In this document: positions 1 through 64,000 of the stretch, in pieces
How the letters are laid out: the number at the start of each line of letters is the position of its first letter
How positions within the stretch are numbered: the first letter of the stretch is position 1
Assembly (NCBI GenBank): GCA_046290465.1
Contig: JBKAGP010000001.1
Span: 3,632,270-3,696,269, forward strand
Reading direction: 5' to 3'
DNA: 64,000 bases
DNA from: Planctomycetota bacterium
GTDB taxonomy: Bacteria; Planctomycetota; UBA1135; UBA2386
Program-made: the position numbers and the translations under genes
The notes under the pieces: generated by a model
Told to the model about the DNA's origin: nothing
The model's input: only the letters and a program-made list of their open reading frames with translations
Databases searched by the model: none

Positions 1-1
1 C

Positions 2-694
2 GCGGCCGACGCGACCCCGACGGCGCTGGTGCTGAAGGCGTCCTCGGGCGGCGTCACCGGCACCGCGCGCGTGCGCGTCGTGCCGAGCGCGCCCTACACC
101 GACGACCTCGAGGACGTCGCGCTGCAGCCGCACCCGAAGGAGGATGGCGTGAACTTCGCGTTCCCGCGGGCGCACTGGATCAGCGCCAGGCTCAAGTGGG
201 AGGTGCGCGAACGCGACGGCAACAAGGTGCTCGCGCGCACGCTCGACCAGCCGCTGTTCCAGCGCACGATCTCGATGATCGGCGCGCCCGACATGGCCAA
301 CTACACCATGCAGGTCGACGTGATGACCGACGGCAACCGCCGCATCATGTCGACGCCGGGAATGGTCAACCAGCGCTACCTGATCCTGCTCAAGGGCAAC
401 CACCAGGCGCTCGAGATCACCTCCAACGAGGAGCTGCTGAAGGAGCGCGTCAAGTTCCGCTGGAAGCCCAAGGTCTGGTACCGGATGAAGAGCCGGGTCG
501 ACGTCGCGCCCGACGGCAGCGGCGTCGTGCGCGCCAAGGCCTGGCAACGCGACGAGCCCGAGCCGGACGGCTGGCTGCTGGAGGTCGAGGTGCCGCGCGC
601 CAATCGCAGCGGCTCCCCCGGCATCTACGGCTTCACCCCCCAGAGCCGCTTCCGCTGCTACGTCGACAACATCGTGGTGACCCCCAATGACTGA
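2..694 (+). CDS. hypothetical protein, C-terminal fragment (gene begins upstream of the window); possible jelly-roll/DUF1080-like domain
   Basis: Frame is open from nt 2 with no upstream stop and ends TGA 692-694. The stop overlaps the ATG of the next gene. Domain guess rests on weak motif resemblance only. Confidence 0.55.
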   Translation, partial: AADATPTALVLKASSGGVTGTARVRVVPSAPYTDDLEDVALQPHPKEDGVNFAFPRAHWISARLKWEVRERDGNKVLARTLDQPLFQRTISMIGAPDMANYTMQVDVMTDGNRRIMSTPGMVNQRYLILLKGNHQALEITSNEELLKERVKFRWKPKVWYRMKSRVDVAPDGSGVVRAKAWQRDEPEPDGWLLEVEVPRANRSGSPGIYGFTPQSRFRCYVDNIVVTPND

Positions 695-2252
695 TCTGAC
701 CCTGCGTGGCGTCGCGGCGCTGCTGATCGCCCCCGCCCTCCTCTCCTCGCTCGCGTCGGCCCAGGACTGGCCGATGTGGGGCCGCAACGCGACCCGCAAC
801 ATGGTCGCCGACGTCAAGGGACTGCCGCTCGACATCGTGCCCGGCGAGTTCGCCGACGACAGCGAGGACATCGACATCACGACGTCCAAGAACGTCAAGT
901 GGATCGCCAAGCTCGGCTCGCAGAGCTACGGCAACCCGACCGTCGCCGACGGCCGCGTCTACGTCGGCACCAACAACGACGTGCCGCGCGACGACCGCTT
1001 CCAGGGCGACCGCAGCTGCGTCTACTGCCTCGACGAGAAGACCGGCGAGCTGATCTGGCAGCTCAACGTTCCCAAGCTCGGCACCGGCAAGGTCAGCGAC
1101 TGGGAGTTCCTCGGCATCTGCAGTTCGCCCTGCGTCGACGGCGATCGCGTCTACCTGGTGACCAACCGCTGCGAGGTCATGTGCGTCGACGTCAACGGCT
1201 TCAAGGACGGCAACCAGGGCTTCCAGGACGAGGCCAAGTACTACGCCGACAACGGCAAGCCACCGGTCAAGGTCAACGAGAAGACCGACGCCGACATCAT
1301 CTGGAAGATGAACATGATCGACGAGTGCGGCGTGTTCCCGCACAACATCACCAGCTGCTCGGTGATGGTCGTTGGCGACCAGATCTGGACCTCGACGTCC
1401 AACGGCGTCGACTACGGCCACGTCGAGACGCCGGCCCCGAACGCGCCGTCGCTGATCGTCGTCGACAAGAAGACCGGCAAGCTGATCGGCGAGGAGGCCT
1501 CGGGCCTCAGCCAGAACATCTTCCACAGCAACTGGTCGTCGCCCGCCTACCTGAAGGCCGATGACACCGAGCTGGTGATCTTCGGCGGCCCGGACGGCGT
1601 GCTCTACGCGTTCGATCCGAAGCCGGTGAAGGACGAGGACGGCTTCCTGGTGCTGAAGGAGGCGTGGAAGTACGACTGCAACCCGAAGGCCTACCGCGTC
1701 AAGGAGGACGGTTCGCCGCGCAAGTACGCGACCGCCAAGGGACCGAGCGAGGTGCTGGCGACGCCGGTCGTCTACGACGGCCACGCCTACGCCCTGATCG
1801 GCCAGGACCCGGAGCACGGCGAAGGTGTCGGCAACCTCGTCTGCCTCGACCGCAACGGCAAGCAGGTCTGGTCGTTCGGCGAGATCCACCGCTCGATCTC
1901 GACGCTGTCGATCACCGACGGCCTGGTGTTCGCCGCCGACTACTCGGGCTACCTCTACTGCATCGACGCCAAGACCGGCGAGAAGTGCTGGCAGTACGAC
2001 ACCAGCGCGCACATCTGGGGCTCGACGCTGGTCGCCGACGGCCGCGTCTACGTCGGCATCGAGGACGGCTTCCTGGTCAGCGCGCCGGCGACGCGCGCGT
2101 TCGACAAGAAGAACGTCAAGGAGATCGACTTCGCGGTCCCGATCTACAGCTCGCCGATCGCGGCGAACGGCGTGCTCTACATCGCGACCCACACCCACCT
2201 GTTCGCCATCGCCAAGGGCGCCGGCGCGGCCGGGGACGACGGCGGCAAGTGA
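687..2252 (+). CDS. PQQ-like beta-propeller repeat protein (BamB-like family), secreted
   Basis: Signal peptide MTDLTLRGVAALLIAPALL..AQD followed by W-P-M-W-G-R-N motif. Repeated blades of the form G.VY.G..DG.LY..D..TGE..W. Confidence 0.8.
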   Translation: MTDLTLRGVAALLIAPALLSSLASAQDWPMWGRNATRNMVADVKGLPLDIVPGEFADDSEDIDITTSKNVKWIAKLGSQSYGNPTVADGRVYVGTNNDVPRDDRFQGDRSCVYCLDEKTGELIWQLNVPKLGTGKVSDWEFLGICSSPCVDGDRVYLVTNRCEVMCVDVNGFKDGNQGFQDEAKYYADNGKPPVKVNEKTDADIIWKMNMIDECGVFPHNITSCSVMVVGDQIWTSTSNGVDYGHVETPAPNAPSLIVVDKKTGKLIGEEASGLSQNIFHSNWSSPAYLKADDTELVIFGGPDGVLYAFDPKPVKDEDGFLVLKEAWKYDCNPKAYRVKEDGSPRKYATAKGPSEVLATPVVYDGHAYALIGQDPEHGEGVGNLVCLDRNGKQVWSFGEIHRSISTLSITDGLVFAADYSGYLYCIDAKTGEKCWQYDTSAHIWGSTLVADGRVYVGIEDGFLVSAPATRAFDKKNVKEIDFAVPIYSSPIAANGVLYIATHTHLFAIAKGAGAAGDDGGK

Positions 2253-2259
2253 GCCACGC

Positions 2260-2502
2260 ATGACCCGAAAGCTCTCGAGCGGCGGCAAGTTCGCGTGGGG
2301 CCTCGTCGTCCTGCTCGCGATCCTGCACTACGACTTCTGGTTCTGGGGCGACCGCAGCGTCGCGTTCGGCTTCCTGCCGGTCGGCCTGCTGTTCCAGGCG
2401 CTGATCTCGCTCGGGGCCGCCATCGCCTGGGCGCTGGTCGTCCGGTTCGCGTGGCCGACGCACATCGAGGAGTGGGCCGACCGGCCCGTTGACGACGAAT
2501 GA
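2260..2502 (+). CDS. DUF3311-like small membrane protein (accessory subunit commonly found upstream of SSS transporters)
   Basis: 80 aa with two hydrophobic helices (LVVLLAILHYDFWFWG, LLFQALISLGAAIAWALV). ATG at 2260 lies in frame with ORF 1825..2502; only the 3' 80 codons look genuine. Its stop overlaps the ATG of the symporter (ATGA). Confidence 0.55.
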   Translation: MTRKLSSGGKFAWGLVVLLAILHYDFWFWGDRSVAFGFLPVGLLFQALISLGAAIAWALVVRFAWPTHIEEWADRPVDDE

Positions 2503-4031
2503 TCTCGGCACTCCTGCAAGGCCCGCCGCAGAGCACCACCCCGCTCTACGTCGTCGGCGTCTACCTGCTGCTGCTGCTCGCGTTCAGCATCCTCAACAGC
2601 CGGCGCGCGCGCGGCTCGGCCGGCGAGTACTTCGTCGCCAGCCGCTCGATCGGACCGTTCCTGCTGCTGATGAGCGTGTTCGGCACGACGATGACCGCGT
2701 TCGCGCTCGTCGGCTCGACCGGCAAGGCCTACGACAGCGGCATCGGTGTCTACGGGCTGATGGCGTCGGCGTCCGGCATCATCCACTCGCTGGTGTTCTT
2801 CCTGGTCGGCATCCGGCTGTGGGCCATCGGCAAGCGCTTCAACTACGTCACCCAGATCCAGTTCTTCCGCGGCCGCTTCCAGTCGAACCTGCTCGGCTAC
2901 CTGCTGTTCCCGGTGCTGGTCGGGCTGGTGATCCCGTACCTGCTGATCGGGATCGTCGGCGCCGGCGCGGTCGTCAAGGGCATCTCCGGCGTGCCGACCT
3001 GGCTGACCGGACTGGTCGTCTGCGGGGTCGTGCTGGCCTACATCCTGACCGGCGGCGTGCGCGCCGCGGCGCTCGCCAACGCGGTGCAGACGATCGTGTT
3101 CATGGCGGTCGGCCTGCTCGCGTTCGTGCTGATCTCGGGCTCGCTCGGCGGCGTCGAGCAGGCCACCCAGAACGCGGCCGACAACACCCCGGAGCTGCTC
3201 GCCCGCGAAGGCAAGATCGGCCACCTGCAGTTCTTGAGCTACTGCTTCGTGCCGCTCTCGGTCGGCATGTTCCCGCACCTGTTCCAGCACTGGCTGACGG
3301 CGCGCAGCGCCAAGACGTTCCGCACCACGGTCATCGCGCACCCGATCTTCATCATGATCGTCTGGGTGCCGTGCGTGCTGATCGGCGTCTGGGCGGCCGG
3401 CGCCGGCATCGAGGCGCCCGGCGGCAACTCCAACGCGGTGCTGGCCAAGATGGTCGGCATGCAGCTGAAGAACCCCTGGATCAGCGGCCTGCTGATGGCC
3501 GGCATCCTGGCCGCGATCATGTCGTCGCTCGATTCGCAGTTCGTCTGCCTCGGCACGATCTTCACCCACGACATCGTCGTGCACGTGACCGGCGATCGCT
3601 TCGACGAGGCCCAGCGGGTGCGCCTCGGCCGGTTCTTCATCGTCGCGATCGTCGCGCTGACCTACGTGCTGTCGCTGTTCCCGCCGCCCAACGTGTTCGA
3701 TCTGGCGGTGTGGTGCTTCAGCGGCTTCGCCAGCCTGTTCCCGCTGGTCGTCGCGGCCGTCTACTGGCGTCGCGCGACCGCGAAGGGCGCCATCGCGTCG
3801 GTGCTGGTCGCCGGCGGCACCTGGGCGGTGCTGTTCTACGACGGCCTGCTGGCGCCGACGCTCGCGGGCGAACGCGCCGGCGAGGACTACCTGATCGGCG
3901 GCATGATGCCGGTCACGGTGATGATCGCCGCCTCGGCGGTGACGCTGGTCGTCGTCAGCCTGATGACGCAGCCGCCCTCGGCCGCAACCGTGGCCCGCTT
4001 CTTCGACGAAGACCCGGCCGCCGTATCCTGA
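2499..4031 (+). CDS. sodium:solute symporter (SSS) family transporter
   Basis: 510 aa polytopic membrane protein with SSS-like N-terminus (YFVASRSIGPFLL..GTTMTAFALVGSTGKAY). About 13 hydrophobic segments. Confidence 0.85.
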   Translation: MISALLQGPPQSTTPLYVVGVYLLLLLAFSILNSRRARGSAGEYFVASRSIGPFLLLMSVFGTTMTAFALVGSTGKAYDSGIGVYGLMASASGIIHSLVFFLVGIRLWAIGKRFNYVTQIQFFRGRFQSNLLGYLLFPVLVGLVIPYLLIGIVGAGAVVKGISGVPTWLTGLVVCGVVLAYILTGGVRAAALANAVQTIVFMAVGLLAFVLISGSLGGVEQATQNAADNTPELLAREGKIGHLQFLSYCFVPLSVGMFPHLFQHWLTARSAKTFRTTVIAHPIFIMIVWVPCVLIGVWAAGAGIEAPGGNSNAVLAKMVGMQLKNPWISGLLMAGILAAIMSSLDSQFVCLGTIFTHDIVVHVTGDRFDEAQRVRLGRFFIVAIVALTYVLSLFPPPNVFDLAVWCFSGFASLFPLVVAAVYWRRATAKGAIASVLVAGGTWAVLFYDGLLAPTLAGERAGEDYLIGGMMPVTVMIAASAVTLVVVSLMTQPPSAATVARFFDEDPAAVS

Positions 4032-4041
4032 CCCCGACGCC

Positions 4042-5090
<1,049 letters not shown>

Positions 5091-5094
<4 letters not shown>

Positions 5095-6530
5095 GCGCTC
5101 CCCACATCCCGGTGCTGCGGCACGGCGTCGAGTACGAGAGCCTCGACCAGAGCGAGCTGACCGGCATCGGCAGCAACGAGGTGCTGGCGCGCATCAGCCA
5201 GACCAACGCCGGCATGATCAAGCGCGACCTGCGCCGCGCCGACGACGCCGCCAAGAAGCTGCGCGCGCTCAGCAGCGCGCGCCTGCTCGAGATCTGCAAG
5301 CAGGCCGGCAAGCTGTTCCTCGAAGGCGACCTGCCGCTCAACGAGCAGGGTGACACGCAGACCGCCGGCCAATACGTCGCGACGCTCAGCCGCACCAGCG
5401 GGCTGCCGCACGTGCTCGTGCGGCGCAACATGCAGAAGGTCTTCACCGTGCTCGACGGCATGGCGGACATCCTGCGCGGGCTGATGCGCGGCATGGACCC
5501 GGCGGTCGTCGAGACCGGCTTCGGCGAGCACTGCGGCGTGCCGGTCTACTACGCACCGACGACGTCGACCCTCGGCGTCGTGCTGCCGAGCAACTCGCCC
5601 GGCGTCAACTCGATCTGGATCCCGTCGCTGGCGCTCGGCGTGCCGGTCGTGCTCAAGCCCGGCCGCGAGGAGCCGTGGACGCCGCTGCGGATCATGCAGG
5701 CGCTGATCGCCGCCGGCTGCCCGCGCGAGGCGTTCTGCTTCTACCCGACCGACCACGAAGGCTCGTCGGTGATCCTCGACCGCTGCGGCCGCGTGCTGCT
5801 GTTCGGCGACGAGGCCGTGACCAAGGCCTGGTCGCACGACGAGCGCGTGCAGATCCACGGCCCGGGCCGCAGCAAGGTGATCCTCGGCCCGGACGTGGTC
5901 GACGACTGGCGCAGCTTCCTGCCGGTGCTGGCGGCGTCGGTCGCCGACAACGGCGGCCGCAGCTGCATCAACGCCTCGTCGATCTTCGTGCCGGCGCACG
6001 GCCGCGAGATCGCCGAAGCGCTGGCCACCGAGCTGGCGTCGCGCGCGCCGAAGCCGGCCGACGACGACGGCGCGGTGCTGTCGGCGTTCGCCAACCGCAA
6101 GTTCGCCGAGTTCATCGACGCCAAGATCGACGAGGACGTCGCGGCCGGCGGCGCCGAGGACGTCAGCAGCCGGCACCGGGGTGGCCCGCGCCGACGCGAC
6201 ATCGACGGCGCGCCCTACCTGCTGCCGACCGTCGTGCACTGCGACAGCGTCGAGCACCCGCTGGCGCGCACCGAGTTCCTGTTCCCGTTCACCAGCGTGG
6301 TCGAGGTCGCGCCCGAACGGCTGGTCGCCGACATGGGCCCGAGCCTGGTGGTCACGGCGATCACCCGCGACCAGGCGCTGATCGACGAACTGAAGCGCTC
6401 CGACCACGTCGACCGCCTCAACCTCGGCCCGGTGCCGACCTCGCACGTCGAGTGGGACCAGCCGCACGAGGGCAACCTGTTCGAGTTCCTGTACGAACGC
6501 CGCGCGATCCAGCGGGCGACCGACTGGTAG
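5091..6530 (+). CDS. acyl-CoA reductase (LuxC-like), aldehyde dehydrogenase superfamily
   Basis: About 479 aa. ALDH-type catalytic-Cys context DNGGRSCINASSIFVP. Start is probably TTG 5091 overlapping the previous stop (TTGA) or GTG 5112. The upstream 5' part of ORF 4242..6530 is rejected. Confidence 0.6.
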
Positions 6531-7673
6531 ATGCAAGCGCGCACGTTCGAGCTGCCGACGAAGGTCGTGCTCGGCGCGGGCGCGCTGGGCGAGGTGCCGA
6601 CGCTGGTCGGCGACCGCGTGTTCGTGGTCACCGACCCGGGCATCGTCGCGGCCGGCCACTGCGAACGTCTCGAACGGCTGCTGGCCGACGCCGGCATCGA
6701 GGTCCACCGCTACCAGGACGTGCAGCCGAATCCGGACGAGCACGCGGTCGCGGCGTGCCTCGCCGCGTTCGAGCGGGCGGGTGACGGGATCGAGTGGATC
6801 GTCGCGCTCGGTGGCGGCAGCGCCATCGACGTCGCCAAGGGCTGCGCGATGCTCGCCTGCGGCGGCGGCCGCATGGCCGACTACCTCGGCCGCGCCCGCA
6901 TCGACGTGACCTCCCCGCGCCTGATCGCGATCCCGACCACCGCAGGCACCGGCAGCGAGACGCAGTCGTTCGCGCTGATCGGCAACCGCGACACCGGCCA
7001 GAAGATGGCGTGCGGCGGCAGCGCGCCGTTCGCGACCGTGCTCGACCCCGAGCTGACCGTGAGCATGCCAGCGCCGGTGACCGCGTGCACCGGCCTCGAC
7101 ACGCTGGCCCACGCGGTCGAAGCCGCGGTCAGCCGCCGCAGTACGCCGTGGTCGGCGACGTTCGCGCGCGAGGCGTTCCGGCTGGTCGAACGCCACTTCG
7201 AACGCGTGCTCGGCCAGCCCGACGACCTCGACGCGCGCGCTGCGATGCTGCACGCGTCGGCGCTGGCCGGCATCGCGATCGAGAACGGCATGCTCGGCGC
7301 CGCGCACTCGATGGCCAATCCGCTGACCCGGCGCTTCGACACCGCCCACGGCCAGGCGGTCGGCCAGGCGCTGCCGGCGGTCGTCGCGTACAACGCCGGC
7401 GACCCGTCCGCGCGCATCGGCTACGCCGACCTCGCGCGCGGGTCCGCCCTGGTCACCAACGATGCAGACGACGGCGTCGCCGTCGACGCGCTGCTGCGCC
7501 GGCTGCGCACGCTGGTCGAACGCGCCGGCTTCGGCCCGCACATTCCGGGCGTGCCGTCGGCCGCCGCCGACGAGCTCGCTGCCGAAGCCGCCACCCAATG
7601 GACCGCGCAGTTCAACCCGCGCGACGTCGACGTCGCCGCGTTCGCCGGGCTCTACCGGGAGGTGCTCGCGTGA
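6531..7673 (+). CDS. iron-containing alcohol dehydrogenase (Fe-ADH family)
   Basis: GGGSAIDVAKG glycine motif and metal-binding His cluster (HAVEAAV.., HSMANPL). ATG lies immediately after the TAG of the upstream gene. Confidence 0.85.
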   Translation: MQARTFELPTKVVLGAGALGEVPTLVGDRVFVVTDPGIVAAGHCERLERLLADAGIEVHRYQDVQPNPDEHAVAACLAAFERAGDGIEWIVALGGGSAIDVAKGCAMLACGGGRMADYLGRARIDVTSPRLIAIPTTAGTGSETQSFALIGNRDTGQKMACGGSAPFATVLDPELTVSMPAPVTACTGLDTLAHAVEAAVSRRSTPWSATFAREAFRLVERHFERVLGQPDDLDARAAMLHASALAGIAIENGMLGAAHSMANPLTRRFDTAHGQAVGQALPAVVAYNAGDPSARIGYADLARGSALVTNDADDGVAVDALLRRLRTLVERAGFGPHIPGVPSAAADELAAEAATQWTAQFNPRDVDVAAFAGLYREVLA

Positions 7674-9703
7674 GGATCCTGCCGTTCGTCACCGTGCTGG
7701 TGCTCGCCGGCACCGCGCTGGTCGCCCAGCGCATGCGGCTCGACGCCTCGGGTGCGTTCTTCACCAGCAACCCGGCCAGCACCGCCGAAGAGCGACCGCT
7801 GGTGACGTTCGATGCCGGCGCCATCACGCCGTCGATGCTCGCCGATTTCGGCGGCGCGCGGACCGGGCCGCGCATCCTCGAGAACCTCGCGTTCGCGATG
7901 GCCCTGGCGCGCGAATGCGAGGCCCGCGGGCTCGCCCGCAGCGCCCCGACCCTGGCCCGCTCCGAGGTCGCGCAGCAGACCGTCGGCGACCAGCCGTTCG
8001 ATCCGGAGACCCGTGCCCGCCTCGCGACCGAGGCCCTGCGCGACCTGCGCATGGTCGCGCTGATCGGCGAACAGCGCGCCAGGGACGAGGACGCGCTGCG
8101 CGAGCTGTTCGAGCACCGATACGGCAAGGGCGGCGTGCGCGTGCGGGTCCGCCACGTGCTCAGCACCGACCGGATGTCGGCGCCGCAGACGGCCGGCGAG
8201 CGAGCCGCGGCGCTGCGCGCCACGCTGCAGACCGGCGCGACCTTCGACGACCTGCTGGCGAAGTCGCACGACCGCGTCACCCGCCGGCTGCTGCGCGATC
8301 CGCAGCGCCGCGCCGAGGCCGGCCTGCTGCCCAACTACAACTACCATCGCTACGGCGAGGCGTTCGCCCGAGCGGTGCGCGCGCTCGAGGTCGGCGAGGT
8401 CTCGCAACCGGTCTCGTCGTCGGTCGGCGTGCACCTGATCGAACTGCTCGACCGCACCACGACGCAGCTCGCAGACGTGCGCACCGAGCTGGTCCGACAG
8501 CTCGCCGGCGGCAAGGCGCGCAGCGCCGAGATCCTGCAGCTGCGCCAGCGCCTGCTCGCCAAGTACGGCTACCAGGCGCCTGCCGCCGTCGCCCGCAAGC
8601 GCACCCCCGTCGCGGACCTCGGTCCGCCGCCGTCGACCGAGTGGCCGCACTATCGCGGCAACCCGCAGCTGCACGGTGTCTCGGCGGCACGACTCGGCGA
8701 CCAGCCGACGCTCGCGTGGCGGTTCGACACCGCCGGCGACATCCTGTCGTCGCCGGTGATCGCCAACGGCCTGGTCTACATCGGTTCGACCGACAACTTC
8801 GTCTATGCGATCGACCTGAAGACCGGCGAGCAGCGCTGGAAGTTCGAGACCAAGGACATGGTCGAGGCGCCGCCGCTGGTCGTCGACGGCCGCGTGTTCG
8901 TCGGTTCGTCGGACTTCTTCTTCTACGCGCTCGACGCCGCCGGCGGCGGGCTGCTGTGGAAGTACGAGACCCAGGACCGGATCCTCGGCGGCGCCAACTG
9001 GTTCCGCAGCCAGAACGGCAAGACGCGCGTGCTGGTCGGCAGCTACGACGCCAACGTCTACTGCTTCGACGTGCACGGCGGCGATCCGCTGTGGACCTAC
9101 GCGACCGACAACTACGTCAACGGCTCGCCGGCGATCGCCGGCCGCGAGACGCTGTTCGGCGGCTGCGACGCCGCGCTGCACCTGGTCGACCTCGAGAGCG
9201 GCGAACGCGTCGCCAAGGTCGAGCTCGGTGAGGGCTGCCAGGTCGCCGGCTCGGTCGCGCTGCTCGGCGACCGCGCCTACTTCGGCCACTACGGCAACGA
9301 GTTCCTGCGCGTCAACCTCGACGACGGCAAGGCCGAGTGGCGCTACGCGAGCAAGCGGCAGGGCTTCTGCTCGTCGCCGGCGGTCGGCGAGAAGTACGTC
9401 GTGTTCGGCGGCCGCGATCGCCACCTGCACTGCGCGCTGCGCGCCGACGGCACCCCGCAGTGGCAGTTCCGCACCAGGCGCAAGGTTGACGCGTCGCCGG
9501 TGATCTGCGGCGACAAGGTCGTGTTCGGTTCGGGCGACGGCCGCCTCTACGTGCTGCGGCTCGCGACCGGCGAGAAGGTCTGGAGCTACGACATCGGCAA
9601 GCCGATCTACTCGTCGCCGGCGGTCGTCGACGACATGATCGTGGTCGGCGCCGGCGACCAGCGCGTCTACGCGTTCCGCGCTCCCGCAGGAGGCGGCAGG
9701 TAG
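7670..9703 (+). CDS. fusion protein: N-terminal PpiC/parvulin-type peptidyl-prolyl isomerase domain plus C-terminal PQQ-like beta-propeller
   Basis: GTG 7670 overlaps the upstream stop (GTGA) and is preceded by a hydrophobic N-terminus (VRILPFVTVLVLAG). Parvulin-like block VRVRHVLS..TFDDLLAKSHD..GEVSQPVSSSVGVHLIEL. WPHYRGNPQLHG plus blades follow from about residue 330. Confidence 0.7.
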   Translation: MRILPFVTVLVLAGTALVAQRMRLDASGAFFTSNPASTAEERPLVTFDAGAITPSMLADFGGARTGPRILENLAFAMALARECEARGLARSAPTLARSEVAQQTVGDQPFDPETRARLATEALRDLRMVALIGEQRARDEDALRELFEHRYGKGGVRVRVRHVLSTDRMSAPQTAGERAAALRATLQTGATFDDLLAKSHDRVTRRLLRDPQRRAEAGLLPNYNYHRYGEAFARAVRALEVGEVSQPVSSSVGVHLIELLDRTTTQLADVRTELVRQLAGGKARSAEILQLRQRLLAKYGYQAPAAVARKRTPVADLGPPPSTEWPHYRGNPQLHGVSAARLGDQPTLAWRFDTAGDILSSPVIANGLVYIGSTDNFVYAIDLKTGEQRWKFETKDMVEAPPLVVDGRVFVGSSDFFFYALDAAGGGLLWKYETQDRILGGANWFRSQNGKTRVLVGSYDANVYCFDVHGGDPLWTYATDNYVNGSPAIAGRETLFGGCDAALHLVDLESGERVAKVELGEGCQVAGSVALLGDRAYFGHYGNEFLRVNLDDGKAEWRYASKRQGFCSSPAVGEKYVVFGGRDRHLHCALRADGTPQWQFRTRRKVDASPVICGDKVVFGSGDGRLYVLRLATGEKVWSYDIGKPIYSSPAVVDDMIVVGAGDQRVYAFRAPAGGGR

Positions 9704-9707
9704 CGCG

Positions 9708-11012
9708 ATGCGCCTGATGCTGCTGACGCCGGGCACCGGCCACTTCTTCTGCGGCAGCTGCCTGCGCGACGACGCGCTCGGCAACGCGCTGCGACAGCAG
9801 GGACACGATGCCACCAACGTGCCGCTCTACCTGCCGATGGTGCTCGAGCGTCCCGACGACCATCCGGTCCCGGTGCACATGGGCGGGATCAACGTCTACC
9901 TGCAGCAGAAGGCGCGCATGTTCCGCCATCTGCCGCGCTTCGTCGCCAACTGGCTCGACAGCCCCAGGCTGCTGCGCTGGGTGGCGAGCCGCAGCAGCAT
10001 GACCGACGCCAGCGACCTCGGCGCGATGACCGTGTCGATCCTGCGCGGCGAGTGCGGCAAGCAGGAGAAGGAGATCGACAAGCTGGTGGCGTGGATCGGC
10101 ACACAGCCGCGCCCCGACGTCGTCATCGTCTCCAACGCGATGCTGACCGGCGTCGTGCGGCGCCTGCGCGACGCCCTCGGCGTGCCGGTGATGGTGACGC
10201 TGCAGGGCGAGGCGCCGTTCTTGGACGCGCTGCCGCCGCAGGACCGCGACGCGGCGTGGCAGACGCTGCGCGAACGCGCCGGCGAGGTCGACGCGCTGGT
10301 CGCCGTCAGCGCCGACTACCGCGACGAGATGCAGGCGCGCCTGCAGGTCGACCCCGACCGGCTGCACGTGGTGCACAACGGCATCGACCTGAGCGGCTTC
10401 GACGACGAGGCCGCACCGCCGTCCGGACGCACGCCGCCGACGATCGGCTACCTGGCGCGCATGTGCCGCGACAAGGGCCTCGACACGCTGGTCGACGCGT
10501 TCGTCCGCCTGCGCTCCGACGCGCGCTTCCCGCAGCTGCGCCTGCGCGTCGCCGGGGTGCAGCTCGCCGAGGATCGCGCCTACGTCGAGCAACTGCAGCA
10601 GCGGCTGCAGGCCGCTGGCTGCCTCGACGACGCCGAGTTCCTGCCGAACATCGACCGCGCGCAGAAGCTGACGTTCTTGCGTTCGCTGACGGTGATGTCG
10701 GTGCCGGCGCGCTACGGCGAGTCGTTCGGCCTCTACCTGCTCGAGGCGATGGCGGCCGGCGTGCCGGTCGTGCAGCCGCGCCACGCGGCGTTCCCCGAGG
10801 TGCTCGACGCGACCGGCGGCGGCCTGCTGTGCGAACCGGAGGACCCGGCGTCGCTCGCTGCGGGCCTCGCCGAAGTGCTGTCCGACCCGCAGCACGCCGA
10901 CCGGCTCGGCAGCCGCGGCCGCGAGGCCGTGCGCGAGCGCTTCACGTCCGCCCACATGGCTGCCAACGTCACCCGCATCTGCGAAGCCCTCGCAGCCGCC
11001 CGCTCGACCTGA
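9708..11012 (+). CDS. glycosyltransferase family 4 (GT-B, RfaB-like)
   Basis: N-terminus MRLMLLTPGTGHFFCGSCLRD. C-terminal GT4 signature E.FGL..LEAMAAGVPVV. Confidence 0.8.
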   Translation: MRLMLLTPGTGHFFCGSCLRDDALGNALRQQGHDATNVPLYLPMVLERPDDHPVPVHMGGINVYLQQKARMFRHLPRFVANWLDSPRLLRWVASRSSMTDASDLGAMTVSILRGECGKQEKEIDKLVAWIGTQPRPDVVIVSNAMLTGVVRRLRDALGVPVMVTLQGEAPFLDALPPQDRDAAWQTLRERAGEVDALVAVSADYRDEMQARLQVDPDRLHVVHNGIDLSGFDDEAAPPSGRTPPTIGYLARMCRDKGLDTLVDAFVRLRSDARFPQLRLRVAGVQLAEDRAYVEQLQQRLQAAGCLDDAEFLPNIDRAQKLTFLRSLTVMSVPARYGESFGLYLLEAMAAGVPVVQPRHAAFPEVLDATGGGLLCEPEDPASLAAGLAEVLSDPQHADRLGSRGREAVRERFTSAHMAANVTRICEALAAARST

Positions 11013-11053
11013 GCGAACTTGCGCCCAATCCCGACCGCACCGAGACTCCCCCC

Positions 11054-11578
11054 ATGCAGACCTGGATCCTGTTCGCGCTCCTCACCGTCGCCTCGTGGGG
11101 CATCTACGGCGTGCTGCTGCACAGCGGCCAGGTCGCGATGAGCGACCCGCAGAACGGCCGCTACAAGGCGTTCTTCTGGGTCGGCATCGCCTACTTCCTG
11201 ATCGCGGTGCTGGCGCCCGCCGGCATGCTGCTGGCGGCGAAGGCCTCGTGGTCGATGCCGTCCAAGGCGATCTGGCTGTCGCTGTTCGCCGGGGTCGTCG
11301 GCGCCGTCGGCGCGTTCGGCGTGCTGCTCGCGTTCGGCGCCAAGGGCCACCCGGCCGCGGTGATGTCGATCATCTTCGCCGGCGCACCGATCGTGAACGC
11401 GTTCGTCGCGATGTCGCTGCACCCACCCAAGGGCGGCTGGGGCAGCCTCGACTGGCGCTTCCTGCTCGGCATCGCCCTGGCCGCGACCGGCGGGCTGCTG
11501 GTCAGCCTCTACAAGCCCGCGCCCGGCGGCGCCAAGCCGGCCGGCCAGCCACCGAGCCAGCAGAACGCGCCGAAATGA
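11054..11578 (+). CDS. small integral membrane protein (4 TM), unknown function
   Basis: 174 aa. In-frame ATG inside the long spurious ORF 10052..11578. Four hydrophobic helices. Its stop overlaps the ATG of the ABC ATPase. Confidence 0.5.
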   Translation: MQTWILFALLTVASWGIYGVLLHSGQVAMSDPQNGRYKAFFWVGIAYFLIAVLAPAGMLLAAKASWSMPSKAIWLSLFAGVVGAVGAFGVLLAFGAKGHPAAVMSIIFAGAPIVNAFVAMSLHPPKGGWGSLDWRFLLGIALAATGGLLVSLYKPAPGGAKPAGQPPSQQNAPK

Positions 11579-12282
11579 GCGCACCGCTGGTCGAACTGCG
11601 CGGGATCACCCGTCGCTTCGGTGCGACGACCGAAGTGCTGCGCGGGATCGATCTCGAGGTCGCCGCGGACGACACGCTGGCCGTGCTCGGCCCGTCCGGC
11701 TGCGGCAAGAGCACGTTGCTGCACATCCTCGGCGGGCTGCTGCCGCCCACCAGTGGCACCGCGCGCTTCGACGGCCGCGACCTCGCGACGATGTCGGCGA
11801 CCGAACTGGCCGCGCTGCGCAACCGCGAGATCGGCTTCGTGTTCCAGGCGCACCACCTGCTGCCGCAGTGCACCGCGCTCGAGAACGTGCTGGTGCCGAC
11901 CCTCGTGCACCCCAAGGACGACGCGCGCCGCTCTGCCGAGTCGCGTGCCCGCGAGCTGCTCGCCGACGTCGGCCTCGGCCAACGCCTCGACCACCGCCCG
12001 GCGCAGCTGTCCGGAGGCGAGCAGCAGCGCGTCGCGGTCGTGCGCGCGCTGATCAACCGGCCGCGGCTGCTGTTGGCGGACGAGCCGACCGGCTCGCTCG
12101 ATGAGGCGGGCACCGACCTGCTCGGCGACCTGCTGTGCTCGCTCAACGAGAAGCACCGGGTTGCGGTCGTGACGGTCACCCACTCGCCGCGGCTGGCCCG
12201 GCGCATGCGGCGCGTGGTCGAGCTGCACGCAGGCCGCCTGCGCCGCGCCGACGACGCCCGCGCGGCGGACACGGCCGGATGA
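11575..12282 (+). CDS. ABC transporter ATP-binding protein (LolD/MacB-type)
   Basis: Walker A GPSGCGKST, signature LSGGEQQRVAVVRAL, Walker B LLLADEPTGSLD. Confidence 0.85.
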   Translation: MSAPLVELRGITRRFGATTEVLRGIDLEVAADDTLAVLGPSGCGKSTLLHILGGLLPPTSGTARFDGRDLATMSATELAALRNREIGFVFQAHHLLPQCTALENVLVPTLVHPKDDARRSAESRARELLADVGLGQRLDHRPAQLSGGEQQRVAVVRALINRPRLLLADEPTGSLDEAGTDLLGDLLCSLNEKHRVAVVTVTHSPRLARRMRRVVELHAGRLRRADDARAADTAG

Positions 12283-15200
12283 GCTCCTGGAGCCTGATCG
12301 CGCGCGGCCTCGCGCACCACTGGCGCACGCACGTCGGCGTCGTGCTCGGCGTGCTGGTCGCGACCGCGGTGTTGGCCGGCGCGCTGATCGTCGGCGACTC
12401 GGTGCGCGCCAGCCTGCGCCGCCAGGCCCTGCAGCGCATCGGCCGCTTCGACAGCGTGCTCGCCTGCGGCGACCGCTTCGTCACCGCCGACCTCGCGCGA
12501 CGCATCGAGGCCGGACTCGGTGCGACCACCTGCGCGGCGCTGCAGCTGCCGGGGGTCGCCAACCGCGGGGACGGCAACGCGCGCACCGGCATCGTCGACG
12601 TGTTCGGCGTCGACGACACGTTCTTCGCGATGAGCACGCGCGGCGTCGCCCGCCCGGCACCGGCACCTCGCCACGCGCTGCTCAACCGGCAGCTGGCCGA
12701 ACAGCTCGGCGTGCAGCCCGGTGACGAGATCGTGCTGCGCATCGAAAAGCCCAGCCTGATGCCGCAGGAGGCGACGATGGCGACCGTCGACGACCTCGCG
12801 TTCGCGATGCGCGTCGAGATCGACGCGCTCGTCGACGACGACGAGTTCGGCCGCTTCGGCCTGCGCGCCAGCCAGGTCGCGCCGTTCGACGTGTTCGTGT
12901 CGCGCACCTGGCTCGCCGCAGAACTCGAACTCGAAGGCCACGCCAACCTGCTGCTGAGCGCGGCCGGCACGACCCGCAGTGACGAGGCCCTGCGCGCCCA
13001 CTGGACGCTCGCCGACGCCGAACTCGAGCTGCGCGTCGGCGACGCCGGCAGCGAACTGCGCAGCGGCCGCGTGTTCCTCGATGCAGCGATCGTCGACGCG
13101 GCCACGGAGCTGGCTCCCGACGCGTTCGGCGTGTTCACCTACTTCGTCAACGCGCTGCAGGTCGGCGAGCGCGTCACGCCCTACTCGATGGTCTGCGGCG
13201 TCGGCCCGCTCCGTAGCGCACCGGCGACGGCTCCGCTGCGGCAGCTGATGCCGGCCACGGACGACCTGCTGATGCCCAACGCCTGGCTCGCAGACGACCT
13301 CGGCGCCGACCGCGACGACCGCGTCCGGCTGCGCTACTACGTGATGAACGAGCAGCTGCAGCTCGAGGAACGCGAGCACGAACTGCGGATCGGCCGCGTC
13401 GTGCCGCTGGTCGGCGTGGCCGCCGACCCGACGCTGATGCCCGAGTTCCCCGGACTGGCCGAGGCGCGTAGCTGCACCGACTGGGAGCCGGGCGTGCCGG
13501 TCGAGCTCGACCAGCTCGACGACCGCGACCAGCAGTACTGGGACGAACACCGCGGCACGCCCAAGGCGTTCGTGTCGCTGGCGACCGCGCGCTCGCTGTG
13601 GGCCAATCGGTTCGGCACGCTGACGGCGATCCGCGTGCCCGCAGGTCCCGACGCCGAACGGCTCGCGCAGCTGCCGCGCCGGCTCTTGCCCGAATCGGTC
13701 GGCCTGTTCTTCCAGGACCTGCGCGGCCCCGCGCTCGCTGCCGCCGCACCCGCGACCGACTTCGGCGCGCTCTACCTCGGCCTCAGCTTCTTCCTGATCG
13801 TCGCGGCGCTGCTGCTGACCACGCTGCTGTTCGTGTTCGGCATCGAGCAGCGCGCCGGCGAGGTCGGCACGCTACTGGCGGTCGGCTACGAGCCACGGCA
13901 GGTGCGCAGCCTGTTCGTGCGCGAGGCGCTGCTGCTCGCGTGCGTCGGCGCGGCGCTCGGCACGTTCGCCGGCATCGGCTACGCCGACGGCGTGCTCGCC
14001 GGCCTCGCCACGCTGTGGCAGGACACCGCCCGGCAGGCGGCGCTCTCGGCCCACGTCGAACCCGGCTCGCTCTTGACCGGCGCAGCAGTCACGATCCTGG
14101 CCGCGATGGTCGCGATCTGGTGGACGCTGCGCGCGACCGCGCGGCGACCGGCCGTCGAGCTGCTGGCGACCCGCGGCGGCCTGGAGGCCGCCTCGACCGA
14201 TCCCGCCAGCGCACGCCGACGGCTGTGGACCAGCAGCCTGGTCGCCGCGTTGGCGGCCACGGGCGCGCTGACGCTGGCGCTGCGCGCCGACCCGTGGCGG
14301 GCGACCAGCGCGTTCTTCGGCGGCGGCGCGCTGCTGCTGGTCGCGTCGCTCGCGGCGTGCCGTGCGCTGCTGGCGCGCCTCGGTGCCGGTCCACGTCGGC
14401 CGATCGCGACGGTCGCGGCGCTCGGCCTGCGCAGCGCCAGCCGACGGCCGGGGCGCAGCCTCGCGTCGATCGCGCTGCTCGCGAGCGGCGCCTTCCTGGT
14501 GCTGGCGATCCAGGCCAACCGGCTCGCGCCGCCGCAGGACCCGACCGAACGCACCTCCGGCACCGGCGGCTTCGCGCTGTTCGGTCGCTCGACGCTGCCG
14601 GTGTTGCGCGACCTCGCGACCGAGGCGGCGCGCGACGCCTACGCGCTCGACTCAAGAACGCTGCGGGACGTCGACGTCGTGCCGCTGCGGCTGCGGCCCG
14701 GCGACGACGCCAGCTGCCTCAACCTCGCCACCGCCCAGAACCCACAGCTGCTCGGCGTGCTGCCGGAACGGCTCGCCCGGCGCGGTGCGTTCCGCTTCAC
14801 CCGCGCGATCGACGGCGCGTCGGTCGACGACGGCTGGACGCTGCTCGAACGGGACCTCGGTCCGAACGTCGTGCCGGCGATCGGCGACGGCGGCAGCGTC
14901 GCCTGGGCGCTGCACAAGAAGGTCGGCGACTCGCTGCGCTACCGCGACGAGAACGGCGAGGAGTTCGACGTGCGCATCGTCGCCACCGTCGCCGACTCGA
15001 TCCTGCAGGGCAACCTGCTGATCGCCGACCGCCACCTGCGCGCGCGCTTCCCTTCAGCGTCGGGCTTCCGCATGTTCCTCGTCGATGCGCCCGCGCAGCG
15101 CGCCGACGAGGTCGCGCGCGACCTGAGCGACGCGCTGTCCGACATCGGCCTCGAACTGACGCCGACCGGCCAGCGGCTCGCGTCGTTCCAGTCGGTGCAG

Positions 15201-15581
15201 AACACCTACCTGTCGATCTTCCAACTGCTCGGCGGCCTCGGCTTGTTGCTCGGCACGGTCGGCCTCGGCGTCGTCGTGATGCGCAACGCACTCGAACGCC
15301 GCAGCGAACTCGCGGTCGCGCGCGCGCTCGGGTTCTCCGACGGCGCCGTGCGGCGACTGGTCTGGAGCGAGCACGCGCTGCTGCTGGCCCTCGGCCTGTT
15401 GGCCGGAACCGCCGCCGCCTCGATGGCCATGATCCCGGCGCTGCGCGACGGCCGGGACCTGCCGCTCGGGTCGTCGGCCCTGCTGCTCGGCGCACTCGCC
15501 GCGAGCGGCGCGTTCTGGGTCTGGCTGGCCAGCCGCCTCGCCACCCGCGGCCCGCTGCTCGACCGGCTGCGCGGCGACTGA
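12279..15581 (+). CDS. ABC transporter permease, FtsX/MacB-like, very large (about 1100 aa) with duplicated permease modules
   Basis: ATG 12279 overlaps the ATPase stop. N-terminal TM followed by a large extracytoplasmic region. Two FtsX-like 4-helix bundles lie near residues 520-650 and 970-1100. Confidence 0.75.
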   Translation: MSSWSLIARGLAHHWRTHVGVVLGVLVATAVLAGALIVGDSVRASLRRQALQRIGRFDSVLACGDRFVTADLARRIEAGLGATTCAALQLPGVANRGDGNARTGIVDVFGVDDTFFAMSTRGVARPAPAPRHALLNRQLAEQLGVQPGDEIVLRIEKPSLMPQEATMATVDDLAFAMRVEIDALVDDDEFGRFGLRASQVAPFDVFVSRTWLAAELELEGHANLLLSAAGTTRSDEALRAHWTLADAELELRVGDAGSELRSGRVFLDAAIVDAATELAPDAFGVFTYFVNALQVGERVTPYSMVCGVGPLRSAPATAPLRQLMPATDDLLMPNAWLADDLGADRDDRVRLRYYVMNEQLQLEEREHELRIGRVVPLVGVAADPTLMPEFPGLAEARSCTDWEPGVPVELDQLDDRDQQYWDEHRGTPKAFVSLATARSLWANRFGTLTAIRVPAGPDAERLAQLPRRLLPESVGLFFQDLRGPALAAAAPATDFGALYLGLSFFLIVAALLLTTLLFVFGIEQRAGEVGTLLAVGYEPRQVRSLFVREALLLACVGAALGTFAGIGYADGVLAGLATLWQDTARQAALSAHVEPGSLLTGAAVTILAAMVAIWWTLRATARRPAVELLATRGGLEAASTDPASARRRLWTSSLVAALAATGALTLALRADPWRATSAFFGGGALLLVASLAACRALLARLGAGPRRPIATVAALGLRSASRRPGRSLASIALLASGAFLVLAIQANRLAPPQDPTERTSGTGGFALFGRSTLPVLRDLATEAARDAYALDSRTLRDVDVVPLRLRPGDDASCLNLATAQNPQLLGVLPERLARRGAFRFTRAIDGASVDDGWTLLERDLGPNVVPAIGDGGSVAWALHKKVGDSLRYRDENGEEFDVRIVATVADSILQGNLLIADRHLRARFPSASGFRMFLVDAPAQRADEVARDLSDALSDIGLELTPTGQRLASFQSVQNTYLSIFQLLGGLGLLLGTVGLGVVVMRNALERRSELAVARALGFSDGAVRRLVWSEHALLLALGLLAGTAAASMAMIPALRDGRDLPLGSSALLLGALAASGAFWVWLASRLATRGPLLDRLRGD

Positions 15582-15704
15582 CGGCGCCGCGTCGACGCGG
15601 CGAGGTCCCAGTTACGTCCTAACTCCGTATGTGTCGCGGTTGGGGTGCCGGGGTGGCTTCCGTTCCCTGCGCGCCCCCGCTATGCCAACGTGCCAGGAGC
15701 TCCC

Positions 15705-17561
15705 ATGCCGCACATCCGCACCGTCATCGTCTTCGCCGCGCTCGCGACCAGCGCGCTCTGCCAGACCACCGAGAACGATGCCCCCGATCCTCAGCTCGCC
15801 GAGCAGCAGCGCCTCGAGCAGCTGTTCGCCGCACAGATGTCCGGCTGCAAGATGACCGGACGGTTCACGCTCGACGGCTCCGACAAGCCGGCGCAGCCCG
15901 AGACCTACACGCTCGGCGAGGTGCGCAAGATGCGCGACGAGAAGTGGCGCGTCGAAGCCAAGATCGAGTACGCCGACAAGTCGGCGACGGTGCCGCTGAC
16001 GGTCGACGTGTTCTGGGCCGGCGAGACGCCGATGATCCAGGTCACCAACCTGTCGGTTCCGGGTCTCGGCACCTACAGCGCGCGGGTGCTGATCCAGGGC
16101 AACCGTTACGCGGGCACCTGGTCGGGCAAGAGCTACGGCGGCCACATGTTCGGCAGGATCGAGCGCAAGCACGACCGCGCGCGCGGCGACACCGTCTCGC
16201 TCGACGACGTGCTGAGCGGCCGCGTCGAGGGCTCCTCCGCGAGCAAGCAGGGCTCCGACCAGAACTGGCCGACGTGGCGCGGCCCGGCGGGCTCGGGCGA
16301 GGCCGCCGGCAAGCCGCCGCTGACCTGGAGCGAGGACGAGAACATCGTCTGGAAGACGCCGCTGCCCGGCCTCGGTAACTCGACGCCGGTCGTCTGGGGC
16401 AACCGCATCTACCTGACGACGGCGATCGAGACCGAACAGGCCGGGGAAGCGCCGAAAGCCGAGCCGGAGGAATCGGGCGCAGGGGACGCCGGGCGACGAG
16501 GTGGCCGTCGCGGCGGCCGACGCGGCGGCGGCCGCCAGAACAACCCGGCGCCGAAGAACGTCTGGGACTTCCGCGTGCTGGCGCTCGACCGCGCCACCGG
16601 CAAGGTGCTGTGGAACCAAAGCGTCACGCGCATGGTGCCGCACGAGGGTGGCCACAAGACCGGCTCGCAGGCATCCAACTCGCCGATCACCGACGGCCGC
16701 TTCGTCTACGCCCACTTCGGTTCGCGCGGCATCCACTGCCTGACCGTCGACGGCGACAAGGTGTGGTCGCGCGACGACCTCGGCCTGATGCGCACGCGCA
16801 ACGCGTTCGGCGAGGGCAGTTCGCCGGCGCTGGTCGACGACACCCTGATCGTCAACTGGGACCACGAGGGTGACTCGTTCGTGGTCGCACTCGACGCGCG
16901 CACCGGTGAGGACAAGTGGCGCAAGCCGCGCGAAGAGGTCACCAGCTGGTCGACGCCGGTGATCGCCGAGGTCGACGGCCGCAAGCAGGCGATCATCACG
17001 GCGACCGGCGCGTCGCGCGCCTACGACGTCGAGACCGGCGACGTCGTCTGGAGCTGCAAGGGCATGACCCTCAACGCGATCCCGACGCCGATCGTCAAGG
17101 ACGGCGTCGCCTACCTGATGAGTGGGTTCCGCGGCGCGATGCTGCAGGCAATCCGGTTGTCGGGCGCCAAGGGCGACATCACCGACAGCGAGCACGTGCT
17201 GTGGAGCCACAAGCGGCAGACGTCGTACGTGCCGTCGGCGCTGCTCTACGACGACAACCTGTACTTCCTGCGCAGCAACAACGCGGTGCTGAGCTGCGTC
17301 GACGCCAAGACCGGCGAGGTGCGCTACGAAGGGCAGCGCCTGCCGGGCCTGCGCACGGTCTACGCGTCGCCGCTCGGCGCCGACGGCCGGGTCTACTTCA
17401 CTTCGCGCGAGGGCGTCACCAAGGTCGTCAAGGCCGGCGGGACCTTCGAGGAGCTGGCGACCAACGAACTCGACGACTCGTTCGACGCCAGCCCGATCGT
17501 GCTCGGCAACCGCATGTTCCTGCGCGGCCACGGCAACCTGTACTGCATCGGCAACGAGTAG
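15705..17561 (+). CDS. PQQ-like beta-propeller repeat protein with an extra N-terminal domain and a Gly/Arg linker
   Basis: SD aggag sits 7 nt before ATG 15705. Signal peptide. About 190-aa N-domain, then W-P-T-W-R-G-P and GRRGGRRGGRRGGGR low-complexity linker, then blades. Confidence 0.8.
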   Translation: MPHIRTVIVFAALATSALCQTTENDAPDPQLAEQQRLEQLFAAQMSGCKMTGRFTLDGSDKPAQPETYTLGEVRKMRDEKWRVEAKIEYADKSATVPLTVDVFWAGETPMIQVTNLSVPGLGTYSARVLIQGNRYAGTWSGKSYGGHMFGRIERKHDRARGDTVSLDDVLSGRVEGSSASKQGSDQNWPTWRGPAGSGEAAGKPPLTWSEDENIVWKTPLPGLGNSTPVVWGNRIYLTTAIETEQAGEAPKAEPEESGAGDAGRRGGRRGGRRGGGRQNNPAPKNVWDFRVLALDRATGKVLWNQSVTRMVPHEGGHKTGSQASNSPITDGRFVYAHFGSRGIHCLTVDGDKVWSRDDLGLMRTRNAFGEGSSPALVDDTLIVNWDHEGDSFVVALDARTGEDKWRKPREEVTSWSTPVIAEVDGRKQAIITATGASRAYDVETGDVVWSCKGMTLNAIPTPIVKDGVAYLMSGFRGAMLQAIRLSGAKGDITDSEHVLWSHKRQTSYVPSALLYDDNLYFLRSNNAVLSCVDAKTGEVRYEGQRLPGLRTVYASPLGADGRVYFTSREGVTKVVKAGGTFEELATNELDDSFDASPIVLGNRMFLRGHGNLYCIGNE

Positions 17562-17564
17562 CCG

Positions 17565-18791
17565 TCACTTGGAGGCGGCGCCGAGGCAGACCAGCTGCTC
17601 GGCCGTGCGCACGAACATGCAGCCGCGCGCCAGCGCCGGCGTCGCCAGGATCGGCGCACCGAGGTCGAGCGAGCCGAGCCGTTGGTGCCGGCCGATCGCG
17701 AAGCTGACCAGGTGGCCCTCGCGGTCGCCGATGTAGATCGCGCGGCCGTTGCTCACCGGCGAGCTGAAGAAGCGGTGCTCGCTGCGTTCGCGCCACCGCT
17801 GCTCGCCGGTCTCTGCTTCGATGCAGCTGCAGTAGCCGCTGTCCGAGAACAGGTAGAAGTGGCCGTCGACGGCGATCGGCGACGGCACGTACGGCAGCCC
17901 GCGACGCGGCTTGTAGCGCACCTCGGGCTCCTTGCGGGCGCCGTCGGCGAGGTCGAACACGACGCACTCCTTGCCCGAGTCGCCGCTGCCGGTCTGCACC
18001 ATCAGCAGGTCGCCCGACAGGCACGGGCAGGCGATGAACCGGTTCTTGAAGCCGAGGTCGGCCTGCCAGCGGAGCTCGCCCGACTCCGGCTCGATCGCGG
18101 TCAGGCCGTGCGCGTAGCTCGCCAGCAGCAGCACCGGCGGCGCATCCTTCGGGCGGTGCACGAACGGCGGTGAGTAGCACGCCCAGCGCGCCTTCTGCTG
18201 CCGTTCGATGCGCCAACGCGGCTTGCCGGTGCGGCGATCGAGCGCCGTCACGAAGCAGTCGTCGCCCTGGTTCTCGTTGGCGACGACCAGCAGGTCGCCG
18301 CACAACACCGGCGACGTCGCGCTGCCGTGGTTGCTGTAGAACGCGCCGAGCTCGCGCCGCCACAGCGGCTTGCCCGCGTGGTCGAGCGCCAGCGCGACCA
18401 GCTGCTTGCCGGAGGTCCACAACACGTAGACGCCGTCGGCATCGACGGCCGGCGTCGACGACGCAAAGCTGTTGAGCTTGTGCTGGTCGTGCGGCTCGAA
18501 CGCGCTTCTGCGCGCCCAGCGCTGCTCGCCGGTGTCGGCGTCGAAGCAGACGACCTCACGTTCGCCGCGCTGGTCGCCGATGCGCGTCAGGAACAGCGCA
18601 TCGCCCCACAGCACCGGCGACGAGTGGCCGGCGCCGGCATCGACCCGCCAGCGAACGTGCTGCTCGGTCAGGACCGCCGGCAGGTCGGCCTTGCCGTGGC
18701 CCTGCCCCGCCGGGCCGCGCAGCCGCGTCCACTCCTGCGCGGCGGGCGCCGCGGCCAGCAGCACGACCAGCAACCCCGGCGCCGCGCGCAT
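17565..18791 (-). CDS. PQQ-like beta-propeller repeat protein
   Basis: Start taken at MRAAPGLLVVLLAAAPAAQEW (signal peptide). ATG overlaps the stop of the upstream minus-strand gene (TGATG). Confidence 0.75.
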   Translation of the reverse strand: MRAAPGLLVVLLAAAPAAQEWTRLRGPAGQGHGKADLPAVLTEQHVRWRVDAGAGHSSPVLWGDALFLTRIGDQRGEREVVCFDADTGEQRWARRSAFEPHDQHKLNSFASSTPAVDADGVYVLWTSGKQLVALALDHAGKPLWRRELGAFYSNHGSATSPVLCGDLLVVANENQGDDCFVTALDRRTGKPRWRIERQQKARWACYSPPFVHRPKDAPPVLLLASYAHGLTAIEPESGELRWQADLGFKNRFIACPCLSGDLLMVQTGSGDSGKECVVFDLADGARKEPEVRYKPRRGLPYVPSPIAVDGHFYLFSDSGYCSCIEAETGEQRWRERSEHRFFSSPVSNGRAIYIGDREGHLVSFAIGRHQRLGSLDLGAPILATPALARGCMFVRTAEQLVCLGAASK

Positions 18792-20221
18792 CACTTCGCC
18801 CCCAGACGGTAAAGGTGGCCGTGCGTGCGGATCCAGACGCTGTCGTCGACCAGCGCGGGCGTCGCGAAGCACTCCTCGCCGAAGTCGGCGCGGTGCAGTT
18901 CTTCGAGGCCGCCGGCGGCGAGCACGGTCAGCACGCCCGATTCCCCGAGCAGGTAGACCTTGCCGTCACCGGCCACCGGTGAGGCGAAGTAGGCGTCGCC
19001 GGCGTCGCCGACGCGCGCCTTGCCGAGCCGCCTGCCGGCGTCGGCCGAGACCGTCGTGACCAGCCCACCCTGATCGCTGGCCAGGTAGTAGACGTTGTCG
19101 AGGACCAGCGGCGACGGCAGCTGCGGGATCGAACGGTAGTAGCGCCACTGCACGGCCTGCTCGGTGCGATCGCCCTCGCCGCCGACGGTGATCGCCATCG
19201 CCGCGTTGACCGACGCGAACGACGCCCGACACAGCCGCCACTCGCCCGCGTCGAGGCCGCCGCTGTGGTCGAGGTCGAGGTACTGGAAGTAGGCCTTCAC
19301 GCGCCGTTCGTCGACCTCGTCGCGACCGAGCGCGCCGTCGCCGTTCGCGTCCATCGCCGCGACCGCGTCGGCGAACTTCGGCAGCTCGATCTGGCGGCCG
19401 CGATCGTTCATCGGGCTGCCGTAGCCGTGGATCCACAGCGTGTCGCCGCGCAGCACCGGCACCGACTTCATCTCGCACGGCAGGCCGCGCACCCACCAGA
19501 CGCGCTCGCCGGTGTCGGCGTCGTAGGCATCGAGCAGGAACGAGCCCGGCAGGATGAACTGCACCGGCTTGCCCTCGGGTCGGTAGACGATCGGCGTGCA
19601 GTGGCCGCTGACGGCATCGGGCCGCGCGACCTTGTAGAGCACTTCCCCGCTGTGCTTGTGCACGCCCAGCACGTAGCTGTCCTTGCCGTCGTCGCACGGC
19701 AGCACCGCGACGTCGCCGACCAGGATCGGCGACGCGCCCATCCCGTAGATGTTGAAGAACGGCCCGAGCGGCTTGCGCCAGCGTTCCTTGCCGTCGTGGT
19801 CGTAGGCGAGCATGCCGTACTCGTCGAAGAACACGACCACGGTGTCGCCGTCGACCGCGGCCGACGCCGCGGCCGGACCGTTCTTGCCGTGGAACTCGGT
19901 GCGACGCGGCCGCGGCGCCTCGCGCCGCCAGACCGTCTCGCCGGTGCGCTTGTCCAGCGCGTAGGTCCACAGCTTGTCGGACTCGACCGCGGTCAGGAAC
20001 ACGCGGTCCGCACTGAACACCGGCGAGCTGTGGCCCGGCGGAAACGCGCGCTTCCAGATCACGCCCTGCTTTGGCCCGATCTCGGCGGCGTAGCTGCCGG
20101 ACGCGGCGAGGCCGGTGCCGTTGGGCCCACGGAATCGGTTCCACGGGGAGGTGGTCGCCTCCTGGGCGAGCAGACCCACCGCGCACAGCGCGGCGACGGC
20201 GAACGAGCGAACGGGCGACAT
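18791..20221 (-). CDS. PQQ-like beta-propeller repeat protein carrying an inserted EF-hand pair
   Basis: Signal peptide plus W-N-R-F-R-G-P. Canonical EF-hand loops DANGDGALGRDE and DLDHSGGLDAGE are inserted between blades. Confidence 0.8.
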   Translation of the reverse strand: MSPVRSFAVAALCAVGLLAQEATTSPWNRFRGPNGTGLAASGSYAAEIGPKQGVIWKRAFPPGHSSPVFSADRVFLTAVESDKLWTYALDKRTGETVWRREAPRPRRTEFHGKNGPAAASAAVDGDTVVVFFDEYGMLAYDHDGKERWRKPLGPFFNIYGMGASPILVGDVAVLPCDDGKDSYVLGVHKHSGEVLYKVARPDAVSGHCTPIVYRPEGKPVQFILPGSFLLDAYDADTGERVWWVRGLPCEMKSVPVLRGDTLWIHGYGSPMNDRGRQIELPKFADAVAAMDANGDGALGRDEVDERRVKAYFQYLDLDHSGGLDAGEWRLCRASFASVNAAMAITVGGEGDRTEQAVQWRYYRSIPQLPSPLVLDNVYYLASDQGGLVTTVSADAGRRLGKARVGDAGDAYFASPVAGDGKVYLLGESGVLTVLAAGGLEELHRADFGEECFATPALVDDSVWIRTHGHLYRLGAK

Positions 20222-20256
20222 GGCCAGATGCTACGGATCCGGCCTGCCGGCGGCGG

Positions 20257-21492
20257 CTACCGTTTCGTCTCGATACGGTACAGGTGCTTCCGCGTGCGCA
20301 GCACCAGCGCGTCCCCGACCACCGCCGGCGACGCCATGAAGCCCGATTCGAGGTGGTTCTCCGCCAGCTCGCGGTATTCGTCCGCCTTCGCCAGCACGAC
20401 GGTGCGCCCCTCGCGGTCGAAGAAGTAGATCCGGTCGCCCACGCACAGCGGCGAACCCGAGTGCTCGCCGCCGAGGCGATGGCGCCACACCGGCTCGCCG
20501 GTCCGGGCGTCGAGGCAGGTCGCGTAGCCGCCGTCGTCGACCATGAAGATGCGGTCCCCGACCAGCAGCGGCGACGGCATCTTGGGCACGTTGCGCCGCC
20601 ACGTCCACGCGACCTTCTCGTCGGTCACGTCGCCGCTGCCCGCGAGCTCGACCGCGTAGAGCTGCGCGCGCATGAACCCCGTCGGGATGTAGACGCGCAC
20701 GCCGTCGGTGAGCGGTCGCGACGCCAGCGAGAAGCCCTTGTAGCGCACGCGCCACAGCTCCTTGCCGGTCTCGAGGTCGTAGGCCATCGCCGCGTGCGCG
20801 CCGGGGCTGAGCAGCACGCGGGTGCCGTCGAGCTCGGTGACGATCGGCGTGCAGTAGGCCTTGCGCAGGTCCTTCTGCATGCTGGCGAGGTCGATCGAAC
20901 GCTCGGTCTTCCAGACGGTCTCGCCGGTGCGCTTGTCGAGCGCGATGACGAACTGCACATCGCCGCCGTCGACGTGGAACGCGAGCAAGTCGTCGACCAG
21001 CACCGGGGACGAGCCCGGCCCTTCCATGTGGTCGCAGTTGATGTCGCGTCGCTGCCAGACCTCGTCGAACGTCTCGGTGTCGATGCACGCCGTGCCATAG
21101 GTGCCGAAGTGCACGTAGACGCGGCCCGGCTCGACGACCGGCGACGGCGACGCGTGGCTGTTGAGCGCGTTCTTCTTGCCGGCCTTCTCGACCTCGAACA
21201 CGACGCGCCGGTGCACGATCTCGCCGCTGTCGGCGTCGACCGCGACGACGTGCATCTTGCGGCCGCCGTCGGTCGCCGTGGTCAGCCAGATGCGCCCGTC
21301 GCAGACCACCGGTGACGACCAGCCCTCGCCGGGGATCGCGACCTTCCAGCGCACGTTCTGCTGCTCGCTCCAGGTCAGCGGCACGTCGGCCGCAGCGACC
21401 ACGCCGTCGCGCTTCGGGCCGCGGAACTCCGGCCAGACGGCCTGGGCGGCGAGCGGGGCCGCGCACGCAGCGAGAACGAGAAGGTTGCGCAT
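20257..21492 (-). CDS. PQQ-like beta-propeller repeat protein
   Basis: Signal peptide MRNLLVLAACAAPLAAQA followed by W-P-E-F-R-G-P-K-R-D-G. Divergent from the next gene across a 67-bp intergenic region. Confidence 0.8.
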   Translation of the reverse strand: MRNLLVLAACAAPLAAQAVWPEFRGPKRDGVVAAADVPLTWSEQQNVRWKVAIPGEGWSSPVVCDGRIWLTTATDGGRKMHVVAVDADSGEIVHRRVVFEVEKAGKKNALNSHASPSPVVEPGRVYVHFGTYGTACIDTETFDEVWQRRDINCDHMEGPGSSPVLVDDLLAFHVDGGDVQFVIALDKRTGETVWKTERSIDLASMQKDLRKAYCTPIVTELDGTRVLLSPGAHAAMAYDLETGKELWRVRYKGFSLASRPLTDGVRVYIPTGFMRAQLYAVELAGSGDVTDEKVAWTWRRNVPKMPSPLLVGDRIFMVDDGGYATCLDARTGEPVWRHRLGGEHSGSPLCVGDRIYFFDREGRTVVLAKADEYRELAENHLESGFMASPAVVGDALVLRTRKHLYRIETKR

Positions 21493-21559
21493 GGCGGGAT
21501 GTTACGGCGGCGTCGAGCAATCCCGCATCCGGACCCGGCGCCGAGACGAAACGGCGACG

Positions 21560-22879
21560 ATGGCCGCCACCCAGCTCCGCATCCTCTCCTTCGTGCTCGC
21601 CACCCTCGCGGCGAACGCAGCCCCCGCCCAGGCCGAATCGGAGGCCAAGGCCCCAACGAAGAACCAGGCCGCTCCGGAGACCCAGGCCGCCCGCCCGGAC
21701 GCGCCGACCGGCGTCTGGAACCAGTGGCGCGGGCCCGACCGCAACGGCCACTGTCCCGGCGACTGGTGGCCCGAGCGGCTGACCGAGCAGCGCGTCGAGC
21801 GGCTGTGGCGGGTCGAGCTCGGCCCGAGCTACTCCGGGCCGGTCGTCGACCGCGACACGGTCTACACCACCGAGACCGTCGACAAGAAGGACGAGGTCGT
21901 GACCGCCTACGACCGCCGCACCGGCAAGCGCAAGTGGCGCACGTCGTGGGCCGGCGCCATGAAGGTGCCGTTCTTCGCGGCCAAAAACGGCTCGTGGATC
22001 CGTTCGACGCCGGCGGTCGACGACGACTCGATCTACGTGGCCGGCATGCTCGACGTGCTGGTCTGCCTCGACAAGGAGACCGGCGAGGAGCGCTGGCGGG
22101 CCGACTTCACCCGGCGCTTCGACGCGCCCAAGCCCGACTTCGGCTTCGTCTGCTCGCCGCTGGTGGTCGGCGACCACGTCTACGTGCAGGCCGGCGCGAG
22201 CTTCGTCAAGGTCGACAAGAAGACCGGCGAGACCGTCTGGCGTTCGATGAAGGACGGCGGCGGCATGTTCGGCAGCGCGTTCAGCTCGCCGACGCTGGCG
22301 ACGATCGCCGGCAAGGAGCAGCTGCTGGTGCAGAGCCGCAACGAGCTGGCCGGCGTCGCCGTCGACGACGGCGAGGTGCTCTGGTCCAAGAAGATCCGCG
22401 CGTTCCGCGGCATGAACATCCTGACGCCGCAGCCCTACAAGGACTCGGTGTTCATCTCGGCCTACGGCGGCCGCGCCCACCGCTTCGACGTGTCGTCGAC
22501 CGACGGCGCGTTCGCGGCCAACGAAGCGTGGAACAACCGCGCCCAGGCCAACATGACCTCGCCGGTCGTCATCGACCACTACGCCTATCTCTACCTGCGC
22601 GCCAAGCGCTTTGCGTGCGTCGACCTCGACAGCGGCGAGGAGGTCTGGCGTTCGAGCGGCATGGCCGACGACTACTGGTCTCTGGTCGCGCAGGGCGAAC
22701 GCATGCTGGCGCTGACCGACGCCGGCGAACTGCACCTGATCCAGCACGATCCCGATGACCTGAAGATCCTCGACACGCTGCAGATCTCCGACGGCAAGAC
22801 CTGGGCACACCTGTGCGTGGACGGCGGCCAGCTGATCGTGCGCGAGCAGGACGGCCTGGCGGCGTGGTCGTGGAAGTAG
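21560..22879 (+). CDS. PQQ-like beta-propeller repeat protein
   Basis: Internal ATG of ORF 21161..22879 giving a signal peptide MAATQLRILSFVLATLAANAAPAQA. W-N-Q-W-R-G-P-D-R-N-G. Confidence 0.8.
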   Translation: MAATQLRILSFVLATLAANAAPAQAESEAKAPTKNQAAPETQAARPDAPTGVWNQWRGPDRNGHCPGDWWPERLTEQRVERLWRVELGPSYSGPVVDRDTVYTTETVDKKDEVVTAYDRRTGKRKWRTSWAGAMKVPFFAAKNGSWIRSTPAVDDDSIYVAGMLDVLVCLDKETGEERWRADFTRRFDAPKPDFGFVCSPLVVGDHVYVQAGASFVKVDKKTGETVWRSMKDGGGMFGSAFSSPTLATIAGKEQLLVQSRNELAGVAVDDGEVLWSKKIRAFRGMNILTPQPYKDSVFISAYGGRAHRFDVSSTDGAFAANEAWNNRAQANMTSPVVIDHYAYLYLRAKRFACVDLDSGEEVWRSSGMADDYWSLVAQGERMLALTDAGELHLIQHDPDDLKILDTLQISDGKTWAHLCVDGGQLIVREQDGLAAWSWK

Positions 22880-23001
22880 CCCGGCCCCACTAGGAGCGCG
22901 TCCATGTAGTGGACGCGCTGCCAACCGTGATCGCGGAAGCGGAGTGTACGCGTGCGAACGGAGCTTTGCCCGCCAGCGATCCGGCCACCCCTGGATCCCA
23001 C

Positions 23002-23078
23002 AAACACCGCATACCGAACCCGGTTCATCCTGCGCCGTTTCACGGCGCAGGATGAACCGGGTTCGGTATGCGGTGTTT
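23002..23078. repeat. REP-like palindromic element, copy A: perfect 36-bp inverted repeat with 5-nt loop
   Basis: aaacaccgcataccgaacccggttcatcctgcgccg-tttca-cggcgcaggatgaaccgggttcggtatgcggtgttt. Intergenic between the beta-propeller gene and the mqnA-like gene. Confidence 0.85.
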
Positions 23079-23175
23079 GCGCCGAACGGGTCTCCGCGGC
23101 GTTGATCGTGCCCTGCGGGGAAACGGGCTTCGCCCGCTAGGCATTCGTCCGCACCGGCTGCATGCTGCTGCCGAC

Positions 23176-23916
23176 GTGAGCATTCGAATCGGCGGAGTCC
23201 CCTATGGTGTCGGCGCGCCCCTGCTGGGCGGCCTCGAGGACGCACCCGGCGTCGAACTGGTGCGAGAGCCGCCGACGGCGATGATCCCGGCGCTGCGCGC
23301 GGGCACGCTGGACGCGGCGCTGCTGTCGTCGGTCGAGGCGATCCGGCACCCCGGCTACACGATCGCCGGCGGACTCGGCATCGCGTGCAAGCGGGAGATC
23401 CGTTCGGTGCGTGCCTTCCGTCGCCGCGGCCGCAAGATCCGGCGCGTCGGCTGCGACCGCAGCTCGGCGACGACCGTGTCGCTGCTGCGCCTGTTGCTGC
23501 AGCACGTGCACCACGCAGAAGTCGACGGCACCCCCGAGTTCGAGACGATCGAGCCGACCCGCGCACCGGACGAACTGCCGCACGACCTGGTGATGCTGAT
23601 CGGCGATCCGGGGCTCGAGGCCGACGCCGGCGACCGCGAGGTCTGGGACCTCGGCACCGAGTGGGTTCGCTGGACCGGCCTGCCGTTCGTGTTCGCCCTG
23701 TGGGTGCTGCGTCCCGGCGTCGACCACGACGCCGTGCTGCCGGTGCTGCAGCGCGCGCGCGAAGTCGGCCGGCAGCGCGGCGCCGTCGACGGCACCGAAG
23801 GTGCCGCCCACTACGAACTCGACGACCAGGACCTGGTCGGCCTGCGCCGCTTCTGGACCGAATGCCGCGCCCTCGGCATCGGCACCGAACCCGACCCCGA
23901 GTTCGTGACCCCCTGA
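23176..23916 (+). CDS. mqnA: MqnA/MqnD-family protein (futalosine-pathway menaquinone biosynthesis, periplasmic-binding-protein fold)
   Basis: GTG start. IRIGGVPYG..GVELV.E.P..M..ALRAGTLDAALLSSVEAIRHPGYTI..GLGIACKREIRSV matches the conserved MqnA layout. No other mqn genes are in the window. Confidence 0.55.
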   Translation: MSIRIGGVPYGVGAPLLGGLEDAPGVELVREPPTAMIPALRAGTLDAALLSSVEAIRHPGYTIAGGLGIACKREIRSVRAFRRRGRKIRRVGCDRSSATTVSLLRLLLQHVHHAEVDGTPEFETIEPTRAPDELPHDLVMLIGDPGLEADAGDREVWDLGTEWVRWTGLPFVFALWVLRPGVDHDAVLPVLQRAREVGRQRGAVDGTEGAAHYELDDQDLVGLRRFWTECRALGIGTEPDPEFVTP

Positions 23917-23952
23917 TTCGTCACCCACCGATTCGTGACCCACTGACGCCGC

Positions 23953-24042
23953 AAACACCGCATACCGAACCCGGTTCAGCCTGCGCCGTGAAACGGCGCA
24001 GGCTGAACCGGGTTCGGTATGCGGTGTCGGTATGCGGTGTCC
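23953..24042. repeat. REP-like palindromic element, copy B (carries T-to-G / A-to-C compensatory pair relative to copy A, plus a 13-nt tandem duplication cggtatgcggtgt)
   Basis: Left arm 23953-23988, loop tgaaa, right arm 23994-24027. The left arm is identical to copy A except ttcaTcc to ttcaGcc, and the change is mirrored in the right arm (gAtgaa to gCtgaa). Confidence 0.85.
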
Positions 24043-24081
24043 GGGGGTGTTCGTGGTGTGGTGGCGGGGTACCGTTCGTGC

Positions 24082-25359
24082 ATGATCTTGCTGCTGGCGG
24101 CCCTGCTTCCGACGATTGCGCCACAAGGGGACGACTGGCCGCAGTGGCGCGGACCGACGCGCGACGGTGTCTGGCGCGAACAGGGCATCGTCGAGCAGCT
24201 GCCCGAACGGCTCTCGCCCCGTTGGCAGGTCGAGATCGGCGCGGGCTACACCGGGCCGACCGTCGCCGACGGCCGCGTCTACGTCATGGATCGGCTCGAC
24301 GAACCCGACGAGGTCGAACGGGTGCACTGCTTTGCCTGGCAGACCGGCGAACCGATCTGGTCGCACAGCTACGCGTGCTCGTATGCAGGGGTCTCCTACA
24401 CGGCGGGGCCGCGCTGCGCCGTGCAGATCTTCGACGGCCTCGCCTACAGCCTCGGCGCCAAGGGCCACCTGCACTGCTTCGACGCGAAGACCGGCGAGGT
24501 CGTGTGGCAGCAGGACCTCGACGCCGCATACACGATCGACCTGCCGATCTGGGGCATCGCCGCGGCACCGGTCGTCGAAGGCGACCTGCTGATCGTGCCC
24601 GCGTGCGGCAAGGACGCCTACCTCGTCGCGTTCGATCGCCGCACCGGCAAACCCCGCTGGGCCGCGCACTCGGACCGCGGCAACTACTCGGCGCCCATCG
24701 TGATCGAACAGGCCGGCAAGCGCCTGCTGGTCTGCTGGTCCGGCGATCGTGTGCTCGCCGTGCATCCGGACACCGGCAAGCTCGCCTGGGAATACCCGCT
24801 GAAGTCGCGCAACATGCCGCTCGGCGTCGCGTCGCCGCTCCTGCACGAGGACTGCCTGTTCCTGACCGGCTTCTACGACGGCTGCGCGCTGCTGCGCCTC
24901 GACCAGGAGAAGCTCGCCGTCGAGGAACTATGGCGCCTGCGCGGCCCGAGCGAGCGCCGCACGCGCGGCCTGCACAGCACGATCTCGACGCCGATCGCGC
25001 TCGGCGGGCACGTCTACGGCGTCGACAGCTACGGCGAACTACGCTGCCTCGCACTCGCCGACGGCAGCCGCGTCTGGGAGGACCGGACCGCCGTGCCGCG
25101 AAGCCGCTGGGCGACGATCCACTTCGTGCGCAACGGCGAACGCATCTGGATGTTCAACGAACGCGGCGAACTGCTGATCGCCCGCCTGTCGCCCGACGGC
25201 TTCGAGGAGATCGACCGCGCAGCGTTGATCTCGCCGACCCGCGGCCAGCTCAACCGCCGCGGTGGAGTCTGCTGGTCCCATCCCGCGTTCGCCTACGGCC
25301 ACGTGTTCGCACGCAACGACGAACGGCTCGTCTGCGCCGACCTGCGACGGGCGAAGTGA
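24082..25359 (+). CDS. PQQ-like beta-propeller repeat protein
   Basis: Start MILLLAALLPTIAPQGDDWPQWRGPTRDG. The ORF-track start at 24019 lies inside repeat copy B and is rejected. Confidence 0.8.
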   Translation: MILLLAALLPTIAPQGDDWPQWRGPTRDGVWREQGIVEQLPERLSPRWQVEIGAGYTGPTVADGRVYVMDRLDEPDEVERVHCFAWQTGEPIWSHSYACSYAGVSYTAGPRCAVQIFDGLAYSLGAKGHLHCFDAKTGEVVWQQDLDAAYTIDLPIWGIAAAPVVEGDLLIVPACGKDAYLVAFDRRTGKPRWAAHSDRGNYSAPIVIEQAGKRLLVCWSGDRVLAVHPDTGKLAWEYPLKSRNMPLGVASPLLHEDCLFLTGFYDGCALLRLDQEKLAVEELWRLRGPSERRTRGLHSTISTPIALGGHVYGVDSYGELRCLALADGSRVWEDRTAVPRSRWATIHFVRNGERIWMFNERGELLIARLSPDGFEEIDRAALISPTRGQLNRRGGVCWSHPAFAYGHVFARNDERLVCADLRRAK

Positions 25360-25408
25360 CGCCATCCCCCGACCCTGCATCGCGGACCCCGATGGCGGGC
25401 ACCGCATG

Positions 25409-25468
25409 AAACACCGCATACCGAACCCGGTTCAGCCTGCGCCGTGAACCGGGTTCGGTATGCGGTGT
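25409..25468. repeat. REP-like palindromic element, copy C (shortened version: the central 10 nt become the loop)
   Basis: aaacaccgcataccgaacccggttca-gcctgcgccg-tgaaccgggttcggtatgcggtgt. Intergenic between two beta-propeller genes. Confidence 0.8.
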
Positions 25469-25556
25469 CCGGCTGCGGCGGGCGTGGTGGGAGGTTGCTG
25501 GTGGCGGATCCGGGTGCGGGGGTGACGGGCGGTGCGGGACCCTGCACGATGGCGGG

Positions 25557-26912
25557 ATGCACACCGCGATGATCGCGTTCGCTCTCTCGTTGGCGGCGCC
25601 GGCGCTGCTTGCGCAGCAGGCGCAGGACCCGGCGGCGACCAGTTGGCCGTCCTACCACGGTGCGTTCGGCCGCGGCGTCGCCGACGGCTTCGCGACGCCG
25701 GTCGAGTGGGACGTCGAGGCGGGCACCAACATCGCCTGGTCGACCAAGATCCCGGGCCTGTCGCACTCGTCGCCGGTCGTCTGGGGTGACAAGGTATTCG
25801 TCAACACGGCGATCAAGGAAGGCGACGACGACGCGGAGCTGCGCGTTGGCCTCTACGGCGACATCAAGTCGGTCGAGGACGACTCGGAGCACGAGTTCCG
25901 GCTGCTGTGCCTCGATCGCAACAGCGGCGCGGTGCTGTGGTCCAAGCTCGTGTGGAAGGGCGTGCCGGCGATCAAGCGGCACCCGAAGGGCTCGCACGCA
26001 GCGTCGACGCCCGCGACCGACGGCGAACGCGTGGCGGTGTTCCACGGCACCGAAGGCCTGCACGTGTTCGACATGCAGGGCGAACTGCTGTGGAAGAAGG
26101 AGTTCGGGGTGCTCGACGCCGGCTTCTTCCGGATGCCGTCGGCGCAGTGGGGCTGGGCCAGTTCGCCGGTGCTGCACGGCGGCCGCGTCTACGTCCAGGC
26201 CGACCACCAGAAGGACAGCTTCGTCGCCGCGTTCGACGCCAAGACCGGCGAGCAGCTCTGGCGCACCGCGCGCGACGAGGTGCCGACCTGGTCGACGCCG
26301 ACCGTGCACATCAGCGAAGGCCGCCGCCAGCTGGTGCTCAACGGCTGGAAGCACATGGGTGGCTACGACCTCGACACCGGCAAGGAACTCTGGTGGCTCG
26401 AAGGCACCGGCGACATCCCGGTGCCGACGCCGGTCGCAGCACATGGACGGATCTTCTTGACCAACGCCCACGGCGGACCTGCGCGCATCCTGGCGATCGC
26501 CGAGGACGCCGAGGGCGAACTGTCGGTCGACGCCGACGGGGAGAACGTCGTCTGGGCAAACCGTCGCTACGGCGCCTACATGCAGTCGCCGTTCGTCTAC
26601 GGCGACGAACTCTACGTGTGCCGGGACAACGGCGTGATCACCTGCTGGGACGCCAAGACCGGCACCCAGCACTACCGCCAGCGGCTGACCGCCGGCGTCG
26701 GCTACACGGCGTCGGGCGTCGCCGCCGACGGCAAGCTCTACTACCCGAGCGAGGAGGGCGTCGTGCACGTCGTCAAGGCCGGCAAGAGCTACCAACTGCT
26801 GGCGACCAACGACCTCGGCGAGACCTGCATGGCGTCGCCCGCGATCTCGCAGGGCATGCTGCTGTTCCGCACCCGCACGCAGCTGATCGCGGTGGCCGCG
26901 CCGAAGAAGTAG
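25557..26912 (+). CDS. PQQ-like beta-propeller repeat protein
   Basis: Signal peptide plus W-P-S-Y-H-G variant. Blades of the form GRVYV..D...AFDAKTGEQLW. Confidence 0.8.
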   Translation: MHTAMIAFALSLAAPALLAQQAQDPAATSWPSYHGAFGRGVADGFATPVEWDVEAGTNIAWSTKIPGLSHSSPVVWGDKVFVNTAIKEGDDDAELRVGLYGDIKSVEDDSEHEFRLLCLDRNSGAVLWSKLVWKGVPAIKRHPKGSHAASTPATDGERVAVFHGTEGLHVFDMQGELLWKKEFGVLDAGFFRMPSAQWGWASSPVLHGGRVYVQADHQKDSFVAAFDAKTGEQLWRTARDEVPTWSTPTVHISEGRRQLVLNGWKHMGGYDLDTGKELWWLEGTGDIPVPTPVAAHGRIFLTNAHGGPARILAIAEDAEGELSVDADGENVVWANRRYGAYMQSPFVYGDELYVCRDNGVITCWDAKTGTQHYRQRLTAGVGYTASGVAADGKLYYPSEEGVVHVVKAGKSYQLLATNDLGETCMASPAISQGMLLFRTRTQLIAVAAPKK

Positions 26913-26967
26913 CGGCGCCCTTACGCAGAGCTGACGCAAGCTCGGGCGCGACGCGTAGCATCGGGAC

Positions 26968-28338
26968 ATGTCGCCCGTGCTGCCCGCCCTGTTCGTCGCC
27001 GCGATGTCCTGCGGCCTGCCGCTCGCCCAGCAAGGCCGGCAGGCGACTCCGGAGAGCCGGCCAGGGCTCGAGGCGCAGCACCAGCGCGGCGACTGGAGCA
27101 GCTGGCGCGGCCCGCTCGGCACCGGCGTGGCGCCGCAGGCCGATCCGCCGATCCAGTGGAGCGAACGGCAGAACGTGCGCTTCAAGGTCGCGGTGCCCGG
27201 CTTCGGCTACGGCACACCGATCGTGCACGGCAACCAGGTCTTCGTGACCGCGGCGGAGCCGTTCGGGCCCGAACTCGCGCCGGTGCCCGACGACGCACCC
27301 GGTGCGCACGACAACGCGCGCGTCACGCAGAAGCACCGCTTCCTGGCGATGGCGTTCGACGCACGCACCGGCGAGCAGCTGTGGCGAACGGACCTGCACC
27401 AACAGCTGCCGCACGCGGGCTTCCACCAGAGCAGCGCGCTCGCAGCGGCGTCGGCGGTGACCGATGGCGAACACGTGTTCGCGTTCTTCGGCTCGTACGG
27501 CCTCTACTGCCTGACGGTCGACGGCGATCTGGTCTGGCAGACCGACCTCGGCGACATGGACATCAAGCACGGCCACGGCGAAGGCGTCACGCCGGTGCTG
27601 CACGGCGACACGCTGGTCGTCAACTGGGACCACGAGGGGCCGTCGTTCGTCGTCGCGTTCGACAAGGCGACCGGCGAGGAGCGCTGGCGCAAGCAGCGCG
27701 ACGAGGTGACCTCGTGGTCGACGCCGATCACCGTCGAGCACGACGGCCGCGTGCAGGTGATCGTCAGCGCGACCGGCGCCGTGCGCGCCTACGACCTCGC
27801 GACCGGCGACGTGATCTGGTCGTGCCGCGGCCTGTCGCACAACGTCGTCGCGTCGCCGGTCGCCGCGGACGGCTTCGTCTACGCGGGCAGCAGCTACGAG
27901 AAGCGGCGCATGTTCGCCGTCGAGCTGCAAGGCGCCAAGGGCGACATCACCAACACCGACAGCGTCGTCTGGCGTCGGCAGCGCGGCACCCCCTACGTGC
28001 CCTCGCCGCTGCTCTACGGTGAGTGGCTCTACTTCCTCAACCACTACCAGGGCTTCCTGGCGCGCGTGCATGCGAGGACCGGACGCGAAGCCCACCGCCC
28101 GATCCGCCTGCCCGGCATGCGCGCGATCTACGCCTCGCCGGTCGGCGCCGCCAACCGGATCTACCTGACCGATCGCGAAGGTGTCACGCTCGTGCTCGCG
28201 CATCCTGCGAACGGCGCCGAGCCCGAGGTGCTGGCGCGCAACGTGCTCGACGACAGCTTCAGCGCGTCGATGGCGGTCGTCGGCGACGCGATCTACCTGC
28301 GCGGCCGGCAGCACCTGTACTGCCTCGCCAGGCCGTAG
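26968..28338 (+). CDS. PQQ-like beta-propeller repeat protein
   Basis: W-S-S-W-R-G-P-L-G-T-G. Closest paralog of the C-terminal half of the gene at 15705..17561 (shared VNWDHEG..FVVA.D..TGE.KW.. blocks). Confidence 0.8.
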   Translation: MSPVLPALFVAAMSCGLPLAQQGRQATPESRPGLEAQHQRGDWSSWRGPLGTGVAPQADPPIQWSERQNVRFKVAVPGFGYGTPIVHGNQVFVTAAEPFGPELAPVPDDAPGAHDNARVTQKHRFLAMAFDARTGEQLWRTDLHQQLPHAGFHQSSALAAASAVTDGEHVFAFFGSYGLYCLTVDGDLVWQTDLGDMDIKHGHGEGVTPVLHGDTLVVNWDHEGPSFVVAFDKATGEERWRKQRDEVTSWSTPITVEHDGRVQVIVSATGAVRAYDLATGDVIWSCRGLSHNVVASPVAADGFVYAGSSYEKRRMFAVELQGAKGDITNTDSVVWRRQRGTPYVPSPLLYGEWLYFLNHYQGFLARVHARTGREAHRPIRLPGMRAIYASPVGAANRIYLTDREGVTLVLAHPANGAEPEVLARNVLDDSFSASMAVVGDAIYLRGRQHLYCLARP

Positions 28339-28355
28339 CGGCGACCGCTACTTCT
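28331..28355 (+). terminator. hairpin GTAGCGG-CGA-CCGCTAC followed by a T-rich tract between convergent genes
   Basis: 7-bp stem immediately after the TAG of the upstream gene, followed by ttcttctc. Confidence 0.4.
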
Positions 28356-30540
28356 TCTCGACACGCTCGAACATGAGCTTCTGGTCCTTGCCGATGCGCA
28401 GCGCAATCGTCTTGGGGCCGGAGGCCGGCGTGATGATCTCGAGGTCGACCGGAATGCCGGAGATCGGGTAGGCGCCGTCCTTCTTCTCGTCGACACAGAC
28501 GCGGTTGCGATCGCCGTCCGGGCCGAACCAGAGCTCGCCGTCCGAGACCGACATCGCGACCTCACGCTCGCCGAGCGGGGTGTTCTTCATGGTCGGCTTG
28601 TAGCGGCCGAGGATCGACGCGAACTCCTTCTTCAGCGCCTCGGTATCGCGCGCGATCTCGGCCGGCGTGCGCATCAGCCGCCGGATGGCGCTCGGCTGCG
28701 CAAACGCGTCGCCGACCTCCACCCACTCGGCCCCCTGCAAGGCCATCACGTGCTCCTGGCCGTCCTCGGCGCGGTAGCGCGTGATGCTCTGCGGTAGCGT
28801 CAGCCCGGAGAGGCGCTGCGAGCCGTGGTAGACCAGCGTCGACCGCCGCGCGCCCTCGGTGCCGCGGAGGCGGCCCGAGTCGACGGCGAAGTAGAACGAA
28901 CGGCTGTCCCCCGCGCTCGACGCGGTGACCTTCCAGCACTCGGTCTCCGCGAACCGCACCGGGCCGGAGGTCTTCGCCCCCTCGGGGCACGTCGGCGCAA
29001 ACAGCTGCGACAGCGGGAACAGCTGCTGCAGCTCGAACCGCTCGTCGCCGGAGACCATGCGCGCGCCCTGCGGTTCGATCGCCCAGCACGAGTCCTGGTC
29101 GCACACGTAGTCGAGGCCTCCCTCGTCGAGATGCTGCACCCACAGGTCCGGCGCGACCAGCGTCATCGTCATCGGCTCCGGCGGCAGCCCGCGCAGCGGG
29201 ATCGCCCAGGTGCCGGTCAGCCGCAGCGCCTTGCCCTCGACCGCGAAGGCGTCGGCGGCAACGGCCGCTGCGTGCTTGTCGAACAGGTCCTTCGCGGCGG
29301 GCGCATCCGCCGCGGCGTCCCCGCCAGCCCCCTTGGCGACGCCACCGCCCCGGTGGTCGAGGCACGCCATGTCGCCAAGGCTGTTGCGCACGTAGATCAG
29401 CCCCCCGACGAACACCGGCATCGTCCAGTAGACGCCGCCCTCGAGCACCTTCTTGCGCGACAGCTCGCGGAACTCGTCCGGGTCCGCCTCGGCGACGATC
29501 AGTTCGCCGTCCGAGTTGAGCACCAGCAGGCGACCGCCTGCCATCGACAGCGAACCGAGACCCAGGCCGCGCACGCGCCACTTCGACTTGCCGTTGCTGT
29601 CGAGGCAGCGGAGCATCGACTCGTCGAAGCCGTAGAGGTGGTCCTCGTGCAGCACGCACGCGGTCACCTTGTTGCGCATGCGCTTGTTCGACCACAGCCG
29701 TTCGGGCTCCTTGTCGTCGCCGAGCCGGATCATCGCCGCGCCCTTGTTGTAGGCCGTCGACAAGAACACGCGATCCTCGCCGACCGCGATCGGCACCGCG
29801 CAGTGCACGGCGCTGCCCATCAGCGGCCACGGGTATTCGTAGAGCACGCGGCCGTCGTCGCGCGCGTGCACGAAGAACGTCGTCGCGCGCATCGCGGCCA
29901 GCGCCGGCGTGCCGCCCACCTCGAGCATCGCGAGGTTGGAGTAGGACGCGTCGCCGAGGTCGTTGGTCTTCCAGATGACGGCGCCGTCCTGCTTGCGCAC
30001 GGCAGCGACGAGGCCGCCGAACTGCAGGTAGATGCGGTCGTTCTCGAGCAGCGGCGACGCCGAGAAGCCGTGGAAGGTCCTCTCGACCTGCCACTCCTTC
30101 GCATAGTCGCGGGTCCAGGCGACCTTGCCGTTGGCGAGGTCGAGCACGTGCAACACGCCGAAGCGGTTGAGGCAGTAGACGCGGCCGTCGTGGATCGTCG
30201 GCGTCGTCAGCGTGCCGCCGCCGTGGTAGCGCGGTTCGTCGGACGAGTCGTATTCGTACTTCCAGAGCCGCTTGCCCGTCTTGGCGTCGAGGCAGAGCAC
30301 GCGATCGACGCCCTCCTTCTCGTGGTAGCCCATCGTGACGAGCTGGCCGCCCACGATCGACGGGCACGAGTAGCCGAGCCCGACGTTGGCGCGCCACAGC
30401 GGCTCGTCCGCGCCGACCGGCGACCAGTCGCGCGCGGCGACGATTGCGGTGCGGTCCGGGCCGCGGTATTCCGGCCAATCGGGACCCTGGGGAGCGGACA
30501 GAACGAGGGCACTGAAGAGGGTGAGCATGGGCCCGCACAT
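28348..30540 (-). CDS. PQQ-like beta-propeller repeat protein fused to a C-terminal domain of about 340 aa with unknown function
   Basis: W-P-E-Y-R-G-P-D-R-T near the N-terminus. Start is ambiguous (ATG 30540 MCGPMLTL.. or ATG 30528 MLTLFSAL..). After about residue 400 the sequence has no propeller motifs. Confidence 0.7.
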   Translation of the reverse strand: MCGPMLTLFSALVLSAPQGPDWPEYRGPDRTAIVAARDWSPVGADEPLWRANVGLGYSCPSIVGGQLVTMGYHEKEGVDRVLCLDAKTGKRLWKYEYDSSDEPRYHGGGTLTTPTIHDGRVYCLNRFGVLHVLDLANGKVAWTRDYAKEWQVERTFHGFSASPLLENDRIYLQFGGLVAAVRKQDGAVIWKTNDLGDASYSNLAMLEVGGTPALAAMRATTFFVHARDDGRVLYEYPWPLMGSAVHCAVPIAVGEDRVFLSTAYNKGAAMIRLGDDKEPERLWSNKRMRNKVTACVLHEDHLYGFDESMLRCLDSNGKSKWRVRGLGLGSLSMAGGRLLVLNSDGELIVAEADPDEFRELSRKKVLEGGVYWTMPVFVGGLIYVRNSLGDMACLDHRGGGVAKGAGGDAAADAPAAKDLFDKHAAAVAADAFAVEGKALRLTGTWAIPLRGLPPEPMTMTLVAPDLWVQHLDEGGLDYVCDQDSCWAIEPQGARMVSGDERFELQQLFPLSQLFAPTCPEGAKTSGPVRFAETECWKVTASSAGDSRSFYFAVDSGRLRGTEGARRSTLVYHGSQRLSGLTLPQSITRYRAEDGQEHVMALQGAEWVEVGDAFAQPSAIRRLMRTPAEIARDTEALKKEFASILGRYKPTMKNTPLGEREVAMSVSDGELWFGPDGDRNRVCVDEKKDGAYPISGIPVDLEIITPASGPKTIALRIGKDQKLMFERVEKK

Positions 30541-30583
30541 GGTAGCCCTGCAGCCGCACACGCGGCTTTCAAAGAGCACGGTG

Positions 30584-30612
30584 TTGACAACAACGACGCA
30601 GCTCGCTATGGT
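30584..30612 (+). promoter_or_regulatory. near-consensus sigma70-type promoter TTGACA-N17-TATGGT
   Basis: TTGACA 30584-30589, 17-nt spacer, TATGGT 30607-30612. Predicted TSS about 30619. Confidence 0.5.
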
Positions 30613-30618
30613 CCCGCG

Positions 30619-30762
30619 CCGCCATGAGCCACCAGTTGCACAACCAGATCGACACGTCGCGCTTTCGCGACCTGAGGTCTACGCACGCGAGCTGATCGAT
30701 CCACGATCGCTCTCGTCACAAAGGCCTCGCCACCGATTGCGGTGCGAGGCCTTTTCGGTTTT
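30619..30762 (+). ncRNA. candidate small transcript of about 140 nt (sRNA or leaderless micro-ORF mRNA) bounded by a promoter and an intrinsic terminator
   Basis: Transcript bracketed by the promoter above and a terminator at 30723-30762. Contains a 23-codon ORF 30624..30695 (MSHQLHNQIDTSRFRDLRSTHAS) starting about 5 nt after the predicted TSS. Confidence 0.3.
30723..30762 (+). terminator. rho-independent terminator
   Basis: GGCCTCGC(C)ACCG-attg-CGGTGCGAGGCC stem of about 12 bp with one bulge, followed by TTTTCGGTTTT. Confidence 0.6.
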
Positions 30763-30943
30763 GGAACCGGCTGCATGGCCGAACCGGCAGTGCGACCCTG
30801 CCACACACGGAAGAAGGAGGACTCCCGATGAACGACATCTGCACCGAACAACTCGTCTGAACGCCGTCCGGCGGCGCGCTCCCGGCCCATCGAGGTTCCG
30901 GCTGCGTGTTCCGCGACACGGGTTCTCACGGCGTCAGATCGCG

Positions 30944-31015
30944 CGTTGCGTAGCTCAATGGTAGAGCACGGGACTGTTGATCCCGGGGTTACGGGTTCGA
31001 ATCCCGTCCAGCCGA
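30944..31015 (+). tRNA. tRNA-like element, Asn(GTT)-like, with non-pairing acceptor stem (possible pseudo-tRNA)
   Basis: Canonical D-arm TAGCTCAATGGTAGAGC, anticodon arm CGGGA-CTGTTGA-TCCCG and T-arm ACGGG-TTCGAAT-CCCGT. The 5' strand cgttgcg pairs with the 3' strand ccagccg at only 3-4 of 7 positions. Position 37 is G rather than A. Confidence 0.4.
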
Positions 31016-31441
31016 GGCACTCGGCACCTCTTGCCCAAAAGGGCGCACCCGACGCGTGTTCCTGCCGGCGTCCGCGCGACGCCGCGACCGCCTGCGAATC
31101 GCTCCCGACGAGCGGCACGCAGGACCGTTCGATCACCTTGCACCATTCGACTCGCGCCGCGGAAGCGGCGCGGCAACGGCACCGTTGTGCGCCCAGGTTG
31201 CGATCCGCGGACCTCTGCGATCCTTCCGAAACGCACGGCGTCGCCCGCACCGCGTCGCGCCGCTTCGCCTGCGCCTGGTCCGTGATCGCGGCGGGGTCGC
31301 TGCGACACGTGGCGCTGGCGGGGCACCTTTCTCGACGTATCCCGACCACTGCATTCCCCCGTCGCCGGCGATCAGGAACGGCGCCTGCGACGGCTCAGCC
31401 TTCACGTTCCAACCAACTCCCCACCTCCGAAGGAGGACCCC

Positions 31442-32560
31442 ATGATCCGCACCTACATCAAGCAGCACGAGATCGGTCTCGTGTTCCGTCGCGGCGACCT
31501 CAGCCGCGTGCTCGAGCCGGGCCGGCACATCCTGCCGGAGCGGCTGCTGCCCGACACCCGCATCGAGAAGCACTCGATGCTCGACACCCGCTTCCGTCAC
31601 GACTCCCTCGACACGCTCGTCGAGAACGAGACCCTGCGTTCGCACCTCGAGATCGTCGATCTCAGCGAGGACGACCGCGCGGTCGTGTGGCGCAACGGCT
31701 GCCTGTACGACTTCGTCGGCTCCGGCCGCTACGCGTATTGGAAGACTCCGCACACGCTGAAGGTCGAGGCCTTCAACGTGGCGGAGGTCGAGTTTCGTCA
31801 CCCGCAGCGCGATGCGATCATGACCATGCCGCAGGCTCCCGAGCACCTGCTCGGGGTCGACGTCGACTCGCACGAGCGCCTGCTCGTGCGGCGCGGCGGC
31901 GAACTGGTCGGGGTCTACGGCGGCGGGCGTCACGCGTTCTGGTCGCGCGGTCGACTGATCACCTGGACGGCCGTGGACATGCGCGAGCAGATCGCGGACG
32001 TCGCCGGACAGGAGATCATGACCGCCGACAAGGTCACGCTGCGACTCAACCTCGTCGTTGCCTGGCGCGTCACCGATCCCGAACGGAGCACCAGCGTCGT
32101 CGACAACGCGGCCGGGGCCGTCTACCGCGAAGCCCAGCTCGCGCTGCGCGCCGCGGTCGGCACCCGCGAACTCGACCGCCTGCTGTCCGACAAGGACAAG
32201 GTGGCCAACGAGGTCCGCGCGTCGATCACGCCGCGAGCGTCCGAGTTCGGCGTCGCGATCGCGTCGGTCGGCATCCGAGACATCGTGCTGCCCGGCGAGA
32301 TGAAGACGATCCTCAACCAGGTCATCGAGGCCGAGAAGAAGGCGGAGGCCAACCTGATCCGTCGTCGCGAAGAGACCGCGGCGGCGCGCAGCCAGGCCAA
32401 CACCGCCAAGCTGCTGGCCGAACACCCCGTCCTGCTCCGCATGAAGGAGCTCGAGTCGCTCGAAGCGATCCTGCGCGACGCGCGCACGACCTTCGTGTTC
32501 GGCTCGGGTGACATCACGCGACAGGTGAAGAGCCTGATCGCCTCCGGCGAACAGGAATGA
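31442..32560 (+). CDS. SPFH / band-7 (stomatin/HflC-like) domain protein
   Basis: Strong SD aaggagga. The SPFH core shows the IRDIVLPGEM..ILNQVIEAEKKAEANLIRRRE pattern followed by a coiled-coil tail. Confidence 0.8.
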   Translation: MIRTYIKQHEIGLVFRRGDLSRVLEPGRHILPERLLPDTRIEKHSMLDTRFRHDSLDTLVENETLRSHLEIVDLSEDDRAVVWRNGCLYDFVGSGRYAYWKTPHTLKVEAFNVAEVEFRHPQRDAIMTMPQAPEHLLGVDVDSHERLLVRRGGELVGVYGGGRHAFWSRGRLITWTAVDMREQIADVAGQEIMTADKVTLRLNLVVAWRVTDPERSTSVVDNAAGAVYREAQLALRAAVGTRELDRLLSDKDKVANEVRASITPRASEFGVAIASVGIRDIVLPGEMKTILNQVIEAEKKAEANLIRRREETAAARSQANTAKLLAEHPVLLRMKELESLEAILRDARTTFVFGSGDITRQVKSLIASGEQE

Positions 32561-32761
32561 CCGGACCACCCGGTCCGCGCGTCCTCGGCGGCATCCGTCG
32601 CCGGGGACGCGTCCCATCGCCGTACCGAGTCGTTTTCCGGTGACAGGAACGCGCGCGGTCCGTTCACAGCGCACTGCCGCCGAGCGACCCGCCGACCCCA
32701 CGGCTCGCCACGTGCACACGGCCGGATGGCTGCCTCCATCCGGACCCAAGGAAGAAAGAGC

Positions 32762-33919
32762 ATGAGCAAGGCCCACATCGCAATCATCTGTGCCATCGGT
32801 CTGTCCGCAGGTCCGTTCGCGACCTGCATCGCACAGCAGCCCCATGGCATGGCGGCCGACGGCATGGCGGCGTTCGCCGAGCTGTCGCCGGCCCGGCAGA
32901 AGAAGCTCGTAAAGGAGATGCGGCTCGCCGCGGACGCGATCGAGCACGTCGCGTTCGACGCGCAGCGGGAGCTGCTCGCCCAACTGCGGAAGGCGAAGCT
33001 CGCCAACCAGAAGAGCAAGCTCGGCAAGACCAAGGAGTCGAAGAAGCCAGCACCCAAGGCCCCCGCGAGCTGGCAGCTGCCGGCCGTCGTCACCTACCGC
33101 TACGGCTTGGCCCGGATCGAGCCGGTGCTGCGAACGGGCGGTCGCAACGCGCTCAAGGCCGCCGAACTGCGCGTGCCGACCGAGCTGTTGCTGCTCGGCA
33201 TGCTGCCGGACGCGGACCTGGTCGTCGCCGAACTTCAGCGCCAGATGGACGGCGACCGGTCGGCCGACCCGTTCATGCGCTTCCTCGAGCTGTGGCGCAA
33301 CGGCGACGAGAGCTTCTACCAGGCGCTCGACCGGACCGCCGGCACGCAGGACAGCGTGTTCTTCTACGACGTGATGCTCGGCGACTACGTCAAGAGCTTC
33401 GGCAAGGGCAAGAGCGCCGCCGCCAAGCACCTCGCGAGCAGCCTCGACGCCGCGCACGATGCGCTGCACGACTCGTTCTTGAGCTACCGACAGTACCGGG
33501 CGTTCCGCGAGGCCGTCGCGCTGTCGCTGGTGCTGCCGCCGGACGTGCAACTGCCGGCGCGGCTACGCCGCTACGAGACCGCCGCCGAAGGCCTCTACTC
33601 GCTGCGCGACCAGGTGCAGATGGTGCTCGCCGCCAACGACCACGACCCGCGCGCCGTCACCACGCTGGTGCGCGAGACCGCCCCGCCGCTGCCGGACCCG
33701 CTGTGGTCGAGCAGCTACAACCCCTACGACGGCTGGACCAAGGTCTTCCAACGCGCGATGCCCAAGATGATCGCCGACAGCGGCAGCACCGACGCGTTCT
33801 TGGCGAAGGCCAGCAAGCAGGCGACCGAACGCGCGACGACCGTGCGCAACGCAGCACGCGCCGCGCTCGGCCTGCCGACCGGCGAACCCCGCCACCTCGG
33901 CGGCGCGGCCCCGCAATAG
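32762..33919 (+). CDS. hypothetical secreted protein
   Basis: SD ggaagaaagag. Signal peptide MSKAHIAIICAIGLSAGPFATCIAQ. No recognisable domain. Confidence 0.55.
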   Translation: MSKAHIAIICAIGLSAGPFATCIAQQPHGMAADGMAAFAELSPARQKKLVKEMRLAADAIEHVAFDAQRELLAQLRKAKLANQKSKLGKTKESKKPAPKAPASWQLPAVVTYRYGLARIEPVLRTGGRNALKAAELRVPTELLLLGMLPDADLVVAELQRQMDGDRSADPFMRFLELWRNGDESFYQALDRTAGTQDSVFFYDVMLGDYVKSFGKGKSAAAKHLASSLDAAHDALHDSFLSYRQYRAFREAVALSLVLPPDVQLPARLRRYETAAEGLYSLRDQVQMVLAANDHDPRAVTTLVRETAPPLPDPLWSSSYNPYDGWTKVFQRAMPKMIADSGSTDAFLAKASKQATERATTVRNAARAALGLPTGEPRHLGGAAPQ

Positions 33920-33955
33920 ACCCTCCGACGACGACCGCGGCCCTCAAGAACGAGC

Positions 33956-33991
33956 AAACACCGCATACCGAACCGGGTTCATCCTGCGCCG
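33956..33991. repeat. REP-like palindromic element, copy D (left arm only, right arm degenerate)
   Basis: aaacaccgcataccgaac(-)cgggttcatcctgcgccg with no intact partner arm. Lies between convergent genes. Confidence 0.7.
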
Positions 33992-34032
33992 TGAACGGCG
34001 CGGCGGCAGCGGTCGTTGGGCTGGGGGCGCGG

Positions 34033-35124
34033 CTAGGGGGACGTTCGGTTTGCGGGCCGGCACGTCGACAACGCGTAGAGAACCACCAATGCGAGCAGGC
34101 TGACGACGGCGACCTTGCCGGCGAGGGCAGGGCCGCCAGCCGCGGCGGCCTTGGCCGGCGCTGCGGCGAGGCCGAGCGTGTGGGCCAGCGCACCGCCGGC
34201 CATCAGGCCCGCGACGCCGACGAACGCATCGCCGTTGCCTTCGCCGGTCAGCACGATCAGGCGCACCGGGCAGCCCCCGCAGAGCGCGCCGCACAGGCCG
34301 ACCAGCATCAATCCGAGCAGGTTCCAGAGCCAGACGCCGTGGGCGACCGGCGCGTCGAAGCCGAACGTGAAGCGACCGCCGACCAGGGCGACGAGCGCGT
34401 AGGTGCCGACCATCGCCCCCGCCGCGACCAGCATCGAACGGCGACCGCCGAACACCTGCCGCATCGCGGAGATGCCACAGAACCCGGTCGCCGACAGGAT
34501 CGCGCCGGCCACACCGCCGATCGCGAGCGCCCACAGCCACGGAGCATGGCCGGGCGGACCACCGACGCCGGGACCGGGGCCGGCGAGCACGTCCGTCGCC
34601 ACGAACACCACCAGCAGCCCGACGCACGCGATCGGACCGAGCAGCCCGACCCCGAGCGGCACTTCGTGGGTCTTCCCGATCGAGTAGCCGCGCGCCTCGA
34701 ACCCCATCGCGATCCGCACGCCGAGGCCGAAGCCCGGCAGCGCGAGCCAGGCGTTGAGGTCGCCGCCACCGAGCCGCTGGAACAGCCGGAACGGACAGCC
34801 GAGGAACACCAGCGCGCCGACGGCCATCGCCGCCGCCAGCAGGAACCGCGCCACCGCGTTGGATCCCGAGCGACCGACGTGGCGCCCGCTCACCAGACAG
34901 AACAACAGTGCGCCGAGCACGACGCCGGGCACCTCCGGCCGCAGGATCGATGGCCCTTGGTGCAGGCCGAGCGCACCGGCGACGTCACGTGCGAAGCAGG
35001 CACCGCACAGCCCCATGTTCCCCGGGTTGCCCAACAGCACGAGCGCCGCCGCGAGCGCGCCGACCACCGCCATCAGCAGGACGCCCGCGGTTCGGCGGGC
35101 CGGAGTCACTTCGCCACGTAGCAT
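34033..35124 (-). CDS. YeeE/YedE-family inner-membrane protein (putative sulfur- or selenium-compound transporter)
   Basis: Polytopic Gly/Ala-rich membrane protein whose two halves each carry a conserved Cys in a G..G.C context (NMGLCGAC.., LCGALCGGCPVRL). Start may be the internal ATG at 35073. Confidence 0.45.
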   Translation of the reverse strand: MLRGEVTPARRTAGVLLMAVVGALAAALVLLGNPGNMGLCGACFARDVAGALGLHQGPSILRPEVPGVVLGALLFCLVSGRHVGRSGSNAVARFLLAAAMAVGALVFLGCPFRLFQRLGGGDLNAWLALPGFGLGVRIAMGFEARGYSIGKTHEVPLGVGLLGPIACVGLLVVFVATDVLAGPGPGVGGPPGHAPWLWALAIGGVAGAILSATGFCGISAMRQVFGGRRSMLVAAGAMVGTYALVALVGGRFTFGFDAPVAHGVWLWNLLGLMLVGLCGALCGGCPVRLIVLTGEGNGDAFVGVAGLMAGGALAHTLGLAAAPAKAAAAGGPALAGKVAVVSLLALVVLYALSTCRPANRTSP

Positions 35125-35316
35125 CTGCGGAACTGTGCGGCGAGCCGGCGACGCTGTCAGCAGGGAAATGCCACGCGACCGCCCCCGGCCCCTGGGTCGC
35201 GGACTGCAGCGTCGAGCAGGACCGCGTCCTCGTCGACTGGAGCCCGGTCGACGACGGCGTGCGCATCGAGTCGCAGCTGTCGATGACCCCGATCCGGTAG
35301 GCGCCTCGTCGGCGGA

Positions 35317-35799
35317 TCAGCGCTCCGACGAACCCTCGCCGCGCCGTTCGCCGGCACCGCCGGACTCGCCTGGCTCGACGCCTTCGACGTGGACCTCGGT
35401 GATCTCGATCTTGACGTCGAGCTCCGGCCACTCGTGCGCCGACAGACCGACGGAGTAGTCGCCGGAGAACCCGTCGAGCACGAGCTCGCCGCGCCAGCGA
35501 CCGGCCATGGCGGGCAGCTGGCCGGTCTGCTCGACGTGACCGCCGCGAGCCGCCACCTGCCAGACGACCTTGCCGCCGGGATCGCGGAGCGAGAAGCGCG
35601 CCGCGCCGCCGACGCCGCACACGTCGAGGTCGACGTCGAGCACCGATGCGCGCTGCGGACACTGCAGGTCGAGCTGCACGGTCTCGCTGCGTTGCTCGAT
35701 CCCGTAGGCCGCGTCGGTTCGCGAGATCGAGATCGAATGGGTGGCGCAGGCGGAGAGCAGACCGAAGGTGGTGAACAGGGACAGGAAGAGCATTCGCAT
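35317..35799 (-). CDS. hypothetical lipoprotein
   Basis: MRMLFLSLFTTFGLLSAC lipobox (L-L-S-A-C). Confidence 0.5.
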   Translation of the reverse strand: MRMLFLSLFTTFGLLSACATHSISISRTDAAYGIEQRSETVQLDLQCPQRASVLDVDLDVCGVGGAARFSLRDPGGKVVWQVAARGGHVEQTGQLPAMAGRWRGELVLDGFSGDYSVGLSAHEWPELDVKIEITEVHVEGVEPGESGGAGERRGEGSSER

Positions 35800-35930
35800 C
35801 GCGGCGCGAGGTGGCCTGCCGGCGCGCACCGCCGTCGATCGTGGGCAGTTCTCCCGTCGACCGGTCGTCGCGCCCGCGTTGCCGCAGGCGGCATGGGTGG
35901 ACCCGGGCAGGTTCGCGGTAGCATGCGCAG

Positions 35931-36761
35931 ATGGCGCGCGTCGGTGATGGCTATGAGCTCGAACCCGACCAGCTCGACGCGTTCGCGCGCGACGGCTGGG
36001 TGGTGTTGCCGGACTTCCTCGACGAGCAGGAGCTCGCGCCGCTCGAGCAGGCCTACATGCGCCTGCTGCGACGCGAGGTACCGGTCACCGGTCGCGACTA
36101 CTGCGACATGACCGGCAACTACGCGCGGCCGATCGAGCAGTTCGAGATCCTCAACGTGATGCTGCCGCGCACCTACCTGCCGGACCTGCAGGGCAACGTC
36201 TACGAACGGCGCGCCGCGGACGTCGTGCGGCAGCTGCTCGGGCACGGCTTTGCGATCGACTACGACCAGCTGGTCGCCAAGCCACCGCAGCGCCACGGCG
36301 CGGTGTTCGGGTGGCACCAGGACCTGGGCTACTGGCCGATCACGCCGGACACCCGCACCGCCACGTTCTGGCTGGCGCTCGACGACGTCGCCGACGACAA
36401 CGGCTGCGTGCGCTTCGTCGACGGCTCGCACCGCGAACCGGAGCTGCGGGAACACGTGCCGCTCCAGGGGGACCGCGACGAGAACCACTCGCTGGTCGCC
36501 GAGGTCGACCCCCGACGCGACCGCATCCGCAGCGCGGCGATGAAGCGCGGCTCGGTGACGGTGCACCACGAACGGACCGTGCACGGCTCGGCCGGCAACC
36601 ACAGCGACCGCTGGCGACGCGGCTACGTGCTGGCGTTCCGTTCGCAGGCGACGATCGCCGCCGAGCGCGCGATGGGCTTCACGCACTCGCACAACGACGA
36701 GGTCGAGGTGCTGACGATGATCGGCGAGCAGACGCGCCGCCGGCAGGCGCGCCGGGACTGA
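35931..36761 (+). CDS. phytanoyl-CoA dioxygenase (PhyH) family Fe(II)/2-oxoglutarate oxygenase
   Basis: HQDLGYWP..D facial-triad region, distal H..G.N.S motif (VHGSAGNHSD) and R..Y 2OG-binding residues. Confidence 0.8.
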   Translation: MARVGDGYELEPDQLDAFARDGWVVLPDFLDEQELAPLEQAYMRLLRREVPVTGRDYCDMTGNYARPIEQFEILNVMLPRTYLPDLQGNVYERRAADVVRQLLGHGFAIDYDQLVAKPPQRHGAVFGWHQDLGYWPITPDTRTATFWLALDDVADDNGCVRFVDGSHREPELREHVPLQGDRDENHSLVAEVDPRRDRIRSAAMKRGSVTVHHERTVHGSAGNHSDRWRRGYVLAFRSQATIAAERAMGFTHSHNDEVEVLTMIGEQTRRRQARRD

Positions 36762-36865
36762 CGGCGGTCGCGGCGGCCGGCTCGCATCCGCCAGGACAGC
36801 GATCCACTGGCTCGCCTGGGGCCGCGGCCCCCGGCCAAGGCGACGGGCTCGCGGCCCCATTCCGA

Positions 36866-37064
36866 ATGCACGATCGTGCACGCGAGCACTGCCACCGCCC
36901 GCCATGCCGTGGTCACGAGCACATGCATGCACGTTCGTGCATCCCAATGGCGAACGGCCCCCCAATCCAACGCGCCGGGGCCGCGATATGCATGTTCGTG
37001 CATTGCGTCTTGCGCTCAGGCCCCAGATCGCCGATCTTCCGCCATGACATGCACGATCATGCAT
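36866..37064 (+). promoter_or_regulatory. array of four 16-bp palindromic operators (consensus ATGCACGnnCGTGCAT) at an exact 61-bp period upstream of and overlapping the hipB start
   Basis: O1 36866-36881 atgcacgatcgtgcac. O2 36927-36942 atgcacgttcgtgcat. O3 36988-37003 atgcatgttcgtgcat. O4 37049-37064 atgcacgatcatgcat (overlaps the hipB ATG). The sequences between sites are unrelated. Confidence 0.7.
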
Positions 37065-37279
37065 TTCCACAATCGCTCGGCGAACGCCTCCGCCAACGCC
37101 GCGCCGAGCTCGGGCTGAAGCAGGTCGACCTCGCCGAGCTCGCCGGCTGCTCGACCCGCTTCGTGCACGCAGCGGAGGCCGGCAAGCCGACCCTCCGACT
37201 CGACAAGCTGCTGCAGCTGCTCGACGTGCTGGGCCTGCGGCTGGTCGTCGAGCCCGCGCACGGAGGCGATCCCCGATGA
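37049..37279 (+). CDS. hipB: HipB-like XRE-family HTH antitoxin
   Basis: 76 aa. HTH LRQRRAELGLKQVDLAELAGCSTRFVHAAEAGK. Stop overlaps the hipA ATG (ATGA). Confidence 0.75.
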   Translation: MHDHAFPQSLGERLRQRRAELGLKQVDLAELAGCSTRFVHAAEAGKPTLRLDKLLQLLDVLGLRLVVEPAHGGDPR

Positions 37280-38517
37280 ACGCCCCCGACTACCGGCGGG
37301 TCGCGGTCGGCGCCGTGCACAAGGCCGGCGAACCCGCCGCCCGCCTGACCCGCGAAGCCGACGGCGGGATCACGTTCTGCTACGAGCCCGGCTACCGCGG
37401 CCCCGCCGTCGCCACGTCCCTGCCGCTCGGCGCCGAGCCGGTGCGCACCGTCGGCGGCGCGCTGCCGCCGTTCTTCAGCGGCCTGCTGCCCGAGGGCCGG
37501 CGGCTGACCGCCATCCGCAGCGCGGTGAAGACCTCGGCCGACGACGAACTGTCGCTGCTGCTGGCGGTCGGCGCCGACGTCGTCGGCGACGTCCAGGTCC
37601 TGCCCGAAGGAACCTCCGCACCGCCCGACGAGCAGACCCAGCCCAAACGGCAGACCCAGGCCCACCAGCAGATCCAGGCCGTCGGCTCGTTCGCGGACGT
37701 GTCGTTCCGCGAAGTGTTCGAACGCGCAGTCGGCCCGGAGGCCGAAGACCGCACCGCGCTCGCAGGCGTGCAGGACAAGGTCTCCGGCCGGATGATCTCG
37801 CTACCGGTCGAACATCGCGACGCCGCCTGGATCCTCAAGCTCGATCCCCCCGAGTTTCCGCACCTGGTCGCCAACGAAGCGTTCTTCCTGGCGGCGGCGC
37901 GCGAGTCGGGGCTCACGGTCGCCGAGGCGCACGTCGTGCACGACCGCGACGGCGCACCGGGACTGCTCGTGCGTCGCTTCGACCGCGTGCCCGGCGACGA
38001 CGGCCGGACGCTCGAGCCGCGCGCCCAGGAGGACGCCTGCCAGGTGCTCGGCCGCTACCCCGCGGACAAGTATCGCCTGACCACCGAAGAACTGATCGCC
38101 GGCCTCGCCGCACGAACGGGCGCACCGATCGTGGCCGCACGCACGCTGCTGCAGCAGCTCGCGTTTGCCTACCTGAGCTGCAACGGCGACGCCCACGGCA
38201 AGAACTTCTCGATCGTGCACACCGGCACGGAATGGCGCGTCTCCCCGGCCTACGACCGGCCCTCGACCCATCCGTATCGCGACGTCACGATGGCGCTGCC
38301 GATCGCCGGCAAGGACCGCGAGGACATCGGCCGCGCCGACTTCGTGACGGCGGGCGAGGCCTGCGGCGTGCCCGCCCGCGCCACCGCGCGGATGCTGGAC
38401 CAACTGGTGAGCACGGCACCGCGCTGGCTCGAGCGACTGCACGAGCTGCCGTTCGACGGGCGTGCGGTGCACAAGCTCGAGAAGGCGTGTCGGTATCGGC
38501 TGGAGCGGTTGCGGTGA
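37276..38517 (+). CDS. hipA: HipA-family serine/threonine kinase toxin
   Basis: HipA C-terminal catalytic motif LSCNGDAHGKNFS plus an N-terminal HipA_N-like region. 413 aa. Confidence 0.85.
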   Translation: MNAPDYRRVAVGAVHKAGEPAARLTREADGGITFCYEPGYRGPAVATSLPLGAEPVRTVGGALPPFFSGLLPEGRRLTAIRSAVKTSADDELSLLLAVGADVVGDVQVLPEGTSAPPDEQTQPKRQTQAHQQIQAVGSFADVSFREVFERAVGPEAEDRTALAGVQDKVSGRMISLPVEHRDAAWILKLDPPEFPHLVANEAFFLAAARESGLTVAEAHVVHDRDGAPGLLVRRFDRVPGDDGRTLEPRAQEDACQVLGRYPADKYRLTTEELIAGLAARTGAPIVAARTLLQQLAFAYLSCNGDAHGKNFSIVHTGTEWRVSPAYDRPSTHPYRDVTMALPIAGKDREDIGRADFVTAGEACGVPARATARMLDQLVSTAPRWLERLHELPFDGRAVHKLEKACRYRLERLR

Positions 38518-38619
38518 GTGCGGACTGCGTGCGCGCGGGGCACCCGTGGTCTGGGGATCATCCGCAAGCTGCGCGAAGCCGGACCGCCGCGACCGCCATC
38601 GCCACGAGGCACCACACCC

Positions 38620-40479
38620 TCACCTCTTCGTTGCGGTCAGGGTGATCTGCTCGACACGCCGCGACGACAACGACACGACGCTGCGGTCCAGCACGTTGGA
38701 ACCCTCGAGCAGGGTGACCACGTAGTCCCCCGGCGGCTCGACCAACCGAACCATCTCGCCGCCCTGCACACGGCGCATCGGTCGGGCGATGTGCATGAAG
38801 TCGCATCGCACGATCATGAGCTGGAGCGGGACGGCACGTGCATCGGCCACCTCTACGACGCATTGGGCAAAGGGCGCGAGCCGCAAGCGCCCCTCGCGCA
38901 ACACCTTCATCAGTTGCGGACCACTCAGCAGGGCGCCACCCCCGTCATCCGAGTCCCATCGGAACGCATCCCCAAGCTCTTCGCCCCGTATCCACACGTC
39001 GTGCACGCCCGAGAAGCGCTGGACCTCCTTCCAATCACCCCACATCCCTCGCACGAACCTCGCCTGCTTGACGGAGCCAACCGCATTCGCAGCGCACTCG
39101 ACCCGGAGCGGATAGCGCTCCTGGACTCCGACTGCATCGACCACGAGGTCCTGACGGCTACGAGCCCCTGGCTCGCAAACGACATCCACGCTACCGACGT
39201 GGCCGCCAACGACGAGAGGGCCGCTGATCGCCACTCGCCATATCCCGGCAAGCGGCGGAGGAGACGCAAACCGGAACTCCCCACTGCCGCTGGTCTCCGC
39301 CTGCATGTGCCAGCGATGAGGCATGCCAAGACCAGCGGCACTGCCAAGGTCCATCGCCCGGAATACGTCGACAGCCAATCCCGCAGCATCGAGCGGCACC
39401 GCCTCGAGCGTCACGCCAGGCAGTGGCCGCCCCTCGCACAACACCATGCCCGCCAGTGGCTCGGACTCATGCACGTGCAAGTCACAATGCGCGCGCCGAA
39501 CATCCGCGTCCACACGCACGCGGGAGACCGAACCCACATACCCCGTCGCCATGACGGTCACCTGGTATTCGCCTGGCCTGGGCAAGTCCAACGAATAGGA
39601 CCCGTCATCGGCGGAGGAGAGCTTCGTATGGAATGGGCTGGCAAGGAACTCGCCCATACCTGATACGGCGATGCGAGCGCCAGACACCCCGACCCCATCG
39701 TGGAGCACCCGCCCAGCGAGACGGTAGGTGGGCGCCCCGACCCTCAGCTCCACTCGAGACACCCCACCCGGAGCGACGCTGACCAGAGTGGATGGAGACA
39801 CCATCCCTTCACCATCCGTTGCGGCGACGTAATAGACCCCATCGGGGCTGACCCTCAATTCGGCGCCCCCATCCGGCCCGGACCTCGCATGCCCAGCACC
39901 GGCATATGGCTTGCCCTGCGCGTCTCCAGCGACGCCCCGAACGGTCGCGGCCACGATCGCCCCGGAAACCGGCGCATCGTGTTCGTCCAATACCGTGGCC
40001 GCGATCCGCGCCCAGGGCCGCAACTCCATGAGCACCTCGTCCGCCCCAGCGGTCGTCGCCACAGCCAGGGACCTGGTCCCAAACCGCTCGTGGGAAGCCT
40101 CCAGTTCCACCAGCCCGACGGGTAGCCCGACCCGCATCCCGCCGTCGTCTTCCGTCAAGCCTTCCTGGACGTGATCGCCGCTACGGATCCAGACCCGCAC
40201 ACCGCCGACACGTTGGCCACCTGGCGCCTGGACGAGAATGAGATCTCGAACGAGGTCTTCGCCGGAGAGCGCATCACGCACCACCGGCTCCGTTGAAGGG
40301 ACGTTCCCCTGCGCTGGTGCGGCTGCGCCTTGTCGATGCGAACCATCGTCACGCTCACCACGAGGCCTCGGAACGCCGCTGCTGGCGATGATCGCCAACA
40401 GAACGACGCCGAGAACCAGCGCAGTTGCCGCCAGCACCGCGAGCCGAACACGTGCGCTGTCCATTGCCTCTCCCATCAC
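38620..40479 (-). CDS. hypothetical membrane-anchored protein with repeated beta-sandwich-like (carboxypeptidase-regulatory-like) modules
   Basis: N-terminal TM (RLAVLAATALVLGVVLLAIIA). Real start is probably ATG 40464. Recurrent V.V.V...G.PV.GA.V hydrophobic alternation. Confidence 0.5.
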   Translation of the reverse strand: MMGEAMDSARVRLAVLAATALVLGVVLLAIIASSGVPRPRGERDDGSHRQGAAAPAQGNVPSTEPVVRDALSGEDLVRDLILVQAPGGQRVGGVRVWIRSGDHVQEGLTEDDGGMRVGLPVGLVELEASHERFGTRSLAVATTAGADEVLMELRPWARIAATVLDEHDAPVSGAIVAATVRGVAGDAQGKPYAGAGHARSGPDGGAELRVSPDGVYYVAATDGEGMVSPSTLVSVAPGGVSRVELRVGAPTYRLAGRVLHDGVGVSGARIAVSGMGEFLASPFHTKLSSADDGSYSLDLPRPGEYQVTVMATGYVGSVSRVRVDADVRRAHCDLHVHESEPLAGMVLCEGRPLPGVTLEAVPLDAAGLAVDVFRAMDLGSAAGLGMPHRWHMQAETSGSGEFRFASPPPLAGIWRVAISGPLVVGGHVGSVDVVCEPGARSRQDLVVDAVGVQERYPLRVECAANAVGSVKQARFVRGMWGDWKEVQRFSGVHDVWIRGEELGDAFRWDSDDGGGALLSGPQLMKVLREGRLRLAPFAQCVVEVADARAVPLQLMIVRCDFMHIARPMRRVQGGEMVRLVEPPGDYVVTLLEGSNVLDRSVVSLSSRRVEQITLTATKR

Positions 40480-40694
40480 CGATTGCCCCTGCTGCTCCAG
40501 ACCCGCACCGCCAAGGCAGCATCGCCATCCGTTGCAGCGCGGCGGTCACGGAATGGTGCAATCTTGCGAGACGCAACGATCCGCAACAACCGCCCTGAAG
40601 CCAACACAGGAACACCCGGGCCGATTCCCCCGGCAAAGCCACGCGGCCTTCGTCCACCTGACGCGACGACCGGCAGCACGGCTGCCCCACATCG

Positions 40695-41786
40695 ATGACC
40701 CACCACCTACTGCGATCCACTCTCGGCGCTGCCCTGCTCGCATCGCCACTCCTTGCCCAGCAGGATGCGCGCGACCTCCATCAGAAGCTCGTCGAAGAGC
40801 ACGTCGCAGCGAAGCTGGCACGTTCTGCCGAGTCGACGCGCATCCGGCAGTCCGCGGCCTACAGGCAAGCCGTCGAAACCGGCGACTTCGACGGCAGCCG
40901 CAAGCTCCTCGCGAAGCTGCCCGACACCGAAGCGGCCATGCGTCCCAGGTTCGAGGCTGCGCGCGCCAGGTTCAAAGGCACACCGGGCGAGGCCTGGTTC
41001 CTCGCCTGGCTGCTCGACAACGTCATGCCGCCGCGTGGCCAGCCAAGCCCGTATGCGCAGCAGCTGCTCGAGCGGCACGCGGACCACGAGATCTGGAAGA
41101 CCCTCGCGCCGAACGCCCGCTACTTCTTCGGCAAGGACCCGAGTGAGGCCCTCGCCACCCTGCTCGCCAAGACGCCGTTCGACGAAGTGCGGGTGTGGGT
41201 GCGCTACGGCCAGGCACGCACCAGGCTTCGCTCGAAGTCCACGAGCGAGGAACAACGAAAGCTCGCGCAAGCTGAGCTGGACCGCATCGTGCGCGAGCAC
41301 CCCGACAGCATCCCCGCGATGACGATCGCTGCGCCGCAGTTCCAGAAGGAGCACCTCCAGGTCGGCATGAAGGCGCCGGACATCGAGGGCGTCGACCTGG
41401 ACGGCAAGGCGTTTCGACTGACGGACTACCGCGGCAAGGTCGTGTTGCTCGACTTCTGGGGCGATTGGTGAGGCCCGTGCCGGGCCATGTACCCCCACGA
41501 GCGGTCGCTCGTGCAGAAGTGGAAGGACCAGCCGTTCGCCCTGATCGGCGTCAACTCGGATGCCAACCTCGCCTACGCCAAGGCTCGCGTTCGACAGGAG
41601 CAGATCAACTGGCGTTCGTTCTGGAACGGCCCGCTCGGGACGTCGGGACCGATCTCCAGCCGGTGGGGCGTGCGCGCCTGGCCGACGCTGTACGTCCTGG
41701 ATCACGAGGGAGTGATCCGGTCGATCGATCCACGCGGTGAGGCGTTGGATGATGTTCTGACGGAGCTGATCGGGCGGGCGCGTTAG
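40695..41786 (+). CDS. candidate selenoprotein: secreted TlpA/ResA-like thioredoxin-fold thiol-disulfide oxidoreductase with in-frame UGA (41469-41471) at the first redox-motif position (W-U-G-P-C), fused to an N-terminal helical domain
   Basis: ORF 40695..41471 ends ..VVLLDFWGDW-TGA. The same frame continues GPCRAMYPHE..ALIGVNSD..WPTLYVLDHEGVI.. to 41786. This matches the TlpA pattern LLDFWATWCGPC..P.L..G.SLD..WP.T.FLID..G.I exactly, with TGA in the Cys column. A hairpin cacgagc-GGUC-gctcgtg lies 27-44 nt downstream of the UGA. Confidence 0.6.
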
Positions 41787-41939
41787 GGCGCGGCGCTGGT
41801 GTGCCATTGCGACGATTGCGGCACCAGGCCAGCCAACTGTCGGGCGGACGACGCCTCGTCTGCGCCGGCGCGGCGGTGATGTGACCCGCGGCGCCAGCTC
41901 CGCAAGCGGCACGCCCACACCGACGGTCCGCCGCCACCC

Positions 41940-43862
41940 TCAGAACACCCGGAACGTCGTCGGCTCGGCCAGATAGGCAGCGCCAGCAGCCCGCAGGAAC
42001 AGCGGCTGCACGAACCACTCGCTGCCCGCGAACACCGGCAGCGCCGGGATCGTGACCGTGAAGTCGAGGGTGTGCCCGGCACCGGACTGGCCATACAGCG
42101 CGAGCGACGTCGCTGCCGGATCGAGCCATAGCTGGCCGAACGGCGGCAGGTTGATCCCGGCGGGTGCCCGCGGGCCGAAGCCGACCAGCGCGAACTCGCC
42201 GCTGTCGAGAAGCAGCTGATGACGCAGCGCCGAGCCGCGGCCGATCGCGACCAGGTCGTGCGGCAGACCCTGCCACGACGTGTGCTCGCCGAACTCCGAG
42301 AACATGTGCAGCCGGGACGCCGTTCGCGCCCATGCAAACTGGCGCCAGACGCCGCGATCGAGCACCGGCTCGGACGTCACCCGTTCTCCGACACGGCCCG
42401 TTCTCGCCGAGTAGCCGAGGAGGCGGTTGCCCTCCTGTGCGAGCAGCACCGAACTGGCCCAACCCACCGACGAGACCTCGGGCGCCCGGGAACCGACCGC
42501 GATCGGCACGGCCAGCCAGCGCGAACGCGCCGCGTCGAACACGTGCATCGTCGTGGCGTCGTAGGCGGCGAGCGCCGTCGAGAGCCCGTAGACCAGCTGC
42601 AGGCCCGGCATCGCCAGCGGCACGAACGCCCCGTCGTGCGCCGAGAAGCCGACCAGTCCGCCGCTGGTCGACAGGATCGCACCGTTGTCGCCGAAGGACC
42701 ACGGCGACTGCGCGCCGGCAGGCGCGGGATACCACTGCCCGGTGAGCCCACTGAACAGCCACATCTGCCCGCTGGAGTCGGTGCCCACCGCGACGTGGTC
42801 GCCGCCAACCGAACCCGTGCCCGGCGGCGTGCCGGGAAGCGGCGTCAGCTGGTTGGTGACCGCACTGAAGCCGAGCGTCGTGCCGCCGTCCTGGAACATG
42901 CCAACCGTCACCCCACCGACGTTGCCGGTGGCGCCCGCCGGCAACGGAACCCAGCTGCCACCGGTGCCGATCACGTGCATCGGCTGCCCGGCCGCGGCTC
43001 CGCGCACCAGCATCCCCGACAGCTCGTAGCCCGGACTGTTGCCGAACGTGTAGGTGGGATACGGCGTCTGCGCGAACTGGCCGTTGAGTCCGCAGTAGAC
43101 CGCGCCGCGGTATTGGATCAGGTCGGAGCGATCGTTCTCGACGATCGTTCCGCCCGACAGGTTGGTGGCCACCGGCAGCACGTCGAGCACGCCGCGCTGC
43201 GCCGAGAACCCGATGGTCTCGTTGGCGAACAGGAGCATCGCCGACCCGCCGTTGACGCGCACCCTGAGCGCGCCCGGCCGCGCCGGCAGGTCGTGCCATT
43301 GGCTTCGGAACGCGTCGAAGATCGCAGCCCCCTCGGTCGGCCCGCTGTAGGTCGAGTCGGCGAACACGCAGATGCGATCGTGCAGGGACATCGACCAGGT
43401 CGCCGGCACTGCGTGTGTCGACCAGGTGCCGGTGTAGGCCGAGAACACGTGCGCGGTGTCGTTGTGACGCACCACGAACAGGCCCGCCGAGATGTCCCAG
43501 GTCGAAGCCGAGAACGGCACCAACTGGGTCGCAAACGTGCCGCGGAACGGCGAGAACGCGGTCCAGCGATCCGACTCGGGCACGGCGACCAGATGGTCCT
43601 CGATCTGCTGGGACGTGCCGAAGCTCGGAGCGTGTGCGTACCACTGCCGCGTGATCGCCGAGTAGACACGCATGTAGAGGCCGTCGCGATACACGGCCAC
43701 GGTGGCGCCGCGCGTGAACTTCGCCGGATCGACCCCGCCCGGCGGGGACAGCGTGGCCCACGACGAAGGCGACTGGGCAAGGCCTGGGGTCGCGCTGCAC
43801 ATGGCGGCGATCGACAGACACACGGCGAGCCACGTGGCGCGCTGGCAGATTGCATTCTTCAT
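41940..43862 (-). CDS. hypothetical secreted repeat protein (W/Y-rich beta-rich repeats)
   Basis: Start taken at MKNAICQRATWLAVCLSIAAMCSATPGLAQS. Recurrent Y/F-S-A/G-x-T-G-x-W motifs. The overlapping alternative-frame ORF 41605..44103 is rejected. Confidence 0.6.
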   Translation of the reverse strand: MKNAICQRATWLAVCLSIAAMCSATPGLAQSPSSWATLSPPGGVDPAKFTRGATVAVYRDGLYMRVYSAITRQWYAHAPSFGTSQQIEDHLVAVPESDRWTAFSPFRGTFATQLVPFSASTWDISAGLFVVRHNDTAHVFSAYTGTWSTHAVPATWSMSLHDRICVFADSTYSGPTEGAAIFDAFRSQWHDLPARPGALRVRVNGGSAMLLFANETIGFSAQRGVLDVLPVATNLSGGTIVENDRSDLIQYRGAVYCGLNGQFAQTPYPTYTFGNSPGYELSGMLVRGAAAGQPMHVIGTGGSWVPLPAGATGNVGGVTVGMFQDGGTTLGFSAVTNQLTPLPGTPPGTGSVGGDHVAVGTDSSGQMWLFSGLTGQWYPAPAGAQSPWSFGDNGAILSTSGGLVGFSAHDGAFVPLAMPGLQLVYGLSTALAAYDATTMHVFDAARSRWLAVPIAVGSRAPEVSSVGWASSVLLAQEGNRLLGYSARTGRVGERVTSEPVLDRGVWRQFAWARTASRLHMFSEFGEHTSWQGLPHDLVAIGRGSALRHQLLLDSGEFALVGFGPRAPAGINLPPFGQLWLDPAATSLALYGQSGAGHTLDFTVTIPALPVFAGSEWFVQPLFLRAAGAAYLAEPTTFRVF

Positions 43863-43999
43863 GACTCTCCTCGGGTGGGGCTGCGCAGCATATCCGATGT
43901 AACGCGTCCCGCAGGTCGATGGCTCCGCCGGGCGATAGCAGGGTGCCCTGGCCGGGTAGTTCCCGACCCAGTGCGCCAGGTCCCTGCGTAACGGTTGCT

Positions 44000-45724
44000 G
44001 CAATGACCACGACCCACGCCCCATTGCTGCCGATCCTCGCGATCCTGACCCTGGTCGCCGGCATGCCATCCCAGAGCTGGCTTCCTGCGAGCCCGCTGCC
44101 CAACTGGAATGCGCCGACCTCGGTTACGACGCTCGCCTACGACCCGGCGCGCAGTCCGACCCAGAACGGCGCCGACCTGCACGTTGCGCTCGGCGCGCTG
44201 CAGCCGGGTGACGGCCTCGCGATCGGCCCGGGCACGTGGTCGGTGCCCTTCCGGCTCGACCTGTCCATCCAGGCGACGGCGAGCCAGCCGGTGTGGGTAT
44301 TCGCGAGCGACCCGAACGACCGGCCGGTGATCACGCGACCCGACAACCAGCAGAACTGCCTCAACGTCGGCAGCCTCGGCGTATCGCGTTTCCTGGTGCT
44401 GCGCGATCTCGAGTTTACCGGCGGCAGCGACCTGATCCGCATCTACGACGGCTCGTCGACGTGGATCGACGGCTGCTACCTGCACGATGGCGACGGGGTC
44501 GGCATTGCCGTGCAGACCCAATCCTGCACACACCTGTATGTGACGCGCAACGAGATCGCGCGGCCAGGCCCCGGCAATGGCGAGGCGATCTACCTCGGCG
44601 GCAACTTCGGCTCGCTGCAGGTCACCGACTCGGTGGTCGCGTTCAACCATGTGCACGACACGCGCATGGCGGTGCCGGGTCAGGGCGACGGCATCGAGCT
44701 CAAGCAGGGCAGCACCCGCAACTGGATCGCGTGGAACCACGTGCACGACTGCAAGAACCCGTGCATCCTCGTCTACGGCACCGGCGGCGTCGACGAGAAC
44801 GTGGTCGAGGGCAACCTGTGCTACGACAGTGACGATGTCGTGCTACAGGTGCAGGGCGAGGCGATCGTGCGCAACAACGTCGCCATCGGCGGCTCGCGCG
44901 CGTTCACCAGCTTTGACCACCAGGGCATCTCGCAGCACCTGCAGCTGCTGCACAATACGTTCGTCAACGTCGGCCGCGCGTGCGAACTGAGCCGCTGGGG
45001 CGGCAGACCGGGCATGGTGTTCGCAAACAACGCCTGCTACAGCACCAGCGCGGACAGCCTCTACTATGGCATCGGCGACCAGGGCGTGCTCGCGGCCGGC
45101 AACGTGCTGTTCGGCCCCAGCAACCAGACGGGCACGGGCTATCGGAGCGGCGCCGGGCTGAGTGACTTCGTCGCCGTCGATCCGGCGACCTTTCTGACCG
45201 ACGCGCGACCGCGTCGGGGCGGTGCGCTCGACAACGTCGGGGATCCGGAGTTCGCGCTGCCGCTGGACCTCACGCTGACCGCGCGCCGCCTGCCCGTCGA
45301 TCCTGGCGCACGCCGCAGCTTGCCAACCCTGCTCGCCGACGTCGCGACGATTCCGGCTGCGACCGGTGGCGTGCAGACGCTGCAGCTTGCCCTCGGTGCC
45401 GGCTACGCCAACCAAACCCACGTACTCGCCGCGAGCACCAGCGGCACGATGCCGCTCGGCACACCGGCCCTGCTCGAGTTCGCCGGCTTCCACCTGCCGC
45501 TGGTGCCGGACTGGCTGTTCGTGCAAGCGATCACCGGCCAGGCGCCCAACGCGCTCCCGGGCGGCATCGGCACGCTCGACGCGCAGGGCCGGACCACGGC
45601 GCGAGTCGTCGTGCCGGCACTCGGCCCGGCCGCGGCCGGCCTGACCATCACGGCCTGCATGGCCAGCATGCAGGGCGGCGTGGTCACGCATGTCAGCAAT
45701 ACGGTGACGTTGACGCTGCAGTGA
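44000..45724 (+). CDS. right-handed parallel beta-helix repeat protein (pectate-lyase-like fold), secreted
   Basis: Signal peptide MTTTHAPLLPILAILTLVAG. Repeated coils of the form ..I.I.G..N..V.GN. with Asn/Gly ladders. Confidence 0.65.
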   Translation, partial: AMTTTHAPLLPILAILTLVAGMPSQSWLPASPLPNWNAPTSVTTLAYDPARSPTQNGADLHVALGALQPGDGLAIGPGTWSVPFRLDLSIQATASQPVWVFASDPNDRPVITRPDNQQNCLNVGSLGVSRFLVLRDLEFTGGSDLIRIYDGSSTWIDGCYLHDGDGVGIAVQTQSCTHLYVTRNEIARPGPGNGEAIYLGGNFGSLQVTDSVVAFNHVHDTRMAVPGQGDGIELKQGSTRNWIAWNHVHDCKNPCILVYGTGGVDENVVEGNLCYDSDDVVLQVQGEAIVRNNVAIGGSRAFTSFDHQGISQHLQLLHNTFVNVGRACELSRWGGRPGMVFANNACYSTSADSLYYGIGDQGVLAAGNVLFGPSNQTGTGYRSGAGLSDFVAVDPATFLTDARPRRGGALDNVGDPEFALPLDLTLTARRLPVDPGARRSLPTLLADVATIPAATGGVQTLQLALGAGYANQTHVLAASTSGTMPLGTPALLEFAGFHLPLVPDWLFVQAITGQAPNALPGGIGTLDAQGRTTARVVVPALGPAAAGLTITACMASMQGGVVTHVSNTVTLTLQ

Positions 45725-46000
45725 GCTGGGGCGGGGCGGCGATCCAACTCGGGCCACCGCTGCAAGCGGGCGAGCGCCTCAACCATCGCGTCGAGGGCGT
45801 TGTCGAAGCCGTCTCCATGAACGGCTCGCTCCGATCGACCCATTGCGCATCAAGCTGCGAACCGTCTCGGTTGCACCTGGCGTGGGTTGCGGCTCAGAAG
45901 CACGAGCGCGACGCAGAACCATGTCGTCTCACCGCCTGTCACGCTGAGCTTCGGCACAACGCGTCGACAGTTGCTGCGTGTCGTTGCGCAGCCTGGCTAG

Positions 46001-46507
46001 CTAGGCGAGGACAGGCGTACTCCGCCCCTGTCGCGTTTTCGACCGCGGCGCAATAGTCACCGCCAACGCTCCTTCGCCAAGCGCCAGACTCCACTGGCAC
46101 CCCCGCCTCGACACGGCCACGTAGCGGAACGACTGCGGCGGCATGAAGCCTGCCCAGGAGTCCCGAATTCGGGAGAGGGGAACTCCCAACTTGAAGCGCC
46201 ACGCTCTCGCCACCGTGAGCGCGACAGCCTTCTTTGACCCTTGATAGTAATCTCGAAAACCGCTTCTGGATATCGCCGCACGCCCCCCAAATCGGCTCCA
46301 AATCGCGCTTGGTGCGCCAGTCACGATCTCCCCAACACGGAACGCACCCTCTAACGAGCGGACGCTACCCGTCGCGTAGACGAGAACTAGGCAGCCAGAC
46401 TCAATCCGCGGCTGCGTGCGCCGCAACTCCACGGTCTTGGTCCCTTCGATGATGGCCTCGGCATAGCGAGGCGACAGAGAGAGAAGCAGGGCACGTTCAC
46501 CGCTCAT
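46001..46507 (-). CDS. ASCH-domain (PUA-like) protein, on a low-GC island
   Basis: ALLLSLSPRYAEAIIEGTKTVELRR..LVYATG matches the ASCH N-terminal beta-barrel pattern. Start at ATG 46507, 12 nt downstream of the GNAT gene stop. GC about 58%. Confidence 0.5.
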   Translation of the reverse strand: MSGERALLLSLSPRYAEAIIEGTKTVELRRTQPRIESGCLVLVYATGSVRSLEGAFRVGEIVTGAPSAIWSRFGGRAAISRSGFRDYYQGSKKAVALTVARAWRFKLGVPLSRIRDSWAGFMPPQSFRYVAVSRRGCQWSLALGEGALAVTIAPRSKTRQGRSTPVLA

Positions 46508-46518
46508 GAGGACTGCGC

Positions 46519-48540
46519 TCAAGCGCGCTGGTAGAGATCGAAGAAGATCTCGCTCGAGATTTGCAGAGGACTCTGCAGATTGTTGCGTGAGCAGCCGTGA
46601 TTCTCCAGGATGCATTGGACTTCGCCGAAGTCGACTGGGCGCAATAACTCCGTGTGCGAGAAGCGACACGCCATTATCAATGCACCTTCGTCGCCATGAG
46701 CAGTCTCAAGGACCTGCTCCCAGCTGTAGACGCCAAGTCTCTTGAATTGTTTGAAGAGAACACTTGGCTTGTCGATCTGCACATCCTCAAGAAGCGACGC
46801 CGCTCGAATACTGCGTGGTCCCCTACTTACATACCAGAGAAGGCGCGCCGGCGCCTTGATCCCCGTCCTAGCAGATCGGTAGTAGACATTCTCCAATGCA
46901 AATGCCAGCTCCGGCGGCACACCGAAGAGTGAATCTGCACCGAGGCGAGTCTCAAACATCGACTCCGCCCACCTCGACTGGATCGGAACAATCCAGTTGT
47001 CGATCGACAAATCCCTGAGCTTGCACGGCCAATAGGTCTTTTCCATCTGAAGAGATGGATCATTGTCCATTTCCGTCATCGCAGCGACAGGGGGAGATGC
47101 CTCTTGGAGCATCGAGCGCGCGCTTTGCGCAATGCTTGAGGCGAAGTTCGATTCATGGACCAGGCACTTCCACCAGGATCTCTCCGACCGCGAGAACCCG
47201 GCGTCTCGGAGGGCTGCCACGCTGCTATGGCAAAGCTTGGAATCCGTCACCTGAACCACATGAGAGCCCATCGTGGAAATCAATCCCATGACAGCTCTTC
47301 GAGCGACAGTCGGAGCCAACGGCGAACTACTGACCCGGAAAACAGTCACATCGAGCGATCTACTTCCAATCCCCCTCCAGCCCACGAGCATGATGGGGCT
47401 ACCGCGAGCGTCGGAGATCTGCTGCAACCTCGCTGTGCGTGCAGAGGACAACAGTCCGGTGATGGCCCGTCGCAACTCGTATTTCTTCTCGCCAAGGTCC
47501 GTCCGAAGGAACGGGGAGACGTGCACGCTCTCGTCCAACTGACTCGGACGCGCAACGCGCATCAATGAGGACTCGAACCTCGCCGGCTCGTAGTCGGCTT
47601 CATTCCCAGCTCTGTCGATCGTGGCGATCAACTCTGAAGGCCGCAGAACCTTAACTCCGAACTCCCTATCGATCTCCTCTCGCCACTTAAGCACTGCTTC
47701 GTCGCGCGTAGCGAAGAACTTTGCACCGCCCGCCACCACGTGAGCAATGTGACGCCGATCCGAATGATCGTTCCTAGTCCTCCCCGGGCCGATCAAACCT
47801 TGAACTCGCTTGAGGGCCTTGTCGAAGTCAGCTCCATCGCCCTCCGTGACTTCGAAGTCCCTTGCTCGAGCCTCGTGGTGTTTGCGCCGCCCCTTGTCCC
47901 GACCTCGACTGATCTCGACGTCGATTTCGGGCGTTAGCGACAACTTGATGAAGTCGGATAGCCAGTCTTCAAGTAGAGCCTCCGATTCGTGGGAATCCGA
48001 CGACACGCGGACAAAATCATAAAATACTTGCGCATCAATCGCCGCGACTGGAAGCACCTGCTGCGCATCGACACCATCGAACAGACTGGATCCGGATATA
48101 TGGTAACGCCATATCGTTAGCGGCTTCCGATCCCTCCCTCGCCCAACGGCATCACCGGCACGTCGAAATCCAAGCTGTGGCCACACGTCGTTCTCTTCAT
48201 AGTCATTACGGCAGCGAACGCGTATCGAAGACAGATGGCGTGCTCTCTGTTTGAGTTCGTCGAACAGCGCGCGAGCGACACCCTCGCCTCGAAACCGTTT
48301 GTCGACGCAAAGGTGAGCAATGACCGCCGTCTCTGACCGCCGGTTTACTCGATACATGAGGTAGCCGGCGAGTGCGCTGTCATCAGGCAAGCTCGCTACA
48401 ACGATCGTGCGTTGATTGGCCTCGAACGCCCCTCTCGGCATGAATCCGAGTGTCGACTTGTTCGAGTCTCCCAGCTTGATGACCGCCTCGAGTAGGCGAC
48501 AACGGTCGCTGAGCCCTCCCACCACTAGTCCTTCTACCAT
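46519..48540 (-). CDS. 673-aa GNAT-family N-acetyltransferase fusion protein with a long C-terminal region of unknown function (possible PIN-like and PUA/EVE-like segments), on a low-GC island
   Basis: GNAT motif A block YLMYRVNRRSETAVIAHLCVDKRFRGEGVARALFDEL (acetyl-CoA-binding R/Q-x-x-G-x-G/A). GC about 50-52% and A/T-ending codons against roughly 70% flanks. Confidence 0.55.
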   Translation of the reverse strand: MVEGLVVGGLSDRCRLLEAVIKLGDSNKSTLGFMPRGAFEANQRTIVVASLPDDSALAGYLMYRVNRRSETAVIAHLCVDKRFRGEGVARALFDELKQRARHLSSIRVRCRNDYEENDVWPQLGFRRAGDAVGRGRDRKPLTIWRYHISGSSLFDGVDAQQVLPVAAIDAQVFYDFVRVSSDSHESEALLEDWLSDFIKLSLTPEIDVEISRGRDKGRRKHHEARARDFEVTEGDGADFDKALKRVQGLIGPGRTRNDHSDRRHIAHVVAGGAKFFATRDEAVLKWREEIDREFGVKVLRPSELIATIDRAGNEADYEPARFESSLMRVARPSQLDESVHVSPFLRTDLGEKKYELRRAITGLLSSARTARLQQISDARGSPIMLVGWRGIGSRSLDVTVFRVSSSPLAPTVARRAVMGLISTMGSHVVQVTDSKLCHSSVAALRDAGFSRSERSWWKCLVHESNFASSIAQSARSMLQEASPPVAAMTEMDNDPSLQMEKTYWPCKLRDLSIDNWIVPIQSRWAESMFETRLGADSLFGVPPELAFALENVYYRSARTGIKAPARLLWYVSRGPRSIRAASLLEDVQIDKPSVLFKQFKRLGVYSWEQVLETAHGDEGALIMACRFSHTELLRPVDFGEVQCILENHGCSRNNLQSPLQISSEIFFDLYQRA

Positions 48541-48890
48541 CGCCGGAGCATGGTATTAGCACAGGGAGACTCTGAGCGCCACAAGTCCAGGGATGGTTGA
48601 GCTTCCGCGGACAAGGGAACCTCACGCGGCGCCGCGCTGCTTCGAAGCGCCCGCGCCAACTCGCCACGTGATGTCAAGCACGTCCCTGATGCGCTTCATC
48701 GCCGACTCAGCAACATGGCGTCATCTCACCCAAAGCTCGCAATCTGTTCGGCGCGATACGGTGTGGCAACTCCTGGACGTCCAACTAAAAAGACGGGCTT
48801 AGAAGGCGGTTGCACGACCCGATCGCAAAGCAGCGATGGCCGCACTGCGAGTTCGGGCTCTCCTAGACCCCCGAATTCAGACAACAAGAA

Positions 48891-48967
<77 letters not shown>

Positions 48968-49005
48968 CGACCGGGCGCACAGTCTACCGAGCCGACACCG
49001 CTGTT

Positions 49006-49467
49006 CTAGCCGTCACCTTCCGTCGTCGAATCCGGCTTCGAGGCCCGTGGGATCTCCGGAGCATCCAGTGGCGTGTAGTCGAAGCTGGTGACCGGGTTGG
49101 GCTGGTCGATCCAGGCGCGGCGGAAGGTCCAGTCGAGCAGGTCGGCGGGGGCGCCGAAGAGGGCGTGGCAGCCGGCGGCGAGGCCGGTAGCGGGGAACAT
49201 GATCAGCTCGTCCTTGCTGTGCTCGCCGAGGCCTTCGTCGCAGAGTTCGCTCAGCGGCCAAGTGATCGGCAGCAGCGCGACCGACGCGACGCCGCCGACG
49301 ATGCCGCCGATCCAGCCGCCGACGCCGGCGGTCGTGCGCACCCAGGCAGGGCGGCCGAACTCCGGCGGCGGGCTGCTGTCGCCGAGCTGCTCGATCGTGT
49401 TCGGGATCGAGCAGGCGCCGAAGAACAGGACCGGCAACAGGGACCAGCGGGACAGCCGTCGCGTCAT
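49006..49467 (-). CDS. hypothetical lipoprotein
   Basis: MTRRLSRWSLLPVLFFGAC lipobox. Gly-rich TM-like segment GVGGWIGGIVGGVASVALL. Confidence 0.5.
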   Translation of the reverse strand: MTRRLSRWSLLPVLFFGACSIPNTIEQLGDSSPPPEFGRPAWVRTTAGVGGWIGGIVGGVASVALLPITWPLSELCDEGLGEHSKDELIMFPATGLAAGCHALFGAPADLLDWTFRRAWIDQPNPVTSFDYTPLDAPEIPRASKPDSTTEGDG

Positions 49468-49504
49468 GCGCGCATGGTAGCAGGCCGGCCCGGTGGCGCC
49501 CCGC

Positions 49505-50371
49505 CTACTTGCCGTTCTTGCGACGGTGCTCGTCCAGGCGAACGGCATCGCCGGCGGCGTCGTGCTTGTCGTCGAGCGCCCGCTGCAGGGCCTTGCGGGC
49601 GCTCATGCGCTGGCAGGCGCGGCGCAGGCGCTCGGCGACGATCGGGTCGCCGTCCTCGTGCTCGCGCACCAGCTTCTCGGCGTGCTCGATCACGAAGCCG
49701 GCGGACTCGAGGTCGCCCTTGACGATCCAGGCCTTGGCCAGGAAGTCCGCCGCGTCGATCGCCTGCCGCGGCGACGGCGCCGACTCGAGCGCCGCCTGGA
49801 ACCGGGCGATCGCCGCGTCGATCTTGTCCTGGCTCTGCAGCATGCGCGCCATCCACAGACGCGCGCGCTGGGCGCGACTGGTCGCCGGGTCGACCTTCTC
49901 GGCGGCGGCGTAGGACTTCATCGCCTCCTCGAGGCGTTGCTGGCGGCGCTGCATGTCGGCGGCGCCGAGCAGGCCGCGCTGGCCGTACCGCGGTGCATCG
50001 CAGCTGGCCGCGTGCAGGTAGTCCTTCTCGGCGAGCAGCAGGCTGCCGTGGCGGCGCCACAGCTCGGCGGCCGACCATGCGGCGAGCGCCGCGGCCCGCG
50101 GCTCGGCTTCGAACCTCGCGACGCAGCGATCGAACGCCGACGCCGCCAGCTCGAGCGAACGCGCCCGCTCCGGCCCGTTCTTGCCGCGGCTGGCCTTGGC
50201 CAGCGCGCGCGCCTCGCCGATCGCGGCGCGCGCCGCGTCGCTGAGCTTGGGCGCGGTCGCGACCTTCTTGCTCGGCTCGTCGACCTTCGGCTCGACCTCC
50301 CCGGCCTGGGCGCACAGCGCCGCCACCGACAGCCAACCGACCAACAACATGCGAACGTCCTTCATCGTCAT
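49505..50371 (-). CDS. ECF-sigma-associated exported TPR-like protein (possible anti-sigma factor or co-regulated partner)
   Basis: ATG overlaps the stop of the ECF sigma gene (ATGA). Signal peptide/TM MTMKDVRMLLVGWLSVAALCAQA. Alpha-helical TPR-like repeats. Confidence 0.5.
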   Translation of the reverse strand: MTMKDVRMLLVGWLSVAALCAQAGEVEPKVDEPSKKVATAPKLSDAARAAIGEARALAKASRGKNGPERARSLELAASAFDRCVARFEAEPRAAALAAWSAAELWRRHGSLLLAEKDYLHAASCDAPRYGQRGLLGAADMQRRQQRLEEAMKSYAAAEKVDPATSRAQRARLWMARMLQSQDKIDAAIARFQAALESAPSPRQAIDAADFLAKAWIVKGDLESAGFVIEHAEKLVREHEDGDPIVAERLRRACQRMSARKALQRALDDKHDAAGDAVRLDEHRRKNGK

Positions 50372-50946
50372 CTCCGACCCTCCTCTTCTTCTCGATCGTC
50401 GAACCCGGCCGCACCGCGGACGAGTCCTTCCAACAGTCGCTGCACGCGTCGCCGCGCGCGGTGGATGCGGGTCTTGACGCACGCCTCGGTCCGACCGAAG
50501 CGGTGCGCAAGCTCCGCACAACAGAAGCCCTCGTGGAAGCCGAGCAGCAGGTGCTGGTCCAGCTCGGGCAGACGGTCCAGGACACGGTCGAGCCGATGCA
50601 CGGCCCAGCCGAGCGGCACGGTGCGGGCGCCGATGCGCAGCGAGGCCTCGTCGGGCACGCGCGCGATGGGATCGTCCACGCCGTCGTCGCCGAACGGCAC
50701 CAGCTGCAGCGGGCCGCGGTCTTTGCACTGCCGCAGCTTGCGCAGCCGCTGCCGACGCGTGATCGTGCGCACCGCTGCCAACAGCCGCGAAGTGCGGTCG
50801 AGTCGACCGACCCACTGCCAGGCCAGCACCGCCGCGTCCTGCGCGATCTCGTCGCGCAGCGCGCAGGTCATCGGATCGCGGAAGCGACGCAGGTAGTCCT
50901 GCGCCGCCGCCACAACCTCTCGCCATCGCTGCTCCCCCCGCTCCAT
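50368..50946 (-). CDS. ECF-type RNA polymerase sigma-70 factor
   Basis: Region 2 (..AAVLAWQWVGRLDR..) and region 4 HTH (LPELDQHLLLGFHEGFCCAELAHRFGRTEACVKTRIHRARRRV). Confidence 0.8.
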   Translation of the reverse strand: MERGEQRWREVVAAAQDYLRRFRDPMTCALRDEIAQDAAVLAWQWVGRLDRTSRLLAAVRTITRRQRLRKLRQCKDRGPLQLVPFGDDGVDDPIARVPDEASLRIGARTVPLGWAVHRLDRVLDRLPELDQHLLLGFHEGFCCAELAHRFGRTEACVKTRIHRARRRVQRLLEGLVRGAAGFDDREEEEGRR

Positions 50947-50991
50947 GCACGGGCTAGTGGCAGCGGGGCGCGCACAGTGCGCCTCGAAAAC

Positions 50992-51696
50992 CTACGCGGT
51001 GACCTGGTCTTCGCGCGCGGCCTCGAGCACGTCCTCGCGCGCCTGCTGGCCGGTCAACTCCGCGATGCGCTGCATGATCAGGCGCGTCGCGTTCTGCAGG
51101 CGCTCACGTCGACCACCGCCCAGCGCGTCGATCTCCTCGGGCAGGATCGGCCGGCCGTAGCGCACGACGACCTTCTTGAAGCGCGGCAGGATCGCCCCTG
51201 ACGGCAGCGCCTCGGCGGCGCCGACCAGACCGACCGGCACGATCGGCAGGCCCTCGTTGAGCACCAGCGACACCGCGCCGGGACTGCCGAGCATCAGCTT
51301 GCCGTCGCGGCTGAGGCCGCCCTCCGGAAAGATGCCGACGACCCGCTGCTGCTTCAGCACGGTCCTCGCCGCGCGCAGCGCCTCGCGGTTGCCGCCGCGC
51401 GCGCTCAGCGGGATCGTGCGGTTCCAGCGATAGAACCAGCCAGCACCCGCCGAACGCCAGACCGTCTCGGTCATCAGGTAGATGACGCGGCGCCGCACCG
51501 ACGCGCCGAGGATCACCGGATCGAGGAACGACGTGTGGTTGGCGGCGAGCACGTAGCCGCCGCTCGCCGGCGGGGCACCCTCGACGCGCCAGCGGAAGCA
51601 GATCCGCATCATCAGGCGCACCCCGAAGCGGAACGCCCAGAACAGGGCTCTGTCCCACCGGGGCGGCGGGGTCGAGAGTCGGTCGTAGTCGATCAC
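50992..51696 (-). CDS. plsC: 1-acyl-sn-glycerol-3-phosphate acyltransferase (PlsC/LPLAT family)
   Basis: Catalytic NHTSFLD (H-x4-D) and FPEGG motifs. Confidence 0.8.
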   Translation of the reverse strand: MIDYDRLSTPPPRWDRALFWAFRFGVRLMMRICFRWRVEGAPPASGGYVLAANHTSFLDPVILGASVRRRVIYLMTETVWRSAGAGWFYRWNRTIPLSARGGNREALRAARTVLKQQRVVGIFPEGGLSRDGKLMLGSPGAVSLVLNEGLPIVPVGLVGAAEALPSGAILPRFKKVVVRYGRPILPEEIDALGGGRRERLQNATRLIMQRIAELTGQQAREDVLEAAREDQVTA

Positions 51697-51730
51697 GGTC
51701 GGTCGGTGATGCTACGACAGGAGCCGCGGC

Positions 51731-52759
51731 TCAGCGCGACTTGGCCAGCTTGGCCCACTCCGAGTTCGGGTACTCGTTGAACAGCAGGCCGCGGCAGCGG
51801 CCGACGATGTAGACGTATTCCGGGCCCTGCCACTTCCGCGCCGCCTGCGCGGCGTGGTAGAGCGCTTCGGCCTGCAGGCTCGGCCACGCGTCGCGGGTCT
51901 CGAGGCGAACGCGCAGGAAGTAGAGCAGCGCCTGCTTGGCCGCATCCTTGCCGCCTTCGCCCTCGAGGTCGATCAGACCGAGGCCGAGGTAGGCGCCGGC
52001 GCGGGCGCTGTCGTCGACGGCGTCCTTGCCGACGATCTCCTCGTAGATGCGCTTGGCGCCGTCGGCCTCACCGCTCTTGCGCATGCTGTGCGCGAGCTCG
52101 ATGTTGGCGCGGCTGGCGACGATCGGGTTGGTGCTGCGGGCGCGGCTGACGATCGTCTTGAGCTTCTTCTGGAAGTCGGCGGGCGAGCTCTTCTCGGCGA
52201 GAGCCTGGAAGAACGATGCCTCGATCGCAAACGCGTCCGGCCAGGCGCCGCCGATCGCATCGGTCTCGTACTTCTTGGCGACCTTCAGCGCGTCCGGGCT
52301 GCCGACGCCCATGTAGTACTCGAACTTGAGGCGGTAGACCTCGGGCAGCGCGCCGCCTTCCTTGTATTCCTTGGCCAGCTCGTTGAGCGTGGCGATCGCC
52401 TGGGCCGGGTTGCCCTCGTCGAGGAAGCGGTTGGCGCACGCGACGTAGCCGACCTGCGCCATCACGTCGTTCTTGGCCTTCACCTGCTCACCGACGAGCG
52501 TCAGCATCAGCGCCGCGTCCTCGAGGCCACGGGCGTAGACCGACTTGAACTTGCCCAGCTCCAGCTTGGCGACACGGTCGGTCTCGACCGACTCGGTGCC
52601 GCTGCCGCGCTTGTAGCGAACGCTGCGGATCCCGTACTCCGTGACCTGGCACTTCTCGACCACCGTGCCGTTGACCAGGTGGATCTTGTCGGACTGGGCG
52701 GTCGCCACGTTGGCGGCCAGCAGGGCGAAGAGAGTTGCTGCGAGGATCTTGGACGTCAT
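51731..52759 (-). CDS. hypothetical secreted protein
   Basis: Start at MTSKILAATLFALLAANVATAQS (signal peptide). Helical and TPR-like C-terminal part. Confidence 0.5.
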   Translation of the reverse strand: MTSKILAATLFALLAANVATAQSDKIHLVNGTVVEKCQVTEYGIRSVRYKRGSGTESVETDRVAKLELGKFKSVYARGLEDAALMLTLVGEQVKAKNDVMAQVGYVACANRFLDEGNPAQAIATLNELAKEYKEGGALPEVYRLKFEYYMGVGSPDALKVAKKYETDAIGGAWPDAFAIEASFFQALAEKSSPADFQKKLKTIVSRARSTNPIVASRANIELAHSMRKSGEADGAKRIYEEIVGKDAVDDSARAGAYLGLGLIDLEGEGGKDAAKQALLYFLRVRLETRDAWPSLQAEALYHAAQAARKWQGPEYVYIVGRCRGLLFNEYPNSEWAKLAKSR

Positions 52760-52933
52760 CTGGGATCGCGGAGGGTCTTGGTGACCAGTCGGGAGGGGGC
52801 GAACATTCTGCCGATCGGGGTCCGTCGGCACAACGGCGCGGCCCCCTGGGAGGTTCGGTCGGGCGGCAGATCGGGCCACGATGCGCCCGGAGGACGGCGC
52901 CGGAGCGGGTCCGTTCGTGCGGTTCGCCGCAGA

Positions 52934-53848
52934 TCAGGCGTCGGCGACCGGAAGGTCCCGAACCCCTTCGTTGCGGGCCTTCTGCGCGCTGCGCTCGTCC
53001 CAACTGCCGTGCAGGTCGTGGCCGAGGCGGCGCACCGCGATCAGTTCGGCGACGACGCTGACCGCGATCTCCTCGTGGGTCCGGCTGCCGAGATACGCCC
53101 CCATCGGCGTGCGCACCGAGTCGAGGAAGTCGTCGCCGACGCCCTGCTCGCGCAGGTGCTTCCACAAGAGCGCCTGCTTGGTCTTGCTGCCGATCATGCC
53201 GAGGAACCGCAGCCGGTCACCGCCGGCGAAGCGCTGCGCCAGCGCCGCGAGCACGACGCCGTCCTCCTTGTGGCCACGGGTCACGATGACCGCATAGCTG
53301 TTCTGGCGGATCGGCATCCGCGCGACCGCGTCCGGATAGGCGCCGCCGACCGTCGCGTGCGCCTCGGGGAAGCGTTCGCCGGTCGCGTAGTCCTCGCGGT
53401 CGTCGACGATGGTCGTGCGGAAGCCCGCCAGCGCGGCGACCTGGCACAGCGCCTTGCTGACGTGGCCGCCGCCGAAGATCCACAGCACAGGAGTCGTGAT
53501 CGGTTCCACGAAGATCGTCACCTCCCCGCCACACATCAGGCCGCTGTCCGGCGAGTCCTTCTCGGTAAGCCGGAACTGCAGCGACTGCGGCTTCTCGTCG
53601 GCGAGCACCTGCAGCGCCGCGTCGTAGACCTCGGCCTCGAGGCAGCCGCCGCCGACCGTGCCGAGGAACGTTCCGTCGGCCAACACCAGCAGCCGCATGG
53701 TCGCGCGGCCAGGGGTCGATCCACGCGTGCCGACGATGGTCGCGAGGGCGGCGGGAATGCCCTCGGCGCGCAGGCGCACGATCTCTTCGAAGATGTCGGG
53801 TTGGGCGGCCAAGGCGATCCAGACTAGGACGGAACGGCCCTCACGCAA
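52934..53848 (-). CDS. xdhC: XdhC/CoxI-family molybdoenzyme maturation (accessory) protein
   Basis: LATIVGTRGSTPGRATMRLLVLADG..GTVGGGCLE N-domain plus Rossmann-like C-domain (VLWIFGGGHVSKAL). Confidence 0.75.
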   Translation of the reverse strand: MREGRSVLVWIALAAQPDIFEEIVRLRAEGIPAALATIVGTRGSTPGRATMRLLVLADGTFLGTVGGGCLEAEVYDAALQVLADEKPQSLQFRLTEKDSPDSGLMCGGEVTIFVEPITTPVLWIFGGGHVSKALCQVAALAGFRTTIVDDREDYATGERFPEAHATVGGAYPDAVARMPIRQNSYAVIVTRGHKEDGVVLAALAQRFAGGDRLRFLGMIGSKTKQALLWKHLREQGVGDDFLDSVRTPMGAYLGSRTHEEIAVSVVAELIAVRRLGHDLHGSWDERSAQKARNEGVRDLPVADA

Positions 53849-54398
53849 AGTGCGCGCGCACGTCGGCGTCGCTCATCTGCTGCAGCGCACGGCGGCCGGC
53901 GGCGGACGCGCGGGTCTTGACGACCAGGTAGTCGTCGCGACGCGAGCAGCCGGGACAGCGGCCGTAGCGCACCTGCTCGACGACGACGCGGTCGCCGCAG
54001 GAGCCACACATTCGCAGGTAGAGGAAGCGCCTGCTCGGCCGCCGCCGCAGGTCGTCGACCGGCAGGGTGTGGGTGACGTTGGGCTCCTGGCCCGCGATCC
54101 GCATCAGCGACCGCCAGTGCCGGCCGTGTGCCGGGATGTTGGCGCCGAACAGGCGGAAGGCGGCGACGTGGGCGGCTTCGTGGATCAGCACGCCGTCGAT
54201 CTCGTGCGGCACGCGCGCCAGCAGCCGCGGGTTGAGCTCGATGCAGCCGCGCCGCACGTAGGCGCGACCGGCGGTGGTCGACAGGCGTGCGTTCCAGACC
54301 ACGTCGACTTCGGTGTCGAGCACGCGCCAGGCCTCGAACAGTTCGGCGCAGCGCTGCTGCAGCTGTCGGGGGGTCGGCAGGTCCTCGGTCACGGTCAC
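53841..54398 (-). CDS. SprT-like zinc metalloprotease-domain protein
   Basis: HExxH (LIHEAAHV) plus C-terminal CxxC..CxxC zinc ribbon (MCGSCGD..GRCPGCS). GTG start near 54398 is inferred; the ORF-track N-terminal extension is rejected. Coordinate uncertain by +/-1. Confidence 0.55.
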   Translation of the reverse strand: MTVTEDLPTPRQLQQRCAELFEAWRVLDTEVDVVWNARLSTTAGRAYVRRGCIELNPRLLARVPHEIDGVLIHEAAHVAAFRLFGANIPAHGRHWRSLMRIAGQEPNVTHTLPVDDLRRRPSRRFLYLRMCGSCGDRVVVEQVRYGRCPGCSRRDDYLVVKTRASAAGRRALQQMSDADVRAHFA

Positions 54399-54463
54399 GC
54401 GGCAGAGCCTAGCAGGGCGCAGCCGAGCGGACACCTCGTTCGCGTCCGGGTGCGGCGCCGACG

Positions 54464-54898
54464 CTACTGGCGCTGGTCGGCCAGCGAGCGCCGGCCGAAG
54501 TCGCGCAGCGCGACCGGCAGCGACATCAGGCCGAGTCCGATCAGCGCCATCGGCGCGACGAACTCGAGGTTGGGCATGTAGATGATGCCGGTGTAGCCGA
54601 GCACCAGCAGGCCGCCGCAGAGCAGGAACGCCATCCAGCCGACGGCGAACGCGGTGCGCTGCCAAAAGCCGGGCTGCAGGAAGAACGGTCGGTCGCCCTT
54701 CTGTTCGTCGGTCAGCGAGCGCAGCAGCTCCTGCCGGGTCGCGGGATCGAGGTCGGCGCGGTCGAGCGCCTTGTCGAGCACTTCGAGGCGCTGCTTGCGG
54801 GTCTCGAAGCGACGCTGGATGTAGGTGGTTCCGACCGCGATGACGGCGCCGGAGATGGCGCAGATCGAGGCCATGACGGCGATGTCTTCGCTATGCAT
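54464..54898 (-). CDS. small membrane protein (paralog of the next gene)
   Basis: Three hydrophobic helices. Shares architecture and the C-terminal motif AL(R)(D/E)(F/L)..R with 54967..55374. Confidence 0.5.
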   Translation of the reverse strand: MHSEDIAVMASICAISGAVIAVGTTYIQRRFETRKQRLEVLDKALDRADLDPATRQELLRSLTDEQKGDRPFFLQPGFWQRTAFAVGWMAFLLCGGLLVLGYTGIIYMPNLEFVAPMALIGLGLMSLPVALRDFGRRSLADQRQ

Positions 54899-54925
54899 GG
54901 GACGAGGGCGGCGGGGGTCGTGGCG

Positions 54926-54979
54926 AACTGCTGCGACGCTACTGCTGCGACACTACTGCTGAGACATTACTGCTGGGCG
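54926..54979. repeat. four tandem copies of a 14-nt unit CTACTGCTG(C/A)GACA between the two paralogous membrane-protein genes
   Basis: aactgctgcgacg / ctactgctgcgaca / ctactgctgagaca / ttactgctgggcg. The last copy contains the TAA stop of the upstream gene. Confidence 0.7.
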
Positions 54980-55374
54980 CGGCGCGCCTCGAGTTCGCGC
55001 AGCGCGAACGGGTAGGTGACGAGGCCGAAGCCGACGATCGACGTGATCACGCCGCCGGCCAGCGCGTCCTTCTCGTGGGTCATCTCGCCGAACACCCAGC
55101 AGCCGATGCCGGCGAACAGCGCGATCCAGCCGACCGCGAGGATGATCGCCATCAGCGGACTCGACCCCGGCTTCTTCGGACCGCGGGCGCCGGTCAGCTG
55201 GAACGTCAGGCTCTCGATCGTGGCCCGGTCGATCGCCGGGTTCTTGAGCGCTTCCTCGAGCAGCTTGACCTTCTCGGTGCGCGACTGGACCCGCGCATCC
55301 ATCCAGCCCTTGATCAACGCGAACACGAAGATCGTGATCAGCACGGGTACGACGAAGAACGCGATCTCTTCCAT
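54967..55374 (-). CDS. small membrane protein (paralog of the previous gene)
   Basis: MEEIAFFVVPVLITIFVFALI.. has the same TM/helix/TM-TM layout as 54464..54898. Confidence 0.5.
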   Translation of the reverse strand: MEEIAFFVVPVLITIFVFALIKGWMDARVQSRTEKVKLLEEALKNPAIDRATIESLTFQLTGARGPKKPGSSPLMAIILAVGWIALFAGIGCWVFGEMTHEKDALAGGVITSIVGFGLVTYPFALRELEARRAQQ

Positions 55375-55442
55375 GGGCTGGGGTCCGGGTCGGTGGCGGC
55401 GCGGGGATACGGGCCGCCTCGATTGTATTCGCGATCCGTCGT

Positions 55443-56129
55443 CTACGAATCGAGCGGGCTGAGCCCCAGCCGCGTCAGGAACGCGTCGGGGTCGCCGTCC
55501 CAGACCCAGTCGGCCTCGTCGATCGTGCAGCGATCGTTGCGCCGCCAGACGAACGGCCAGCCGTGCGCGACCGCCGCCTCATGGTCCGGCTCGCGGTCGC
55601 CGACCATCACAACTCTTTGTGCAGAAGCAGCTTGCTGGGCCTCCCGCAGCATGTCGGTCTTGCTCTCGACGTTCTCGCTGTCGAGGCAGAACTGCCAATC
55701 CGTCAGCTGTCGCAGCCCCTGGCCGTCCTGCATCGCGGCCAGGTATTCGCTGCGGCAGTTGCTGGCGAGCGCGACCTTGACGCCGATCTCACGCAGGTGG
55801 ATCAGCAGCGGGCGGACCCCGGCGAACAGGTAGTCGACGCCGCGGCTGACCTCTTCGACCTCCATCGGCAGCACCACGCTGCGCAGGTCGAACCAGCGGT
55901 CCTGGTAGCCCTCGGGCAAGAACGGCGCCCAGACGCCGGCGTCCTTCATGCCGACGACGGCCTCCGCCGCCTGGCGGTCGGGCAGTTCGATCTCGATGCC
56001 CTCCTGCTCGGCGAAGCGCTGCACCCCGACGCGGATGACCGGCGCCCACCAGGCGAAGGTGTCGTGCAGGGTGCCGTCGACGTCGAAGATGACGAGGTCG
56101 GGGGGACAGTGTCGGTCTAGCAGGCTCAC
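55443..56129 (-). CDS. HAD-superfamily hydrolase (phosphatase-like)
   Basis: Motif I FDVDGTL, motif II S/T (ALASN) and motif IV VGDRE.D. Confidence 0.75.
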   Translation of the reverse strand: MSLLDRHCPPDLVIFDVDGTLHDTFAWWAPVIRVGVQRFAEQEGIEIELPDRQAAEAVVGMKDAGVWAPFLPEGYQDRWFDLRSVVLPMEVEEVSRGVDYLFAGVRPLLIHLREIGVKVALASNCRSEYLAAMQDGQGLRQLTDWQFCLDSENVESKTDMLREAQQAASAQRVVMVGDREPDHEAAVAHGWPFVWRRNDRCTIDEADWVWDGDPDAFLTRLGLSPLDS

Positions 56130-56156
56130 TGTTGCGGACTCACGTTCGGTCGGGGT

Positions 56157-56507
56157 TCAGAGGTAGACGATCTGGCGCACGCCCATGATCTCGAGTTCGC
56201 TCAGCAGCCGCGCGCGCGAGCCCTGCTGGATGCGTGCCGACTCGCCGTCCCGCACCTTGGCGAGGCGCAGGCGCACGACGTAGCGCAGCAGTTCGGTCGG
56301 CTCCATCTCGCGGGTCGCCTGGCGCAGTTCGAGCACCAGCCGCTCGAGCGGGATGCGGCGCCGGTCGACGCGCACGAAGCCGTCGCCGAGCAGTTCGACG
56401 GACACCAGTCCGGCGCTGTAGTCGAACTCGGTGTCGATCGGCGGACCGCCCTCGCACGCGGCGAGCAGCAACGCGGCAGCGCACGACGTTCGCAGCCGCC
56501 GATTCAT
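56157..56507 (-). CDS. hypothetical lipoprotein
   Basis: MNRRLRTSCAAALLLAAC lipobox. ATG overlaps the ridA stop (ATGA). Confidence 0.5.
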   Translation of the reverse strand: MNRRLRTSCAAALLLAACEGGPPIDTEFDYSAGLVSVELLGDGFVRVDRRRIPLERLVLELRQATREMEPTELLRYVVRLRLAKVRDGESARIQQGSRARLLSELEIMGVRQIVYL

Positions 56508-56911
56508 CGTGCTGCGATCCCCTGGACCTCGATCCGCGCGTCGGGATCGAACAGCGACACGACCTGGAACATGGCCATGCCCGGGTAGTGCTTGCCGCAG
56601 TGCTTGCGCCAGACGCGGCCGAACTCCTTGCGCGCGGTCGAGTAGTCGTTGCGCGACGTGACGTAGAAGTTGAGCTGCACGACGTCCTCGAACGCCATCT
56701 CGGCGTCGCGCAGGATCGCACCGATGTTGGCCATCGCCTGGTCGAGCTGGGCCGCGACGTCGCCCGGGTGCATCACGTGGCCCGCCTGGTCGTAGCCGCA
56801 CTGGCCGGCCAGGTAGAGCGTGCGCTGGTCGCCGCCCGACTCGACCAGCCAGGCGTGGGCGAAGCCGACCGGCGGCGAGAGATCGTCGGGGTTGATGGCG
56901 CGTTTGGTCAT
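56504..56911 (-). CDS. ridA: RidA/YjgF/UK114-family enamine/imine deaminase
   Basis: 135 aa. ..AGQCGYD..G..V..D...Q..QA..NI..IL..A...DVV.L.FYV pattern. ATG overlaps the kynB stop. Confidence 0.75.
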   Translation of the reverse strand: MTKRAINPDDLSPPVGFAHAWLVESGGDQRTLYLAGQCGYDQAGHVMHPGDVAAQLDQAMANIGAILRDAEMAFEDVVQLNFYVTSRNDYSTARKEFGRVWRKHCGKHYPGMAMFQVVSLFDPDARIEVQGIAAR

Positions 56912-57576
56912 GGCAGTTCGCGAAGGATCGCACGCACCGGGCTCGAATCGCAACCGACGATGCGCAGCGGCAGCGCGATCAGTTCGTAGTCGCCCTCGGG
57001 CACGCCGCTCAGATCGAGGTTCTCGAGGATCGCGACGCCGCCCTCGTAGAGCGCGTGGTGGCCGCCGAGGTCCTTGTCGGTGGCGTGGTCCATGCTCGGC
57101 GTGTCGATGCCGACGAGCTTGACGCCGGCGTCGGCGAGCACCTTGCCCGCCGCCTCGCCGAGCGAGACGAAGTCCGGATCGAACGTCTTGTGGTCGTGCC
57201 GCGCGGCGGTGCGCAGCAGCACCCGTTCGGCGCCGTCGAGCACCTCGCGCGTCAGCGCTTCGGCCGGCACGCGCGGCGGCGAGCCGACCGGCGTCACCTC
57301 GACGACGCGGCATCGCCCCATGTAGGTGTGCAGGTCGACGCTGGCGATGTCCTGCCCGGCCGAGTCGTAGTGCAGCGGCGCGTCGGTGTGCGTGCCGACG
57401 TGCACCGACATGCGGATCGTGCTGACGTTGCACGAAGCCCCCTGCGACATGCGCATCACCCATTCCTGCGAAAACGCGTTGTCGCCCGGAAACGTCGCGG
57501 TCGCCGGCTCGATCGGTTCGCTGATGTCCCAGATCCTGCGGTTCATCACCCTGCGACTGGTCCCCTCGCTGGTCAT
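56908..57576 (-). CDS. kynB: kynurenine formamidase / putative cyclase family
   Basis: HVGTHTDAPLHY metal-binding motif of the cyclase/arylformamidase family. ATG overlaps the kynureninase stop. Confidence 0.7.
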   Translation of the reverse strand: MTSEGTSRRVMNRRIWDISEPIEPATATFPGDNAFSQEWVMRMSQGASCNVSTIRMSVHVGTHTDAPLHYDSAGQDIASVDLHTYMGRCRVVEVTPVGSPPRVPAEALTREVLDGAERVLLRTAARHDHKTFDPDFVSLGEAAGKVLADAGVKLVGIDTPSMDHATDKDLGGHHALYEGGVAILENLDLSGVPEGDYELIALPLRIVGCDSSPVRAILRELP

Positions 57577-58784
57577 CCGGGCTTGCGCTCCTGCTGCAAG
57601 AACGGCCGGTGCTCGCCGCTGTCGAGGATGTCGCGGATCGCCTGCAGGCACGCGCGCACTTCGTCCGTGGTGTTGTAGAAGTGCGGCGCGATGCGCAGCC
57701 CGGCGTCCGGCCGGAAGTCGACGACGATCTCGCGCGCCGACAGCGCCTGGCACACGGCGTAGCCGTCGGGAACGTCGAGCGCGACGTGGCCGCCGCGTCG
57801 CTCGGCATCGAGCGGCGACTTGAGCGCGAAGCCGTGCCGCTGCGCCTCGTCGACCAGCAGCGACGTCAGCTGCTGGCTGCGGCGCCGCACGTTGTCGAGG
57901 CCGGCTTCGAGGCACGTCGCGATGCCCTCCTTGCCGGAGTAGAGCGCAGGCACGTTGGGCGTGCCGGTCGCGAAGCGATGGCCGTCGTCGCGGTAGTCCT
58001 GGCCCTCGGGCGAGAACAAGAACGGCTGCTTGTGCGCCGCCCAGCCGGTGAACGCCGGCGTCAGCGACGACACCAGGTCCGGCCGCACGTAGAGGAAGCA
58101 GTTGCCGGGGCCACCACACAGCCACTTGAGCGCGCCGCCGACCGCCGCGTGCACCCCCGCCTGCTCCAGCTCGAGCTGCTGCGTGCCCACCGAGTGGAAC
58201 GTGTCGAGGATCACGAACGCGCCGACCTGGTTGGCCTTCTCGACGATCGGCGCGATGTCGACGATCGCCGAGCTGCGGAACATCACGTGGTCGATCGCAA
58301 CCAGCAGCGTGCGGTCGTCGATGTGCGACGCGAACTGCTCGCCGTCGGTCGAGATGCCGTCGCTCGCCGCCGGCACGCGCACCAGCCGGGCGCCGTGCGC
58401 CTGGCGGGCCTCGTAGATGTACTGGTCGCTCGGAAAGTTGCGGTCCGCGTAGACGATGCCGTTGCGCGGCCCGTCGAAGCGGAAGCACGACAGGATCATC
58501 TCGAGCGCGACCGCGATGTTCTGGTGCATCGTGACCGTGCCCGCCTGCACGCCGAGCGTGCGCGCGACCTGGTCGGCGACCTGCTCCTGCAGCACCCACC
58601 AGCCGTCGCCCCACGACCGCACCCCGCGCGTGTCCCACTCGTCGAGGAACTGCTGCACGCTGGCGCGTGCGGCCGCGGGCATCGCGCCGAGCGAGTTGTT
58701 GATCAGGTAGTTGCTGCGCTGCGTGACGGCGAAGCGCTCGCGGAACGCCAGCAGGGGATCGTTGTCGGTCTGGGTCTCGGCCAC
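57573..58784 (-). CDS. kynU: kynureninase (PLP-dependent, aminotransferase class V fold)
   Basis: About 403 aa. PLP-lysine context GGALKWLCGGPG corresponds to the kynureninase C-S-Y-K-Y-L-N-G-G-P-G motif. Confidence 0.8.
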   Translation of the reverse strand: MAETQTDNDPLLAFRERFAVTQRSNYLINNSLGAMPAAARASVQQFLDEWDTRGVRSWGDGWWVLQEQVADQVARTLGVQAGTVTMHQNIAVALEMILSCFRFDGPRNGIVYADRNFPSDQYIYEARQAHGARLVRVPAASDGISTDGEQFASHIDDRTLLVAIDHVMFRSSAIVDIAPIVEKANQVGAFVILDTFHSVGTQQLELEQAGVHAAVGGALKWLCGGPGNCFLYVRPDLVSSLTPAFTGWAAHKQPFLFSPEGQDYRDDGHRFATGTPNVPALYSGKEGIATCLEAGLDNVRRRSQQLTSLLVDEAQRHGFALKSPLDAERRGGHVALDVPDGYAVCQALSAREIVVDFRPDAGLRIAPHFYNTTDEVRACLQAIRDILDSGEHRPFLQQERKPG

Positions 58785-58859
58785 GGGCGCACAGTTCTAC
58801 GGGTGTGCGTGGCCCGTCGCCCGTGAAAAGCACCGGCGGCGGGCCACGCACGCCGCCCG

Positions 58860-59440
58860 TCAGCGCACCTGCACCGTCAGCACCAACGACCGCTCACCCG
58901 GAGCCGCGGGGTCGGGCCCGATGTGCGCGATCTGCCAGCCGTTGCCGTCGACGGCGACGGTGCGCTCGACGTCGGTCCAGGCGACCGCCGGCGTATCGAT
59001 GGCGCCGAGATCCTCGTTGCCGAGGTCGACGGTCGCGACCGGCGGCACGGCCCCCCCCACTCGAGCAGCGTCAACACGTCCTGCACCTCGGTCTGCACCG
59101 GCATCGGCGCGCGCAGGGTCAGCGTCTGGTCGAACACCTTGCCGACGCCGCGCTCCTGATCCCAGAGGTGCTCGAGCCACGGAACCAGCAGCTTCTGCGG
59201 CAACCACGGTGCTGCGATCGGCTCCGGCCGGGCCTCGCCACCCGGCAGGAACGAGAACTCGTTGCGCCGCTCGCGTGCCAGCACGCGCCCGGATGGCAGC
59301 AACAACAACGGCCGATCGAAGTTGCGGGTGATGCCCGGCAGCGGGCGAACCAGCTCCGACAGATCGTAGGTGCGTTCGACGGTCTCCTGCGCGGTCAGCG
59401 CAGACAGGAAGAGGGCGGGCAGGCAGATGGTGCAGCGCAT
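58860..59440 (-). pseudogene. secreted hypothetical protein gene interrupted by a frameshift at a C8 homopolymer (G8 on the coding strand), or a sequencing error
   Basis: The N-terminal part (signal peptide MRCTICLPALFLSALTAQ..) lies in frame 58877..59440. The C-terminal part (..VAVDGNGWQIAHIGPDPAAPGERSLVLTVQVR) lies in frame ..58860. The switch occurs at gcccccccca 59051-59060, encoding W-G-G-(P). Confidence 0.45.
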
Positions 59441-59613
59441 GTGTACTCCTGGGGGGCCACACTGCGCCCGTAATCCCGGCGGGCGCAGCGATCGGAGGGG
59501 GTTGGCGCACGCTGCACCAAGCTTCGTACCGACGGCGGTGTGATGAGACGAATGCGCAGGGGGCGCCCGAGGTCACGAGAACGTCACCACCCTCACCCCA
59601 CCGACCCCGCCCC

Positions 59614-60432
59614 CTATGCCGGTCGGTAGAACGTCGCCCGCCCCAAGCGCACCGGCACGAAGTCGTCGCGGATCCCGAGCACGGTCTCGGCCGCGCCGAG
59701 GCACAGCAGGCCGTCCGGCCGCAGCACGCGTCGGAGTTCGCCGAGGATGCGCTGCTTGGTCGCGACGTCGAAGTAGATCAACACGTTGCGCAGGAACACG
59801 ACGTCCATCTGGCCGACGTTCGCCCACGACCCGGTAAGGTTGAACTCACCGAACTCGACCATCCGGCGCAGCGGCGGCTGCACGCGCCAACAGCGACCGT
59901 CACGTTCGAAATAGCGCTCGCGCAGCGACGGGGACAGACCGCGCTGCACCTCGACATCGGAATAGATGCCGGCGCGCGCCTGGGCCAGCACGCGCAGCGA
60001 CAGGTCGGTCGCCCGGATGCGGGCCCGCGAGACGTATGGCTCGGGCACGTTCTCGCGCAGCAACATCGCCAGCGAGTAGGCTTCCTGGCCGGTCGAACTC
60101 GCCGCCGACCAGATGTCCATCGAGCGGCGGCCGCCCGCTTCGAGCAGCGACGGCAGCACGAACTCGCGCAACGCCTCGAACGGGTGCTCGTCGCGGAAGA
60201 AGCTGGTCTCGTTGGTCGTCATCGCGTCGACCACGCGCGCGCGCAGTTCGCCGCTCGCGGGCCGCTTCAGGGCCTCGACCAGCTGCGCCGTTCCGCCGAA
60301 GCCGTAGTCATCGACCACGACCCGCAGCCGCGTCTCGAACAAGTAGTCCTTGCGCTCGTCGAGCAGCAACCCGGCGACCTGGTGCACGAGTTGCCGGCAG
60401 TAGTCCAGGTCACCGGCCGTGAACATGCTCAT
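59614..60432 (-). CDS. cheR: chemotaxis protein methyltransferase CheR
   Basis: CheR N-domain plus SAM-MTase domain (..TNETSFFRDEHPFEAL.. IWSAASSTGQEAYSLAMLL). ATG overlaps the cheB stop. Confidence 0.85.
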   Translation of the reverse strand: MSMFTAGDLDYCRQLVHQVAGLLLDERKDYLFETRLRVVVDDYGFGGTAQLVEALKRPASGELRARVVDAMTTNETSFFRDEHPFEALREFVLPSLLEAGGRRSMDIWSAASSTGQEAYSLAMLLRENVPEPYVSRARIRATDLSLRVLAQARAGIYSDVEVQRGLSPSLRERYFERDGRCWRVQPPLRRMVEFGEFNLTGSWANVGQMDVVFLRNVLIYFDVATKQRILGELRRVLRPDGLLCLGAAETVLGIRDDFVPVRLGRATFYRPA

Positions 60433-61469
60433 CGCGACACCTCTTGCGACTGCGGCGGATGGCCGCAACGCACGCGGCGCTCGATCTCGCCCGCGATCAT
60501 CGGCAGCGGCAGCACGCGAGCCGCAAGGCCGCCGCGCACCACCGCACCCGGCATGCCCCAGACGACCGACGTCTCCTCGTCCTGCGCGATGACCTGGGCG
60601 CCGGCGGCGACCAGGCTCTGCGAACCACAGAAGCCGTCCTGCCCCATGCCGGTCAGCACGACGCCGAGCGCGCCGTCGCCGTAGCACGCCGCCGCTGAAC
60701 GGAACAGCACGTCCACGGCCGGTCGGCACGAGTTCTCCTCGGGGCCGTCCGACAGCTCGATGACGACCTCGGTGCCGCGCCGTTCGATCGACATGTGGCG
60801 ATCCCCCGGCGCGATCCACACGTCGCCGGCAGCGACCACGTCACCGTGCTGCGCCTCGCGCACGCGCAGCGCCGAACGGCGGTCGAGGCGTTCGGCGAAC
60901 TGACGCGTGAACACCGGCGGCATGTGCTGCACGACCAGGATCGGCGCCGCCAGGTCGCCTCGGAACCGCGGCAGCAGGTCGGCCATGGCGTTCGGCCCGC
61001 CGGTCGACACCCCGACGACCACCGCCTCGACCGTCTGCGAGCCGCGGCGGGGACGCGCGCGTGCCTCGCGACGCTCCCTGCCGCTGCCCAACTCGCGCAC
61101 CTTGCGCGCCAGCAGCGCCATGGTCTCGGCCACGTCGCCGCCGTCGGCAGGCTTCGCGAGCACGTCGGTCGCGCCGCGCGCCAGCGCGTCGAGCGTGATC
61201 TCGGCGCCGCGCTCGGTCAGCCCACTGAACATGATCACCGGCAGGCCGGGCTTGCGGATGCACAGCTCGTCCAGCACTTCCAGACCGTCGATCCCGGGCA
61301 TGTCGACGTCCAGTACGACGACGTCCGGCGACTCCTTGATGGTCCGCTCGATCGCCACCGCGCCGCTACTCGCAGGGCGCAGGACCTCGAGGTCCATCTC
61401 ACGGGACAGGGCCCGGCTCACGGCGCTTCGCGTCGCGAGCGAGTCATCGACGATCAGGACCCGGATCAC
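60429..61469 (-). CDS. cheB: chemotaxis response regulator protein-glutamate methylesterase CheB
   Basis: Receiver domain ([10 protein letters not shown]56 context [12 protein letters not shown]) plus methylesterase domain ([20 protein letters not shown]). Confidence 0.9.
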
Positions 61470-63055
61470 GCCCCCGCTCCGTTGCGCTTCTTGGCCTCGG
61501 CGACGAGTTCCTGCAGCCCGGTCGACAGCCCGGCCAGATCGGTGGCCGCGTTCATCGTGCCGGATGCCCCGGTGGCAGCGTCCTTCGCCGCCTGGGCGAC
61601 ACCGGTCACCGCCGACGCGATCTCCGAACTGCCCTTCGCCGCCTCGGCGACACTGCGGCTGATCTCGTTGGTCGTCGCGGTCTGCTCCTCGACGGCGCTG
61701 GCGATCGTCGCCTGGATGTCGTTGATGCGGCTGATCACGCCGCTGATCTCCGCGATCGCCGAGACCGCACCCTCGGTGTCGCCCTGGATCGCCTCGATCT
61801 TCTGTCCGATGTCCTCGGTGGCGCGCGCCGTCTCCTTGGCGAGTTCCTTGACCTCGTTGGCGACCACCGCGAAGCCCTTGCCGGCCTCGCCAGCGCGCGC
61901 GGCCTCGATCGTCGCGTTGAGCGCGAGCAGGTTGGTCTGCTGCGCGATCGACGTGATCACCTTGATCACCTTGCCGATCTCGCCGCTGCTGACGCCGAGC
62001 TTGTCGATCGTGGTGGTCGTCGAACTGGCAACGTCGACGGCGCTGGTCGCGACCTGCGCGGCCTCGTCCGCACTCTTGGCGATCTCGCTGATGCTCGCGT
62101 CGAGTTCCTCGATGCCGGTCGCCACGGTCTGCACGTTGGAGCTGACCTCCTCGGCCGCGCTCGAGACCGTGTCGGCCTGCGACGCCGTCTCCTCAGCCGC
62201 ACTCGAGACCTGCGTGCTGGTGGCGGCGAGCCGCTCCGCCGATTCGGTCAGCGAGGTCGCGGTCTCCTCGACGCGCCTCTCGGTCCGCAGCCGCTCGGTG
62301 ATCACCGACCACGTGATCATCGCACCGAGGTGATTGCCGTGCTCGTCGTAGACGGGAGTGGCCAACAGATCGAGCGTTTCGGAGCCGAACTGCAGTTCCC
62401 AGTTCATGGGCAACTTGTCGGGATCCGCGATGATGCCACGCTCTTGGGACGGATTCAGAAGGAACGCGTCGACACTCGAACCGACGACTCGATCGGCCTG
62501 CATCGGCAATTGCGACTGCAACTGGCCGAGGGTCTTCGACGACGCAGTGTTCATGTATTGAACGATGAGCTCGCGGTCGACGAACAGCGTGTTGATCGGC
62601 GTGTCTTCGATCATCGAGGCGTAGCGCACGTTGAGCGCGCGCGCCTCGACCATCTCGGTCACGTCCGCAGCGAACTTCACCACCTTGTACGGACGGCCGT
62701 CCTGATCACGAATGGCGTTGTAGCTACCCTGGACCCAGACCGGCTTCCCGGCCTTGCTGACCCTCTCGAACTCGCCGGTGAAGCTCTCCCCACTCCCGAG
62801 CCGCTTCCAGTGGCTGGCGTACTCGGCGCCGTCCCGCACGTGCTGCGGCACGAACAGGCTGTGGTGCTTCCCGACCACTTCGTTGACGGAGTAGCCAAAG
62901 GCAGACAGAAAATTCTCGTTGGCGGCCCTGATCGTGCCGTCGAGTTCGAACTCGATTACGGCTTGACTGGCACTGAGAGCAGCCAGCTGGCCGCGCAGGT
63001 CCTGGAGTTCGGTTTCGATTTCGTCTTGGACGAGCACGGGTGATTCAGCGGTCAT
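61466..63055 (-). CDS. soluble methyl-accepting chemotaxis protein with two N-terminal PAS domains
   Basis: No TM segment. Two PAS-like blocks, then MCP signalling domain (..[31 protein letters not shown]..). Start at MTAESPVL.. overlaps the cheW stop. Confidence 0.85.
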
Positions 63056-63549
63056 TGCGGGTTCCTCTTCGCTAGCGTTGTGGTGTGGGGGATGCCCCCC
63101 TGGGCCGGCGCAGCACATGCCGCGTCGAAATCGAGCACCTGCTCAACATCGAGCAGGAGCAGTAGGTCGTCTGCGAGCTGGTGGATGCCTCGAACGAGGT
63201 CACGCGTCGGCCCAGCCAACGTCGGCGGCGGCTCCTCGATCTGATCAGCGTCGATCTCGAGGACATCTCCGATCTCATCCACGAGCAGGCTCGTGATGCC
63301 GCCGTCGACTCGGACGACGACGTTCATGGCTTCGCTCGCCCCCGTGGCAGCCGCATCGCCGAAGCGAACGCGCAGATCGATCGCAGTGACGATCTGTCCG
63401 CGCAGATTGATCAGGCCGGCCACCGCCGCGGAAGCATGCGGCACGCGGGTCATCTCTTGCCAGCGCAGGACTTCCTGGACGCGCTCGACCTCGACGCCGA
63501 GCAGCTGCGACCCGAGGCGGAACGTGCAGAGTTGGACAACGTGACTCAT
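63052..63549 (-). CDS. cheW: chemotaxis coupling protein CheW
   Basis: 165 aa with the CheW-domain pattern ..[41 protein letters not shown]. Confidence 0.85.
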
Positions 63550-64000
63550 CGCACCACCTCCTCAACCGCTACGGAAGGGACCGAAGCAACCTCCGACGAA
63601 TGCTGCAGCGCGACCAAGTGATCCACGTCCAGGAGATCGGTAACGCGACCCTGCAGGGTCGCAGCGCCACGTAGCCACGGCGCCCCTGCGGAACGCCCGA
63701 CTTCGACGTCTTCCTCGACGATGTCGAGGATCTCGTCGACAGCGAGGCCAGCGCTGCGCCCGTCATGGTCGCGGACGACCACCAGCGGCAACTGCCGAGC
63801 CGGGTCCGCTGGAGCCCCATCATCGAAGAGGCGCGACACCCTCACGATCGGCATGATCTCTCCTCGGTACTGAAGCACCTCGCTACCGCCCGCACGCTCG
63901 ACCTCGTCTGCACCGAGTTCCTCGAGACGTGCGACCGACGACAATTCGAGCGCGACACGCCTGCCGGCTACGCCCAGCAACAGCCAAGAGGACTTGGCGC
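63546..64000 (-). CDS. cheA: chemotaxis histidine kinase CheA, C-terminal (P5/CheW-like) part; gene continues beyond the window end
   Basis: ..LQYRGEIMPIVRVSRLF..LPLVVV.. ..GAATLQGRVTDLLDVDHLVAL matches the CheA P5 domain ending (GATILGDGRVALILDV). The track's M at 63980 is internal. Confidence 0.7.
   Translation of the reverse strand, partial: AKSSWLLLGVAGRRVALELSSVARLEELGADEVERAGGSEVLQYRGEIMPIVRVSRLFDDGAPADPARQLPLVVVRDHDGRSAGLAVDEILDIVEEDVEVGRSAGAPWLRGAATLQGRVTDLLDVDHLVALQHSSEVASVPSVAVEEVVR

Follow-up and report, generated by a model that had tools for sequence, protein, structure and literature searches.

The intergenic region upstream of a hipBA gene pair in a Planctomycetota genome carries four almost identical palindromes set at exactly equal distances, and the question raised by this locus is whether these palindromes are operators of hipB itself and whether the distance between them has a function. 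The window considered here is the whole 64-kb stretch of DNA that was analysed. Comparison of sequences suggests, with a probability of roughly 0.8, that the region serves the autoregulation of a type II hipBA operon, whose operators would be bound by a HipB dimer.

The hipBA gene pair

The two genes (Table 1) overlap by 4 bp (ATGA) at the hipB stop and hipA start, with the small HTH gene lying directly upstream of hipA. The hipA product matches PF07804 (HipA_C, E=4.6e-43) and PF13657 (Couple_hipA, E=2.2e-17), both beyond the curated cut-offs, and displays the LSCNGDAHGKNFS motif at residues 300-312. D305 and D327 are the counterparts of the catalytic Asp (D309) and the Mg-binding Asp (D332) of E. 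coli HipA, and G164/Q166/K168 align with the GxQxK of its Gly-rich loop; all these residues are invariant among 32 family members. Domains, catalytic residues and the 4-bp overlap confirm the canonical hipB-hipA pair described in an earlier note on this DNA, and by these features the locus is a genuine hipBA type II toxin-antitoxin pair. At the P-loop position of the autophosphorylation Ser (S150 in E. coli, S147 in S. oneidensis) the HipA of the window has Ala161; the family consensus is DRxALAGVQDKVSGRM, with an invariant S170 nearby. The missing Ser is a regulatory trait and does not define HipBA membership.

HipA has 3041 homologues, the closest of which come from Planctomycetota MAGs; the HipA of a cultured relative, Planctomycetes bacterium Poly30, is 65% identical. 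Among solved structures, S. oneidensis HipA (4pu3-5, E=1e-19) comes closest to the HipA of the window, ahead of E. coli HipA (E~1e-14), and HipB is matched best by HipB(Lp) (8ezt, E=5e-7). The recognition helix of HipB lies around S35-A44 and includes H40.

Four palindromes at a 61-bp period

The 16-bp palindrome (consensus ATGCAYGWTCRTGCAY; ATGCACG-N2-CGTGCAT) occurs in four copies that follow each other at 61/61/61 bp from start to start, with 45-bp gaps between sites (Table 1). When at most one mismatch was allowed, four matches were detected in the 64-kb window against 0.04 expected, a number reached in 0 of 100 shuffles; all four sit in the single intergenic region before hipB and no further copy at this threshold was found elsewhere in the window. 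At up to three mismatches, five matches were found with 5.36 expected in the window, which is not above chance, so that the signal depends on the near-perfect copies and on their clustering. The positions and the exact spacing given in the earlier note all hold, as does its view of an array rather than a tandem duplication as far as the window is concerned, since comparison of the window's spacers found no repeat beyond the 16-17-nt unit.

Table 1. Features of the hipBA locus (positions are those of the window)
Feature	Coordinates	Strand	Description
Operator O1	36866..36881		ATGCACGATCGTGCAC; most distal; extra fourth site absent from most relatives
Operator O2	36927..36942		ATGCACGTTCGTGCAT; matches all 14 specified palindrome bases perfectly
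Operator O3	36988..37003		ATGCATGTTCGTGCAT; ends 6 nt upstream of predicted -35
Predicted -35	37010..37015	+	TTGCGC; inferred from position; relatives have TTGACC/TTGACT/TTGACA at equal offset, in the last spacer only
Predicted -10	37033..37038	+	GATCTT; 17 nt after -35, 10 nt before O4/ATG
Operator O4	37049..37064		ATGCACGATCATGCAT; at predicted +1; also hipB codons 1-5 (M-H-D-H-A)
hipB	37049..37279	+	76-aa XRE/Cro-type HTH antitoxin-repressor; Pfam HTH_31 (E=4e-11), also HTH_3
hipA	37276..38517	+	413-aa HipA-family Ser/Thr kinase toxin; Couple_hipA and HipA_C

Conservation of sites and spacing among relatives

Whether the 61-bp spacing recurs in orthologous loci had been left to be checked by the earlier note, and the answer is clearly positive, with mostly 60-62-bp steps. 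Chains of at least three sites occur in 66 of 99 non-redundant related loci, with steps of 59 (2 cases), 60 (41), 61 (94), 62 (10) and 63 bp (1), and in 50 of 80 genome loci, with steps of 60 (31), 61 (72) and 62 bp (10). Orthologous palindromes upstream of hipB were found in Planctomycetota, Gemmatimonadota and Actinomycetota, and this equivalent position in three phyla favours operators, as previously proposed, over a dispersed repeat. Three sites are the norm in the clade and four, as in the window and in a 74% relative (L213), are rarer, the number of units ranging from 2 to 4; in ca. one third of the related loci, at most two sites can be recognised. Pairs of similar palindromes were also sought without presetting a motif; their offsets were nearly all 60-62 or 120-123, control coding DNA giving just two unrelated pairs at offsets 21 and 53.

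The period is kept despite a wholly different operator sequence in several loci (L071, L075, L078 and L062; Nocardia, 60/60; Arthrobacter, 61/60), and 60-62-bp steps hold down to ca. 44% HipA identity. At the other end of the range, the 98% relative L211 has an identical O1 and a 61/61/61 spacing; between this locus and the window, changes affect 0/64 operator positions versus 12/135 spacer positions (Fisher p=0.010), with no indel. The genes neighbouring hipBA, including those upstream, vary between relatives, which indicates that the array travels together with hipBA. Judged from these alignments, motif and spacing look like a conserved self-repression switch of fixed geometry that extends beyond one genome, to at least three phyla.

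The constant unit length and the variation of the unit number from 2 to 4 would also be expected if a 61-bp unit of operator plus promoter had been duplicated in tandem and had left the array as a relic, in which case the sites may bind HipB but their spacing would be functionless. Upstream spacers indeed faintly echo the last one (G/C trough at 43-46, A/T at 47-49), and in 7 of 42 a -10-like hexamer stands where the promoter would be (see below). However, spacer sequences are unrelated both within and between loci, and other HipBA clades keep different but equally strict periods. Neutral spacers would moreover gather indels, so that constant steps across three phyla, through a full change of operator and at such HipA divergence, weigh against this scenario, which we regard as improbable.

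Predicted promoter and hipB start

A left-aligned consensus of the last spacers is blurred by the mixture of 60-, 61- and 62-bp steps, and the promoter was found by an explicit -35/-10 search. The mean best score is 6.3 in the last spacer versus 3.1 in upstream spacers, at a fixed offset, and a -10-like hexamer (TAnnnT or GAtnaT) occurs at spacer position 46-48 in 22/36 last spacers versus 7/42 upstream ones. In relatives, a TTGACx-like hexamer follows the end of the penultimate site after 5-10 nt (mostly 6-8), and 6-10 nt (mode 9) separate the end of the -10 from the last site. This confinement of the -35/-10 to the last spacer places the last operator at about the predicted transcription start. 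In the window, the two hexamers match only weakly, scoring 6 of 12; the predicted -35 is unchanged in L211 although flanking spacer bases differ. A generic sigma-70 scan proposed another candidate (ATGACA-18-CACAAT, 37044-37073) that was rejected, because transcription would begin inside hipB and because the closest relative with a different sequence there (L115) is without a -10-like hexamer at this position.

As had been noticed earlier, O4 coincides with the hipB ATG; this codon is in frame, is the best-supported hipB start and also lies at the predicted +1. No Shine-Dalgarno-like sequence was found in the 15 nt upstream of it. Coincidence of the ATG with the predicted +1 leads to the prediction that the hipBA mRNA is leaderless, or nearly so, in the window's lineage. 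The last site likewise opens with the in-frame hipB ATG, coding MHDR[AS]F, in 28 loci, mainly closer relatives, 9 of which have an in-frame stop upstream without an alternative start. A longer hipB starting at ATG 36992, GTG 36998 or TTG 37010 was rejected since the extension would span the predicted promoter, since protein conservation begins at the O4 ATG (MHD[RH][AS]F) and since the same 9 relatives leave no other start. The start codon and N-terminus of hipB (MHD[RH]) provide an example of a coding sequence written by an operator. In Actinomycetota relatives, GGAGG follows the last operator and the start codon is located further downstream. The JGI gene call for the 98% relative gives a hipB of 95 aa.

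HipB as the probable ligand of the sites

Operator base 2 varies together with the HipB residue at the position of H40 (T with His in 43/45, C with Tyr in 23/25 and G with Arg in 5/5). In spacers that carry no promoter, the A/T content rises and falls with a 10-10.5-bp period phased with the sites (amplitude 0.076 against at most 0.033 among permutations; p<0.0005). Both statistics ignore phylogeny, and the operator classes mostly track clades. The covariation supports the view that the palindromes behave as HipB operators and a predicted HipB operator code in which His, Tyr or Arg would correspond to T, C or G.

A regulator other than HipB, such as a global or stress regulator or a mobile-element repressor acting from outside the module, could be suspected because the 12-bp core is also present in pairs 60-62 bp apart at places away from hipBA, including an orphan pair with TTGACT in L087/L126 and cgGCACGnnCGTGCcg pairs in viral contigs (L207-L210) and metagenome contigs (L116 and L136). 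It appears very unlikely, as the sites are always on or immediately before hipB whatever the neighbours, the outer operator base follows the HipB recognition-helix residue, and distant HipB lineages swap the operator sequence wholesale but keep the layout. When metagenomes were scanned for core pairs from the DNA pattern alone, 37 of 120 loci adjoined hipBA, a proportion that speaks against an outside regulator and also means that the 12-bp core pair alone is not diagnostic; the others were microsatellites, REP-like hairpins, tandem arrays, coding DNA and truncated contigs. Seven viral contigs have the core pair and no hipBA.

Finally, that the palindromes are a dispersed REP/MITE-like family or RNA/ssDNA hairpins found beside hipB by coincidence is hardly credible: they do form perfect hairpins, and the same scan does yield REP-like elements (gtagggacGCACGGTCGTGCgtccctac), tandem arrays and microsatellite-like matches sharing the 12-bp core, but the window has no other copy, the non-hipBA matches are heterogeneous with differing flanks, the genes upstream of the array differ among relatives, and O1-O3, being upstream of the predicted promoter, would be absent from the hipBA transcript.

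Proposed mode of action

The E. coli model rests on higher-order HipA-HipB-operator complexes, and how HipA is silenced and released is still debated. For repression by HipB in the window, each 16-bp palindrome would be bound by a HipB dimer, probably as HipA2HipB2 with HipA as co-repressor. The core promoter would be contained wholly within the last 45-bp spacer, O3 abutting the -35 and O4 covering the transcription start, so that occupancy of both would clamp the RNA polymerase site from either side. O1 and O2 are predicted to be without a promoter and yet are held at 61 bp, ca. six helical turns if each takes 10.17 bp. This distance suggests an ordered, higher-order complex with interactions between adjacent HipA-HipB units. 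The intervening DNA would be bent with a fixed rotational setting. As 61 bp correspond to 5.8 turns of relaxed B-DNA, operators would lie on the same face only with altered twist. In S. oneidensis, HipB alone shows no cooperativity on a double operator (PMC4150777), and any cooperativity must therefore come via HipA. As a precedent, dimerisation of the HipA N-subdomain accompanies DNA binding (PMC6581861). The outcome would be a cooperative repression sensitive to the toxin:antitoxin ratio, with inactive kinase stored on DNA.

A more speculative extension, which we consider doubtful, is a wrapped, nucleosome-like "repressosome" in which 3-4 HipA2HipB2 would occupy ca. 183-244 bp overwound to ca. 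10.17 bp/turn, with operators in phase; it would shut the promoter and sequester inactive kinase, its assembly and disassembly acting as a dormancy switch, and periods would be quantised (ca. 27.5, 39, 50 and 61 bp, i.e. steps of ca. 11 bp) across HipBA clades. Quantised periods, if true, would imply that HipA-mediated contacts between adjacent complexes obey the same helical-phase rule across clades.

Maintenance of the period across three phyla despite operator replacement represents natural-variation evidence for selection on the geometry of a multi-operator complex. The clade also offers experimental handles in the form of spacing mutants, specificity swaps between residue 40 and base 2, and a fragment of roughly 200 bp for cryo-EM.

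Comparison with known Hip systems

In E. coli, binding of HipB to its four operators is cooperative, and HipA serves as a co-repressor (PMC3920265). The K-12 locus (b1507/b1508) resembles that of the window in having hipB upstream of, and overlapping, hipA and in having its promoter surrounded by four palindromic HipB operators, with -35 and -10 between operators. It differs in that its operators (TATCC-N8-GGATA, 18 bp) have a centre spacing of 28/39/28 bp and all lie upstream of the ATG, a leader being present. HipA identity is 27%, and the HipB similarity is marginal in pairwise comparison (23% identity, E=0.012).

The closest solved HipA by sequence is that of Shewanella oneidensis MR-1 (SO0705/SO0706; PDB 4pu3-4pu5; Wen et al. 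2014, PMC4150777), although the two proteins have diverged strongly over the aligned part (query residues 61-350 of 413) and S147 corresponds to Ala161. In this system, four equally spaced 16-bp palindromic operators are found, the fourth within the hipB ORF; the DNA is bent by about 125 degrees and HipA touches DNA (PMC4150777). The operator is GTGTA-N6-TACAC, as opposed to ATGCACG-N2-CGTGCAT in the window, the period is about 50 bp (34-bp gaps) instead of 61 bp (45-bp gaps), and in the window the last operator starts exactly at the ATG and the predicted +1. An Aeromonas relative has sites at 614/664/714, i.e. a 50-bp period. In the HipBST systems of Legionella pneumophila and E. coli O127, HipT is similar to the C-terminal and HipS to the N-terminal part of the window HipA, but these are three-component split systems whereas the kinase of the window is a single 413-aa polypeptide with both domains in a two-gene operon.

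Regular operator arrays occur beyond the clade, with periods of 27-28 or 49-50 bp in others (Shewanella-type, ca. 50 bp; E. coli-type, 27-28/39 bp), and of the "unusually regular" arrangement claimed in the earlier note it is the 60-61-bp period, rather than regularity itself, that is distinctive. No description of a 60-61-bp hipBA array came up in searches of the literature on the motif, on leaderless HipB and on HipB operator spacing. The window belongs to a large, previously undescribed hipBA clade with a rigid 60-61-bp operator period, which is a variant of the known multi-operator hipBA layout.

The hipBA locus and its probable operator array

In silico analyses show that the regular array of palindromes reported upstream of hipB in the earlier note is real, and they support its interpretation as a set of HipB operators. 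The four sites, O1 to O4, occupy the positions described there, at a spacing of exactly 61 bp. Searching the 64-kb window with ATGCACGNNCGTGCAT at no more than one mismatch returned four matches, O1 to O4 only, versus 0.04 expected from shuffles; at three mismatches the number of matches was at chance level, so that the signal resides in the clustered near-perfect copies. A repeat finder likewise returned a single 17-nt family spaced 61/61/61 and detected no mutual similarity between the 45-bp spacers, which had been claimed to be unrelated.

Features of the hipBA region (window coordinates)
Feature	Position	Sequence or product	Remarks
PhyH-family dioxygenase gene	35931-36761		upstream of hipBA
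O1	36866 (start)	ATGCACGATCGTGCAC	near-perfect 16-bp palindrome
O2	36927 (start)	ATGCACGTTCGTGCAT	near-perfect 16-bp palindrome
O3	36988 (start)	ATGCATGTTCGTGCAT	near-perfect 16-bp palindrome
Predicted -35	37010-15	TTGCGC	6 nt after O3
Predicted -10	37033-38	GATCTT	17 nt after -35, 10 nt before O4
O4	37049 (start)	ATGCACGATCATGCAT	near-perfect 16-bp palindrome
hipB ORF	37049-37279	76 aa	HTH_31/HTH_3
hipA ORF	37276-38517	413 aa	Couple_hipA + HipA_C

The domains of the two products and the ATGA overlap of their genes agree with the proposed pairing of a HipB-like HTH gene with a HipA kinase gene. HipA has 27% identity with its E. coli counterpart, and its D305 and D327 align with D309 and D332, which are catalytic and Mg-binding, respectively, in the E. 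coli protein. Homologues of HipA were detectable in 3041 cases, the nearest named ones being from Planctomycetota MAGs and Planctomycetes bacterium Poly30; among solved structures, S. oneidensis HipA is the closest.

Other features were observed in and around the module. Ala161 of HipA (37756-37758) aligns with the E. coli autophosphorylation serine S150, Ala being also found in the family consensus DRxALAGVQDKVSGRM, and an invariant Ser170 occurs nine residues C-terminal to it; in this clade, regulation through autophosphorylation of the P-loop may be different. An in-frame 18-bp tandem repeat (37631-37680; 2.8 copies, consensus AGCAGACCCAGGCCAAAC) encodes a Gln/Thr/Pro-rich segment, EQTQPKRQTQAHQQIQA, in the linker joining the N- and C-terminal domains and explains the ca. 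10-15 extra aa of this HipA relative to its relatives. The gene downstream of hipA is convergent. Between the stop of the PhyH-family gene and O1, G+C-rich inverted repeats with no T-tract (36812-36859), among them the perfect palindrome GGGGCCGCGGCCCC (36818-36831), may form a terminator-like hairpin shielding hipBA from upstream read-through. Further away, a tRNA at 30944-31015 has an Rfam match of 56 bits but none with ARAGORN, and tRNA-Val(TAC) (48891-48967) adjoins the only part of the window with a low GC content (0.59 at 46-48 kb vs ca. 0.70); region 46001-48967 may represent a hotspot of integration or an island.

Conservation of the array in related loci

A HipA profile scan with one genome per species yielded 80 loci (45-70% identity) from Planctomycetota, Gemmatimonadota and several Actinomycetota orders, nearly all with a HipB homologue immediately upstream of hipA. 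The palindrome core TGCACGATCGTGCA is present in their upstream regions, usually three times, in steps of 60-62 bp. When sites were chained at up to 3 mismatches in 10 specified core positions, chains of at least three sites were found in 50 of the 80 loci, with steps of 60 (31 cases), 61 (72), 62 (10), 63 (4) and 64 bp (3). Once metagenome loci were added and duplicates removed, 66 of 99 loci had at least three sites (59 bp, 2; 60 bp, 41; 61 bp, 94; 62 bp, 10; 63 bp, 1). Recurrence of the spacing in orthologous loci, left as a check by the earlier note, is thus observed beyond expectation.

The period was also recovered independently of the motif: any two similar near-palindromic 14-mers within an upstream region were offset by 60-62 bp (53 pairs) or 120-123 bp (25 pairs) and almost nothing else, versus just two unrelated pairs (offsets 21 and 53) in coding DNA of the same loci. 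A 60-61-bp period is kept with entirely different operators in the related loci L071, L062 (…GAAAACGTCA…), L075 (GTTGACCATTAGGA) and L078 (TCGTGnGGATTAGG), and the same period class occurs with other sequences in Nocardia farcinica (TTATCGTTGT…, steps 60/60) and an Arthrobacter plasmid (CGGCA-N6-TGCCG, steps 61/60). The regulatory region of the window is typical of a large clade, and the module an ordinary HipBA family member whose four sites are one above the usual three.

Predicted promoter and hipB start

An explicit search of each spacer for -35/-10 pairs found one in the last spacer only (mean best score 6.3 vs 3.1 for upstream spacers), and a -10-like hexamer beginning at spacer position 46-48 is present in 22 of 36 last spacers versus 7 of 42 upstream ones. 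In relatives, a TTGACx hexamer follows the end of the penultimate operator by 5-10 nt, mostly 6-8, and 6-10 nt (mode 9) separate the end of the -10 from the last operator. With this geometry, transcription in the window is predicted to start at ca. 37045-37049, that is at O4, which lies on the hipB ATG as previously claimed. In the clade of the window, the last operator opens with the hipB ATG as its bases 1-3 and encodes M-H-D-[R/H]-[A/S] before a conserved Phe; in nine relatives an upstream in-frame stop leaves no other start available. No Shine-Dalgarno-like sequence was found before the ATG and, taken with the predicted start at O4 and the ATG on the operator, this suggests that the hipB mRNA may be leaderless or nearly so. 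Among relatives from Actinomycetota, the last operator is equally placed with respect to the -10, but GGAGG and the start codon lie downstream of it, indicating that the conserved feature is an operator at +1 rather than on the ATG.

For identical DNA, hipB was called as 76 aa in a Logan contig (start 37049) and as 95 aa in a JGI contig (start 36992; position 2217 of locus L211). In another relative, L213, the gene caller chose the ATG within the third operator as start; gene finders can be misled when ATGs encoded by operators lie a multiple of 3 apart (60 bp).

Probable selection on the spacing and on the sites

While the last interval is occupied by the predicted promoter, upstream intervals have neither promoter nor conserved sequence and yet keep the same length, which argues that length itself is under selection. 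An array left as a relic of tandem duplication would account for the origin of the sites but leaves the maintenance of the period unexplained. In promoter-less spacers, A/T content is periodic (10-10.5 bp) and in phase with the operators (amplitude 0.076; highest value among 2000 within-sequence permutations, 0.033), a signature that would be expected if the DNA were bent in a constant rotational orientation. Relaxed B-DNA makes 5.8 turns in 61 bp, whereas a twist of 10.17 bp per turn would give exactly 6. By analogy with two studied systems, the most economical model would be an ordered multi-unit HipA2HipB2-DNA complex, with spacing set by contacts between neighbours. E. coli HipB binds cooperatively to its operators, HipA serving as co-repressor (PMC3920265), and the N-subdomain of HipA dimerises on the DNA (PMC6581861); in S. 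oneidensis, DNA is bent by ca. 125 degrees and contacted by HipA, and no cooperativity between adjacent operators was found with HipB alone (PMC4150777).

L211, a locus from another metagenome, has a 98% identical HipA, a shared gene neighbourhood and the same four sites at 61/61/61. From O1 to O4, substitutions affect 12 of 135 spacer positions and 0 of 64 operator positions (Fisher p=0.010), with no indels and no change in the predicted -35 and -10; the operator sites appear to be under purifying selection. Arrays also occur in more distant relatives with unrelated neighbourhoods, L212 (three sites, 61/61) and L213 (four sites, 60/59/60), indicating that the array belongs to the hipBA module.

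Loci were further grouped according to which base predominates at operator position 2 (position 15 carrying its complement). At the HipB position corresponding to H40 of the window, within the recognition helix S-x-R-F-V-[H/Y/R], 43 of 45 T-type loci have His, 23 of 25 C-type loci have Tyr and all 5 G-type loci have Arg; these counts represent non-independent events, as operator classes largely track clades. This covariation is what direct base contact predicts and would fit binding by HipB; it disfavours a foreign regulator acting on the palindromes in place of HipB. A dispersed repeat family, raised as an alternative origin in the earlier note, is unlikely, since the window holds no further copies and matches of the 12-bp core pair outside hipBA are heterogeneous: in a DNA-only metagenome scan, 37 of 120 loci were hipBA-adjacent, and the others were microsatellite-like sequences, REP-like hairpins, tandem arrays, coding DNA or truncated contigs.

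Several look-alikes were noted in these searches. A related palindrome, cgGCACGnnCGTGCcg, is likewise paired at a distance of 60-62 bp in viral (L207-L210) and metagenome (L116, L136) contigs, where neither hipB nor hipA could be detected in its vicinity, and may reflect a different repressor family with similar site and spacing. At 2193-2264 of L087 (the reverse complement of contig L126), an orphan [G/A]TGCACGATCGTGCAT pair 60 bp apart precedes a TTGACT like that of hipBA promoters. Downstream there is no hipBA but an unrelated ORF of 331 aa on the opposite strand, and the pair may be all that is left of a lost module. Finally, the REP-like long-stem element gtagggacGCACGGTCGTGCgtccctac, found as inverted pairs ca. 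60 bp apart in seven metagenome contigs (L091, L094, L095, L112, L198, L201 and L203), has the 12-bp core in common with hipBA operators and is otherwise unrelated.

Operator arrays of other hipBA clades

A literature search found no description of the operator motif of the window, the 60-61-bp class or a leaderless hipB; the operator code, the period and the operator-at-+1/ATG layout appear undescribed so far. The regularity of the array, which the earlier note had considered unusual relative to E. coli hipBA, is in fact common, since the array upstream of hipB is regular in all clades sampled (other-clade loci L221, L083, L215, L219, L220, L222, L216 and L217), Nocardia and Arthrobacter falling into the 60-61 class. 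In E. coli K-12, TATCC-N8-GGATA was measured here in four copies spaced 28/39/28, all upstream of the ATG, whereas O4 of the window lies on it. S. oneidensis has four GTGTA-N6-TACAC operators "equally separated by 34 bp", the fourth inside hipB (Wen et al., PMC4150777), which corresponds to a 50-bp period as opposed to 60-61 bp in the clade of the window; an Aeromonas relative has 50/50. Among a small number of plasmid-borne hipBA loci surveyed, those of Tistrella, Rhizobium and Acidovorax have 49-50 bp and that of a Citrobacter plasmid 27/27/27. The period is thus specific to the clade, at roughly 27.5, 39, 50 or 61 bp, classes that are ca. 11 bp, or about one helical turn, apart.

Follow-up and report, generated by a model that had tools for sequence, protein, structure and literature searches.

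Does the TGA at positions 41469-41471 end a gene, or does it encode selenocysteine (Sec) in the middle of one? The question arises for a plus-strand locus in a 64,000-nucleotide stretch of DNA (hereafter the window, by which we mean that whole stretch), where an open reading frame stops at the codon that would be expected to specify the nucleophilic cysteine of a thioredoxin-fold active site. We find that UGA 41469 very probably encodes Sec, and that 40695..41786 would accordingly be read as one gene for a TlpA/ResA-like enzyme with a W-U-G-P-C motif. A Sec-encoding UGA at the nucleophilic Cys of a TlpA-like fold had been proposed in an initial annotation made from the sequence; the proposal is now supported by a TGA that is conserved among relatives, by a constrained 3' half and by a hairpin that is frozen in sequence.

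An in-frame TGA at the active-site codon

A sequence check of ORF 40695..41471 places its ATG at 40695 and an in-frame TGA at 41469-41471, in the context ...GKVVLLDFWGDW-TGA-GPCRAMYPHERSLV... (protein ...DFWGDW-TGA-GPCRAMYPHE). Past the TGA the frame stays open for 104 sense codons and closes with a TAG at 41784-41786. The ORF coordinates, the TGA site and the in-frame continuation to 41786 reported initially are all confirmed on the sequence. The complete predicted selenoprotein CDS (40695..41786, plus strand) comprises 363 codons, including one UGA taken as Sec at codon 259, plus the TAG, and its read-through frame is kept in orthologues. Within this CDS, the UGA (41469..41471, plus strand) would specify U259, the N-terminal nucleophile of U-G-P-C, and the TGC at 41478..41480 (plus strand), located between the UGA and the next ATG, would specify C262, the resolving Cys of the UxxC motif. 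The public record MFN3242684.1, from a Planctomycetota MAG, is a 258-aa protein, and gene callers call an extra 99-aa ORF.

Both strands of the window were scanned for in-frame TGAs with coding signal on both sides. Four candidates were obtained, and only the TGA at 41469-41471 has a recognisable protein on either side of it. A reassigned code, in which UGA would be a sense codon, was considered and rejected: TGA ends 19 of the 30 domain-supported genes of the window, where it is the commonest ordinary stop codon, and UGA is therefore not generally a sense codon there.

The predicted catalytic domain has a thioredoxin fold of the TlpA/ResA-like type and extends over aa 223-343 (41361..41723, plus strand), as delimited by Pfam and by relatives in the PDB. 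With U written as C, the Pfam matches are AhpC-TSA (8e-18), Redoxin (1.7e-15) and Thioredoxin_8 (6.6e-12), all above cutoffs; because they cover aa 222-344, the domain spans the stop codon. The best PDB relatives are ResA 4nmu, DsbE 3gl3 and TlpA 1jfu (E 1e-17 to 1e-11). When the protein is aligned to ResA 4nmu (WCKPC) and DsbE 3gl3 (WCGPC), the TGA falls exactly on the first Cys of the motif. The initial claim that the TGA falls in the first-Cys column of a W-C-G-P-C-type motif, together with the alignment of the Cys/Sec column that had been suggested as a check on it, is thus borne out, since Cys occupies the TGA column in the paralogues as well as in the solved ResA and DsbE structures. Further downstream, a conserved cis-proline codon (P330 in W-P-T; 41682..41684, plus strand) aligns with the P-T of ResA and DsbE and is conserved in homologues.

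More specific family models score far lower. The NCBIfam model for ResA (NF002854) gives 70.4 bits against a cutoff of 170, and that for TlpA (NF047696) gives 47.3 against 230; because both scores are far below the cutoffs, the window protein is not an orthologue of ResA or TlpA and can only be called a family-level relative. The NCBIfam model for WAxxUGC or 'UGC-containing TlpA' selenoproteins (NF041054) gives 35.9 bits against 300, and the motif here is W-U-G-P-C. Judged by score and motif, the window protein belongs to a different selenoprotein subfamily than WAxxUGC.

The N-terminus has a basic n-region, a hydrophobic segment at aa 5-15 and then an A-Q-(Q/E) that is conserved in homologues, as seen from hydropathy and a homologue alignment. 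It is probably a Sec-type signal peptide covering aa 1-21 (MTHHLLRSTLGAALLASPLLA, followed by QQ; 40695..40757, plus strand), and the protein is probably secreted. The region after it, aa ~23-220 (40761..41354, plus strand), is predicted to form an all-alpha domain of TPR-like or alpha-solenoid type, without a specific family assignment; the AlphaFold model of the 258-aa ORF has 11 helices over aa ~23-220, with a pLDDT of 89.6. The initial annotation had described a secreted helical N-terminal domain of ~215 aa. Its helical nature stands, with ~220 aa all-helical in the AlphaFold model, while secretion is a prediction from the N-terminal sequence.

Conservation of the TGA and constraint beyond it

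We searched a collection of 5.8 billion proteins using the read-through protein as query. The five closest matches, at 57-100% identity, all end ...DFWGDW after 246-258 residues, and more distant homologues in the collection are full-length and have W-C-x-x-C. The DNA of the five closest orthologues, which stem from different assemblies and have different gene neighbourhoods, carries TGA at that codon every time, and the frame is open for 104-106 codons beyond it wherever the contig continues. Scans of a genome collection and two look-ups contributed the Sec-type genes of L008, L020 (two adjacent genes), L021, L043 and L044. The resulting set numbers 11 distinct Sec-type genes, drawn from genomes and metagenomes of Planctomycetota (the window gene, L002, L003, L004, L005, L008, L020a, L020b, L021, L043 and L044), with protein identities of ~30-79%.

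All 11 genes have TGA in the same column. Their identity falls to ~30% in the N-terminal half, their genomic contexts differ, and wherever the frame past the TGA can be read, it stays open for 104-119 codons. Comparison with orthologues had been put forward initially as a check, and it returned a conserved TGA in 11 of 11 genes, not a frameshift or scattered truncation. We also observed one relative, L022, that reads C-G-P-UGA and is the single CxxU example.

Coding constraint past the TGA was assessed in four true orthologues, for which dN/dS is 0.06-0.15 at dS ~1-2.8 in a block of ~50 codons. Ratios this low show strong purifying selection on the downstream half.

These comparisons bear on the possibility that the locus is a pseudogene or a sequencing or assembly error, that is, a TGC-to-TGA nonsense change in an ordinary TlpA paralogue. 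Planctomycetes carry many TlpA paralogues, so that the loss of one would be tolerable, and a Cys paralogue is present in the same genome. Against this, assemblies made independently (NCBI, Logan, JGI, ENA) share the TGA, 11 distinct genes have it, the sequence downstream of it is strongly constrained, and neither frameshifts nor additional stops accompany it. Such an origin is extremely unlikely and, as far as comparative data can tell, effectively refuted.

The short interval between the TGA and the next ATG is informative as well. In the eight aligned Sec-type genes, its five codons keep their amino acids and vary synonymously: the Pro is written as CCA, CCC, CCG or CCT, and the resolving-Cys codon TGC is unchanged in 8/8. 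This in-frame coding between the TGA and ATG 41487 argues against termination followed by reinitiation there. A split gene of that kind, with a real stop at UGA 41471 and a second start at ATG 41487, would produce two polypeptides, one helical and 258 aa long, the other a thioredoxin-fold remnant of 99 aa, and the two might associate. The locus is annotated in this way in the public record and by gene callers, the ATG six codons past the UGA is invariant, and ~100-aa orphan ORFs are called in hundreds of metagenome contigs. The Met, however, is equally conserved in full-length Cys-type proteins and is therefore a family residue rather than evidence for a start codon. A split would also forfeit the two redox residues and sever the fold after strand beta-1, ahead of helix alpha-1, and it would account neither for the amino-acid constraint and invariant Cys codon between TGA and ATG nor for the frozen hairpin described below. 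We consider two separate genes highly improbable, and a single gene read through by Sec insertion remains the preferred reading.

A frozen hairpin downstream of the UGA

The putative SECIS element is a hairpin at 41496..41513 (plus strand) with a 7-bp stem CACGAGC/GCUCGUG and the loop GGUC at 41503-41506, identified by its conservation and by bSECIS criteria. It starts 27 nt past the U of the UGA, with a UGA-to-loop spacing of 31 nt, and is encoded by the codons for H-E-R-S-L-V. In an alignment of eight Sec-type genes that extends 30 codons to each side of the TGA, no invariant stretch of nucleotides is longer than the 15-nt CACGAGCGGTCGCTC, at +27 to +41 from the UGA. The 12-nt core GAGCGGTCGCTC (GAGC-GGUC-GCUC), which begins 30 nt past the UGA, is identical in all ten Sec-type genes that reach it. 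Codon choice is equally fixed: the Arg, the Ser and the Leu in the hairpin each use one of six codons in 8/8 genes, and another Ser column uses 5 codons. Within the 466 kb of DNA scanned, the core occurs solely at this position of this gene family, as was confirmed later for L043 and L044, and inside the window no other copies of the SECIS core were found beyond chance.

Published bSECIS criteria specify an apical loop of 3-9 nt with a G within the first two positions, an upper stem of 4-16 bp, a distance of 16-37 nt from the UGA and an MFE <= -7.5 kcal/mol (PMC13188914). The window hairpin lies within these limits on 4/4 counts, with its GGUC loop, its 7-bp stem, a spacing that is near the upper end of the allowed range and a folding energy of -11.2 kcal/mol. 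The same holds for seven of the eight Sec-type genes formally tested; L043 and L044 have the identical 18-nt hairpin, and in L008 just a 4-bp hairpin core remains. The criteria are permissive at 70% GC, and in the Cys paralogue P0010 a local hairpin other than this one also passes. Moreover, the folding energy of 41469-41530 is ordinary relative to shuffles (z = -1.07). By these measures, the hairpin stands out through its conservation only. Because the element is invariant and has no compensatory changes, the support for its structure comes from conservation, not covariation. The hairpin matches no Rfam family, and a search of 41440-41560 in permissive mode gave chance-level matches only.

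The GGUC-loop hairpin had been named as a SECIS element initially, and this view is strengthened by its coincidence with the longest invariant run around the site and by its fit to the published bSECIS model. A second, small hairpin, GGCCC-GTGCC-GGGCC at 41472-41486 directly after the UGA, had been pointed out alongside it. This one is present in the sequence, yet it is unconserved in orthologues; we rejected it as part of the SECIS, and it is probably incidental.

Cys-type relatives were compared at the same site. P0010, a 367-aa Cys-type paralogue in the same genome with the motif W-C-G-S-C, is without the GGUC hairpin and has the codons CAC CAC CGC GAG CTG GTG in its place; the Pirellulaceae Cys form L007 is likewise without it. 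In these and other more distant Cys forms, the peptide and the hairpin are both gone. Five Cys-type genes that encode HERSLV (L006, L036, L038, L040 and L041) keep CGG-TCG-CTC, and the hairpin core is therefore not strictly exclusive to UGA genes. Among these five, GAG has become GAA in two and GTG has become GTC in three; both changes are synonymous and break stem pairs, and neither is present in any Sec-type gene. The hairpin in the Cys-type relatives matches the 'remnant SECIS-like structures' that are reported to follow Cys codons in genes converted from Sec to Cys (PMC1794560). In a masked NJ tree, Sec and Cys forms are intermingled; with a clean split in 0/200 bootstraps, the tree was dropped as a means to polarise the conversions.

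A broader interpretation, which we consider unlikely, is that the HERSLV-encoded GGUC hairpin does more than act as a SECIS, or is at least an unusually rigid SECIS, and that it marks a very large Planctomycetota clade of secreted TlpA-like proteins with Sec as the ancestral state. It would then be frozen across hundreds of genes, persist in Cys-type descendants and work with a UGA at the first or the second redox position (UxxC or, in L022 alone, CxxU). If true, this would imply either that the hairpin has a second function, such as regulation or the pausing of translation, or that SelB is exceptionally selective for its RNA.

SelB-directed delivery of Sec at UGA is an established bacterial mechanism. 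With UGA 41469 read as Sec, SelB-GTP with Sec-tRNA(Sec) would bind the mRNA hairpin at 41496-41513 as the ribosome arrives at the UGA, and Sec would be delivered in place of release-factor termination. Translation would carry on for 104 codons, completing the thioredoxin fold. The predicted product is a secreted thiol:disulfide oxidoreductase of 363 residues, exported via its N-terminal signal peptide, in which U259 would attack the substrate disulfide to form a selenenylsulfide and C262 would resolve it. A CcdA/DsbD-type electron shuttle in the membrane may then return the oxidised U-C pair to its reduced state, and the TPR-like helical N-domain is probably a substrate- or partner-binding scaffold.

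Selenium context and known selenoproteins

ARAGORN and Rfam found no tRNA-Sec in the window or in 20 fetched loci. Pfam and NCBIfam found no SelA, SelB, SelD or YedF among ~50 window ORFs, and no SelA, SelB or SelD is present in any fetched locus. Two apparent candidates were rejected: an Rfam-only 'tRNA' at 30944-31015, which has the anticodon GUU and is 72 nt long, as a tRNA-Sec, and an XdhC at 52934-53848, which is an ordinary XdhC, as a selenium-cofactor gene (YqeB).

A contextual marker of selenium use, separate from the selenoprotein gene, lies 6 kb upstream of it. The ORF at 34033..35124 (minus strand) matches TIGR04112, 'YedE family putative selenium transporter', with 273.5 bits against a cutoff of 200 (E 2.4e-81) over 328 of 337 model positions; Pfam Sulf_transp is sub-threshold on this ORF (18 against 27 bits). 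The initial annotation was right in assigning the gene to the YeeE/YedE family, but its strand is minus and not plus as had been implied. The YedE family is reported almost only in SelD-containing organisms (PMC5322559), and Planctomycetes with full selA/B/C/D sets and thioredoxin-fold selenoprotein candidates have been documented (PMC4807772).

This context has to be weighed together with the hairpin when asking whether the UGA might be read through free of selenium, with the codon decoded by a suppressor or near-cognate tRNA for Trp or Cys, or by a tRNA(Sec) mischarged with Cys, leaving Cys or Trp in the mature protein. In favour of such an outcome, SelA/SelD can yield Cys-tRNA(Sec) under selenium limitation. 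A GGUC-loop hairpin that is frozen in sequence and keeps its spacing is, however, the signature of SelB-dependent decoding, and the YedE selenium marker is present. In addition, a single TGA-to-TGC change would be strongly favoured if Cys were the intended residue; some relatives have made this change, but none of these 11 genes has. We judge read-through of this kind very unlikely and hold to Sec as the residue at codon 259.

Split annotation of such genes may be common. The 99-aa downstream ORF has 3,620 matches, and of the 120 best, almost every one is an orphan ORF of ~100 aa; 30 of the 31 matches inspected begin M-(Y/F/I)-P-H-E-R-S-L-V. The ~100-aa orphans starting M-x-P-HERSLV are therefore the second halves of caller-split Sec-type genes. 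As far as these matches indicate, the clade is large and mostly unannotated. The public record MFN3242684.1 cuts the enzyme off at its active site. The mis-split seems to affect hundreds of metagenomic ORFs, and Planctomycetota redox inventories and selenoproteome counts are therefore probably underestimates.

The SECIS hairpins of E. coli fdhF and Moorella fdhA are bound by SelB, with the loop G and U as SelB contacts. The window hairpin likewise lies in the CDS just 3' of the UGA and has G-G-U-C in its apical loop, but this loop is a tight 4-nt GGUC without a bulged U, and it is farther from the UGA. At the protein level, ResA, TlpA and CcmG (DsbE) (PDB 4nmu, 1st9, 1jfu, 3gl3) share with the window protein the fold, the W-C-x-P-C geometry and the cis-Pro, and probably also the extracytoplasmic site; these proteins have Cys in the motif and are without a helical N-domain, whereas the window protein has the N-domain and would carry Sec. 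The TlpA/ResA/DsbE-type family is known for a role in cytochrome maturation. In L043 and L044 the gene is directly downstream of multihaem cytochrome c genes, neighbours that fit this role of the family; the window gene is without such a neighbour.

UxxC TlpA-like or 'thiol-disulfide isomerase-like' selenoproteins (cd02966) were described in the Sargasso Sea analysis of Zhang, Fomenko & Gladyshev 2005 (PMC1088965) and feature in a 2026 review (PMC13188914); they are known mainly from marine and environmental metagenomes (PMC1088965, PMC13188914). Deltaproteobacteria have known selenoproteins of the related Prx-like and thiol:disulfide interchange types. In the planctomycete P1, 'thiol-disulfide isomerase-like thioredoxin', 'peroxiredoxin' and 'AhpC/TSA' genes contain an in-frame UGA that divides each of them into two neighbouring annotated genes (PMC4807772, Table S9). 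Likened by description, the P1 candidates and the window gene have the same phylum and the same split annotation in common; the two 'thiol-disulfide isomerase-like' genes of P1 have no SECIS by bSECISearch (PMC4807772), whereas the window hairpin passes the model.

The gene is best regarded as a mis-annotated addition to the known UxxC TlpA-like selenoproteins, which have already been described, including in Planctomycetes. The known mechanism of Sec decoding and the list of Sec-using protein families are unaltered by it. It adds a well-supported UxxC selenoprotein, probably extracytoplasmic and with a conserved, easily searchable SECIS, to a phylum little studied for selenium use. Its U-G-P-C lies inside a Redoxin/AhpC-TSA domain, in line with the description of the cd02966 family as having UxxC in a TlpA-like domain. 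The window gene and that family are alike in the TlpA-like domain, in having Sec for the first Cys of CxxC, in the adjacent downstream SECIS and in their widespread Cys homologues. To these shared traits the window clade adds features that we did not find described in the family's literature, namely a predicted signal peptide, a TPR-like N-domain of ~200 aa and a virtually invariant, HERSLV-encoded SECIS.

Position and number of proposed Sec codons among relatives

The placement of Sec may vary among relatives of the selenoprotein gene, the TlpA-like gene with a proposed Sec codon in a W-U-G-P-C motif. In one relative (L022 1-130, Ga0114932_10121087), the motif reads W-C-G-P-TGA-R-A-M-Y-P-HERSLV, such that TGA occupies the second redox position (CxxU), the hairpin core proposed as SECIS is found in identical form 22 nt downstream of the TGA, and the frame remains open past the TGA into a second thioredoxin domain carrying WCPPC. 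This single example could be a genuine positional switch of Sec, or it could be an error.

More than one Sec codon may also be found at a locus or within a protein. Two adjacent TlpA-like genes, both with TGA at the redox motif (Sec-type; Sec codons at 1353 and 1948), are located on another contig (L020 309-2271, Ga0302299_10002499); the second of them lacks the helical domain and carries just a short lipoprotein-like leader. Furthermore, P0201 (129 aa, ENA metagenome) is a 'second-half' fragment, that is, an ORF downstream of the Sec codon that was called separately. Its own C-terminal end reads ...LVDFYADW, which suggests that the full protein has tandem thioredoxin domains and a second Sec codon.

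Relatives without Sec

A relative with a Cys codon at the Sec position, found in a Planctomycetota MAG (L006 4732-10425, JBCBOT010000087), retains an intact remnant hairpin. It is embedded in an open frame, roughly 1,900 codons long, that runs on into EF-hand-like and sulfatase-modifying-factor-like regions, and may be part of a giant fusion protein. In the protein alignment of homologues (A1), P0011 and P0015 share the architecture of the selenoprotein but have both redox residues substituted (W-S-G-A-S), and are presumably redox-inactive.

Genomic surroundings of the proposed selenoprotein gene

A small HTH gene and, after it, a HipA-type toxin gene (37048-38517, + strand; HipA_C and Couple_hipA domains) form a toxin-antitoxin pair some 2 kb upstream of the selenoprotein gene. 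At least 11 paralogous genes for PQQ_2/BamB-like beta-propellers, one with an additional PPIase domain, are crowded within about 30 kb on both strands (681-30678). A tRNA-like element (30944-31015, + strand; anticodon GUU, Asn) matches the Rfam tRNA model at 56 bits, whereas ARAGORN reports no tRNA there. The D, anticodon and T arms of this element are preserved, but three of seven acceptor-stem pairs are mismatched, and the element may represent a tRNA pseudogene or an integration-site remnant. An XdhC-family maturation factor gene (52934-53848, - strand) scores under the two XdhC cutoffs of NCBIfam; considered as a candidate selenium-cofactor gene (YqeB), it proved not to be one.

Multihaem cytochrome c genes directly before the Sec-type gene, an arrangement not seen in the window, characterize two relatives (L043 237-7202 and L044 4051-9064), in which a Sec-type gene immediately follows a cytochrome region containing Cytochrom_NNT, MtrC-like, Paired_CXXCH and TPR_CcmH_CycH domains. 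This adjacency hints at a role of the Sec-type gene in cytochrome maturation or electron transfer.
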